Source: a virus
Taxonomy: Duplodnaviria > Caudoviricetes
Length of the DNA stretch: 32,496 nucleotides
Reading direction: 5' to 3' (one strand)
Virus record (IMG/VR): IMGVR_UViG_3300008255_000089
Location: 1-32,496 of that record
Below are positions 1 to 32,496 of the stretch, one piece after another. Position 1 is the first letter of the stretch, and each line of letters starts with the position of its first letter. A program made the translations under genes and the position numbers. The notes beneath the pieces were generated by a model. That model saw only the letters and a program-made list of their open reading frames with translations, had not been told where the DNA came from and ran no database searches.

Positions 1-123
1 ACCGGCCAAGGAGCCAGCGCCAGAAAAAGAGGCCGGGGATAAGGTTACAATTACTAAAGGAGGCAAATAATGGCCAACGAACATAGCGGCAACAAAACCG
101 CAATAGGGATTGCCATTGAGGGC
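1..123. repeat. Terminal direct repeat copy 1 (assembly overlap of a circular genome)
   Basis: 1-123 is identical to 32374-32496 and cuts through two genes, so it is most likely a circularisation overlap rather than a physical DTR. Confidence 0.95.
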
Positions 124-1050
124 ACGCGGGGTACGGCAGAAGCTTCCCCGGACGTGTGGCTGCCCCGGCTAAGCGGTGTCATTGACGACAAGGATGGGCG
201 CGACTTGGTTTCGAGCGCACAAGGTTCCATCTACAAAAACACCCACAGCAAAATTGTGCAGCGACACAGTGAGGGCAGCTTTGAGGGGCTTATTGAGGAT
301 ATTAACTTTGGTTACATTCTTAATGCCCTGTATGGCGACGCACCAACACCAGACGACACACCAGAAGCAGGCGTAATATACGACCATGCTTTTGTGCCGC
401 TAGACAGCAACTTGCACCAATCACTTACGGTGTTTAAGTACAACCCGGTGCAAACCAAAAAGTTTGGTTATTGCATGATTGAAAACTTGACAATGGAGTT
501 TTTGAAAGACCAAATTATGCGGTTTACCATGGACGTTAAGGGCTTACCCGGCGCAGATGATACGGACACGGTTAGCATTACGGCCAACAACCTGTTTGTG
601 CCAAAGCACTTTACCTTTAAAAAGGCAAGCGCACAGGCTGGGTTGGATGCCGCAGGTGAAACCATTGTTGAGCGCGCAACGTTGACGTTTAACAAGAGCC
701 TGCAAATGACTTGGAATGACGGAATACCGTACCTGATTATCAACGGCGAAATGGACGTTAGCGGCGAAATTACCACGGTGTATAACGCCGAAACTATGCA
801 CGACCTTGTGCATGATGACACCACGCAGGCGTTGCGTTTTCAGTTAACCAACACCGACGTTACTATTGGCACAGCCGGCAACCCACAGCTAACCACCGAC
901 GTGTATGCGGCGGTATTTAGTGATTGGTCAAAAGAGGAACCGCTTGCCGGGTTGGTTAGGGAAACAGTCAAGTTTAACGCATTGCAAAGCGGAGCAAACT
1001 TTGTAAAAAGCACGCTGCGCAACTTGCATGCAACGGCTTACGACGCGTAA
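70..1050 (+). CDS. Major tail (tube) protein
   Basis: 326 aa, beta-rich; strong RBS AAAGGAGG; lies between the putative tail terminator region and the chaperone/tape measure genes. Confidence 0.85.
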   Translation: MANEHSGNKTAIGIAIEGTRGTAEASPDVWLPRLSGVIDDKDGRDLVSSAQGSIYKNTHSKIVQRHSEGSFEGLIEDINFGYILNALYGDAPTPDDTPEAGVIYDHAFVPLDSNLHQSLTVFKYNPVQTKKFGYCMIENLTMEFLKDQIMRFTMDVKGLPGADDTDTVSITANNLFVPKHFTFKKASAQAGLDAAGETIVERATLTFNKSLQMTWNDGIPYLIINGEMDVSGEITTVYNAETMHDLVHDDTTQALRFQLTNTDVTIGTAGNPQLTTDVYAAVFSDWSKEEPLAGLVRETVKFNALQSGANFVKSTLRNLHATAYDA

Positions 1051-1065
1051 AACACAAACCAATGA

Positions 1066-1150
1066 CCACCCCGCGCAACTTTTCCTGCCGAGGTTAGCCT
1101 GCACAACGTTGCGGCAATGTGGCCACGACGGCGGAGCGGTGGCGGGGTGG
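1066..1150 (+). other. Structured intergenic element (multibranch hairpin)
   Basis: Perfect 9-bp closing stem CCACCCCGC (1066-1074)/GCGGGGTGG (1142-1150) enclosing three short hairpins with G-U pairs on the + strand. Confidence 0.55.
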
Positions 1151-1185
1151 CGATATAACGCTTTACCAATTAAGGAGAAAGCCCT

Positions 1186-1695
1186 ATGTCTAGGGAAACA
1201 CAAGCCCCAATTGAGGGGATAGAGCATATTGATTTTGATGATAGCAAAACAGCTGCGGAGCAACCGGGCATGGTGTTTGCCGTCACGCTTAACAAGTGGC
1301 TTACAACACGTGAAAAAATGCAGTGGCGTAACACTGTTATGGGCGAGCTTGACGCTGGAAAAGCAGCAAGGCTTGCTGCTGCCGCTGAAAGCGGGGAGGG
1401 CGACGCTGAGCTTGAGGTAAGCATACCGGTAAGCAAACTTACTGACGCAAACGTGGCAATTGCCAACAGTGTTATTGCAAGCATTGTTGACGGCAACGGC
1501 AAGGTGCCAGCCGAGGTTGCCAGTGGCGCAGTTAGTAAGGTTGATTGGCTACTTGACTACACCCGCAATGGCGAGGATGTGCTGGGCGCAGTTGGCGCAT
1601 TAGGCATGGACACCGCCAGCCCAAACGTACCAAGCGGCTCTACCAAATCAACAAATGGGGTAGGTACCAAGAAGGCGAGCCGCCAGAAGAAATGA
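1186..1695 (+). CDS. Tail assembly chaperone (gpG-like)
   Basis: 169 aa between tail tube and tape measure genes; in-frame slippery heptamer C CCA AAC at 1620-1626. Confidence 0.8.
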   Translation: MSRETQAPIEGIEHIDFDDSKTAAEQPGMVFAVTLNKWLTTREKMQWRNTVMGELDAGKAARLAAAAESGEGDAELEVSIPVSKLTDANVAIANSVIASIVDGNGKVPAEVASGAVSKVDWLLDYTRNGEDVLGAVGALGMDTASPNVPSGSTKSTNGVGTKKASRQKK

Positions 1696-1820
1696 GGGAA
1701 ATTTTGTACTGTTTAGCCTTTCACTTAACCCACGAGCAGTACATGGACGAGCCGGAGTGGCGCATTGATTATTACTTTGCGTACCAAAGCGGCGCAAACA
1801 AACACAAGCCAAAGGATTAA
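1620..1820 (+). CDS. -1 frameshift extension of tail chaperone (gpGT-like)
   Basis: The -1 frame is open from the C CCA AAC site to TAA at 1818-1820 (KRTKRLYQINKWGRYQEGEPPEEMREILYCLAFHLTHEQYMDEPEWRIDYY...). Confidence 0.75.
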   Translation, partial: PKRTKRLYQINKWGRYQEGEPPEEMREILYCLAFHLTHEQYMDEPEWRIDYYFAYQSGANKHKPKD

Positions 1821-1832
1821 TTAGGTGCCAGC

Positions 1833-4607
1833 ATGGCCAACGAAAAAGAACTTGTCATAAAAATTACCAGTAAAGACCTTACTGCTGCGGGCTTTAGCAG
1901 CGCGCAAAAAAAGTTTGGTGCTTTACATGGGGTTGCCGGCAAGGCTTTAACGGCCATTAAGATTGGTGCCGCTGCGGCAGCTGGTGCATTAACAGCAAGT
2001 GCATGGGCTGCTGTTGATTTTGAAAGCGCCTTTGCTGGCGTGCGTAAAACGGTTAATGCCAGCGAAGCGGAGTTTGGCCAGCTTGAGAGCAACATACGCG
2101 ACATTGCCAAAAGCAGCCCGGCCAGCGCAAGCAGCCTTGCGCAAATTGGCGAGATGGCAGGGCAGCTTGGGGTTAGTGGCGTTGACAATTTGACCACTTT
2201 TATTGACACGATTAGCAAAATTAGCGTTACTACCAACCTTACGCAGGAGGAGGCGGCAAGCAGTTTTGCGCAAATTGCCAACGTAATGAGCGAGCCGCTG
2301 GAAAACATTGGCCGCATGGCCAGCACGGTGGTTGAGCTTGGTAACAACTTTGCCACCACCGAGGCGGATATAACCATGTTTGCGCAGCGGTTAAGTGGCG
2401 CTGGTAAAATTGCTGGCTTTACAACCAGTGATATTTTTGGCATTGCCGCAGCCATGTCTAGCGTAGGTATTAACGCTGAGGCTGGCGGTACTGCCGTAAG
2501 CACCGTAATGAAAGGGATAACCAAAGAGGTTATTACAGGAGGCGAAAAGCTTAGGCAGTTTGCCGACGTTGCCGGCATGAGCAGTGGGCAGTTTGCCGAC
2601 CTTTGGCGCAGCGACGCAAGCGCTGGATTTGAGGCGTTTGTTAAGGGGCTTGGAGCGCAAGGGGAGGATGCTATTTTAACGCTTGAGGATTTGGAGCTTA
2701 CGGATAGCCGGTTGCAGGGTGCTTTTTTAAGCCTTGCCGGTGCCGGCGATTTGGTTACGCGTGCCATCGCAAGTGGCACTGCCGGGTTTGAGGAAAACAA
2801 CGCGCTTACCGCAGAGGCGGAAAAACGTTACAAAACCACGGCCAGCCAAATTGCCATTTTGAAAAACAACTTTATGGATATTGCCATAACGGTTGGCAGC
2901 TACCTGTTGCCGCCACTTACGGACATGCTGCAAAAGGTTACCAAGGAAATTGGGCCAGCCTTTCAAAAACTGAGCGCGTGGGTTGGGCAAAATTTGGTGC
3001 CAAAGTTTTTGCAGTTGCGCGATGCTGCGGTGCAGCTTGGCCAGTGGTTTAGTGAAAACATGGTGCCAAGGTTACGGGCGCTTGGGGATGCGGCCATACA
3101 GCTTTGGGAAGATATTGCGCCGTTGCGCGAGTTGCTGGCAATGTTGCTAACCAAGTACATAATCCCACTGGTATTGCAGGGGCTTTTGGTTATGGTAGAT
3201 GCACTTACCAAGGTGATAAAAGGCATAAGCTCGTTTATTGAGTTTTTAGAAAAGGTTGGCGAAAAAATTAACGACATTACGGAAACCATAAGCGAAGCTT
3301 TTGGCGACCTTACTGAGTGGGTGGAGGAGCAGGTTGATGCAATGGTTGCGGCATGGGAAGCGTTTGCCGACAAGGTTGGCGACGTTGCGCGTGATGTTGC
3401 AGACGTTTTTCGTGGCATGGCAGATGCCGCAAAGCGCCATCTTGACAACATAGCACGCTTTTTTGAAGCAACAAAAACCAAAGTAAAAAACACCATAACT
3501 GCCATGGGCAACCTGACGGCAAACGACGTTGCCACTTGGCTTGAGGGGTTGGAGCGCAGGATTTACGATTATGTTAGCGACAGCACAGAGGCATTTATTT
3601 TGTGGGGCGAAAGTGTTGTTGATAGCATAAAAAAAGCAGCCAGCAACGCGCTTAAGGCCGTAGGCCAGTGGTTTACAGATATGTACAAAAAGGTTAGTAG
3701 CGGGCTTGATGATAGTTTTAAGCGTATTGGGAGTTGGGTTACCGATACTGGCAACCGACTTAAAAATGGGTACAACAACTTTTTGATTGGCGTTAGTGAT
3801 TGGATGACCCGTATGGGCAAATTAATAAGCAACGGCTTAAACAGTTTGCCGCAGCGGTTTACTGACTTTGTAAATAGCGCATGGCAGCGCGTAACCAATG
3901 GATTTAACAACATTTTAAACGGCATAAAAAACTGGTTTAATAGCCTTGGCAACAACACCAAGGGCAACACCGACAATGCCGGCAGCCAAGTTGCAAACAA
4001 TGTTACGGCCGCTGCCGAAAACACCATAAAAAGCCCAAGCGCAATAATGCGCATTGCAAGGGCAATGGCGGCAATTTTTATAGCCATACCGGCATTGCTT
4101 GCCGTTGGGTTGGCTGATATTGGGTGGCAAGTTGCCAGCAAAGTAATGGATGCAATTGTTAGCGGGCTGCGTAACCTTGGCTGGCGCATTAAGCAGGGCA
4201 TTGAGGATGCGTTTAACTGGGCGGTAAGCCAGATAAGATTGCCAACCATACAAATGCCAAGCATTGAGTGGCCGTGGCAGGGCAGCAGTGGCGGCAGTGT
4301 GCCAAGCAGCAGTTGGTGGACTGGCGGGGCCATACCAGCGGCAATGGCCGGAGGTGGTTTTGTGAGCCCATATGGACAAAAGCCGGTGCCAATTATTGCC
4401 CACGAAGGGGAGGTGGTGCTTAACCCCAAAATACCAGAACAGCGCGCCATACTTGAGGGTGGCTTTGGCGGAGGTGGTGGAGCAAACATTACCGTAAATT
4501 TTTACAATAATGATTTTACTGGCAGCCGTAGCGCCGAGGAAAAGGGGCAGCAGCTTGTTGATTACCTTAGCCGGCAGCGCGAGTTATGGCAAAGGAGGGC
4601 ACAATAA
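1833..4607 (+). CDS. Tail tape measure protein (TP901-like core)
   Basis: 924 aa, Ala-rich helical; 'FESAFAGVRKTV', 'ELGNNFATTE', 'AEAGGTA' core motifs; periodic W/F repeats; C-terminal 'AHEGEVVL'. Confidence 0.95.
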   Translation: MANEKELVIKITSKDLTAAGFSSAQKKFGALHGVAGKALTAIKIGAAAAAGALTASAWAAVDFESAFAGVRKTVNASEAEFGQLESNIRDIAKSSPASASSLAQIGEMAGQLGVSGVDNLTTFIDTISKISVTTNLTQEEAASSFAQIANVMSEPLENIGRMASTVVELGNNFATTEADITMFAQRLSGAGKIAGFTTSDIFGIAAAMSSVGINAEAGGTAVSTVMKGITKEVITGGEKLRQFADVAGMSSGQFADLWRSDASAGFEAFVKGLGAQGEDAILTLEDLELTDSRLQGAFLSLAGAGDLVTRAIASGTAGFEENNALTAEAEKRYKTTASQIAILKNNFMDIAITVGSYLLPPLTDMLQKVTKEIGPAFQKLSAWVGQNLVPKFLQLRDAAVQLGQWFSENMVPRLRALGDAAIQLWEDIAPLRELLAMLLTKYIIPLVLQGLLVMVDALTKVIKGISSFIEFLEKVGEKINDITETISEAFGDLTEWVEEQVDAMVAAWEAFADKVGDVARDVADVFRGMADAAKRHLDNIARFFEATKTKVKNTITAMGNLTANDVATWLEGLERRIYDYVSDSTEAFILWGESVVDSIKKAASNALKAVGQWFTDMYKKVSSGLDDSFKRIGSWVTDTGNRLKNGYNNFLIGVSDWMTRMGKLISNGLNSLPQRFTDFVNSAWQRVTNGFNNILNGIKNWFNSLGNNTKGNTDNAGSQVANNVTAAAENTIKSPSAIMRIARAMAAIFIAIPALLAVGLADIGWQVASKVMDAIVSGLRNLGWRIKQGIEDAFNWAVSQIRLPTIQMPSIEWPWQGSSGGSVPSSSWWTGGAIPAAMAGGGFVSPYGQKPVPIIAHEGEVVLNPKIPEQRAILEGGFGGGGGANITVNFYNNDFTGSRSAEEKGQQLVDYLSRQRELWQRRAQ

Positions 4608-5845
4608 TGGCTGTTGTTAACGCGACTTTCCAAACCAATGACCTGCAAACGACCAACCGCATAAGCAATGCGGTTATGCACGAAAGCGCACCGCGCCGAA
4701 AGCTAAAAACGCAAAAGCTGGCGAGGGCAAACAAGCAGGTTATTACTGGCGATTCTTACGACGAAAAAACTATAACACTTGAGGGCACGCTGGTTGGTAG
4801 TAGCCAAAGTGATTTTGACGACCAAGTGGACAGCCTTAAGGACGACTTGGAGGCGCGCGAGGGCACGCTTGATATTGACTTTGGGGGCAGCACCCGGCGG
4901 TACACGGCCACGTGTGAGCGGGTGGAAATTGAGGACAGAAAAATTGACGTGGCAAGTTACCGCATTGATTTTTTATGTGTTGACCCATACGGCACCAGCA
5001 CCACGCCGGTTAACCACAGCGACGATGGCAACACAAGCAGCCCGGTGACTGGCAGCGAGGTAAATGATGGTAATGGTATTGCAGAGCCGGTTTGGACGCT
5101 TACGTTTAACGACACTGAGGCGGTTGACCAAGACAACACCAGCAGCAACACCACAACCTTTATTGGTGACCAAGGCGGCACAGATGCGGACGTTGCGCAA
5201 AGCTTTACCCCAACGCAGACGAGGCTTAGCGGCGTTACGGTTGAAAAGGGCACCACTGTTGGCACCCCTGTTGGCAACCTTGTCGTTACTATTGAGGGCG
5301 ATAGCAGTGGGGAGCCGGACGGCGTTGCATTGGCCACAAAAACATACACGCAGGCTGAGTGGGATGCGCTTAGTGATGGTGCGGTTTTTATACCGCTACC
5401 ATGTACCTTGCCAACCGTTGGCACGACACAGTATTGGGTAGTTTTTACCGACGCGACAAACGAAAGCAGCAACAATTATTACGTTATTGGCAATAACAAC
5501 ACGGACACATACGCTGGTGGTAATAGGGCATACGACATTGGCGCTGGGTGGGTTGATGCAGCCACTGATGATTTGTATTTTAGCACCCATTATTACAGTG
5601 TTACGGAGGTGGAGGTTGAAAATACCACAACGCAGCAGGCGCTTACCGTAACGGAAATTATTGCAACGGACGATGTGCTGGCAATAGACGTGGAAAATAA
5701 AAGCGTTACGCTTAATGGCGTTGAGGTTGATTATGGCGGGCAGTTTATGCAGCTCAACCCCGGCACAAACAATTACAGCATTGCGATTACTGGAAGTAAT
5801 TTTGATGTGGATTTGGATATTGATTACAATAAGCGGCAACTATGA
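4607..5845 (+). CDS. Distal tail (Dit) protein with inserted beta-sandwich domain
   Basis: Follows TMP with TAATG overlap and GGAGGG RBS; Dit-like 'ITLEGTL', 'F.CVDPYG', 'LNPGTN' motifs flank a ~160-aa insertion. Confidence 0.8.
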   Translation: MAVVNATFQTNDLQTTNRISNAVMHESAPRRKLKTQKLARANKQVITGDSYDEKTITLEGTLVGSSQSDFDDQVDSLKDDLEAREGTLDIDFGGSTRRYTATCERVEIEDRKIDVASYRIDFLCVDPYGTSTTPVNHSDDGNTSSPVTGSEVNDGNGIAEPVWTLTFNDTEAVDQDNTSSNTTTFIGDQGGTDADVAQSFTPTQTRLSGVTVEKGTTVGTPVGNLVVTIEGDSSGEPDGVALATKTYTQAEWDALSDGAVFIPLPCTLPTVGTTQYWVVFTDATNESSNNYYVIGNNNTDTYAGGNRAYDIGAGWVDAATDDLYFSTHYYSVTEVEVENTTTQQALTVTEIIATDDVLAIDVENKSVTLNGVEVDYGGQFMQLNPGTNNYSIAITGSNFDVDLDIDYNKRQL

Positions 5846-8800
5846 GCAACGTGGCAATACGTGACTTTATTTATAAGCTGTACGATGGGCAGGGCAACTA
5901 CATTAAGACCTTGGCCCCGGATGAGCTTATTAGTGATTTTGGCGTTACCAACCAAATTGATGGTGGCCAAGGCGTATTGCGCGTGCAGCTTAAACGGCCT
6001 TTCGATGATTACAACACCGACGGAATTGCCAATTACAACAACATTTTGCGGGTATATGAAATAAACCCGGATAGGCCAAAAACAAACCTTGTGCGCAACG
6101 GCGATTTTAGCGAGGGGGATGGGGCTGCTATTGGCATAACTGGCTGGTTGGGTGGCGACGAGGCTGGCGGGTGGGTGGTTACGGTTAGTGGTGGCGCGGC
6201 AAGTGGCACAGTTGTTGAGCAGGTACCGGCGGCAGGGGCAAGTGGTAGATGTTTGCACGTGAAAATAAAAAGTAACGGCAGGTACATTGAGGCCAAAAAC
6301 AACACATATGGCAGCTACTACAGCAGGTTGCAGCAGGCAATGAAGCCAAACACGCAGTACAGGCTTACCGGCAGGTACAAAATAGAAAACGCCACCGGCG
6401 ACGCAACCAATGGGCTCATGGTTGCGGTTCTTATGGCAGACACAACGGGGGCCGGACAGCAAGCAGCTTATGGTGTCTCAGTCGCTAAAACGGACACGGA
6501 CGGTTGGGTTGAGATTGACACTACGTTTACGACGGACAGCGACATTGCTTTTGGGCATGCTGAGTGCCGCGTGTATGGGCACAACGGCACCGGCACGTTG
6601 CAGGGAGACTTTTATTTTGACAACATACGGCTTGAGGAAGTTACGCAGCCGGTGCAGGAGCGGTTGGTTTACACTGGGTACTTGGTAAGCCAAGACCCGC
6701 AACTGGACAGCGACGAGGAATTTGTGGAGCTTACTTTTTTGGGGGCCGTAAGCAAACTAAGCAATGATCTTTGGCGCAGTGGCACAGATAGCGTTATTGA
6801 TGATTACGCAACCACGCTTACCGACCCTGCCGAGATTGTGCGGGCCTGCATAGACAATTACAAAGCCAGTGTTACAAACAGCCTTGTTGACTACAAAAAC
6901 AACAAGTGCTTGGCCCTTGATGGCAGCACGGCCTATGCTGACGCTGGCAGTGACGCAAGCATTAACATAACAAAAAGCTTTACCGCGGCGGGCTGGGTAC
7001 GCTTTGACACAAAGACACCGGCCACTACCGACAGCGGCATAATTGGTAAGTACGCTGGCGGTGGCGCGGGCTCGCGCAGCTGGCTGGTAACCTACCGCGT
7101 AAGCGGCACGCAATACGGTATTGCTGTTTACCTTATCGACAAGGACAACACGCTTTACGACGAAGTGCTTACTACGTGGGTACCGGCAACTGGCAGCTGG
7201 CACCATATTGCCGTTGCTTTTGACGCAAGTGCGCAAACGCTGCGCATTTATACTGACGGCATTTTAAGGCTTGAGGCCACAAGTGGTTTACCAGACAACC
7301 TTTACGGCGCAAGCGGCGTGCCGGTAACTTTTGGCACATACAGTGGCAGCAACTTTTTTGAGGGGGCGCTTAGCCAGTGGCGCTTGTGGGCAAGGGCGCT
7401 TAGCGTTAATGAGGTTCTTGACGATTACCAAGGAACGCCAAGCCAAACTGCGCTTGTTGGCCGCTGGGAGTTTGATAGCCTTGTTGCAGGCGTTACCCCG
7501 GACGAAACGGACAATGCAAATGACGCAACGGTTACGGGTGGTGTTTTGGAGGATGACAACCCAACGGCAACCACTATTAGCGACGTTGGCGAAACCATAC
7601 GGCTTACCATGACAGACCTTTTGCACGTTGAGGCGGTGGAGCGCATACGGGAGTTTTTGCCACACAATTATTACACTTACGTGGACGCAAGCGGGCTGGT
7701 TAATGTTAAGCAGCGCAGCAGCGCAGCCGACCACACGTTTACCATTGGCAAAAACATATTGGCCATAAGCACTCATAAAACTATTGAGGGTTTGGAAAAT
7801 TTTGTGCTTCTTTGGAATGGCAAGGCAAGCGACGATGCGGAGTATTTACGAAAGCTGTATTACGACAACGGCAGCATTGACACCTACGAAACGCATGCCA
7901 TTAAGCCGGAAACGGATGCGCGCATTACCCACGAGGGCACACTGGACGCAAAAGGCAACCGCATTATTGAGCTGGGAAAAGACCCAAGTGTGCGCACTAC
8001 GGTTGAGGTGGCTGCCAATTACGATATTTACAGCATACAGCCCGGCGACATTGTGCAGGTGCGTAACCTTAACCCAAATAATAGCACTTACAGCGACGTT
8101 ATGCAGGTGGTGCGGGTTAAGTTTGACGAGGACAAGGCGCTGGTTGATTTGGCCCACATGGCTGCGGACAGGGGCAAGCTGTTTGGCAAAACTGTTACCG
8201 AGCGGGTGCGGGATATTGAGGAGGGTCTTAACAACATTACGGCAGAGCAAATTGTTGATGGCACAATTGACAGTAGCCTTATTGGTGACGCAAGCATTTT
8301 GGGTTGGGGCAGCACCCTTACGTTTAGCGCGACTGATTACAATACGGTTGCTTGGACAAGTGGAGCAATCGTTTTAAGCGACGGTACCGCGTTTGCAATT
8401 GACGCTGGCAATACCGGAAACATGGCTGCGCGTACTTACATTTATCTTGACACAACCGCAAGCCTTACAGTGCTGCAAACAACAACAACACACACGGACG
8501 CGGTGGGGATTGGCAAAATACTTATTGCTACTGCCGAGGACAATGCAGACACGGCAAAAAGCGCTGAGTACCAAGCGTTTGGCGGGCGTGGCGGCTTTGG
8601 CCCCATAATTACCGCTGATATGATTTTGAGTAATGCAATTACGGCAAATGAAATTGCGGCAAACACAATAACCGCAACCGAAATGAACGTGTCCACGCTG
8701 AGCGCAATTACAGCAAACCTTGGCAGCATTACCGCTGGCACAATTACTGGTGTCAATGTTTACGCGGACACTGGCGGTTTTGGTAGCACGTACAGCGAGG

Positions 8801-10212
8801 TTACAGTTGGCAATGATGGTTTAGAAGTAAATAGTGGCGGCTCAATTGACGTGCTGCTTGGTGGTGACATTAACCTTTACGACGATGCCAGCAACCCAAG
8901 CGAAATACGTTTTATCGACACTAGCGCGCCAACAACTTATTGGTCAATGTATAAAGGCACCAGCGGCTCGCAGGCTGGGTTAAACTTTATTGCGCATGGC
9001 GCAGCCGAGCAAAGCACATTTGGCGTTGGCTTGTTGGATGGCACAACTGGCGACGTGCGACCGGGCTGGATTAATATGGAGGTTGGGCTTGCCGGGGCAC
9101 TCTTTAGCACGGGCATACGATTTAGCGCATATGATGACGCGTATAGTGGCAGCACTCTTACTGCTGAGCTTAAGTGGGATAGTGATGTTGGGTTTTGGAA
9201 TTTGCGGCCAAGCTTGGGAATAGGGGTTGACGACAGCATTAGCGGCTACTTGCACCTGTGGGGCAATGCTAGTGGCGCAGAGGGTGGCGAAATGCGCCTA
9301 TATATGAGCGCGGCATATGACACCACATACGACCATTTTAGGTTCGATGTTTACCAAGATTATTTGCGGATTGGGCGCAACGGTACCACTGACATGTACA
9401 TTTACGCGGACGGTGAGACGTGGCTGCGCAACCTTACCGTGCAGGGCAACGCTGACGTTACCGCAGAGCTTGGGCGGGCAAAGGTTGGTTACAATGGCAG
9501 CGAAGCCGACGTTATGTGTGTGGCACATTTTGACCACATGGACAGCAGCAGCTTTGCACTATTTCAAAACGCCAGCGGGGCAACCGTACTAAACGCAAAC
9601 ACTGGGCAGCATTTGTATTTGAGGGTTGGGGATAGTAGCACCGACTTGCGTTATAGTGGTACGGCTTTTTACCCCGGCAAAAATGGTGCTATTAACCTTG
9701 GGAGCACCAGTTTGCGCTGGAATGACATTTATACAAATTACGGCGTTGTGTATGGGCACTTGCGTGCCGACACTGACAAGGGGGCGGATATTGGGCAGTA
9801 CGGCACAGCGTTTAACGACGTTATTGCTGACGATTTTATAAACGTTTCGCACAGCTGGTTTGACGAGGGGGTTACTATTAAAGGTAAGGATGGCAAGCTG
9901 CGCCGTGTTAGCGATCTGGATGCCATAACGAACTTGCGGCCAAGTAAAAAAATAAACCAAAAAACCGGCAGGCCATACATTGATAAAACGAGTTTTCCAA
10001 TCGAAATGCAGCGTTTTCCAAAAGAGGACAACATAAAGGCGCTAAAAAAGGCAGGCCGCAACCCAAAGCTAATGGGCACCAGTGTTACGGCAACCCAAAG
10101 CTGGTTGCTTGGCATGGTTAAAGAGGCTGGCCAGCGCATACGGCAACTTGAGGCACAGGTGGCCGAGTTGGTTGCTGGCCAAAACGTCTTACCAAATGGC
10201 AAGGTTAAGTGA
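5842..10212 (+). CDS. Tail tip/Tal-like protein with CBM-like and LamG-like domains and C-terminal fibre
   Basis: 1456 aa after Dit; 'NLVRNGDFSEG...YFDNIRLEEV' (CBM_4_9-like), 'LALDGS...WHHIAV...RLWARALS..EV' (LamG/concanavalin-like), 'LSAITANLGSITAG' fibre motif, C-terminal coiled coil. Confidence 0.85.
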   Translation: MSNVAIRDFIYKLYDGQGNYIKTLAPDELISDFGVTNQIDGGQGVLRVQLKRPFDDYNTDGIANYNNILRVYEINPDRPKTNLVRNGDFSEGDGAAIGITGWLGGDEAGGWVVTVSGGAASGTVVEQVPAAGASGRCLHVKIKSNGRYIEAKNNTYGSYYSRLQQAMKPNTQYRLTGRYKIENATGDATNGLMVAVLMADTTGAGQQAAYGVSVAKTDTDGWVEIDTTFTTDSDIAFGHAECRVYGHNGTGTLQGDFYFDNIRLEEVTQPVQERLVYTGYLVSQDPQLDSDEEFVELTFLGAVSKLSNDLWRSGTDSVIDDYATTLTDPAEIVRACIDNYKASVTNSLVDYKNNKCLALDGSTAYADAGSDASINITKSFTAAGWVRFDTKTPATTDSGIIGKYAGGGAGSRSWLVTYRVSGTQYGIAVYLIDKDNTLYDEVLTTWVPATGSWHHIAVAFDASAQTLRIYTDGILRLEATSGLPDNLYGASGVPVTFGTYSGSNFFEGALSQWRLWARALSVNEVLDDYQGTPSQTALVGRWEFDSLVAGVTPDETDNANDATVTGGVLEDDNPTATTISDVGETIRLTMTDLLHVEAVERIREFLPHNYYTYVDASGLVNVKQRSSAADHTFTIGKNILAISTHKTIEGLENFVLLWNGKASDDAEYLRKLYYDNGSIDTYETHAIKPETDARITHEGTLDAKGNRIIELGKDPSVRTTVEVAANYDIYSIQPGDIVQVRNLNPNNSTYSDVMQVVRVKFDEDKALVDLAHMAADRGKLFGKTVTERVRDIEEGLNNITAEQIVDGTIDSSLIGDASILGWGSTLTFSATDYNTVAWTSGAIVLSDGTAFAIDAGNTGNMAARTYIYLDTTASLTVLQTTTTHTDAVGIGKILIATAEDNADTAKSAEYQAFGGRGGFGPIITADMILSNAITANEIAANTITATEMNVSTLSAITANLGSITAGTITGVNVYADTGGFGSTYSEVTVGNDGLEVNSGGSIDVLLGGDINLYDDASNPSEIRFIDTSAPTTYWSMYKGTSGSQAGLNFIAHGAAEQSTFGVGLLDGTTGDVRPGWINMEVGLAGALFSTGIRFSAYDDAYSGSTLTAELKWDSDVGFWNLRPSLGIGVDDSISGYLHLWGNASGAEGGEMRLYMSAAYDTTYDHFRFDVYQDYLRIGRNGTTDMYIYADGETWLRNLTVQGNADVTAELGRAKVGYNGSEADVMCVAHFDHMDSSSFALFQNASGATVLNANTGQHLYLRVGDSSTDLRYSGTAFYPGKNGAINLGSTSLRWNDIYTNYGVVYGHLRADTDKGADIGQYGTAFNDVIADDFINVSHSWFDEGVTIKGKDGKLRRVSDLDAITNLRPSKKINQKTGRPYIDKTSFPIEMQRFPKEDNIKALKKAGRNPKLMGTSVTATQSWLLGMVKEAGQRIRQLEAQVAELVAGQNVLPNGKVK

Positions 10213-10230
10213 TAAACTGATTGCGCGCAC

Positions 10231-10400
10231 ATAAACATAAAGTTGGGGTTGCTTGCCAATAGAACGCGCTGGCCAGCTGAGTGCTGTACTTGGTTGCGGT
10301 TAGTCACTGACGACCCGCCAGCATTTTAAGGGAATTGCACCAAGGCATGAACCGAGCAGGAGGGGCGCGGTGCGGCAAGCAGGCCCAACTTTGTATTTAT
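10231..10400 (+). other. Large structured intergenic element / candidate ncRNA
   Basis: 10231-10257 pairs with 10374-10400 (including AAAGTTGGG/CCCAACTTT and TGCTTGCC/GGCAAGCA), with further internal stems. Confidence 0.6.
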
Positions 10401-10419
10401 AAACAAAATGGAGAAAGCT

Positions 10420-10677
10420 ATGGGTAACGAAAGCAACCCAATGGAAGATTACAAAAAAGGCAGGCAATCAAGGTTGGAGCAGGTAAAGGCACAGCGGCAG
10501 GGTGTTTTGCGGGAACTTGGGGAGTGGCAGCAGCGCGAGGCGCAAGCCAAAGCAATGAGGGAAAAATTGGCGCATGACTTAAGCGCAGTAAACGGCAGGG
10601 TTGAGGAATTGGGGCAGGAAATTAAAGAGCTTGGGGGCCAAAATGCCAGCAAGCAAAAACCGTCTAAAAACAAATAA
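10420..10677 (+). CDS. Hypothetical coiled-coil protein
   Basis: Heptad-rich ORF; start placed at ATG 10420 after GGAGAAAGCT. Confidence 0.75.
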   Translation: MGNESNPMEDYKKGRQSRLEQVKAQRQGVLRELGEWQQREAQAKAMREKLAHDLSAVNGRVEELGQEIKELGGQNASKQKPSKNK

Positions 10678-10690
10678 AGGCGAGGAACGA

Positions 10691-11041
10691 ATGGAACCAA
10701 CGGCCCTTACGGTTACGGAGTATTTTTTTTGGGGTGCAGTAAGCGGAGCCGTCGGTTACGCTTATTACCTATACGTTACGCGGTATGCCTCCCCTACCAA
10801 TAACCACGTTTACACTGCCGGCGTGCGTGGTTTTTTCCTTGCCCTTTTGGGTGTTATTTTAAGCAGCTTACTTGGCGGGCTCTTTGCGGTGGCCTTCGAC
10901 AGAAGCCGCGCCACAAGTATTATTGTTGGTGTATTTACTTTTTTCATTTACACCAGTATTTTGCGCGGGCTTAAAAGCGGCAGCTTTTTAAATGCGATGC
11001 GTGAGCTGCTCATTAAGCTACTCACTGGGGGCATAAAATGA
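10691..11041 (+). CDS. Membrane protein (3 TM), holin/antiholin candidate
   Basis: GAGG RBS, three hydrophobic segments, upstream of endolysin. Confidence 0.65.
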   Translation: MEPTALTVTEYFFWGAVSGAVGYAYYLYVTRYASPTNNHVYTAGVRGFFLALLGVILSSLLGGLFAVAFDRSRATSIIVGVFTFFIYTSILRGLKSGSFLNAMRELLIKLLTGGIK

Positions 11042-11385
11042 TTGACCCAATTAGCATGGCAAGTTTATTGGTACGCATGGCTTTAGTTATTTTTTTTGCC
11101 GCTATGGCTTGGAATTTATACGAGCGGCGTTATTGCGGCATGGCAACTTTGCTATTGGGCATGTTTTTTTTCACGTTTAGGTTTGTGCTTTTGCGCGTTT
11201 TGGCAATCCACCGTTACGACTACGCAAACAGCAGTGCGCAGATACAACAGATTGGCATATGGTTACAGAGCCCAATTGTAACAATATGGGCAGAGTTGGT
11301 AATGCTGGTTGGTATTGTCATGATGGCTAAAAGCTTTAACGGCTATTTTAACAACCATGGAGGTAAATATGGCAGGAGAAAGTAA
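11038..11385 (+). CDS. Membrane protein (3 TM), lysis-cassette associated
   Basis: ATGA-type overlap with the previous gene; three hydrophobic segments; basic C-terminus. Confidence 0.65.
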   Translation: MIDPISMASLLVRMALVIFFAAMAWNLYERRYCGMATLLLGMFFFTFRFVLLRVLAIHRYDYANSSAQIQQIGIWLQSPIVTIWAELVMLVGIVMMAKSFNGYFNNHGGKYGRRK

Positions 11386-11479
11386 GCCCACGGACAACCC
11401 GCTTGGTGGCAAAGACCAGACAGGCAACGAGGGGCTTGGCGACGAGGAATTTAACACGGAGGGCACCAATGGCAGTTGA
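11369..11479 (+). CDS. 36-aa acidic micro-ORF (MAGESKPTDNPLGGKDQTGNEGLGDEEFNTEGTNGS)
   Basis: Strong RBS GGAGGT 4-5 nt upstream; fills the gap and overlaps the endolysin start; below the ORF-track cutoff. Confidence 0.55.
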   Translation: MAGESKPTDNPLGGKDQTGNEGLGDEEFNTEGTNGS

Positions 11480-12644
11480 GTTTTACGTGCCAGAGCTTAA
11501 GGCTGCGAGCGCATGGGTTGACCACCGGCAGGCAATCCCCGGCAACAGCTTTAGTTGGGCAGGCATGCAGGATATATCCCGCATAACGCAGCTGGTAATA
11601 CACCACACAGTTACGCCACGCACCACGCACCCGGACGACATTGCGCGCATGCACTTAAGCAGATGGGGCGCAAACGCAGGGGTTGGGTACCATTTTTTGA
11701 TTAGTGGCAGTGAGTTTTCCAACGGCTACGCCAAGGTTTTTTACGTTGGCGACCTTGCAACATACCGTGCCCACGTGGCAAACAAAAACATTGGCCGCAT
11801 TGGGATAAGCCTTATTGGCAACTTTGAGCAGGGGCACGCTGGGTACACCGGCCCACCTACGCCGGAGCAGTTGCGCAGTGCGCACGCTTTGGTGCGTGAG
11901 TTTGTGGCGCGCGAAAGCAAGCGCATGCCACTCCTTACCGGGTACGACAAGGTGGTTAAGCACAAAGATTTACAGGCCACCGCTTGCCCCGGCAACACGG
12001 TTGACCAGTGGTGGAATGCAATAATTAAAGGGGAGGTTAATGTGATTAAACTTAATAATGGCGACGTTTTCAAGGTTGGCAACGAGGCGGCGCATTGGCT
12101 TTTGGAGGGCGGCAAAAAGCGGGCGTTTAGTAGCGCGGAGGCATTTACCGAGCATCGTTACAAATGGGAGCAGGCCAAGGTTGTTGACCGGGCACAGGCA
12201 GACGGCATACCGGACGGCGCGCCGGTGTTTAGCCGTTATGAGCACGTACTTAACAAGGCTGGCCGTAAAACAATTGAGCAGCTGTTTGTTGATGGCGATG
12301 CGATTACGCCAACACAGCTTTTAACGAACACGCGCGAGCAGATTGATAAGTGGATTATTACGGAGCGCGACAGCGCTGCAAAGATTGCGGCAGCACAAAA
12401 ACAAACCAAAGCGGCAAACGATGCACTGGCAAAAAAGGTTGCAGAGGTTGCGACGTTGCAAAAAGAAAACAGCACGCTTGATACGCAGGTTGAGGTGCAG
12501 GCCAAGGCAATTGCCGACCGTGACGAACAAATAAAAACGTTGCAAGCAAAGGTGGCTGAGCTTGAGGCGCAGGAGCCCATTGTTGACACCGGCGAGTTTG
12601 AGCGTGTATTTTGGCGTATTTACTTTAAAAAAGGAGGGCTGTAA
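11469..12644 (+). CDS. Endolysin: N-acetylmuramoyl-L-alanine amidase (Amidase_2/PGRP-like) with middle domain and coiled-coil tail
   Basis: 'VIHHT', 'GVGYHFLI', 'AHV...N..IGISLIGNF', 'HKDLQATACPG' Zn-amidase motifs; start ATG 11469 after GGAGGG. Confidence 0.92.
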   Translation: MAVEFYVPELKAASAWVDHRQAIPGNSFSWAGMQDISRITQLVIHHTVTPRTTHPDDIARMHLSRWGANAGVGYHFLISGSEFSNGYAKVFYVGDLATYRAHVANKNIGRIGISLIGNFEQGHAGYTGPPTPEQLRSAHALVREFVARESKRMPLLTGYDKVVKHKDLQATACPGNTVDQWWNAIIKGEVNVIKLNNGDVFKVGNEAAHWLLEGGKKRAFSSAEAFTEHRYKWEQAKVVDRAQADGIPDGAPVFSRYEHVLNKAGRKTIEQLFVDGDAITPTQLLTNTREQIDKWIITERDSAAKIAAAQKQTKAANDALAKKVAEVATLQKENSTLDTQVEVQAKAIADRDEQIKTLQAKVAELEAQEPIVDTGEFERVFWRIYFKKGGL

Positions 12645-12922
12645 TGCGTATACCCGACGCGCTTAAAAAGGCTGTTTGGGAAACTGTAAAAACAGCAGGG
12701 CGCATTGCTATTAGTGGTGCCATTGGCGCACTGTTTGTTTGGGTACAGGGATTAGTTACTAGCAACACCGACCCCGGCATGGCTATTGTGTATGGCGGTA
12801 TTTTGTTTTTGCTGGATAAGTTGCAATACGCGTTTACCAAAGAGCAGTACAGGCAGGATGCCGCAAAGGCACCAGACCCAATTGTAATGGCACAAAAACC
12901 AAAAGGCATTATCCCTTTTTAG
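12644..12922 (+). CDS. Putative holin (2 TM)
   Basis: 92 aa, two hydrophobic segments, directly after the endolysin (AAGGAGG RBS, TAATG overlap). Confidence 0.65.
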   Translation: MRIPDALKKAVWETVKTAGRIAISGAIGALFVWVQGLVTSNTDPGMAIVYGGILFLLDKLQYAFTKEQYRQDAAKAPDPIVMAQKPKGIIPF

Positions 12923-12945
12923 CGGCAATAGTAAATTGGATAAAC

Positions 12946-12983
12946 ACAAAACCACCGGCGTTTTTATTCGCTGGTGGTTTTGT
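12946..12983. terminator. Probably bidirectional intrinsic terminator
   Basis: ACAAAACCACCGGCG-loop-CGCTGGTGGTTTTGT stem with T-rich runs on both strands; ends the late operon and could end the minus-strand RNA. Confidence 0.75.
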
Positions 12984-12989
12984 TGTGTG

Positions 12990-13182
12990 CCTGCCAAGGC
13001 CTGTTGCCGCTTTCAGGGCTTGGCCCTTTCCCCTTTCGGGTAGTGTCTTGGGGTGGGTTCCGGTAGGCGGGGCTACTTCGCTTTCGCGTCTGTTGCCGCT
13101 TTCAGGTTTTCCTAGGGGCCGCTTTCGCGGTGCCGCTTGTTTTGGTTCCCTCCCCGGTAGGCGGGGCTGCTTCCTTGGCAGG
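12990..13182 (-). ncRNA. Candidate structured ncRNA with two duplicated domains
   Basis: Perfect 10-bp closing stem; three GAAA-tetraloop hairpins on the minus strand; a 17-nt and a 20-nt motif are each present twice; own promoter and terminator. Confidence 0.7.
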
Positions 13183-13221
13183 TTGCTGGTTGTGTTGTTA
13201 ATGTTCCCCTTTTGTGATTCT

Positions 13222-13249
13222 ATCGTACACCAGACTGGTCAAAAGACAA
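13222..13249 (-). promoter_or_regulatory. Sigma70-like promoter for the minus-strand RNA
   Basis: TTGTCT-16 nt-TACGAT on the minus strand (a TAGAAT also overlaps); palindrome ACCAG-A-CTGGT (13229-13239) in the spacer. Confidence 0.55.
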
Positions 13250-13288
13250 GAGGATTTGCAAAAGGGTTACCCTACCCCACCCGGCGCA

Positions 13289-13297
13289 TGATAAAAT
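13289..13297 (+). promoter_or_regulatory. Extended -10 promoter for the sRNA
   Basis: TGaTAAAAT ending 6 nt before the seed hairpin. Confidence 0.6.
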
Positions 13298-13303
13298 TAC
13301 AAG

Positions 13304-13358
13304 TGGCTTTCTCCGAGCCAAGCAAGGCGGTGCCGCAAGGTGCCGCTTTTGCGTTATT
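13304..13358 (+). ncRNA. Candidate trans-acting antisense sRNA (anti-RBS)
   Basis: Hairpin TGGCT-TTCTCCG-AGCCA whose sequence is the reverse complement of the recurring RBS motif CTCGGAGAAAGC; followed by a GCAA-tetraloop terminator. Confidence 0.7.
13322..13358 (+). terminator. Intrinsic terminator of the sRNA
   Basis: AAGGCGGTGCC-GCAA-GGTGCCGCTTTT; the G-U pairs and GNRA loop work only on the + strand; followed by GCGTTATT. Confidence 0.7.
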
Positions 13359-13562
13359 GCGGGTTTGCTCCCCTGCGATAGCCTATACCAAAGGAGCAAC
13401 TAGCATACAAAAACATGGTAAAATTACCTGTTTTGCGTGTAGCGCCACCAGTGGCACGCTGGCGCATTTACCCCGCATAATGGCATTGGATATTTGCCGA
13501 GCGCTTTAAAAGCGTTGTCGTGGGCCATAAAACGAGTTTTTTCCGGCGGCCAAAAAAAAGTA

Positions 13563-13590
13563 TTGCACTTTGCCACTTGAGGTGTATCAT
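13563..13590 (+). promoter_or_regulatory. Early promoter P1 (rep operon)
   Basis: TTGCAC-16-TATCAT followed by GCAGCCAAC; A-tract upstream. Confidence 0.7.
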
Positions 13591-13644
13591 GCAGCCAACA
13601 AACCCTTTGCAAAACAGCTTAATAAATTTAACTCGGAGGCGGCC

Positions 13645-14397
13645 ATGGGTGACAGTAAAAACAAAAGCCCGGCATTTCAATTTTACCCAAAGGATTGGTT
13701 AAGTGATGTGCGCGTGCGCAGCATGACCCCGGCGCAACGTGGTTATTACATTGACCTTTTGGCATACATGTGGCTTGAGCCAGAGGCACAGCTGCCAAAT
13801 GATGACGAGTTGCTTGCCGGGTTGTTGCATTGCAGCGCGGATGATTTAAGGGTGGTTAAAGGGTGCTTGGCAATTGGTTCAAAGGTGGTTACCCAAAAAC
13901 GACTGCAAGCTGAGCGGGATAAACAACGCGAGTGGCGCGAAAAGTCAAAGCTTGGCGGCTTAAAATCAGCAGCAAAACGGCGCAAGGCCAGTGCTGGTAA
14001 CGATAAAGAGCAACCCAACGGTGGTGCAACCACCCTTGGTACCACCCTTGCAACCAAAGGGCAACCAAAGGGCAACATTGCTTCTTCGTTTTCTTTTTCA
14101 AAGAAAGCTAATAGAGGTGTGGATAATGTGGATAACTTTGCAAGTGGTAAAGCTGCTTTTAAAAAATTACCAGATTGGCCCCAACCAGACCAAAAGGTTT
14201 TAAGCCAGTTGGCCAAGTATTGCATGGAACAAGATCCCACTTACTACGAGGGGCAAACAGGTGCCATGCGGCAGGTGCTTAAGTGGGCCAACCAATACGG
14301 CATGCCAAAAATAAACGCGGCCATACAGGCAAACAACATACACGGCAGCCCCGGCCTATTTACGTTTAAACAATTATTGGAGGATGGCAATGTTTAA
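13645..14397 (+). CDS. Replication initiator, DUF1376/YdaU-like N-terminus
   Basis: 'SPAFQFYPKDWLSD...MTPAQRGYYIDLLAYMW....LPNDD..LA' is typical of DUF1376; internal iteron-like repeats; start ATG 13645 after CTCGGAGG. Confidence 0.85.
   Translation: MGDSKNKSPAFQFYPKDWLSDVRVRSMTPAQRGYYIDLLAYMWLEPEAQLPNDDELLAGLLHCSADDLRVVKGCLAIGSKVVTQKRLQAERDKQREWREKSKLGGLKSAAKRRKASAGNDKEQPNGGATTLGTTLATKGQPKGNIASSFSFSKKANRGVDNVDNFASGKAAFKKLPDWPQPDQKVLSQLAKYCMEQDPTYYEGQTGAMRQVLKWANQYGMPKINAAIQANNIHGSPGLFTFKQLLEDGNV
13848..14135. other. Putative replication origin inside the rep gene
   Basis: AAGGGTGGTT-type repeats (13848, 13859, 13881) with inverted copies (14028, 14040), 11-bp tandem GCAACCAAAGG, a T-rich tract, and two perfect DnaA boxes TGTGGATAA (14118-14135). 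Confidence 0.75.
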
Positions 14398-14998
14398 GGT
14401 GCTTGCTGTTTGCGTTGGTTTAGTGGCCGCGCTTGGTGCTGGTTACGCACAGCCAAGCCCACAGCTGCCATACAGCCACGGCACAACTGTTGTTGATGGT
14501 GGGCACGCCGGCATGAAGGATGCGCCAATTAGCGCTCCGGTAAGCGCACCGGTTACCCCTACCCTGCCGACGGAGCCAGAGCCAACACCGGAGCCAGAGC
14601 CAATTGTTGAGCCGGTTGTTGAGCTATGCGGCCCGGATATTATTATTTTTTGCGACGACATGTTGCCGCTTAACAACGGTGATGGTTGGGTGCCAACGCC
14701 AAGCACTTACACGGTAACGCTTGAGGGTGAGGCTAGTTGGTATGAAATGGGCCACACCACCAGTTGCGGTTACCCATACAACCCGGACGATATTACGGTT
14801 GCGCTGGCAATTAAGCACATGGACAAGGCCAAGTTATGTGGGGCACCAATAGTAGTTACCTATAACGGCAAAACAATAACGGCAGCCATAACCGATACCA
14901 TGCCGGACAACGGCACCGGGCGCATTGTCGATTTGTCGCGAGGCACGCGCAAAGCGCTTGGCATGGGCGATTTGGGGCATGTTGTGTTGCACTATTAA
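14390..14998 (+). CDS. Exported RlpA-like (DPBB) protein
   Basis: Signal peptide, Pro/Glu-rich linker, 'GEASWY...T.CG......VAL...CG..IVVTYNGKTITA.ITD....GRIVDLSRG...ALG' double-psi beta-barrel. Confidence 0.85.
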   Translation: MFKVLAVCVGLVAALGAGYAQPSPQLPYSHGTTVVDGGHAGMKDAPISAPVSAPVTPTLPTEPEPTPEPEPIVEPVVELCGPDIIIFCDDMLPLNNGDGWVPTPSTYTVTLEGEASWYEMGHTTSCGYPYNPDDITVALAIKHMDKAKLCGAPIVVTYNGKTITAAITDTMPDNGTGRIVDLSRGTRKALGMGDLGHVVLHY

Positions 14999-15014
14999 GT
15001 GTAAAAGAAAACCC

Positions 15015-15042
15015 TTTACAAAACCCTTTGTTTTGGTATCAT
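15015..15042 (+). promoter_or_regulatory. Early promoter P2
   Basis: TTTACA-16-TATCAT with extended -10 TG. Confidence 0.75.
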
Positions 15043-15080
15043 GAGATTGTAGCAAGTTACTTATTACCCCGGAGAAAGCA

Positions 15081-15110
15081 ATGGCCTTTAAAGAATGGCT
15101 TAGATTTTAA
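15081..15110 (+). CDS. 9-aa leader peptide MAFKEWLRF (possibly a frameshifted small gene)
   Basis: First ATG after P2, preceded by CGGAGAAAGC; the +1 frame stays open to 15168. Confidence 0.35.
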   Translation: MAFKEWLRF

Positions 15111-15179
15111 AAACGGCGACGTGATGCACTTTATGCGTTATTTGGCCGTTGGTTTAGTTACTTTATAAGGAGGGTTGCA

Positions 15180-15392
15180 ATGCAGCGCCAACAGATTCAA
15201 TTGCAGGATTTACCAAAGTACAACAAGGAAAACCGCGACGTTTACGCAATGCGCAGGCAGGAAATTTTCCGCATGTACACTGAGGATGGCCTTACCCTTG
15301 TTGACATTGCCGGGCAGACCGGGTTAACCGCAGTGCGGGTTGGCCAGATTGTGCAGCAGGTTGAGCAGGAAATTGCCACAGCAGGCATTTAA
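15180..15392 (+). CDS. Small helix-turn-helix protein (sigma region-4-like)
   Basis: 'RRQEIFRMY..DGLTLVDIAGQTGLTAVRVGQIV' HTH; AAGGAGG RBS. Confidence 0.8.
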   Translation: MQRQQIQLQDLPKYNKENRDVYAMRRQEIFRMYTEDGLTLVDIAGQTGLTAVRVGQIVQQVEQEIATAGI

Positions 15393-15428
15393 ACAGTTTA
15401 CTTTTTACCCACCTAAAAGGAGCAAACA

Positions 15429-15596
15429 ATGTTTGCCAAAAACAAAAACAAAAGAGCCGAAGCCGCAAACACGGCATACAACAAGCGGCTCAACGTAATG
15501 GTGCAAGCTACCTACGCCACCCGGTACGACCGCGGCAAAAGCCGCCAACTGGAAGCGCAGGCGCGCGCAATGCTGCCACAAATACGGCACACATAA
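15429..15596 (+). CDS. Hypothetical basic protein (55 aa)
   Basis: AAGGAG RBS; MFAKNKNKRAEAAN...; below the ORF-track cutoff. Confidence 0.65.
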   Translation: MFAKNKNKRAEAANTAYNKRLNVMVQATYATRYDRGKSRQLEAQARAMLPQIRHT

Positions 15597-15658
15597 CACA
15601 CCGGGCAAAAAGCCCAACACCTCAAAACAAAAACTAAAAAATTACTGGATAAAACAAA

Positions 15659-15835
15659 ATGGATAACGTACAAAAACTTGAGCACTTTGTGGCTATGATG
15701 GCAAGCCCTTTAACGGAGCAACAAAAGCGCTATTGGCAAAACCTGTTTTTTACAACATATACAGGCATGCCGCACAGCGAGCAAGTTGCCGTAACACGAA
15801 AATATACCCCGCAAGATAATGGCGAGGTGGCATAA
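15659..15835 (+). CDS. Hypothetical protein (58 aa)
   Basis: MDNVQKLEHFVAMM...; TAATG overlap with the next gene. Confidence 0.55.
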   Translation: MDNVQKLEHFVAMMASPLTEQQKRYWQNLFFTTYTGMPHSEQVAVTRKYTPQDNGEVA

Positions 15836-16131
15836 TGAACGACGACGAAAAGGCACAGTTTTTGGATTGGGCCAAAACCCAATACGGATGGAGCGACCAA
15901 ACAGTTGCGCAGTACAAAGGCATGCTGGATAAGGTAAAAGATTTTGTGCGCATTGCCGGGCACCGTTGGGTAAAAGATGACGGCGGACTGGACGACAACC
16001 TTAGCGAGGCAGCCGAGGTTAAAATAACCATTGTGGAGTTGCAGGAAAGTAACCGCAACAAACGCACGGCATACACGCTTGCAACATTTTTTGCGACAAT
16101 TTGGCTGTTAATTCACTACATAATGAGCTAA
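15835..16131 (+). CDS. Hypothetical protein with C-terminal TM anchor
   Basis: GAGGTG RBS; hydrophobic C-terminus. Confidence 0.7.
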   Translation: MNDDEKAQFLDWAKTQYGWSDQTVAQYKGMLDKVKDFVRIAGHRWVKDDGGLDDNLSEAAEVKITIVELQESNRNKRTAYTLATFFATIWLLIHYIMS

Positions 16132-16157
16132 TAAAAATAACCGGCACACAACAAGCC

Positions 16158-16254
16158 ACCCCTCCCCTACCCTAGCGGCCAGAGCGCCATATAAGCCATA
16201 TATATAATATAAATATAGGCTTTTGGCACACCTCGTGCGGGGTAGGGGAGGGGT
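16158..16254. repeat. 15-bp perfect inverted repeat around an AT-only core
   Basis: ACCCCTCCCCTACCC/GGGTAGGGGAGGGGT, inner stems, a 20-nt A/T-only centre, and a T-tract after the right arm. Confidence 0.85.
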
Positions 16255-16267
16255 TTTGTTTTTCCTC

Positions 16268-16296
16268 TTTACAAAAGGGTTTTGTGATACTATCAT
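16268..16296 (+). promoter_or_regulatory. Early promoter P3
   Basis: TTTACA-17-TATCAT followed by GCAGCCAAC (15-mer identical to P1). Confidence 0.75.
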
Positions 16297-16329
16297 GCAG
16301 CCAACTTAACCAATTACTCGGAGAAAGTA

Positions 16330-16611
16330 ATGCAACAACAAACAGCCACAGAGGCCCAACAGTTTGGGCCAAAGCAAGCAACGCAGGCGCAAGCCCGGTA
16401 CCTTTTAGATTTGGTCTGGCACAGCCACATTGTAATTATTCCTGTGTATGAGCTTTTTTCACAGCGTGCGCCAAAAAGTTTTTTCATACATGAGGTTGAT
16501 TGGTTGAGGGGCCGGCTAACGAAGGGGTTAGCAAGTGCGGTAATTGCCGAAATTGACAAGCTGAACCCGGACAACGACAAGTTGCTTAAAATGCTTACCC
16601 CATATTTATAG
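16330..16611 (+). CDS. Hypothetical protein
   Basis: First ORF after P3; RBS CTCGGAGAAAG. Confidence 0.75.
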   Translation: MQQQTATEAQQFGPKQATQAQARYLLDLVWHSHIVIIPVYELFSQRAPKSFFIHEVDWLRGRLTKGLASAVIAEIDKLNPDNDKLLKMLTPYL

Positions 16612-16637
16612 TTATTTTTAAACTCGGAGAAAAAGCC

Positions 16638-17753
16638 ATGAGCAATTTATTTGCAAAGGCAACGAAAGAAAAAGCCAAACTGCGGCTGGCCATATTTGGC
16701 CCAAGCGGTGCTGGTAAAACGTTTACCAGTCTGAGTATTGCTAAAGGGCTTGGTGGCAAGGTGGCGTTAATTGACACAGAGCGCCACAGCGCCAGTAAGT
16801 ATGCCGACCGGTTTACTTTTGACGTGGCCGACCTTGATAAGCCAACGGTAGACAATTACCGGGCCTTTATTGAGCAGGCCAAGGATTATGATGTGCTCAT
16901 AATTGACAGCCTTACGCATGGATGGAAAGACTTGTTGGCGGAGGTTGACAAGATTGCCAACGCCAAGTTTAGGGGCAATACGTGGAGCGCTTGGAGCGAG
17001 GGCACGCCAAAACAAAATGCCATGGTTGATGCAATACTTAGCTTTCCCGGACACGTTATTGCTACCATGCGCAGCAAAACGGAGTGGTCTATTGAGCAAA
17101 CTGACCGCGGAAAAACAAAGCCAGTGCGGGTTGGCTTGGCCCCGGAGCAGGGTAAGGGGATTGAGTACGAGTTTGATATGTTGCTGGAAATGTCTGTTGA
17201 CAACATTGGCCACGTCATAAAAGACCGCACAGGCAAGTTTCACGACGAAATTATTGACAAGCCCGGCGAGGAGCTTGGCAAGGAGCTTAAAACGTGGCTT
17301 AACACTGGCAAAAAACCTGTTGAGCGGGAGCCGTTGGACATACCGCCAGCGCCACCAATTGAGCAGCCTGCCCCACCAGTTGCCGCACAGGCACAACCAA
17401 AAAGCTTACCACCAAAAAAAGCGGTGGCGGAAAGTTCCGCAAAACTTCCGGCAAAAATTGGCACCAGCGCCAGCTATATGAAGGCCATAAATGATGCCAT
17501 GCAAAAAAGCAACCTTGCGCTGGTTGACGTTATGCCAGCCATAAAAAAGGCCGGGTTTGCTACGTTGCAGGAGGTTACTGTTGACCGTTATGGTGGGCTG
17601 CTTAAGTGGATACAGGACAACCCAAAGCAAGAGGTAGCACAAAAGGCACAACCAACGCCAGTTGCACCAGCCCCGGCAGATGAACCATTGCCAGAGCCAC
17701 AGGGCGACGATGTGGAGCAGTTGGCAGCAGACGCATTGGGTGCAATACAATGA
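16638..17753 (+). CDS. AAA_24 / Sak4-like P-loop ATPase (ssDNA-annealing recombinase family)
   Basis: Walker A GPSGAGKT, 'LIDTE', Walker B 'VLIIDSLTH', 'EYEFD', 'KDRT'; Pro-rich C-terminal part. Confidence 0.9.
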   Translation: MSNLFAKATKEKAKLRLAIFGPSGAGKTFTSLSIAKGLGGKVALIDTERHSASKYADRFTFDVADLDKPTVDNYRAFIEQAKDYDVLIIDSLTHGWKDLLAEVDKIANAKFRGNTWSAWSEGTPKQNAMVDAILSFPGHVIATMRSKTEWSIEQTDRGKTKPVRVGLAPEQGKGIEYEFDMLLEMSVDNIGHVIKDRTGKFHDEIIDKPGEELGKELKTWLNTGKKPVEREPLDIPPAPPIEQPAPPVAAQAQPKSLPPKKAVAESSAKLPAKIGTSASYMKAINDAMQKSNLALVDVMPAIKKAGFATLQEVTVDRYGGLLKWIQDNPKQEVAQKAQPTPVAPAPADEPLPEPQGDDVEQLAADALGAIQ

Positions 17754-17884
17754 TTACTTGCGCGCTTGTGGCCATGCAGGACAGGGGCGGCAATATAAGT
17801 ATGCCAGTACCACCAGAGGGCATTGTTGTTACGGTTACCAAAAACGGCAAGCAGGTTAAGGGGGTTCCAACATGGCAGGCGTAA
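17750..17884 (+). CDS. Hypothetical protein (44 aa)
   Basis: ATGA overlap with the ATPase stop; fills the gap to the next gene. Confidence 0.45.
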   Translation: MITCALVAMQDRGGNISMPVPPEGIVVTVTKNGKQVKGVPTWQA

Positions 17885-18270
17885 CTTGGGAGCAGATGCG
17901 CGAAATGCGCAAAAAGCACACGATGCGTGGCGTTACTGATTGGAAAGCAATGTCTAATGAGATTGAGCAGCTTAAGGGCCCAACTGGCCACATGGTGCCG
18001 GTACCGGGAAAGCCGGAGAAAACAAAGCCTGCCGGGAATCCCGGTAAAAATGCCGAGGCGGTTAGTATGCCGGACAATGTGCGCAAAATGGATTTGCCAG
18101 AAGTGCAACGGCGGCTTGCCACACTTGAGGGCACGCTGCCAAAACTTGAGGCAACGCCGGGGTGGAAAGAAAAAAACGCAGCGCAGCACGTTGAGCTTTT
18201 GGCCGGGTATTGGTTTTTGATGGAGCGGTTTTACCAAATTACAGGCGCAAGTTGGCAGGGGTTACCATGA
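17872..18270 (+). CDS. Hypothetical protein
   Basis: AAGGGGG RBS; packed operon context. Confidence 0.7.
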   Translation: MAGVTWEQMREMRKKHTMRGVTDWKAMSNEIEQLKGPTGHMVPVPGKPEKTKPAGNPGKNAEAVSMPDNVRKMDLPEVQRRLATLEGTLPKLEATPGWKEKNAAQHVELLAGYWFLMERFYQITGASWQGLP

Positions 18271-18776
18271 CAGAAAAAATTGAAAAGCTACAAAAAATCA
18301 AGGAGCTTGCAAAGCGAGGGGTGGCAGGCGAACGGCAAGCAGCAAGGCGGTTATTGGCTGCGCTACAAAACAAGTATGGCATTACGGACAGTGAGCTTGA
18401 TGCGCAGCAGGTTGAGTGGTACGGATTTACTTACAAGACCAAATACGAAAAGCAGCTGCTTAACCAAGTATTATTTCAAGCCATAAACAAACACAGTCTC
18501 ACGATTAAGAGGCATAAAACCACATTGTACGTTGAAACCACCCGGCCAATTGCAGATGTTATTAAGGTGCATTACGCTATTTACCGCAGGGAAATGGACG
18601 AGCATTTTGACCTTATGCTTGATGCGTTTATACAGCGCAACGACATTTTCCCGGAAGCGCCAAGGGATGTTGATGACGACGAAAACGAGCCACGCGATTT
18701 TGACCGGCTACGTAAAATACTTGGGTTGGCTGGCAAGCTTGACCGGGTACACATAAATAAAATGATTACGGATTAA
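18267..18776 (+). CDS. Hypothetical protein, DUF2786-like N-terminus
   Basis: 'EKLQKIKELAKRGVAGERQAARRLL..L..KYGI'; ATGA overlap. Confidence 0.7.
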   Translation: MTEKIEKLQKIKELAKRGVAGERQAARRLLAALQNKYGITDSELDAQQVEWYGFTYKTKYEKQLLNQVLFQAINKHSLTIKRHKTTLYVETTRPIADVIKVHYAIYRREMDEHFDLMLDAFIQRNDIFPEAPRDVDDDENEPRDFDRLRKILGLAGKLDRVHINKMITD

Positions 18777-18798
18777 CTTATTTTTAAAGGAGGCCTAT

Positions 18799-19122
18799 AT
18801 GGCCACAGAAAAAAAACAAATTGAGGATGGAGTTAAAAGGGTTGCCGAGGCGGCACGTGCATTACCAGCGCTGTTGCCACAGCTTGAAGCCATGGCAAAG
18901 CAGGCAGAAGCAGGATTAATGGAAATGCTACACAAGGAGGTGCCAGAAAATCCAACCAAGGCAAACCAGCACCGGCAAAAAGTTTCCAAACTGCGTTACG
19001 CTGCCAAGATGTATGGGGCAACGCTGCAATTGGTTTTGGTGCTGCGCCAAATGGACGCGGAACAAAAAAGGTTTAAAATAAATAAATGGGAGTGTTGTTA
19101 TGGCGAAGGCAATAAAGTGTGA
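18799..19122 (+). CDS. Hypothetical protein
   Basis: AAAGGAGG RBS; helical. Confidence 0.75.
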   Translation: MATEKKQIEDGVKRVAEAARALPALLPQLEAMAKQAEAGLMEMLHKEVPENPTKANQHRQKVSKLRYAAKMYGATLQLVLVLRQMDAEQKRFKINKWECCYGEGNKV

Positions 19123-19291
19123 CCGTTGTAAAAAATATGTGGATAGCGGGTTGCTTGTTTTGGTTGGCGCGCGCAAAAACGTTTTAGGGATGTACTTTTT
19201 TGAGAATGAAAAGGCAGAGCAACAAGGCGTACACGAGCTTTGTATGGAATGTGTGGGAAAAGTTGCAAACATGGTGGCAACAAATGGCTGA
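19100..19291 (+). CDS. Small zinc-finger protein
   Basis: CDRC...CMEC; GGGAG RBS. Confidence 0.7.
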   Translation: MAKAIKCDRCKKYVDSGLLVLVGARKNVLGMYFFENEKAEQQGVHELCMECVGKVANMVATNG

Positions 19292-19799
19292 GCACAAAAA
19301 CTGCCCACACTGTGGGCAAAGCTTGCGCCGGGATTTTTACCGGCCAGCGCAAATTTTTATTGAGATATTGTTGCGGATGCGCACGTGGGCTCACGAAAAC
19401 GGCACAGGGTATATTGCCGACATGGGAGAGGTGCGCGACAATAGCGGCAAGGTGTACACGCAGTTAAGCAAAATGCGGTACTTGGGGCTTATTGCTAAGT
19501 ACAGGGAAAACGGCAAGCAGGTTGCGCGCCATTGGGTTGTTACAAAGCGCGGCAGCGACTGGTTAAAAGGCAAGGTTGCAATACCGGCCAAGGTGCGGGT
19601 GTTCGACAATAAAATTGAGTGGCGCAGCCCGGAAAGTGTTACCGTTGGGCAGGTGCATGGCAGCCAGCCATACATTGAAACACTTAACGACATTGAGTTT
19701 GATTATGCCCCGGTTGGCCAGTACGAGCCGGTACCAACGGTTGTTTTTGAGGAAAGCGGCCAAGCCAAGATGCCGCTGGGGGGGCAAAATGGATTTTGA
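19284..19799 (+). CDS. Hypothetical protein (possible winged-helix)
   Basis: N-terminal CPHC; 'YTQLSKMRYLGLI...W.VTKRG..WL' pattern. Confidence 0.7.
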   Translation: MAEHKNCPHCGQSLRRDFYRPAQIFIEILLRMRTWAHENGTGYIADMGEVRDNSGKVYTQLSKMRYLGLIAKYRENGKQVARHWVVTKRGSDWLKGKVAIPAKVRVFDNKIEWRSPESVTVGQVHGSQPYIETLNDIEFDYAPVGQYEPVPTVVFEESGQAKMPLGGQNGF

Positions 19800-19929
19800 G
19801 CAGTTTGTTAAGGAGGTTGAAATTACCGCCACGCAAAAAGAGCAGCCAAGTTGCAGTTGTTGTGGGGTTACGTGCAGCGCAGCGCTTGGCATTATTATTG
19901 CACTATTGATTATTTTTTTTATTTTTTAG
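19789..19929 (+). CDS. Small Cys-rich membrane protein
   Basis: 46 aa with a hydrophobic C-terminus. Confidence 0.55.
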   Translation: MDFEQFVKEVEITATQKEQPSCSCCGVTCSAALGIIIALLIIFFIF

Positions 19930-19938
19930 GGGTATCAC

Positions 19939-20316
19939 ATGGACACATTTACACAGTACACAAAATTGCTTGCAAAGATTGCCGACAAAAAAGCAGAGCT
20001 ATCCGATCTTAATGGACAACTGGACACAGTTAAGGCCACCATTGTTGACACAATTAAGGCCAGTGGCGCAAACAACATACCAACTAAATATGGCAAGTTT
20101 GGTTTGCGGACACCAAAAAGTTACGAGTACAGCCCGGCGCTGGTTAAGCAGGTTGAAAAACTGCAAGGGCAGGCACAACAAATACTTGCCGAGGCGCAGC
20201 AAAAAGTTGCCCCAATTGCCTACCAAATAAAAACCATGCAGGAGGTGGAACGCAAAGAGGGGATTGCCAAGGAGGTTGAGGGCGACCCAACACTTACGTT
20301 TACCAAAGCAAAGTAA
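19939..20316 (+). CDS. Hypothetical coiled-coil protein
   Basis: AGGGGT RBS; helical N-terminus, 'TKYGKF' hairpin. Confidence 0.75.
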   Translation: MDTFTQYTKLLAKIADKKAELSDLNGQLDTVKATIVDTIKASGANNIPTKYGKFGLRTPKSYEYSPALVKQVEKLQGQAQQILAEAQQKVAPIAYQIKTMQEVERKEGIAKEVEGDPTLTFTKAK

Positions 20317-20323
20317 AAGGTAT

Positions 20324-20351
20324 TTGCCACAATGCACAAATGTGCTATATT
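20324..20351 (+). promoter_or_regulatory. Early/middle promoter P4
   Basis: TTGCCA-16-TATATT with extended -10 TG, followed by GCAACCAAT (variant of GCAGCCAAC). Confidence 0.7.
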
Positions 20352-20380
20352 GCAACCAATTAAATAAAACGGAGAAAGCT

Positions 20381-21148
20381 ATGCAAACACTTGAGTTGGC
20401 CGTTGAGGGCCTGCAAACAAAAATAAAAAAGCCAGTGGTGGTTTTTGACCTTGAGACTACGCACGCGGACGCTACGCTTTGCGAGATTATACAGTTTGCC
20501 GGCGTGCGCATACCGCCAACCGGCCCTGCAACCTCGCTGGTGTTTTTGGCAAAACCAAACGTGCCATGCACGCCAGAAGCAGAGGTGGTACACGGCATAA
20601 CCAACGAGAGACTCGTAAATGAGCCCGGCTTTGAGCACTATATGCCGCAGATTGTTGAACTGTTTACCGGCGCAGACGTTGCCGGGTACAACGCCATTGG
20701 TTTTGACTTGCAAATTTTGGAGCGTTACCTTGTAAAAATGGGGCATTCAACGTTGCTGGATGACGCGCACGTTTTGGATGCGTTTACGCTGTTTGCAAAG
20801 CAATACCCACGCACGCTTACCAAGGCTTTTGAGCTTTACGCTGGCGATGAAATGCAAGACGCGCACGACGCAATGGCAGACGTTGCGGCCACAATAATGG
20901 TGCTTAATGCACAGATTGACCGCGAGGGTAAGCCGTTTACTGCAGTTAGCGAGGCCACCCACATGGCACCAGACAGGCGGGTTGGTTTTACAGACCATAT
21001 TATTATTGACGATACAGGCACCCCGGTAATTAACTTTGGGAAACACAAAGGCACACCAATTGGTTTTGTGCCATATGATTTTAAGCAGTGGATGCTGCGC
21101 AACAGCTTCCCGCCAAAAATTAAGGAATACATAAGGGGCAAAGCATGA
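20381..21148 (+). CDS. DEDDh 3'-5' exonuclease (DnaQ/ExoX-like)
   Basis: 'VFDLETT', 'VHGIT', 'GYNAIGFD', 'AHDAMADV'; C-terminal 'FGKHKG.P...VP.D..QW' motif; start ATG 20381. Confidence 0.92.
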   Translation: MQTLELAVEGLQTKIKKPVVVFDLETTHADATLCEIIQFAGVRIPPTGPATSLVFLAKPNVPCTPEAEVVHGITNERLVNEPGFEHYMPQIVELFTGADVAGYNAIGFDLQILERYLVKMGHSTLLDDAHVLDAFTLFAKQYPRTLTKAFELYAGDEMQDAHDAMADVAATIMVLNAQIDREGKPFTAVSEATHMAPDRRVGFTDHIIIDDTGTPVINFGKHKGTPIGFVPYDFKQWMLRNSFPPKIKEYIRGKA

Positions 21149-21339
21149 AAACAAACAAAAAGCGCAGGCTTGTGGCAGTACTTGACCAAGACAAAGTTTT
21201 GATGCTTGAGGCAGAACTGGCACGCGAAAGCGTACGGCGTGGCCGCAAGGTTACCAGAACGGAGTGGATTAGCGGGATGCTTGAGGATTACCTTGCAAAA
21301 CAAAAGGCCAAACATGACAGACGTACGGCGGCAAAATAA
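21145..21339 (+). CDS. Small DNA-binding protein (ribbon-helix-helix-like)
   Basis: Basic beta-strand 'RRLVAVL' followed by two helices, 'TRTEWISGMLEDYL'. Confidence 0.6.
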   Translation: MKTNKKRRLVAVLDQDKVLMLEAELARESVRRGRKVTRTEWISGMLEDYLAKQKAKHDRRTAAK

Positions 21340-21712
21340 GGCACTGGAAAACAACGTGTTAAAAGCCTGCATGCAAGTGTTGCATTATAGTGGGCTGTTT
21401 CACATTAAGCGCAACAACAGCGGCAAGGTGATGGCCAGCTACAAAGGCAAAAGCCGCATTATTACGCTTGGTGAGGCTGGTTGGCCAGACATAATTGGAT
21501 TTGGCAAATACAGCGGCAAGTTTTTGGGCGTTGAGTGTAAATATGACCCGGCGCGAAAAAAGAAACCAACGCAGTTGCAAAAGGATTTTTTGGAGCTTGG
21601 TGCGGCAAGTGGGTGTTACGCAGTGTTGGCCTATGGCACCGAAGATTTAAGCACCATATTGGAGCTTGAGGGTGCAGAAAAGTGGCGGCAGTTAGCCGCA
21701 AAAAACGACTAG
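21314..21712 (+). CDS. VRR-NUC family nuclease / Holliday junction resolvase
   Basis: 'E..V...C', 'RNNSG', 'GWPDIIG', 'VECK', 'PTQLQKDFL'. Confidence 0.85.
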   Translation: MTDVRRQNKALENNVLKACMQVLHYSGLFHIKRNNSGKVMASYKGKSRIITLGEAGWPDIIGFGKYSGKFLGVECKYDPARKKKPTQLQKDFLELGAASGCYAVLAYGTEDLSTILELEGAEKWRQLAAKND

Positions 21713-21736
21713 TTTATTTTTGTGGAGGCATGCAAA

Positions 21737-22066
21737 ATGTCAAAATGTTTAAAGGATGGGGTTAAGCTGCTTATTGAAGCTAAAGAGACTGGCGAAACCA
21801 CTGAGGTTAGCCTTAAGTTTTCAGGTGAATTACCTTGCAAAACTTGCGTATTTACCACATTGCAGCTAGTTGCAGAGAAGGTGCTTAAACAAATTGCCAA
21901 AGATGATGGGCAGGATGTTGCCACCAAGTTTATTATTCCAACAATGATGACGTTTGCCGAGATTGTTGGGGCCGGTGTTGCCACGGTTGGTTTCGACATT
22001 GGTGACGATAAAAAGGACGACACCGAGGCAACGCTTAAGGACATGCTTAAGTTTACGGTGGAGTAA
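21737..22066 (+). CDS. Hypothetical protein
   Basis: GGAGG RBS before ATG 21737. Confidence 0.7.
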   Translation: MSKCLKDGVKLLIEAKETGETTEVSLKFSGELPCKTCVFTTLQLVAEKVLKQIAKDDGQDVATKFIIPTMMTFAEIVGAGVATVGFDIGDDKKDDTEATLKDMLKFTVE

Positions 22067-22071
22067 AAGCA

Positions 22072-22404
22072 ATGAGTAGCAGCAGCGCAAAAAAAGTGCG
22101 GCAGGAAACCCGCAGGCACCTACGCGAACAGCACGCGCTGGTTATTGAAAATGTGGGAAAAGCAATTTTGCACCAGCTTAATGCGCAGGCAAAACAAGCA
22201 GCTTTCCCGGCAAAGACCAAGGCAAGTAAGCTGGTTTTACCATGGAGGCTGCGGCTAAAAATTAGCCTTGGCTTGCTCAAGCAGGAGGCAATACCAATAA
22301 GTAGTTACAAGGTAAAAATCATTGACCAGCAGGTTGATGTGGTACCACTTAAAACCGTGCAGCGCATTGTTGCTGATGCGGTAAAAAAATACGGCAATAA
22401 TTAA
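22072..22404 (+). CDS. Hypothetical basic protein
   Basis: GGAG RBS; packed operon. Confidence 0.7.
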   Translation: MSSSSAKKVRQETRRHLREQHALVIENVGKAILHQLNAQAKQAAFPAKTKASKLVLPWRLRLKISLGLLKQEAIPISSYKVKIIDQQVDVVPLKTVQRIVADAVKKYGNN

Positions 22405-22416
22405 CAGGAGGCACAC

Positions 22417-22641
22417 ATGCCAGACATGGTAACCATTAAGGCAAAGCACGTTTTTGACACTGACGAAAAGGCGGCCATTGCAATGAGGTTGGCTGATACG
22501 CAGGCTGAGCTTGATGAGGCAAAAGATGAGCGCAAGGCAATTGGCAGCCAGTACAAAGCCAAGATTGATGGGGCGGCTGCAAACGTGCGGGTTTTAAGCA
22601 ACCAGCTGCGCCGGTTTTATGACCATTTTGGTTATGGTTAG
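22417..22641 (+). CDS. Hypothetical coiled-coil protein
   Basis: AGGAGG RBS. Confidence 0.7.
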   Translation: MPDMVTIKAKHVFDTDEKAAIAMRLADTQAELDEAKDERKAIGSQYKAKIDGAAANVRVLSNQLRRFYDHFGYG

Positions 22642-22697
22642 TGCTTAAAAAATTGCGCATTGATGGTGTTTATGCAGGGGTAAAAAGGAGGGTAATT

Positions 22698-23228
22698 ATG
22701 GCAGGCACAAACAAAGTTACAAAGGTTGAAAAGCAAAACCGCGTTGAGCTTTGCATGGCAATGCTTTTGGAAGGTTACCGGCCCGGCGAGATATTTCATT
22801 TTATTTCACAAAAACCAACAGAAAAAGTTGCCACTAGCATTAAGCGCCGGTACCAAACAACGCTGCCTTGGAATATTACGCACCGACAACTTGGCAATTA
22901 CTTGAAAGTTGCCACGGCTGAGATTGAAAAAAGCGTTGAGAAAAACATTGAGAGGGTGTTTACCACCAGCGCTGCCCGGCTTGACCACCTTTACAAGCGG
23001 GCCATTGAGCGTGGCGAAAGCAAACTTGGCTTGGCGGTAATGCGGGAGTTTAACAGCATTTATGGGCTGCACAAAAAGCAGCACGTTTTTAGCGGAGAGG
23101 TTACTACCAAAAGCCAAAAACTGGATTTAACGGATTTATCCAATGACGAACTTGCAACACTTGAGGCCATATTTGTTAAGGCCGTCCGAAACGTTACAGG
23201 CGATACAACAAGAGAGGCAGAGGCGTGA
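22698..23228 (+). CDS. terS: Putative terminase small subunit
   Basis: Directly upstream of TerL; HTH-like N-terminus; 'DLTDLSNDEL' C-terminal motif; AAGGAGG RBS. Confidence 0.7.
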   Translation: MAGTNKVTKVEKQNRVELCMAMLLEGYRPGEIFHFISQKPTEKVATSIKRRYQTTLPWNITHRQLGNYLKVATAEIEKSVEKNIERVFTTSAARLDHLYKRAIERGESKLGLAVMREFNSIYGLHKKQHVFSGEVTTKSQKLDLTDLSNDELATLEAIFVKAVRNVTGDTTREAEA

Positions 23229-24609
23229 GTATATTGCAGCGCAAGCAAGCCTGTTTGATTATGTACGCGCCAGCTGGCCGGTAATTGAGCCTGCCACACC
23301 CTATTACAGCAATTGGCACATTGGGCTTATTTGCGAATACTTGGAGGCGTGTTACTTACGCCAAATTAAGCGGCTCATAATAAATATCCCGCCGCGCAAC
23401 ATGAAAAGCATATTGACCACAGTAAACTTTCCAACGTGGTGCTGGACAAAAACCCCGGCGCTGCGTTTTTTAACGGCCAGTTACAGCCAGCCGTTGAGCA
23501 CTAAGCACAGCAAAGACAGGCGCGACATTATAGTAAGCAACTGGTACCAACAGGGATGGGGCAACGTGTTTACGTTGGCTGATGACCAAAACCTTAAAAT
23601 GGAATACGAAAACGACCACAAAGGGGTGATGATTGCAACCAGTGTTGGCGGCAGCAGCACCGGTAAGGGTGGCGACATTCTCATTGTTGACGACCCGCAC
23701 AACCCACGTGGCGCAGATAGTGACACGGTTAGGCAAACAGCATTGGATTGGTACGACCAAACATGGAGCACCCGGCTTAACGATAAAAAACGTGGAGTAA
23801 TGATTGTGGTTATGCAGCGGCTACATGAGAACGACCTTACCGGGCACCTGTTGGAAAATAGCGGCGAGTACACCCACCTTAAGGTGCCAGCAGTTGCACC
23901 AGAAAAAGTAGTATACAGCTTTCCCATTAGCGGCAAAAAAGAGGAGCGCGCCGAGGGGCAGCTTATGTGGCCAGACAGGGAGGGGCCGGAGGAAATTGCG
24001 GGCGCACGCAAAAGGCTTGGCAGCTATGGCTTTGAGGGGCAATACCAACAGGAGCCCAACCCGCCAGAGGGCGGCCTTGTTAAGCGTGAATGGTGGCGAA
24101 GGTACAGGCGCATGCCGCAGCGCTTTGACTACCTTTTGCAGAGCTGGGATTTGACCTTTAAAGATTTGGAAAGCAGCGACTTTGTGTGTGGGCAAGTGTG
24201 GGGCGTTTATGAGGCTGATGCTTATTTGTTGGATTTGATTAACGAAAAGCTGGACTTTGTTGCAACCATTAACGCAATTGCCGACATGAGCAACAAGTGG
24301 CCCAACAGTGGGGCAAAATATGTTGAGGACAAGGCCAACGGCCCGGCGGTAATAAGCTCATTGCGCAACCGGGTGCCGGGGCTTATTGCGGTTAACCCGG
24401 AGGGCGGTAAAATTGTACGGGCAACGGCGGTAAGCCCATTTATTGAAGCGGGCAACGTATACTTGCCGGAGGATGCTGATTGGGTGCAGGACTACCTTAC
24501 GCAGTGGATTAAGTTTCCGCACGGCAAGCACGACGACATGGTGGACGCAACTACACAGGCTTTAAACCAGATATTTTTAACCAGCGCTGGCGAGGTATTA
24601 GTGGGGTAG
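23143..24609 (+). CDS. terL: Terminase large subunit (Terminase_6-like)
   Basis: 'INIPPRNMKS', 'LIVDDPHN', 'MQRLHENDL', 'QYQQEP', 'SWDLTFK', 'EDKANG', 'HDDMVDA'. Confidence 0.97.
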   Translation: MTNLQHLRPYLLRPSETLQAIQQERQRREYIAAQASLFDYVRASWPVIEPATPYYSNWHIGLICEYLEACYLRQIKRLIINIPPRNMKSILTTVNFPTWCWTKTPALRFLTASYSQPLSTKHSKDRRDIIVSNWYQQGWGNVFTLADDQNLKMEYENDHKGVMIATSVGGSSTGKGGDILIVDDPHNPRGADSDTVRQTALDWYDQTWSTRLNDKKRGVMIVVMQRLHENDLTGHLLENSGEYTHLKVPAVAPEKVVYSFPISGKKEERAEGQLMWPDREGPEEIAGARKRLGSYGFEGQYQQEPNPPEGGLVKREWWRRYRRMPQRFDYLLQSWDLTFKDLESSDFVCGQVWGVYEADAYLLDLINEKLDFVATINAIADMSNKWPNSGAKYVEDKANGPAVISSLRNRVPGLIAVNPEGGKIVRATAVSPFIEAGNVYLPEDADWVQDYLTQWIKFPHGKHDDMVDATTQALNQIFLTSAGEVLVG

Positions 24610-24641
24610 TTTTCCACAGCTTGTGCAAAGCATGTGGGTAA
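24610..24641. promoter_or_regulatory. Cluster of three DnaA-box-like 9-mers
   Basis: TTTTCCACA, TGTGCAAAG, TGTGGGTAA in the terL-portal gap. Confidence 0.4.
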
Positions 24642-24731
24642 CTGGAAAGCATAAACTTATTGTTGTTGTCAAGTTGACCATAAACATGAGAAAATACCAC
24701 CGACGTAAGCGCTTACACAAGGGGGCAATTT

Positions 24732-26042
24732 ATGGGTATTTTTGATTTTCTAACCAAAGCGGGCCGCGGAAAGCCACCCAATGACCGTATATGGTCAAGC
24801 CTTATGGGTAAGGGCAGCGCAAAAATGAAGGACAAAAACCCCACGGAGCTTATACAAAGTTACCGTGGCGTTGTGTATGGGTGCGTAAGCAGTATAAGCG
24901 AGCTTGTTGCCACAATGCAGCTCAAGCTGTACCAAGTCAAAAAAAACGGAAAGCGTGACGAGGTAGAGAGCCACCCAATACTTGACGTGCTTGGTAAGGT
25001 TAATAATTATATGACCCTTAACAACGCGCTTGAGCTTTTGCAGCAGCACATGGATTTGGCCGGTGAGCATTTTTGGTACGTTATCAAAAACCAACTTGGC
25101 GAGCCAATGGAAGTGTGGCCACTGCGGCCAGACCGAGTTACCATTTACCCAAGCAGCACGGAGTTTATTAGTGGGTACGGCTATACCCCGGAAGGCGAAA
25201 GCACGCCAATCCCGCTTGAGCGTGATGAGGTGGTGCATTTTAAATACTTTGACCCCGACAACATGTACCGCGGCATAAGCCCACTGCGCGCGGCCATACG
25301 CGAGTACCAGATACATGAAAGTGCGCAAAATATGAACTTTGCTATGTTTGAAAACATGGCCATGCCGGGTGCGGTAATGAGCACTGACCAGACAATTGAC
25401 AAGGCAAACTTTGAGAGAATGCAAAAGCAGTTTGAGCAAAAGTACAAAGGCAAGGACGATGCCTTTAAAACCATGTGGCTAAGCCATGGGTTTAAGTACA
25501 ACCCGGTTAGTATTAACCCTAAAGATTTGCTGCTTGTCGACCAAATGAAAATGACCGCGGAGGATATACGTATGGCGTTTAAGGTGCCAAAAACGGCACT
25601 GCTTAGCGTTGATGATGTTAAGTTTAACAACGCGGATGTTACCCACCGCATATACCTGCTGTACACAATTGTGCCCAAAATGCGGCGCATTGTTGACACG
25701 CTTAATGAGTTTTTTGTGCCAATGTTTGGGCAGGCCGGGCTTGAGCTTGGTTTTGATAACCCGGTGCCAGAAGATGTAAAAATGCAGGCCGAGGTGGCAC
25801 AGCAGATTGTGGATATTGTTAAAACGCGCAACGAGCTACGTGACGAAATGGGGCTGCCGCCAATTGCCGGTGGCGAAACGCTTTACATGCCATTTAACAT
25901 GGTGCCAATTGGCAGTGGCGTAAACGAGCAGCAGGTGCGCAGTCTTGAGCAGCAAAACAGCCTACTGCAAAAGCAGGTTGAGGCGCTTACCAAGGAAAGG
26001 AATAAAATTAAAATGTTGGAGGCCCATGCCACTAAAAATTGA
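24732..26042 (+). CDS. Portal protein (HK97 family)
   Basis: 'VYGCVS.I...VA', 'WPLRPDRV', 'EVVHFK', 'RGISPL', 'I..AFKVP', 'TRNELR..MGLPPI.GG'. Confidence 0.95.
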   Translation: MGIFDFLTKAGRGKPPNDRIWSSLMGKGSAKMKDKNPTELIQSYRGVVYGCVSSISELVATMQLKLYQVKKNGKRDEVESHPILDVLGKVNNYMTLNNALELLQQHMDLAGEHFWYVIKNQLGEPMEVWPLRPDRVTIYPSSTEFISGYGYTPEGESTPIPLERDEVVHFKYFDPDNMYRGISPLRAAIREYQIHESAQNMNFAMFENMAMPGAVMSTDQTIDKANFERMQKQFEQKYKGKDDAFKTMWLSHGFKYNPVSINPKDLLLVDQMKMTAEDIRMAFKVPKTALLSVDDVKFNNADVTHRIYLLYTIVPKMRRIVDTLNEFFVPMFGQAGLELGFDNPVPEDVKMQAEVAQQIVDIVKTRNELRDEMGLPPIAGGETLYMPFNMVPIGSGVNEQQVRSLEQQNSLLQKQVEALTKERNKIKMLEAHATKN

Positions 26043-26802
26043 CCGCGATATTGCATACAAGCAATTTTTGGTTGCCCAAGACCCATACGAGCGCAAGTTT
26101 GCCGATGCGCTTGTGCCTTTGTTTACTGCGCAGGAGGCGCGGGTAATTGCCGCAATGGGAGGCAGCAAGGCTTTTACTATTGCCAAGACGGTTGACAATT
26201 GGCTGCCAAATGCCGGGCAGGAGGCTGCGGTATTTTTCCAAGCAACATGGGGTATTTACGAGGACATATTGGTTAACGAGGGGCAAGCAAGCCTTGATTT
26301 TTTGGGCCTTGACCAAGTGTTTTTGGTGCAAAATGTTGACCTTGGGCCTTTTGTTGACAAGGTAAAGCTTAGCCATTGGCACGTACAAAACAACACGCGC
26401 AACCGATTACGCGACACGTTGCAGGCAGGGCTTGAGGCAGGGGAAGGCATTAGCGAGTTGCAGGAGCGTGTGGAAATTACTTACGACCAAGCACGCGGGT
26501 TTAGGGCTGAAACGATTGCACGCACGGAAACAGTTAAGGCTTTCAATTTTAGCCGCATTGCCGGGTATGCTCAAAGCCAAGTTGTAAGCCGCAAGGAGTG
26601 GCTTAGCACCCGCGACAACCGCACACGCGGCAATGACGTTAACGACGAGTTTGACCACTTAAGCCCGGATGGGCAGGTAAGCAACCTGCATGGTTTTTTT
26701 GATATTAGCGGGGAGCAGTTGGCATACCCCGGCGATCCTAGCGCCAGCCCCGGAAACATAATTAACTGCCGCTGCACGGTGCTACCGGTAATTGATGATT
26801 AA
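26026..26802 (+). CDS. Minor head protein, MuF/SPP1 gp7 family
   Basis: 'RAETIARTET', 'KEWLSTRDNRTR', 'YPGD', 'INCRC'. Confidence 0.92.
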   Translation: MPLKIDRDIAYKQFLVAQDPYERKFADALVPLFTAQEARVIAAMGGSKAFTIAKTVDNWLPNAGQEAAVFFQATWGIYEDILVNEGQASLDFLGLDQVFLVQNVDLGPFVDKVKLSHWHVQNNTRNRLRDTLQAGLEAGEGISELQERVEITYDQARGFRAETIARTETVKAFNFSRIAGYAQSQVVSRKEWLSTRDNRTRGNDVNDEFDHLSPDGQVSNLHGFFDISGEQLAYPGDPSASPGNIINCRCTVLPVIDD

Positions 26803-26808
26803 ACTGCT

Positions 26809-26836
26809 TTCCCAATTTACCCGTACTTGATATTAT
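26809..26836 (+). promoter_or_regulatory. Possible internal promoter for protease/capsid genes
   Basis: TTCCCA-16-TATTAT with extended TG; TCCCAATTTA repeated at 26810 and 26844. Confidence 0.45.
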
Positions 26837-26866
26837 TTAATCGTCCCAATTTAGTGGAGAACCCAC

Positions 26867-27736
26867 ATGCTTAAGCAAATTTTTAACCTCATTGTAAAAG
26901 AGCGCACCGAAAAGGGTGGGCGTATTGTTATTAACACTGGCGCTGTTGACCGCATGGACGACAGGGTAAGGCCAAACGGCGCAAAGATTGCCAACTACCT
27001 AAAAAATCCGGTAGTGCAGTGGGGCCATAATTATCACGACCCTTGGGCCACTATTGGCAGCACTACCAAGCTCGAAATAACGGACGAGGGCATTGTGGCT
27101 GAGTTTGAGTTGCGCGAGCCCGCCAACGACAGCGACCCGCAAAACATTATTTTGGCACTATGGAAGCAAGGTTTGGTGCGCGCAGCCAGCGTTGGGTTTA
27201 ACCCATTGGCCAGCGAGCCCAACGAAGATGGTGGCCGCGACTTTGTTAGCTGGGAGCTTTTGGAGTGGTCATTGGTGCCAATACCAGCAAACCAAGAGGC
27301 ACTTGCCTTGGCATACAAGGCAATTGGAGGTGGTAACGAAAGTGGCAAAACCGTTGCAAAGCAGGCAAAAGATGTAAACAAAACCATAAGCGTTACGCCA
27401 GCGGAGCTTGCCGAGTACCGTAAGGCCAAAGCGCTTACCAGCCAACACCAGCCGGTTATAAAGGAGTACCGCAAACGCATGGTGCAGTTACGCAACATGT
27501 TTGGCGTGCCCATTACCACTGACGAGCTTAAGCAGATTGATATGGTGTTTGGCAAAGCAATTAAGGTATTACGAGTTGTTAAGACTGGCAAACCGGTCAA
27601 CGGTAAAAGCGATGCGGCAACCCCGCAACGCAAGCACGCGGCAACCCCGACCGTGCAAAAAGGGCTTACCGAAAAGCAGGTTGCACAGCTTACAACGGAA
27701 GTGATAAACGAATTAAATCAACAATTAGGAGGCTAA
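26867..27736 (+). CDS. Prohead protease (HK97 family) with C-terminal extension
   Basis: 'VDRMDDRV', 'NPVVQWGH', 'ASVGF', 'LLEWSLVPIPAN..A'. Confidence 0.92.
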   Translation: MLKQIFNLIVKERTEKGGRIVINTGAVDRMDDRVRPNGAKIANYLKNPVVQWGHNYHDPWATIGSTTKLEITDEGIVAEFELREPANDSDPQNIILALWKQGLVRAASVGFNPLASEPNEDGGRDFVSWELLEWSLVPIPANQEALALAYKAIGGGNESGKTVAKQAKDVNKTISVTPAELAEYRKAKALTSQHQPVIKEYRKRMVQLRNMFGVPITTDELKQIDMVFGKAIKVLRVVKTGKPVNGKSDAATPQRKHAATPTVQKGLTEKQVAQLTTEVINELNQQLGG

Positions 27737-27738
27737 CC

Positions 27739-29061
27739 ATGGATTTAGAAGCCATGAAAAAGCGTCTTGCTTTTTTGCTGTCAAAGGCAGAAAACGGCGA
27801 AACACTTACGCCGGAGCAAGAGGCTGAACAAGAACAGTTGGAAACCGACATTGAGGAGGCCGAAGCGGCTGACGAGAATGCCGGCGACGAAAACGCTGAC
27901 GAGAACGCCGGAGAGGGTGCTGCCGCAGATGCAGCCGCAAAGGCTGTTTACGTGCCGGCCTCACAAATTAGCGCCATCGTTAAAAGCGTTGTGCGTGAAG
28001 TTGTGAGCGATATGCGTATCAAACCTGCCCGCAAGGCACTGCCAATTTTTGGCAAAAACGTGCAGACCATGCACAAAGTGAGTAAAAAGCAGTATGACTT
28101 GGCCGATTACGTCAATGCTATTTACCGCAAGGATGTTGGGTTGCTTAACGAGATTATGCAAAAAGCAACCATGAACGTAACCACCAACGCAGAGGGTGGT
28201 TACACTGTGCCAACCGAGCTTTTGGGTGAAGTGCTTAAAATCGTTGACGATTATGGCATTACCCGCCAGCTTGTTACGCGCAGAAACATGACCAGCAACA
28301 AAATGGACATGCCCACCAAATCTGGTGGCGTTAGCTGGTACAAGGTGTCCGAAAACAGCGCTGGCACGGAAAGCAGCGTTGGCTTTGGTACCAAGCAGCT
28401 TGATGCTACTGACTACCTTATGGCAATTGCCCGCAGCTCGCAGCAGTTGCTTAAGGATAGCGCGGTAAACATTCAAGCTTACCTTACGGAGGAGTTTGGT
28501 TATGGCTTAAGCCAGTTTATTGACGCTGAGGTTTTGGCGGGTGACGGCACCAACTTTACTGGGGTGCTAAACGAAAGCGGCGTAAACGTCATTACCATGG
28601 ACAGCGGCGACACTGCGATTACTGACTTTAACACTGACTATGCCAGCGAAATGATTGACGCGCTGACCAGTGGCGAACGACGTAACGGTGCATTTTTCTT
28701 TAACAAAGCTATTGGTGGAGTGCTGCGCACCCTTAAGGATGCAAACGGCAACCCCATTTACCAGATGCCAACGGCAAGCGACCCCGCAACGCTGTTTGGT
28801 TATCCGATTTACTTTGTTGAGGATGATGTGCTTCCTGCCGCACCAGCAGTAAACACCAAGTACGGTATCTTTGGCAGCCTTAAAAACGTTACCATGGGTA
28901 TTCGTGAGGACGAAACCGACCTGCAAATTAGTGACGTTGCTGTTGTTGGCGGTGAAAGCACTTGGGAGCGCAACCAAGTTGCGTACAAGATGCTTATGCG
29001 TGCCGACATTAAAGTTGCCTTTCCCGGCGCATTTAGTGTTATTCGCACCAGCGCAAGCTAG
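27739..29061 (+). CDS. Major capsid protein (HK97 fold)
   Basis: Acidic/coiled N-terminal delta domain, 'GGYTVPTE', 'VLAGDG', 'LKDANGNPIY', 'TLFGYPI', 'IFG', 'ERNQVAYK..MRAD'. Confidence 0.97.
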   Translation: MDLEAMKKRLAFLLSKAENGETLTPEQEAEQEQLETDIEEAEAADENAGDENADENAGEGAAADAAAKAVYVPASQISAIVKSVVREVVSDMRIKPARKALPIFGKNVQTMHKVSKKQYDLADYVNAIYRKDVGLLNEIMQKATMNVTTNAEGGYTVPTELLGEVLKIVDDYGITRQLVTRRNMTSNKMDMPTKSGGVSWYKVSENSAGTESSVGFGTKQLDATDYLMAIARSSQQLLKDSAVNIQAYLTEEFGYGLSQFIDAEVLAGDGTNFTGVLNESGVNVITMDSGDTAITDFNTDYASEMIDALTSGERRNGAFFFNKAIGGVLRTLKDANGNPIYQMPTASDPATLFGYPIYFVEDDVLPAAPAVNTKYGIFGSLKNVTMGIREDETDLQISDVAVVGGESTWERNQVAYKMLMRADIKVAFPGAFSVIRTSAS

Positions 29062-29071
29062 GCCAGCGTTG

Positions 29072-29103
29072 TTGGCTGGGGCTGCTTATGTGGCCCCGGC
29101 CAG
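29072..29103 (+). terminator. Hairpin after the capsid gene (weak terminator or mRNA stabiliser)
   Basis: TTGGCTGGGGCTGC-TTAT-GTGGCCCCGGCCAG stem with G-U pairs; poor U-tract. Confidence 0.55.
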
Positions 29104-29133
29104 CTTGCTTAAATAATTACAGGGAGGCAAACA

Positions 29134-29466
29134 ATGCCGATTTATGAGGCACAATATGGTTTTAGGGTAAAGGGAGCCTTTTACCGAGCTGGCACCAAGC
29201 TGGACGCACCCGCGGAGGTGCTTGCCGATGCTGGGGTGCTTGATTTGGTAAAGGAAATACCCGCCGCCATTGAACCACCAAAGGAATTTTTGGCAGACAA
29301 GCCAAAGCCAGCGGACGAGCCAGTTAAAATTGAGGCCACACCGGAAGTTGATGCGGACGCACCCGCGGAGGGTGAGGCTGAAACCAAAGAGGCTGAACCT
29401 GAAAAAAATCGCGCCATGCAAACTGGCGACGTTAAGACCAAGACACGTACCAAAGGAGGCAAATAA
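29134..29466 (+). CDS. Hypothetical acidic protein after the capsid gene
   Basis: GGGAGG RBS; small folded N-terminus and E/P/A/K-rich tail. Confidence 0.8.
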   Translation: MPIYEAQYGFRVKGAFYRAGTKLDAPAEVLADAGVLDLVKEIPAAIEPPKEFLADKPKPADEPVKIEATPEVDADAPAEGEAETKEAEPEKNRAMQTGDVKTKTRTKGGK

Positions 29467-30419
29467 TGTCCTACGAACCTTATACCCCGCACCAGCAGCA
29501 ACGCATTAAGGGGCTTGGGGAAGACCAGAAGCGTGCGCACTTTGCCCACTACCAAGCCAGCCCAACGGCTGACGCGGCAGATGCGTTGCACGCGGCTGTC
29601 ACTGACGACAGCACGTTGCAAGTTATTTTGGATGCAATTACTGACCCAAACGACCTTGTGGCAAACGATGATATTACCGGTGGCACGCAGGTTGTAACAG
29701 CAACCGCAGGAGGCACTGCCGGTGATATTAAGGCAATCCAAGTACACGTTTACGGTACCAATGCGGCAGATGCAAACATTGACGAAGAATTGCCGGCGTT
29801 TACTGTTAACACAGCAGGCACGGTTACTGGCGCACTTGCCTTTAAAACCATTACCAAAATTATCATCCCTGCCCATGACGGCACCGGCGCAACAACCAGT
29901 GTTGGCGTTGCTGGGGATGTTGATGCGATTTTGCCAGCTGAAACAGACCAAGGGGTTACCCTTACAATTACTGAGCTTGACGCGCAACCAGATGTACCGC
30001 GCTGCATTAGCGCAACCGCTGGTGGCACGGCTGGCGACGTTAAGGCAATCCAAGTTGGCCTTACCGGCACAGACGTTGCAGGTAGCACCATTACGGAAGA
30101 TTTGCCAGCGTTTACAGTAAACACACCGGGCGCTGTTACGGGGGCCAAAGCCTTTGCAACGATTACCCGCGTTGAGATACCTGTACACGATGGTAATGGA
30201 GCGACCACAAGCATTGGCGACAGCGACATTTTAGGGCTGTACCACAAGCTTGCACGCAACACGGTTGTAAAAACTTACCTCAACAACGCGCTTGAGGGCA
30301 CAGCCCCAACGGTTGCAGTAAGCGCAACGGTACCAGCCAGTAACACCATTGACCTAAATAGTGCTTTGGATGGTAACCAAGTGGACTGCTATTACTTGGT
30401 TGACGCGGACAACATCTAA
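29466..30419 (+). CDS. Putative virion (decoration) protein with internal tandem duplication
   Basis: Two ~104-aa repeats 'ATAGGTAGD.KAIQV...E.LPAFTVNT.G.VTGA.AF.TIT...IP.HDG.GATTS.G'. Confidence 0.7.
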   Translation: MSYEPYTPHQQQRIKGLGEDQKRAHFAHYQASPTADAADALHAAVTDDSTLQVILDAITDPNDLVANDDITGGTQVVTATAGGTAGDIKAIQVHVYGTNAADANIDEELPAFTVNTAGTVTGALAFKTITKIIIPAHDGTGATTSVGVAGDVDAILPAETDQGVTLTITELDAQPDVPRCISATAGGTAGDVKAIQVGLTGTDVAGSTITEDLPAFTVNTPGAVTGAKAFATITRVEIPVHDGNGATTSIGDSDILGLYHKLARNTVVKTYLNNALEGTAPTVAVSATVPASNTIDLNSALDGNQVDCYYLVDADNI

Positions 30420-30433
30420 ACAAAGAGGCAACA

Positions 30434-31012
30434 ATGGCAGACTTGACAACCACAACCTACGTTAAAGCCCACCTTGGCATTACTGTTACAACATACGACA
30501 CGTTGTTTGCGCAGCTAATTGCCGGGTTGTCTGCCTTTGTGGAAAAGTACACCGAGCGCACGTTTGCCAATACCGACTACACAGAGCGGCTTGACGGCCC
30601 CGGCCATTACGAGCTGTTTTTGACCCATTACCCGGTCAATAGTGTCGCAACGGTAAAGCGAAACGATGGGCAAGTGGGCAACCCTAGCTGGTCAACTGTT
30701 GAAAGCCAGTATTATGTGCTGTACGCAGAGGCTGGTTATTTGTACCGGGAGCTTGGCTTTGTGACTGGGCACCAAAACTGGCAGGTAGCATACAGTGCCG
30801 GCTATGGTGACGACCCCGCAGACATGCCACTGGACTTACAACTTGCCATGGCCAACCTTGTTGGCTACCTGTACAAGCAGCGCACACAGCAGGGCGTTAA
30901 GGGCTTTCGCACCGGCACCTTTGCTGTTACTTACCAAGATGCGGCAGTTGCCATGGAGCAATTGCCGGCAGTAAAAGCTACCCTAGAAAGCTATAAGAGG
31001 CGCAATGTCTGA
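30434..31012 (+). CDS. Head-tail connector/adaptor (gp6-like)
   Basis: 'LTT...VKAHLGI', 'VEKYTERTF', 'V.YSAGYG....MPLDLQLA', 'LESYKR'. Confidence 0.9.
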   Translation: MADLTTTTYVKAHLGITVTTYDTLFAQLIAGLSAFVEKYTERTFANTDYTERLDGPGHYELFLTHYPVNSVATVKRNDGQVGNPSWSTVESQYYVLYAEAGYLYRELGFVTGHQNWQVAYSAGYGDDPADMPLDLQLAMANLVGYLYKQRTQQGVKGFRTGTFAVTYQDAAVAMEQLPAVKATLESYKRRNV

Positions 31013-31334
31013 AATACTTGACATACTTAACGCCACCGGTACCGTTTACCGGCTGCGCGGTACGGACGTAAACAACAACAAGCAGGAGTATTACTCTTTT
31101 GCCACCGGTGTTGCCGTGCGGCTGGAAAGCATTAGCGACAGCGATGTTATGTATGCGCAAGGCGACCTTACAAAAACATTTAAGGTGTATGCAGCGGTTG
31201 GCGCATTTAGGGAAAGTGACAAGCTGGTTATTAACAGCACTACGTATTACGTGGAGGGCGTGCGTACCTTTAACCAAGAGTACGGTGCCCACCTTGAGGC
31301 GATAGTGCATGAAACGAGGGCGCTTGATGCTTAA
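31005..31334 (+). CDS. Head closure/stopper protein
   Basis: 109 aa beta-rich, '.DKLVINSTTYYVEGV....GAHLE'; synteny. Confidence 0.75.
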   Translation: MSEILDILNATGTVYRLRGTDVNNNKQEYYSFATGVAVRLESISDSDVMYAQGDLTKTFKVYAAVGAFRESDKLVINSTTYYVEGVRTFNQEYGAHLEAIVHETRALDA

Positions 31335-31803
31335 TGCAAACGATTACCAAATATCAATGAACGTTGCGGAAATAAAGCACATGTTTGACATGGCACCAAA
31401 CATTACGCGCGAGGAAGTTGGCGGCGCTGTTAAAAAGGGCACGCTGGTTACCATGCGCAACGTAATGAAGGAAAGCCCTGTTGATACTGGCCGAAACCGC
31501 AGTGCTGTAAACGCAGAGGTTACTAGCAGCCAAGGCAAAATTTTGCCCGGCACAAAGTACACCAAGTACATTGAGTTTGGTACCAAAGGCCCACGAAAAC
31601 CGCCACCATTGCGTGCAATACAGGTTTGGGCAAAGCGCCACGGCATACCTGCTGGCGCATTGCAACGCTCAATTGCCCGCAAGGGTACCAAGCCCAACCC
31701 GCACTTTGCACGCGGGTTTGCCATGTCTAAGGCCAAAATTGAGCAGCTGTTTGACACAGCGCTTACACGCACAGCTGCCCGCATAGCAAAGGTGAAATTA
31801 TGA
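31327..31803 (+). CDS. HK97 gp10-like tail completion protein
   Basis: 'SPVDTGRNRS', 'Y.KYIEFGT', 'KGTKPNPHF'. Confidence 0.9.
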   Translation: MLNANDYQISMNVAEIKHMFDMAPNITREEVGGAVKKGTLVTMRNVMKESPVDTGRNRSAVNAEVTSSQGKILPGTKYTKYIEFGTKGPRKPPPLRAIQVWAKRHGIPAGALQRSIARKGTKPNPHFARGFAMSKAKIEQLFDTALTRTAARIAKVKL

Positions 31804-32228
31804 CAACGTATTCGAGCTTGCACAGCGCAATTGTAGCCAAGATAACAAGCATAAAAACTGCCGCAAAAATACAGCAGATTGCTGGTGCCGACTTGCCAGC
31901 AGGTGAGTGGCCATTGGTTACCGTAAGCCCTAGCGACAACGAAAACGATTACTACACCACCGAAAGCACAATGCGTGGTTACGGCTTCAACATAAAAGTT
32001 AAGCATGTGACCAATAAGGAGGTGCTTGACCTTGAGGACGTGGACGGTGTACTTATGGCAGTGGCAGACGCGATAATTGACGCGTTTGACAATGACGAAA
32101 CTTTGGGTGGCGCATGCCACATTAGCCAGCCGGTTGCTGGGCCGTTTGACTTTGAACGTGCAGCGGTTGGCGAGGTACGCGTTGTGCTGCTCAAGCTCAA
32201 ATGCCAAGTGCATAAATACCTGACATAA
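31800..32228 (+). CDS. Putative tail terminator
   Basis: 142 aa, 'WPLVTV', 'DETLGG'; synteny before the tail tube gene. Confidence 0.7.
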   Translation: MTTYSSLHSAIVAKITSIKTAAKIQQIAGADLPAGEWPLVTVSPSDNENDYYTTESTMRGYGFNIKVKHVTNKEVLDLEDVDGVLMAVADAIIDAFDNDETLGGACHISQPVAGPFDFERAAVGEVRVVLLKLKCQVHKYLT

Positions 32229-32239
32229 AGGAGGCCATC

Positions 32240-32443
32240 ATGGCAAACAAAACAGAGGCCAAACCATATTTGCAGGAGTACGCTTTTCCGGCGCACCCCG
32301 GCATTGTGGTAAAGGCTAACAACCACAAGGAGGCGGTTGTAAAACTTAACGCTGCGCTCAAAGCAAAGACGGAACCGGCCAAGGAGCCAGCGCCAGAAAA
32401 AGAGGCCGGGGATAAGGTTACAATTACTAAAGGAGGCAAATAA
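32240..32443 (+). CDS. Hypothetical protein (67 aa)
   Basis: AAGGAGG RBS; TAATG coupling to the tail tube gene across the circular junction. Confidence 0.75.
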   Translation: MANKTEAKPYLQEYAFPAHPGIVVKANNHKEAVVKLNAALKAKTEPAKEPAPEKEAGDKVTITKGGK

Positions 32444-32496
32444 TGGCCAACGAACATAGCGGCAACAAAACCGCAATAGGGATTGCCATTGAGGGC
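32374..32496. repeat. Terminal direct repeat copy 2
   Basis: Identical to 1-123. Confidence 0.95.

Follow-up and report, generated by a model that had tools for sequence, protein, structure and literature searches.

A duplicated non-coding element in a tailed phage: a probable RNA gene whose product is predicted to fold as a cross-paired symmetric rod

The locus and its predicted transcription signals

The window analyzed here is a complete virus record of 32,496 nucleotides (positions 1–32,496) with direct terminal repeats, corresponding to a tailed phage of 32.5 kb. Searches of PHROGs (44 query ORFs, 43 of them on the plus strand) and Pfam identified tail, tape-measure, endolysin, terminase, portal, protease and capsid proteins, the terminase large subunit, the portal and the HK97-type capsid protein being of ordinary types; many small ORFs have no known family in these two collections. 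No tRNA or tmRNA gene was found in the window by ARAGORN, and no integrase, reverse transcriptase or RNA-guided nuclease was matched among the ORFs scanned with PHROGs, Pfam and PADLOC. No close relative of the phage was found in IMG/VR and the other collections searched: the nearest endolysin relative reaches 37% over 85% of the length, others reach 42–44% over the catalytic domain only, and the capsid relatives (55–58%) lie on short contigs. Searches for the host gave no identification.

The element under study sits in a gap of 647 nt, between the end of a holin-like ORF at 12922 and the start of a replication-initiator-like gene at 13570. The flanking genes and transcription signals are as follows.

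11403–12644, plus strand: amidase endolysin, left flank (PHROG amidase, E 4e-16; Pfam Amidase_2)
12644–12922, plus strand: 92-residue hydrophobic ORF, left flank, holin-like by position and sequence, with no family match
12946–12983, either strand: predicted intrinsic terminator that would act in both directions, also for the convergent lysis genes; 15-nt arms 93% complementary, pair probability 0.99
13183–13215, minus strand: A/C-rich 5′ leader (18 A, 8 C, 5 G, 2 U), predicted unstructured, pair probabilities ≤0.33
13222–13249, minus strand: predicted promoter, with a −35 box at 13249–13244, a 16-nt spacer and a −10 box at 13227–13222; putative, 8/12 consensus positions
13250–13278, minus strand: upstream promoter element in common with a plus-strand promoter at 16239–16296, 20/29 identity
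13570–14397, plus strand: replication-initiator-like gene, right flank, divergent from the RNA (phrog_9327 primosomal protein, E 1.5e-11; DUF1376)

The original prediction had assigned a promoter and a terminator to the element. Neither appears in the automated output: with a threshold of 9/12, the sigma-70 consensus scan lists no minus-strand promoter upstream of the RNA, where the candidate scores 8/12, and the hairpin at 12946–12983 is absent from the output of the terminator scan. The promoter is nevertheless backed by a comparison within the phage, and a terminator-like hairpin does exist. The 29 nt preceding the −35 box of the RNA match the 29 nt preceding that of the plus-strand promoter at 16268 (10/12) at 20 positions in exact register. 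This is the best non-self match in the genome; as at least 20 identities were found somewhere in 15 of 200 shuffles, the weight of the match lies in its exact position, and the register test was chosen after the match had been seen. The 12946–12983 hairpin has U-rich runs on both sides and is predicted to end both the RNA and the convergent lysis transcript. With a start site placed near 13215, the product is likely a stand-alone minus-strand RNA of about 270 nt, extending from 13215 to about 12945. These signals make it quite probable that the element is transcribed.

Several other features were noted around the promoter and the adjacent early genes. A 14-nt direct repeat (93%) at 13287–13300 and 13414–13427 holds plus-strand extended −10-like sites, divergent from the RNA promoter, and further hairpins lie upstream of the RNA at 13258–13352 and 13365–13399. 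A motif of 8–10 nt recurs in both orientations at or near four promoter-like sites (13256–13270, 13590–13610, 15005–15030 and 16268–16282) and is a candidate operator for the helix-turn-helix protein encoded at 15180–15392. The early gene at 14384–14998 is predicted to encode a secreted protein, rich in Pro and Glu, that carries a DPBB lytic-transglycosylase-like domain. A G/C inverted repeat around an AT-rich core, at about 16155–16250 and just before the promoter at 16268, is a candidate replication origin.

The element consists of two copies of a 90-nt unit, each carrying two conserved blocks.

13154–13173, minus strand: conserved block 1 of unit 1, with a CCGC (13164–13161) whose predicted partner is block 2 of unit 2 (probability 0.85)
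13060–13079, minus strand: conserved block 1 of unit 2, repeat of the unit-1 block
13090–13106, minus strand: conserved block 2 of unit 1, with a GGC whose predicted partner is block 1 of unit 2 (probability 0.87)
13001–13017, minus strand: conserved block 2 of unit 2, 17/17 identical to 13090–13106

The duplication described in the original prediction was reproduced in full. The block-1 copies agree at 19 of 20 positions (95%) with a spacing of 94 nt, the block-2 copies at 17 of 17 (100%) with a spacing of 89 nt, and the arms that close the element (12990–12999 and 13173–13182) are complementary at 10 of 10 positions. A 19-nt block-1 pattern matches the window twice at up to three mismatches, and two matches were obtained in none of 100 shuffles. 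The repeat was not reported by TRF at score 30, and the two-unit element is present as a single copy in the genome. Between the conserved blocks, the linkers and stems diverge with their pairing kept, as seen from the unit alignment and the fold.

A plus-strand ORF of 174 codons runs across the element, with a coding score of −0.25 bits per codon as compared to +0.25 to +0.55 for 30 phage ORFs. All six frames over the transcript score −0.05 or less, and the transcript holds no AUG. As its codon usage is unlike that of the phage genes and AUG is lacking, the element is a non-coding duplication. Together with the absence of Rfam matches presented below, the coding scores bear out the earlier description of a minus-strand, structured, non-coding element without known family.

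The phage shows an extreme avoidance of the dinucleotide TC, which on the plus strand reaches 0.16 of its expected frequency genome-wide, with observed/expected ratios of 0.12–0.22 in all codon positions; serine is encoded by 50 TCN against 392 AGY codons, and phenylalanine by 10 TTC against 262 TTT. GA is avoided where codons permit (0.26 and 0.31, against 1.01 at Asp/Glu positions). Since GA is likewise depleted, the avoidance acts on both DNA strands. A TC excess on the plus strand had been considered as a strand-specific bias that flips over the RNA, and was dropped as evidence of transcription because GA is avoided as well. The avoidance could stem from restriction or modification that targets GA sites, or from deamination directed at TC. 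Among 80 endolysin-related loci, three have an observed/expected ratio below 0.7 and none comes near the level of this phage.

The element stands out from this background. It had been credited with about 18 TC; the count is 15 in 12990–13215 (14 in 12990–13182), but it remains the TC-densest region of the genome, with up to 17 TC per 226 nt against a genome mean of 1.75. In terms of the RNA, 193 nt keep 14 GA where 2.9–5.6 would be expected under avoidance (Poisson p = 2e-6 to 2e-3), and seven of the 14 fall in conserved blocks or GAAA loops. UC is absent, with 3.4 expected (p = 0.03). We infer that the element was shaped by the genome bias where it was free to change, and resists it where the RNA needs GA. 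The retention of GA and the absence of UC fit a long-resident element under selection.

Predicted fold of the two-unit RNA

The minus strand of 12990–13182 folds with a predicted energy of −73.6 kcal/mol (z −3.18), which none of 200 shuffles equaled. The raw energy ranks third among 162 genome windows that include this one and are not GC-matched, so the folding is strong without being unique. On the plus strand the same span gives a z of −2.58, and with DNA parameters −2.06. As the fold energy differs little between strands, the strand is better indicated by three GAAA tetraloops and by the flanking signals. The predicted elements, in the order of the transcript for each pair, are listed below; the hairpins named in the original prediction are all recovered, with pair probabilities of 0.68–0.98.

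13173–13182, minus strand: 5′ arm of the outer closing stem, pairing with 12999–12990, 10/10 complementary, probability 0.99
12990–12999, minus strand: 3′ arm of the outer closing stem, from complementarity and fold
13144–13155, minus strand: unit-1 strand of the central inter-unit helix (GG-N8-CC), pairing with 13061–13050, probabilities 0.99/0.99/0.82
13050–13061, minus strand: unit-2 strand of the central inter-unit helix (GG-N8-CC), at the same place in its unit as the unit-1 strand (alignment)
13119–13130, minus strand: GAAA-tetraloop hairpin H1 of unit 1, 4 bp, probability 0.96
13031–13040, minus strand: GAAA-tetraloop hairpin H1 of unit 2, 3 bp, probability 0.68 (alternative register 0.31)
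13104–13113, minus strand: variable hairpin H2 of unit 1, 3 bp and a U.G pair, probability 0.92
13015–13027, minus strand: variable hairpin H2 of unit 2, 5 bp, probability 0.98
13079–13088, minus strand: GAAA-tetraloop hairpin H3, joining the units and symmetry partner of the outer stem, probability 0.97

The central helix spans 12 positions, with nine Watson–Crick pairs and three A.A mismatches (pair probabilities 0.82–0.99). Its N8 segments occupy equivalent places in the two units, according to the unit alignment, and are complementary to each other; the chance of at least five Watson–Crick pairs out of eight in a fixed register is 0.02. Once the two N8 segments are paired, each block 1 has to pair with the block 2 of the opposite unit. 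The CCGC/GCGG pairing between blocks 1 and 2 that had been proposed earlier is thus predicted, but across the units and not inside one unit, and two independent domains are not supported since in the predicted fold the two units are joined by pairing. The swapped topology with the central helix is predicted at −68.4 kcal/mol, the swapped topology without it at −55.5 and the within-unit topology at −50.5, which places the swapped rod about 18 kcal/mol below two independent domains. When the units were cofolded as separate strands, the same cross-pairing was obtained, with a gain of 8.7 kcal/mol for unit 1 with unit 2 compared to 5.6 and 5.2 for the homo-pairs.

The repeated domain of this model would thus be a circular permutation of the unit first described, which starts with the central helix and runs through the A/C linker, the GAAA hairpin, the variable hairpin and block 2 to a capping stem (H3 or outer stem) and block 1. 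The two ends of the rod are predicted to be capped by the outer stem and by H3. On the basis of two copies in one genome and of a thermodynamic prediction that ignores pseudoknots, it is probable that the RNA folds as a strand-swapped rod with pseudo-two-fold symmetry. Such a rod is predicted to present two near-identical sites, each composed of a junction and an internal loop, arranged on the pseudo-two-fold axis.

The symmetry is imperfect, as an extra GCGG of unit 1 (13136–13133) competes for block 1 of unit 2, which in the free ensemble prefers it (probability 0.57) to its symmetric partner (0.13). In an alternative local fold, a pseudoknot, block 1 would form a weak 4-bp hairpin (−0.8 and −1.9 kcal/mol alone) with a loop that pairs to GCGG. 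This 4-bp stem 1 would contain a C.A mismatch in unit 1.

The folding of the corresponding DNA (z −2.06) and the near absence of G.U pairs from the stems would also suit an element that works as DNA, such as a single-strand origin in folded form, a signal for primase or an array of operators next to the replication gene. The element does adjoin the DUF1376/primosomal gene, and a 10-nt interrupted palindrome at 13127–13136 recurs at 13327–13336. However, promoter-like and terminator-like signals facing the minus strand bracket the element, the GNRA loops are found on one strand only, and a separate origin-like region lies at about 16155–16250. A role at the DNA level is considered quite unlikely.

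Comparison with known RNAs and possible function

The Rfam search suggested in the original prediction was run and returned no known family. None of the 4227 families of Rfam 15 reached its gathering score in the window, and with E up to 10 the region 12850–13600 gave 12 weak matches, none of which came close to gathering and most of which fell on the terminator hairpin. The Rfam result and inspection by eye led us to discard likenesses to SAM-I, c-di-GMP-I, twister, HDV-like, glnA, nadA and pieces of group II introns. A literature search with motif strings found no RNA-family paper by title, and the element was not found in the supplement of PMC10085705 or in the searched files of PMC10690425. 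From sequence comparison, the RNA would be an undescribed orphan RNA of unusual architecture, a point on which the catalogue of PMC10690425 may bear.

The presence of two equivalent sites invites comparison with the c-di-AMP (ydaO) riboswitch aptamer, which has a pseudo-two-fold architecture with two equivalent sites. The phage RNA could likewise be a two-pocket sponge for a small signaling nucleotide (a cyclic dinucleotide or similar), resembling a pseudo-symmetric aptamer without expression platform. The pseudo-two-fold fold, the invariant unpaired purines and the three GAAA tetraloops agree with such a role, for which the two-fold symmetric ydaO aptamer provides the analogy. On the other hand, no riboswitch family was matched at its gathering score, nor when E values up to 10 were allowed. 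The RNA differs from ydaO by having neither an Rfam match nor a downstream gene or expression platform, and by a symmetry that originates from a visible sequence duplication. No same-strand gene follows it, as would be the case for a cis-acting riboswitch, and its terminator faces the lysis genes of the opposite strand. We know of no natural RNA sponge for defense nucleotides, and this reading is held to be improbable.

The original prediction had also offered a tandem aptamer or sponge, a ribozyme or a scaffold; of these, the ribozyme fails for the cores tested, hammerhead and hairpin. A new or degenerate ribozyme, with two halves folded onto each other in the manner of a double hammerhead, would be compatible with the cross-unit central helix and with the GAAA before and the CUA after the block 1/block 2 helix in each unit, an arrangement that we take to resemble half of the hammerhead core. 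Rearranged hammerheads exist (PMC10085705). Against this, both strands lack the remaining half of the hammerhead core as well as the loop B motif of the hairpin ribozyme, and no ribozyme family of Rfam was matched; a ribozyme is rated as highly unlikely.

Mimicry of SRP RNA helix 8 or of the RNase P specificity domain, by which the RNA would titrate Ffh or bind tRNA, was suggested by short similarities. Positions 13176–13166 are identical over 11 of 11 nt to an SRP RNA (locus L299; p = 0.025 against shuffles), this being one of three SRP RNAs compared, of which the other two gave nothing significant, and block 2 shares 13 matching positions, after two hairpins, with an RNase P RNA (locus L294). 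But the SRP family (RF00169) gave no match at E up to 10, and the full helix-8 pattern, in which a symmetric loop precedes a 3-bp stem and a GNRA loop, is absent. The bacterial A and archaeal RNase P families (RF00010 and RF00373) likewise gave no match, and the second T-loop strand is missing. Alignments to four RNase P RNAs were not significant in three cases (p = 0.32–0.63), and the fourth (p = 0.003) involves a part of the RNase P RNA close to its 3′ end and not its S-domain. Such mimicry has a very slim chance of being correct.

The stand-alone character, stem-closed ends, GNRA loops and undefined function recall the orphan ornate RNAs GOLLD, ROOL, OLE and raiA (PMC12286853, PMC12968392 and PMC10861870). 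GOLLD, ROOL and OLE form homo-oligomers via RNA–RNA contacts. The phage RNA is much smaller, its dimer is covalent and encoded in tandem, and it matches none of their models. For raiA, PMC12968392 describes a P1 with GU and GGU bulges, a bent P3 and two pseudoknot stems; the predicted fold shows none of these features, and RF03072 gave no match at E up to 10. The element would best be placed among stand-alone structured phage RNAs, with an unusual cross-paired predicted fold and no known family.

Another comparison is with pseudo-ToxI of phage PhiTE, a phage-encoded repeated non-coding RNA and a precedent for repeated RNA decoys (PMC3475682), and with the type III antitoxin arrays toxI, cptI and tenpI, of which the tenpI loci carry two non-identical repeats between promoter and terminator (PMC12283969). 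The two-unit RNA resembles type III antitoxins in that a run rich in A directly precedes what may be a second pseudoknot stem. It differs from them by repeats of 89–94 nt with inserted hairpins, about twice the antitoxin length. Unlike type III antitoxins, which are cut into free pseudoknots, the units lie within the closing stem and their mutual pairing is predicted. Downstream of the terminator no toxin gene was found, the next gene being the opposite-strand holin-like ORF, and no toxin family was detected among the ORFs scanned with PHROGs, Pfam and PADLOC. As no toxin follows, the RNA does not belong to a type III operon; it may work like a pseudo-antitoxin.

We tentatively propose, with less than even confidence, that this stand-alone RNA of about 270 nt and its strand-swapped rod constitute a trans-acting decoy with two sites for a dimeric host protein, plausibly a defense factor. 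Block 1 of each unit would pair with block 2 of the other unit, the 12-position central helix would join the units, and the outer stem and H3 would cap the ends. The two equal sites held at fixed spacing would be recognized through their shape by a two-fold host protein, and the RNA would titrate this protein, plausibly acting in defense, in trans. Action in trans is suggested because the RNA overlaps no gene, precedes no gene on its strand and ends in a terminator; a role in cis is unlikely. A protein ligand is suggested by the two equal sites at fixed spacing, the variable stems and the invariant unpaired purines. A decoy for a host protein appears the likeliest use as the phage is small and no integrase, reverse transcriptase or guided nuclease was matched among its scanned ORFs. 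With a core of less than 200 nt, the RNA is cheap to synthesize and probe, which makes the fold and the question of the ligand directly testable.

The same features of the fold would also accommodate a structural RNA that serves a phage protein, as a scaffold for packaging, replication or regulation, the two units providing two binding sites. The pRNA of phi29 reportedly oligomerizes by inter-unit pairing, and the many small phage ORFs without known family leave room for such a protein. However, the terminase large subunit, portal and HK97-type capsid protein are ordinary, and such packaging motors are not known to use RNA; nor was a reverse transcriptase or RNA-guided nuclease matched among the scanned ORFs. 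A scaffold for a phage protein is very unlikely.

Search for relatives

The two-block unit was searched in several collections. Five DNA-pattern scans of IMG/VR returned 119 (60 of 64 parts covered), 14, 31, 68 and 20 loci, none of which holds the two-block unit upon inspection of the context. A metagenome pattern scan found one locus, which belongs to the same phage with one mismatch in 7,104 nt. Two pattern scans of GTDB gave no locus and 31 chance loci, respectively. One GTDB locus (L288) looked alike and was rejected for lying inside a membrane-protein ORF of 296 codons; two further loci (L304 and L316) were rejected as coding or likely coding. With blastn, one short match was found among phages and two among plasmids.

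Three covariance models, R1 to R3, were used; they were built from one to three sequences each and have little reach. R1 scored at most 25 bits outside the window in 100 + 31 sources and five genomes, mostly at loci that had been picked for the shared motif. R2 gave one weak match among 50 virus records (17.7 bits), judged spurious. R3, applied to 51 records, found its three seed records and a weak match at 18145–18262 of a further genome (locus L401, G019; 18.9 bits, E 0.01).

Three of the 14 loci that contain the 16-mer of block 1 share a near-identical, structured, non-coding element of 130 nt.

L123, 95–225: 130-nt element
L133, 73–203: 130-nt element
L125, 1410–1539: 130-nt element

This element is flanked by different genes in the three phage contigs, shows one compensatory change, and has a self-complementary segment repeated at both ends. 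It gave no Rfam match (L125), and no further member was found by pattern scan of IMG/VR. Besides the exact 16-mer, the order of its parts resembles that of the inner domain of the two-unit RNA, with a closing helix followed by an A-rich linker, a GNRA hairpin, two more hairpins and block 1. In L125, a 9/12 match to block 2 is followed by AACAG, a combination as good being found in 11 of 20,010 control windows; the block-2 match is only 7/12 ungapped in L123 and L133. The element differs from the two-unit RNA by its single unit, by the 7-bp hairpin that block 1 forms, and by residing in AT-rich phages without TC avoidance. R2, a model of the two-unit RNA, scores 11–13 bits on the three copies (E 0.2–0.7), and reciprocally R3, the model of the 130-nt element, does not find the two-unit RNA at E up to 10. 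From these sequence comparisons, homology between the two is doubtful.

The lack of a clear homologue in any collection scanned would be expected of a relic or a selfish duplicated element that brings no benefit to the phage, its blocks being alike through recent duplication or homogenization. The 130-nt element with the shared 16-mer, found among different genes in three phages like a mobile element, points in the same direction. In contrast, the divergence between the two units is patterned, with linkers that differ, pairing that is kept and N8 segments that are complementary to each other. In addition, GA is kept against strong avoidance, UC is absent, and the genome holds a single copy. 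The chance that the element is such a relic is small.

The decoy proposal can be extended to the origin of the RNA. The self-complementary ends of the 130-nt element are what a self-dimerizing ancestor might look like, which is not evidence for one, and this element may be a living relative of such an ancestor. The two-unit RNA would then be a covalent strand-swapped dimer arisen by tandem fusion of the ancestor, and would represent a new class of counter-defense phage RNA that neutralizes a dimeric defense protein or soaks up a defense nucleotide; we regard this extended scheme as unlikely. If the two halves of this compact RNA evolved to lock together, they would illustrate a new way to build a bivalent RNA and would show a homodimer on its way to becoming a fused heterodimer. 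Phage RNAs known to counter host defense are few, examples being pseudo-ToxI (PMC3475682) and the RNA anti-CRISPRs; both are simple repeats of a host RNA.

Other candidate RNAs were met in the scans. At about 60–765 of one locus (L364, the same as L368), a promoter and a tRNA-like segment precede a GC-rich non-coding stretch of about 480 nt, which a terminator closes. It folds at −187.6 kcal/mol, a value without shuffle control, has no Rfam match at E 0.05 and no ARAGORN match, and is a candidate large phage RNA. A segment of another locus (L126, about 1365–1450) resembles by eye the joined tRNA-like ends of tmRNA, and is absent from the results of ARAGORN and of Rfam at E 0.05. In a Chloroflexia genome, the minus strand of 1501–1878 (L297) carries an atypical RNase P RNA, which scores 89.6 bits, below the family cut-off.

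Follow-up and report, generated by a model that had tools for sequence, protein, structure and literature searches.

A putative ~50-nt antisense RNA complementary to a ribosome-binding-site tag at seven translation starts of a tailed phage

Results

Genome layout

The window, that is, the whole stretch of DNA analyzed, corresponds to a virus record of 32,496 bp that is complete and bears direct terminal repeats. According to family scans it belongs to a tailed phage, and all called genes lie on the + strand. Tail and lysis genes extend up to position 12922 and are followed by a 722-nt gap, after which the gene for a DUF1376-type initiator begins at 13645; downstream of it lie small early genes, the genes for a Sak4-like ATPase and a DnaQ-like exonuclease, and finally the packaging and head genes (Table 1). 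Neither an integrase nor a partition gene was found when 42 ORFs were compared with PHROGs, 29 with Pfam, and 24 with NCBIfam; thus, there is no visible lysogenic state that would need to be maintained.

The dinucleotide TC is depleted throughout the genome (odds 0.16 of expectation; GA, 0.66), with odds of 0.13 for TC and 0.30 for GA at codon junctions. The lowest odds for either dinucleotide in 244 other loci of at least 2.5 kb each was 0.54. Family scans of this TC- and GA-avoiding genome revealed no DNA-modification gene.

Table 1. Positions in the window of the predicted small-RNA unit, its possible target sites, and nearby regulatory features (net pairing energies in kcal/mol)
Feature	Position	Strand	Remarks
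Target site, 169-aa gene between tail tube and tape measure genes	1174..1183	+	net −5.9, weakest
Target site, 85-aa hydrophilic protein heading the lysis-gene block	10410..10419	+	net −9.0
Possible eighth site, codons 3-5 of a 36-codon frame (11369-11479)	11375..11383	+	8-nt exact match plus G-U
Operator-like half-site upstream of the small-RNA promoter	13255..13268	+	related half-sites at 13600, 15009, 16268
Extended −10, promoter-like	13289..13297	+	from sequence; without −35 box; predicted start ~13303
5′ seed hairpin	13304..13320	+	13304-13317 complementary to the shared tag; anti-SD bases in loop
GCAA-capped terminator-like hairpin	13322..13352	+	short U tail (4-U)
Target site, start of DUF1376/YdaU-type replication initiator (13645-14397)	13632..13645	+	net −11.6; Pfam DUF1376; PHROG primosomal protein
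Target site, 9-codon frame (15081-15110) upstream of the HTH gene	15070..15079	+	net −7.4; first frame after promoter-like 15015-15042
70-aa helix-turn-helix (HTH) protein	15180..15392	+	Sigma70_r4 E 0.0005, below curated cut-off; Atlas HTH clusters score 0.91
Target site, 93-aa gene without family match	16317..16328	+	net −10.7; first gene after promoter-like 16268-16296
Target site, AAA_24/Sak4-like recombination ATPase	16623..16638	+	net −11.6
Target site, DnaQ-like exonuclease	20370..20381	+	net −13.9, strongest

A predicted small-RNA unit upstream of the initiator gene

A compact unit is located 330 nt upstream of the initiator gene, from which a + strand RNA of ~50 nt (13303-13352), consisting of one seed hairpin and one terminator-like hairpin, is predicted. 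An earlier first-pass annotation, made from the DNA letters, had described an extended −10 element and the two hairpins, and their coordinates and sequences were found to be as given there. The extended −10 pattern occurs five times in the genome when both strands are counted, twice within the 722-nt gap. A scan for consensus −35/−10 promoters and terminators flagged neither the small-RNA promoter nor the + strand terminator; on the − strand, it reported the seed hairpin as a terminator-like structure.

The stem of the seed hairpin consists entirely of Watson-Crick pairs and forms on either strand. The downstream hairpin folds with −19.1 kcal/mol on the + strand versus −10.6 on the − strand, where it is weaker because G-U pairs are used on the + strand; for the whole unit, the values are −26.2 and −17.1 kcal/mol, respectively. 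That stable folding of the downstream hairpin is confined to the + strand supports an antisense RNA of ~50 nt. The seed hairpin had been drawn with a 7-nt loop containing the bases complementary to the Shine-Dalgarno (SD) sequence. These bases do lie in the loop, but in the lowest-energy fold it comprises only 5 nt and has a U-G closing pair. It takes 1.5 kcal/mol to open the loop and 7.1 to open the whole 14-mer. Comparison with Rfam, which had been suggested as a check, returned neither C4 RNA (at E values up to 5 for the whole window, or up to 10 for 12900-13700) nor anything near the gathering score for the small-RNA unit or the neighboring − strand element.

A tag shared by seven translation starts

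The sequence complementary to the seed, here called the tag, is found at 7 of 42 starts, all of them ATG, over a length of 9-14 nt. The early region contains five of the seven, the tail block one, and one heads the lysis block. The pairings of the seed with these seven start regions are exactly those written down in the first-pass annotation; calling them a genome-wide regulon, however, was an overstatement, given that 7 of 42 starts are involved, including one 9-codon frame and two weak sites in the late region. Look-alike promoter sites at 13564, 15015, and 16268 each have a target as the first frame downstream. The flanks of the tag do not match the usual 3′ end of 16S rRNA. By a hand count, 7 of the 14 differences among targets fall at G/U-facing positions, which is not a clear bias toward G-U pairing. 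The 5′ and 3′ extensions vary between targets, and the seed site matches all of them taken together.

In the whole genome, 13304-13317 is the only − strand match to the tag of at least 8 nt. It is not located at a gene start and opens no reading frame on its own strand, on which the site reads as a ribosome-binding site (RBS) followed by TTG-TAA. Despite the genome-wide purging of TC, the seed retains two TC steps within 10 nt. A TC-containing 7-mer at the 5′ end of the tag is present three times on the + strand (0.15 expected), each time at a target, and once on the − strand, in the seed hairpin. The retained TC steps may thus reflect selection to keep the match between seed and tag.

Several of the frames concerned deserve mention. 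The 169-aa gene is, judged by position alone, likely a tail chaperone. The 9-codon frame and the HTH gene share one reading frame, interrupted by a single TAA; no other stop occurs before 15180 (by eye; 15081-15392). The 36-codon frame with the possible eighth site had not been listed; it is acidic, has a strong RBS, and overlaps the start of the amidase gene.

The match between seed and starts is unlikely to be due to chance

The 42 starts were curated by hand; that of the 9-codon frame at 15081 owes its inclusion to its tag. Ranks 1-7 of 42 were taken by the seven named starts, both by duplex energy and by net energy after opening both RNAs; net energies ranged from −13.9 to −5.9 kcal/mol, and the eighth start had −2.9. 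Among + strand probes, those at 13301-13307 are the genome's only 14-mers that form at least nine contiguous Watson-Crick pairs with at least four starts.

Shuffled controls, which the first-pass annotation had called for, bore out the pairing. The six starts observed at 9 nt were reached in 17 of 3,000 dinucleotide shuffles of 12923-13600 (106 of 3,000 for the 8-nt criterion), whereas none of 10,000 shuffles of the gap reached five starts at 10 nt. Random 5-bp hairpins with CUCC in the loop attained six starts at 9 nt in 76 of 200,000 cases, and five starts at 10 nt in 7 of 200,000. Because such hairpins are so rarely as good, the anti-SD core alone does not explain the match. As a further control, 80 unrelated loci (1.16 Mb, 1,275 starts) were analyzed with automatic gene calls, sites with an open start behind them being filtered out; none reached four starts (maximum three), compared with 5 of 38 starts for the window under the same gene calling. 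Since the choice of statistic was made with the match already known, all of these chance figures are optimistic. Still, the feature is real, and the match is unlikely to have arisen by chance.

Likely protein-level control of the tagged genes

Operator-like half-sites occur exactly four times in the genome at no more than one mismatch, each beside a promoter-like site (those at 13564, 15015, and 16268, or the small-RNA promoter). The HTH protein is a candidate binder of these half-sites. Because the HTH gene and the four half-sites are both present, protein-level control of the same tagged genes is likely. The initiator gene itself contains short direct and inverted repeats (14030-14072), a feature also of lambdoid origins. 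These repeats have a core in common with the half-sites, which makes the initiator an alternative binder.

Other elements in the gap

Divergent from the small RNA, a structured element of ~275 nt lies on the − strand (12940-13215), in which a 10-bp closing stem surrounds two duplicated units of ~90 nt with GAAA tetraloops; it ends in a two-way terminator-like hairpin at 12946-12983. Its fold z-score is −5.0 on the − strand and −3.4 on the + strand. The + strand of 12990-13182 contains 14 TC and no GA, which is the opposite of the rest of the genome. Neither an Rfam match nor, in pattern searches of viral and metagenome sequences, a homologue of this element was found; it may act as an RNA or as a signal in single-stranded DNA. 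An 8-mer common to the element and to the terminator of the small RNA has four of its five + strand copies in the gap (13005, 13094, 13131, and 13341). The notion that the neighboring − strand RNA acts as a sponge for the small RNA was rejected, as co-folding gained less than 2 kcal/mol. A second extended −10, at 13414-13427, is identical to 13287-13300 at 13 of 14 positions and is followed by several hairpins before the initiator promoter; it possibly drives another small RNA or a long leader.

Relatives of the phage

No relative carrying the small-RNA unit was found when viral contigs were queried with the initiator, Sak4-like, and terminase proteins and with the capsid protein, the latter both singly and as an alignment, and genomes with the Sak4-like protein. 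These protein queries yielded single-gene homologues only, the best being 55-58% identical for the capsid, 63-67% for the terminase, and ~50% over half its length for the initiator. None of 244 other loci of at least 2.5 kb contained more than one tag-plus-ATG site. The exact hairpin pattern gave four matches, which were read as chance, and a promoter-plus-seed pattern gave 26, none with the promoter-hairpin-terminator unit of this phage. Patterns from the neighboring element returned 4 viral matches and, among the matches listed, 80 metagenome stretches; these, too, were attributed to chance, except for a copy of the same phage. The latter is the only other copy found. It is 99.97% identical to the window, and none of its three differences is in the seed or the targets. 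Among GenBank phages there was one weak 35-nt match only. A search for sequencing runs returned none, which speaks neither for nor against the RNA.

Start-associated sequences of Cluster K mycobacteriophages

Among published architectures, that of the start-associated sequence (SAS) in Cluster K mycobacteriophages comes closest. Ribosome sites carry 11-19 copies of SAS; its function was stated as unknown, and a single inverted copy was reported for four Cluster K phages (PMC3203893). In the accessible text of a report from 2024, it was still unexplained (PMC11373665). Going by these accounts, SAS is a private SD extension on many non-structural genes with a single inverted copy away from gene starts. 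The tag described here is likewise a repeated asymmetric motif at the RBS position, followed by ATG and present in one orientation except for a single inverted copy. The two differ in sequence and in number (13 bp and 10-18 copies per right arm for SAS; 9-14 nt and seven copies here). As to the genes marked, SAS has been described on non-structural ones; of the seven tagged starts here, five are in the early region, one is in the tail block, and one heads the lysis block. The Cluster K loop lies inside a structured leader of ~270 nt and is not kept across the cluster, the phages of which are described as temperate with a protein repressor.

In phage Adephagia, the inverted SAS copy forms the loop of a long hairpin in the gap between genes 92 and 93 (L181, 28545-28880). 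This gap, which is the reported start of late transcription (PMC11373665), is conserved in 188 phage records. The ~270-nt element lies behind a conserved promoter-like site, and across 10 sequences 21 of its 68 pairs show double-sided changes; it had no Rfam match (L181 and L184-L195). Three Cluster K records annotate a hypothetical ORF over it. In a hand-picked set of 14 homologues, the loop mirrors SAS in four, is degenerate in four, and is absent in six, whereas SAS itself was unchanged in six of six right arms checked. Covariation between SAS and loop was not found in Cluster K (right arms only). Thus, an SAS-type tag can persist without its mirror at the homologous Cluster K locus, which lowers our confidence that the tag described here exists because of an RNA.

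Discussion

An antisense RNA that acts on the ribosome sites of its own phage is, in our judgment, probably the best explanation for the sequence pattern described here. The proposal of the first-pass annotation that a small RNA targets a shared RBS tag therefore keeps its place as the best account of a non-chance pattern, although this pattern comes from one genome. In this model, host RNA polymerase would synthesize the ~50-nt RNA from the extended −10. Its open loop would seed on the GGAG of a target, upon which the stem of 5-6 bp would unzip and give way to 10-14 pairs with the target. The RNA would thereby mask the region between SD sequence and start in seven frames, and ribosome loading would be blocked. 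Being short and structured, it would build up as infection proceeds and increasingly damp the translation of five early frames (those of the initiator, the exonuclease, and the Sak4-like ATPase, plus two more), and more weakly that of the tail gene and the head of the lysis block. The small RNA would thus be a timer of early shut-off, alongside—not instead of—the HTH gene and the four half-sites. The two late-region targets, which include the weakest match, fit early shut-off poorly.

Alternatively, the tag might be a start-associated sequence that is read by a protein, either a repressor or a translation enhancer, the hairpin then being a sense-orientation decoy on a − strand RNA or an add-on that controls nothing. 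The model for such a repressor is RegA of phage T4, which acts on the initiation regions of a group of early replication genes and damps their translation. It resembles the factor proposed here in that one phage product addresses several early genes, but RegA is a protein and not an RNA. A seed stem that is all Watson-Crick and forms on either strand would suit this alternative, as would the adjoining structured − strand element and the persistence of SAS in Cluster K, where the loop is absent in 6 of 14 homologues and degenerate in 4 of 14. On the − strand, however, the tag would sit half buried in the stem, the adjacent hairpin is only half as stable, and the promoter-like site on that strand (13245-13221, by eye) lies to the left of the hairpin, not to the right. 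In addition, family scans of this phage revealed no homologue of RegA, and those against PHROGs, Pfam, and NCBIfam no RNA-binding protein family. We regard a protein-read tag as unlikely, while ranking it first among the alternatives.

Next in rank, and rather improbable, is the view that the phage merely uses this variant of an RBS, the inverted copy being either a weak terminator on the − strand or what remains of the start of a leftward gene since lost. The nulls at 9 and 10 nt and the 80-locus control argue against it, as do the match of the seed site to the union of the targets' variable extensions and the two TC steps kept in 10 nt against genome-wide purging. What speaks for it is the − strand reading of an RBS followed by TTG-TAA, the scan that calls the seed hairpin terminator-like on that strand, the 8-nt null (just 106 of 3,000), and the fact that any genome yields many post hoc patterns.

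Least probable, and in our view doubtful, is an RNA that takes the place of CI in immunity or copy control, either by keeping the phage in a plasmid-like carrier state or by excluding superinfecting siblings: the position 330 nt upstream of an initiator gene that it targets, the lack of a leftward CI-like gene, the lysis-block head among the targets, and the service of C4 and sar RNAs in lysogeny, as described in the accessible texts (PMC5320573; PMC12197685), would all agree with it, but neither an integrase nor a partition gene was found, every called gene lies on the same strand, and the HTH gene with operator-like half-sites at the same promoters offers protein-level control. With no lysogeny module and likely protein-level control, the suggestion in the first-pass annotation that the RNA may replace a CI repressor has little basis.

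Trans-acting RNAs of the favored, antisense type have precedents. One is the CI RNA of satellite P4, the loop of which occludes a ribosome-binding site of its own message. C4 RNA of P1/P7 is, like the unit described here, a phage-encoded trans-acting RNA with a loop directed against the ribosome-binding site of its own phage's message; the loop pairs with and occludes the site, and the RNA has three stem-loops with two target loops, is processed by RNase P to ~77 nt, and plays a role in immunity (PMC5320573). Compared with C4 as described there, our unit has one seed hairpin and a terminator within ~50 nt, no Rfam match, and seven dispersed targets in a phage without visible lysogeny genes. 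By structure and by Rfam it is thus not C4, which it resembles only in its working mode. SviR, encoded by the Vibrio satellite PLE, pairs through its seeds close to the ribosome sites of several genes, both its own and those of the helper phage, and translational repression was shown (bioRxiv 10.1101/2022.04.08.487710). Hence, a multi-target RNA that acts on phage genes already has a precedent. SviR is larger (210-nt main species) and has two seeds and two genomes to act on, and the accessible part of the report describes no shared start tag (bioRxiv 10.1101/2022.04.08.487710). A literature search, largely of the main text of openly accessible papers, found no publication in which a phage RNA is antisense to a tag common to several starts.

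In the literature consulted, as far as its accessible text goes, phage antisense RNAs each act on one or a few messages, and the phage RNAs covered by a review are mostly single-target (PMC12197685). If the interpretation as an antisense RNA is true, one tiny RNA would address dispersed genes via an extended ribosome site, forming a compact, protein-free regulon. It would also suggest an RNA partner for start-associated sequences, whose role was still called unknown in 2024 in the text accessible to us (PMC11373665). A broader idea, which we put forward only tentatively and consider less likely to be true than false, is that a phage without lysogeny module relies on a single ~50-nt RNA to time its early shut-off, the RNA masking the private tag of seven RBSs and being wired together with the HTH protein into one switch, and that phage SAS in general, including those of Cluster K, would be address tags for such RNAs. 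The phage described here, without known host or relative, is a poor test system. Adephagia represents the same tag-and-mirror design in a cultured phage, and its loop is testable in Mycobacterium smegmatis.
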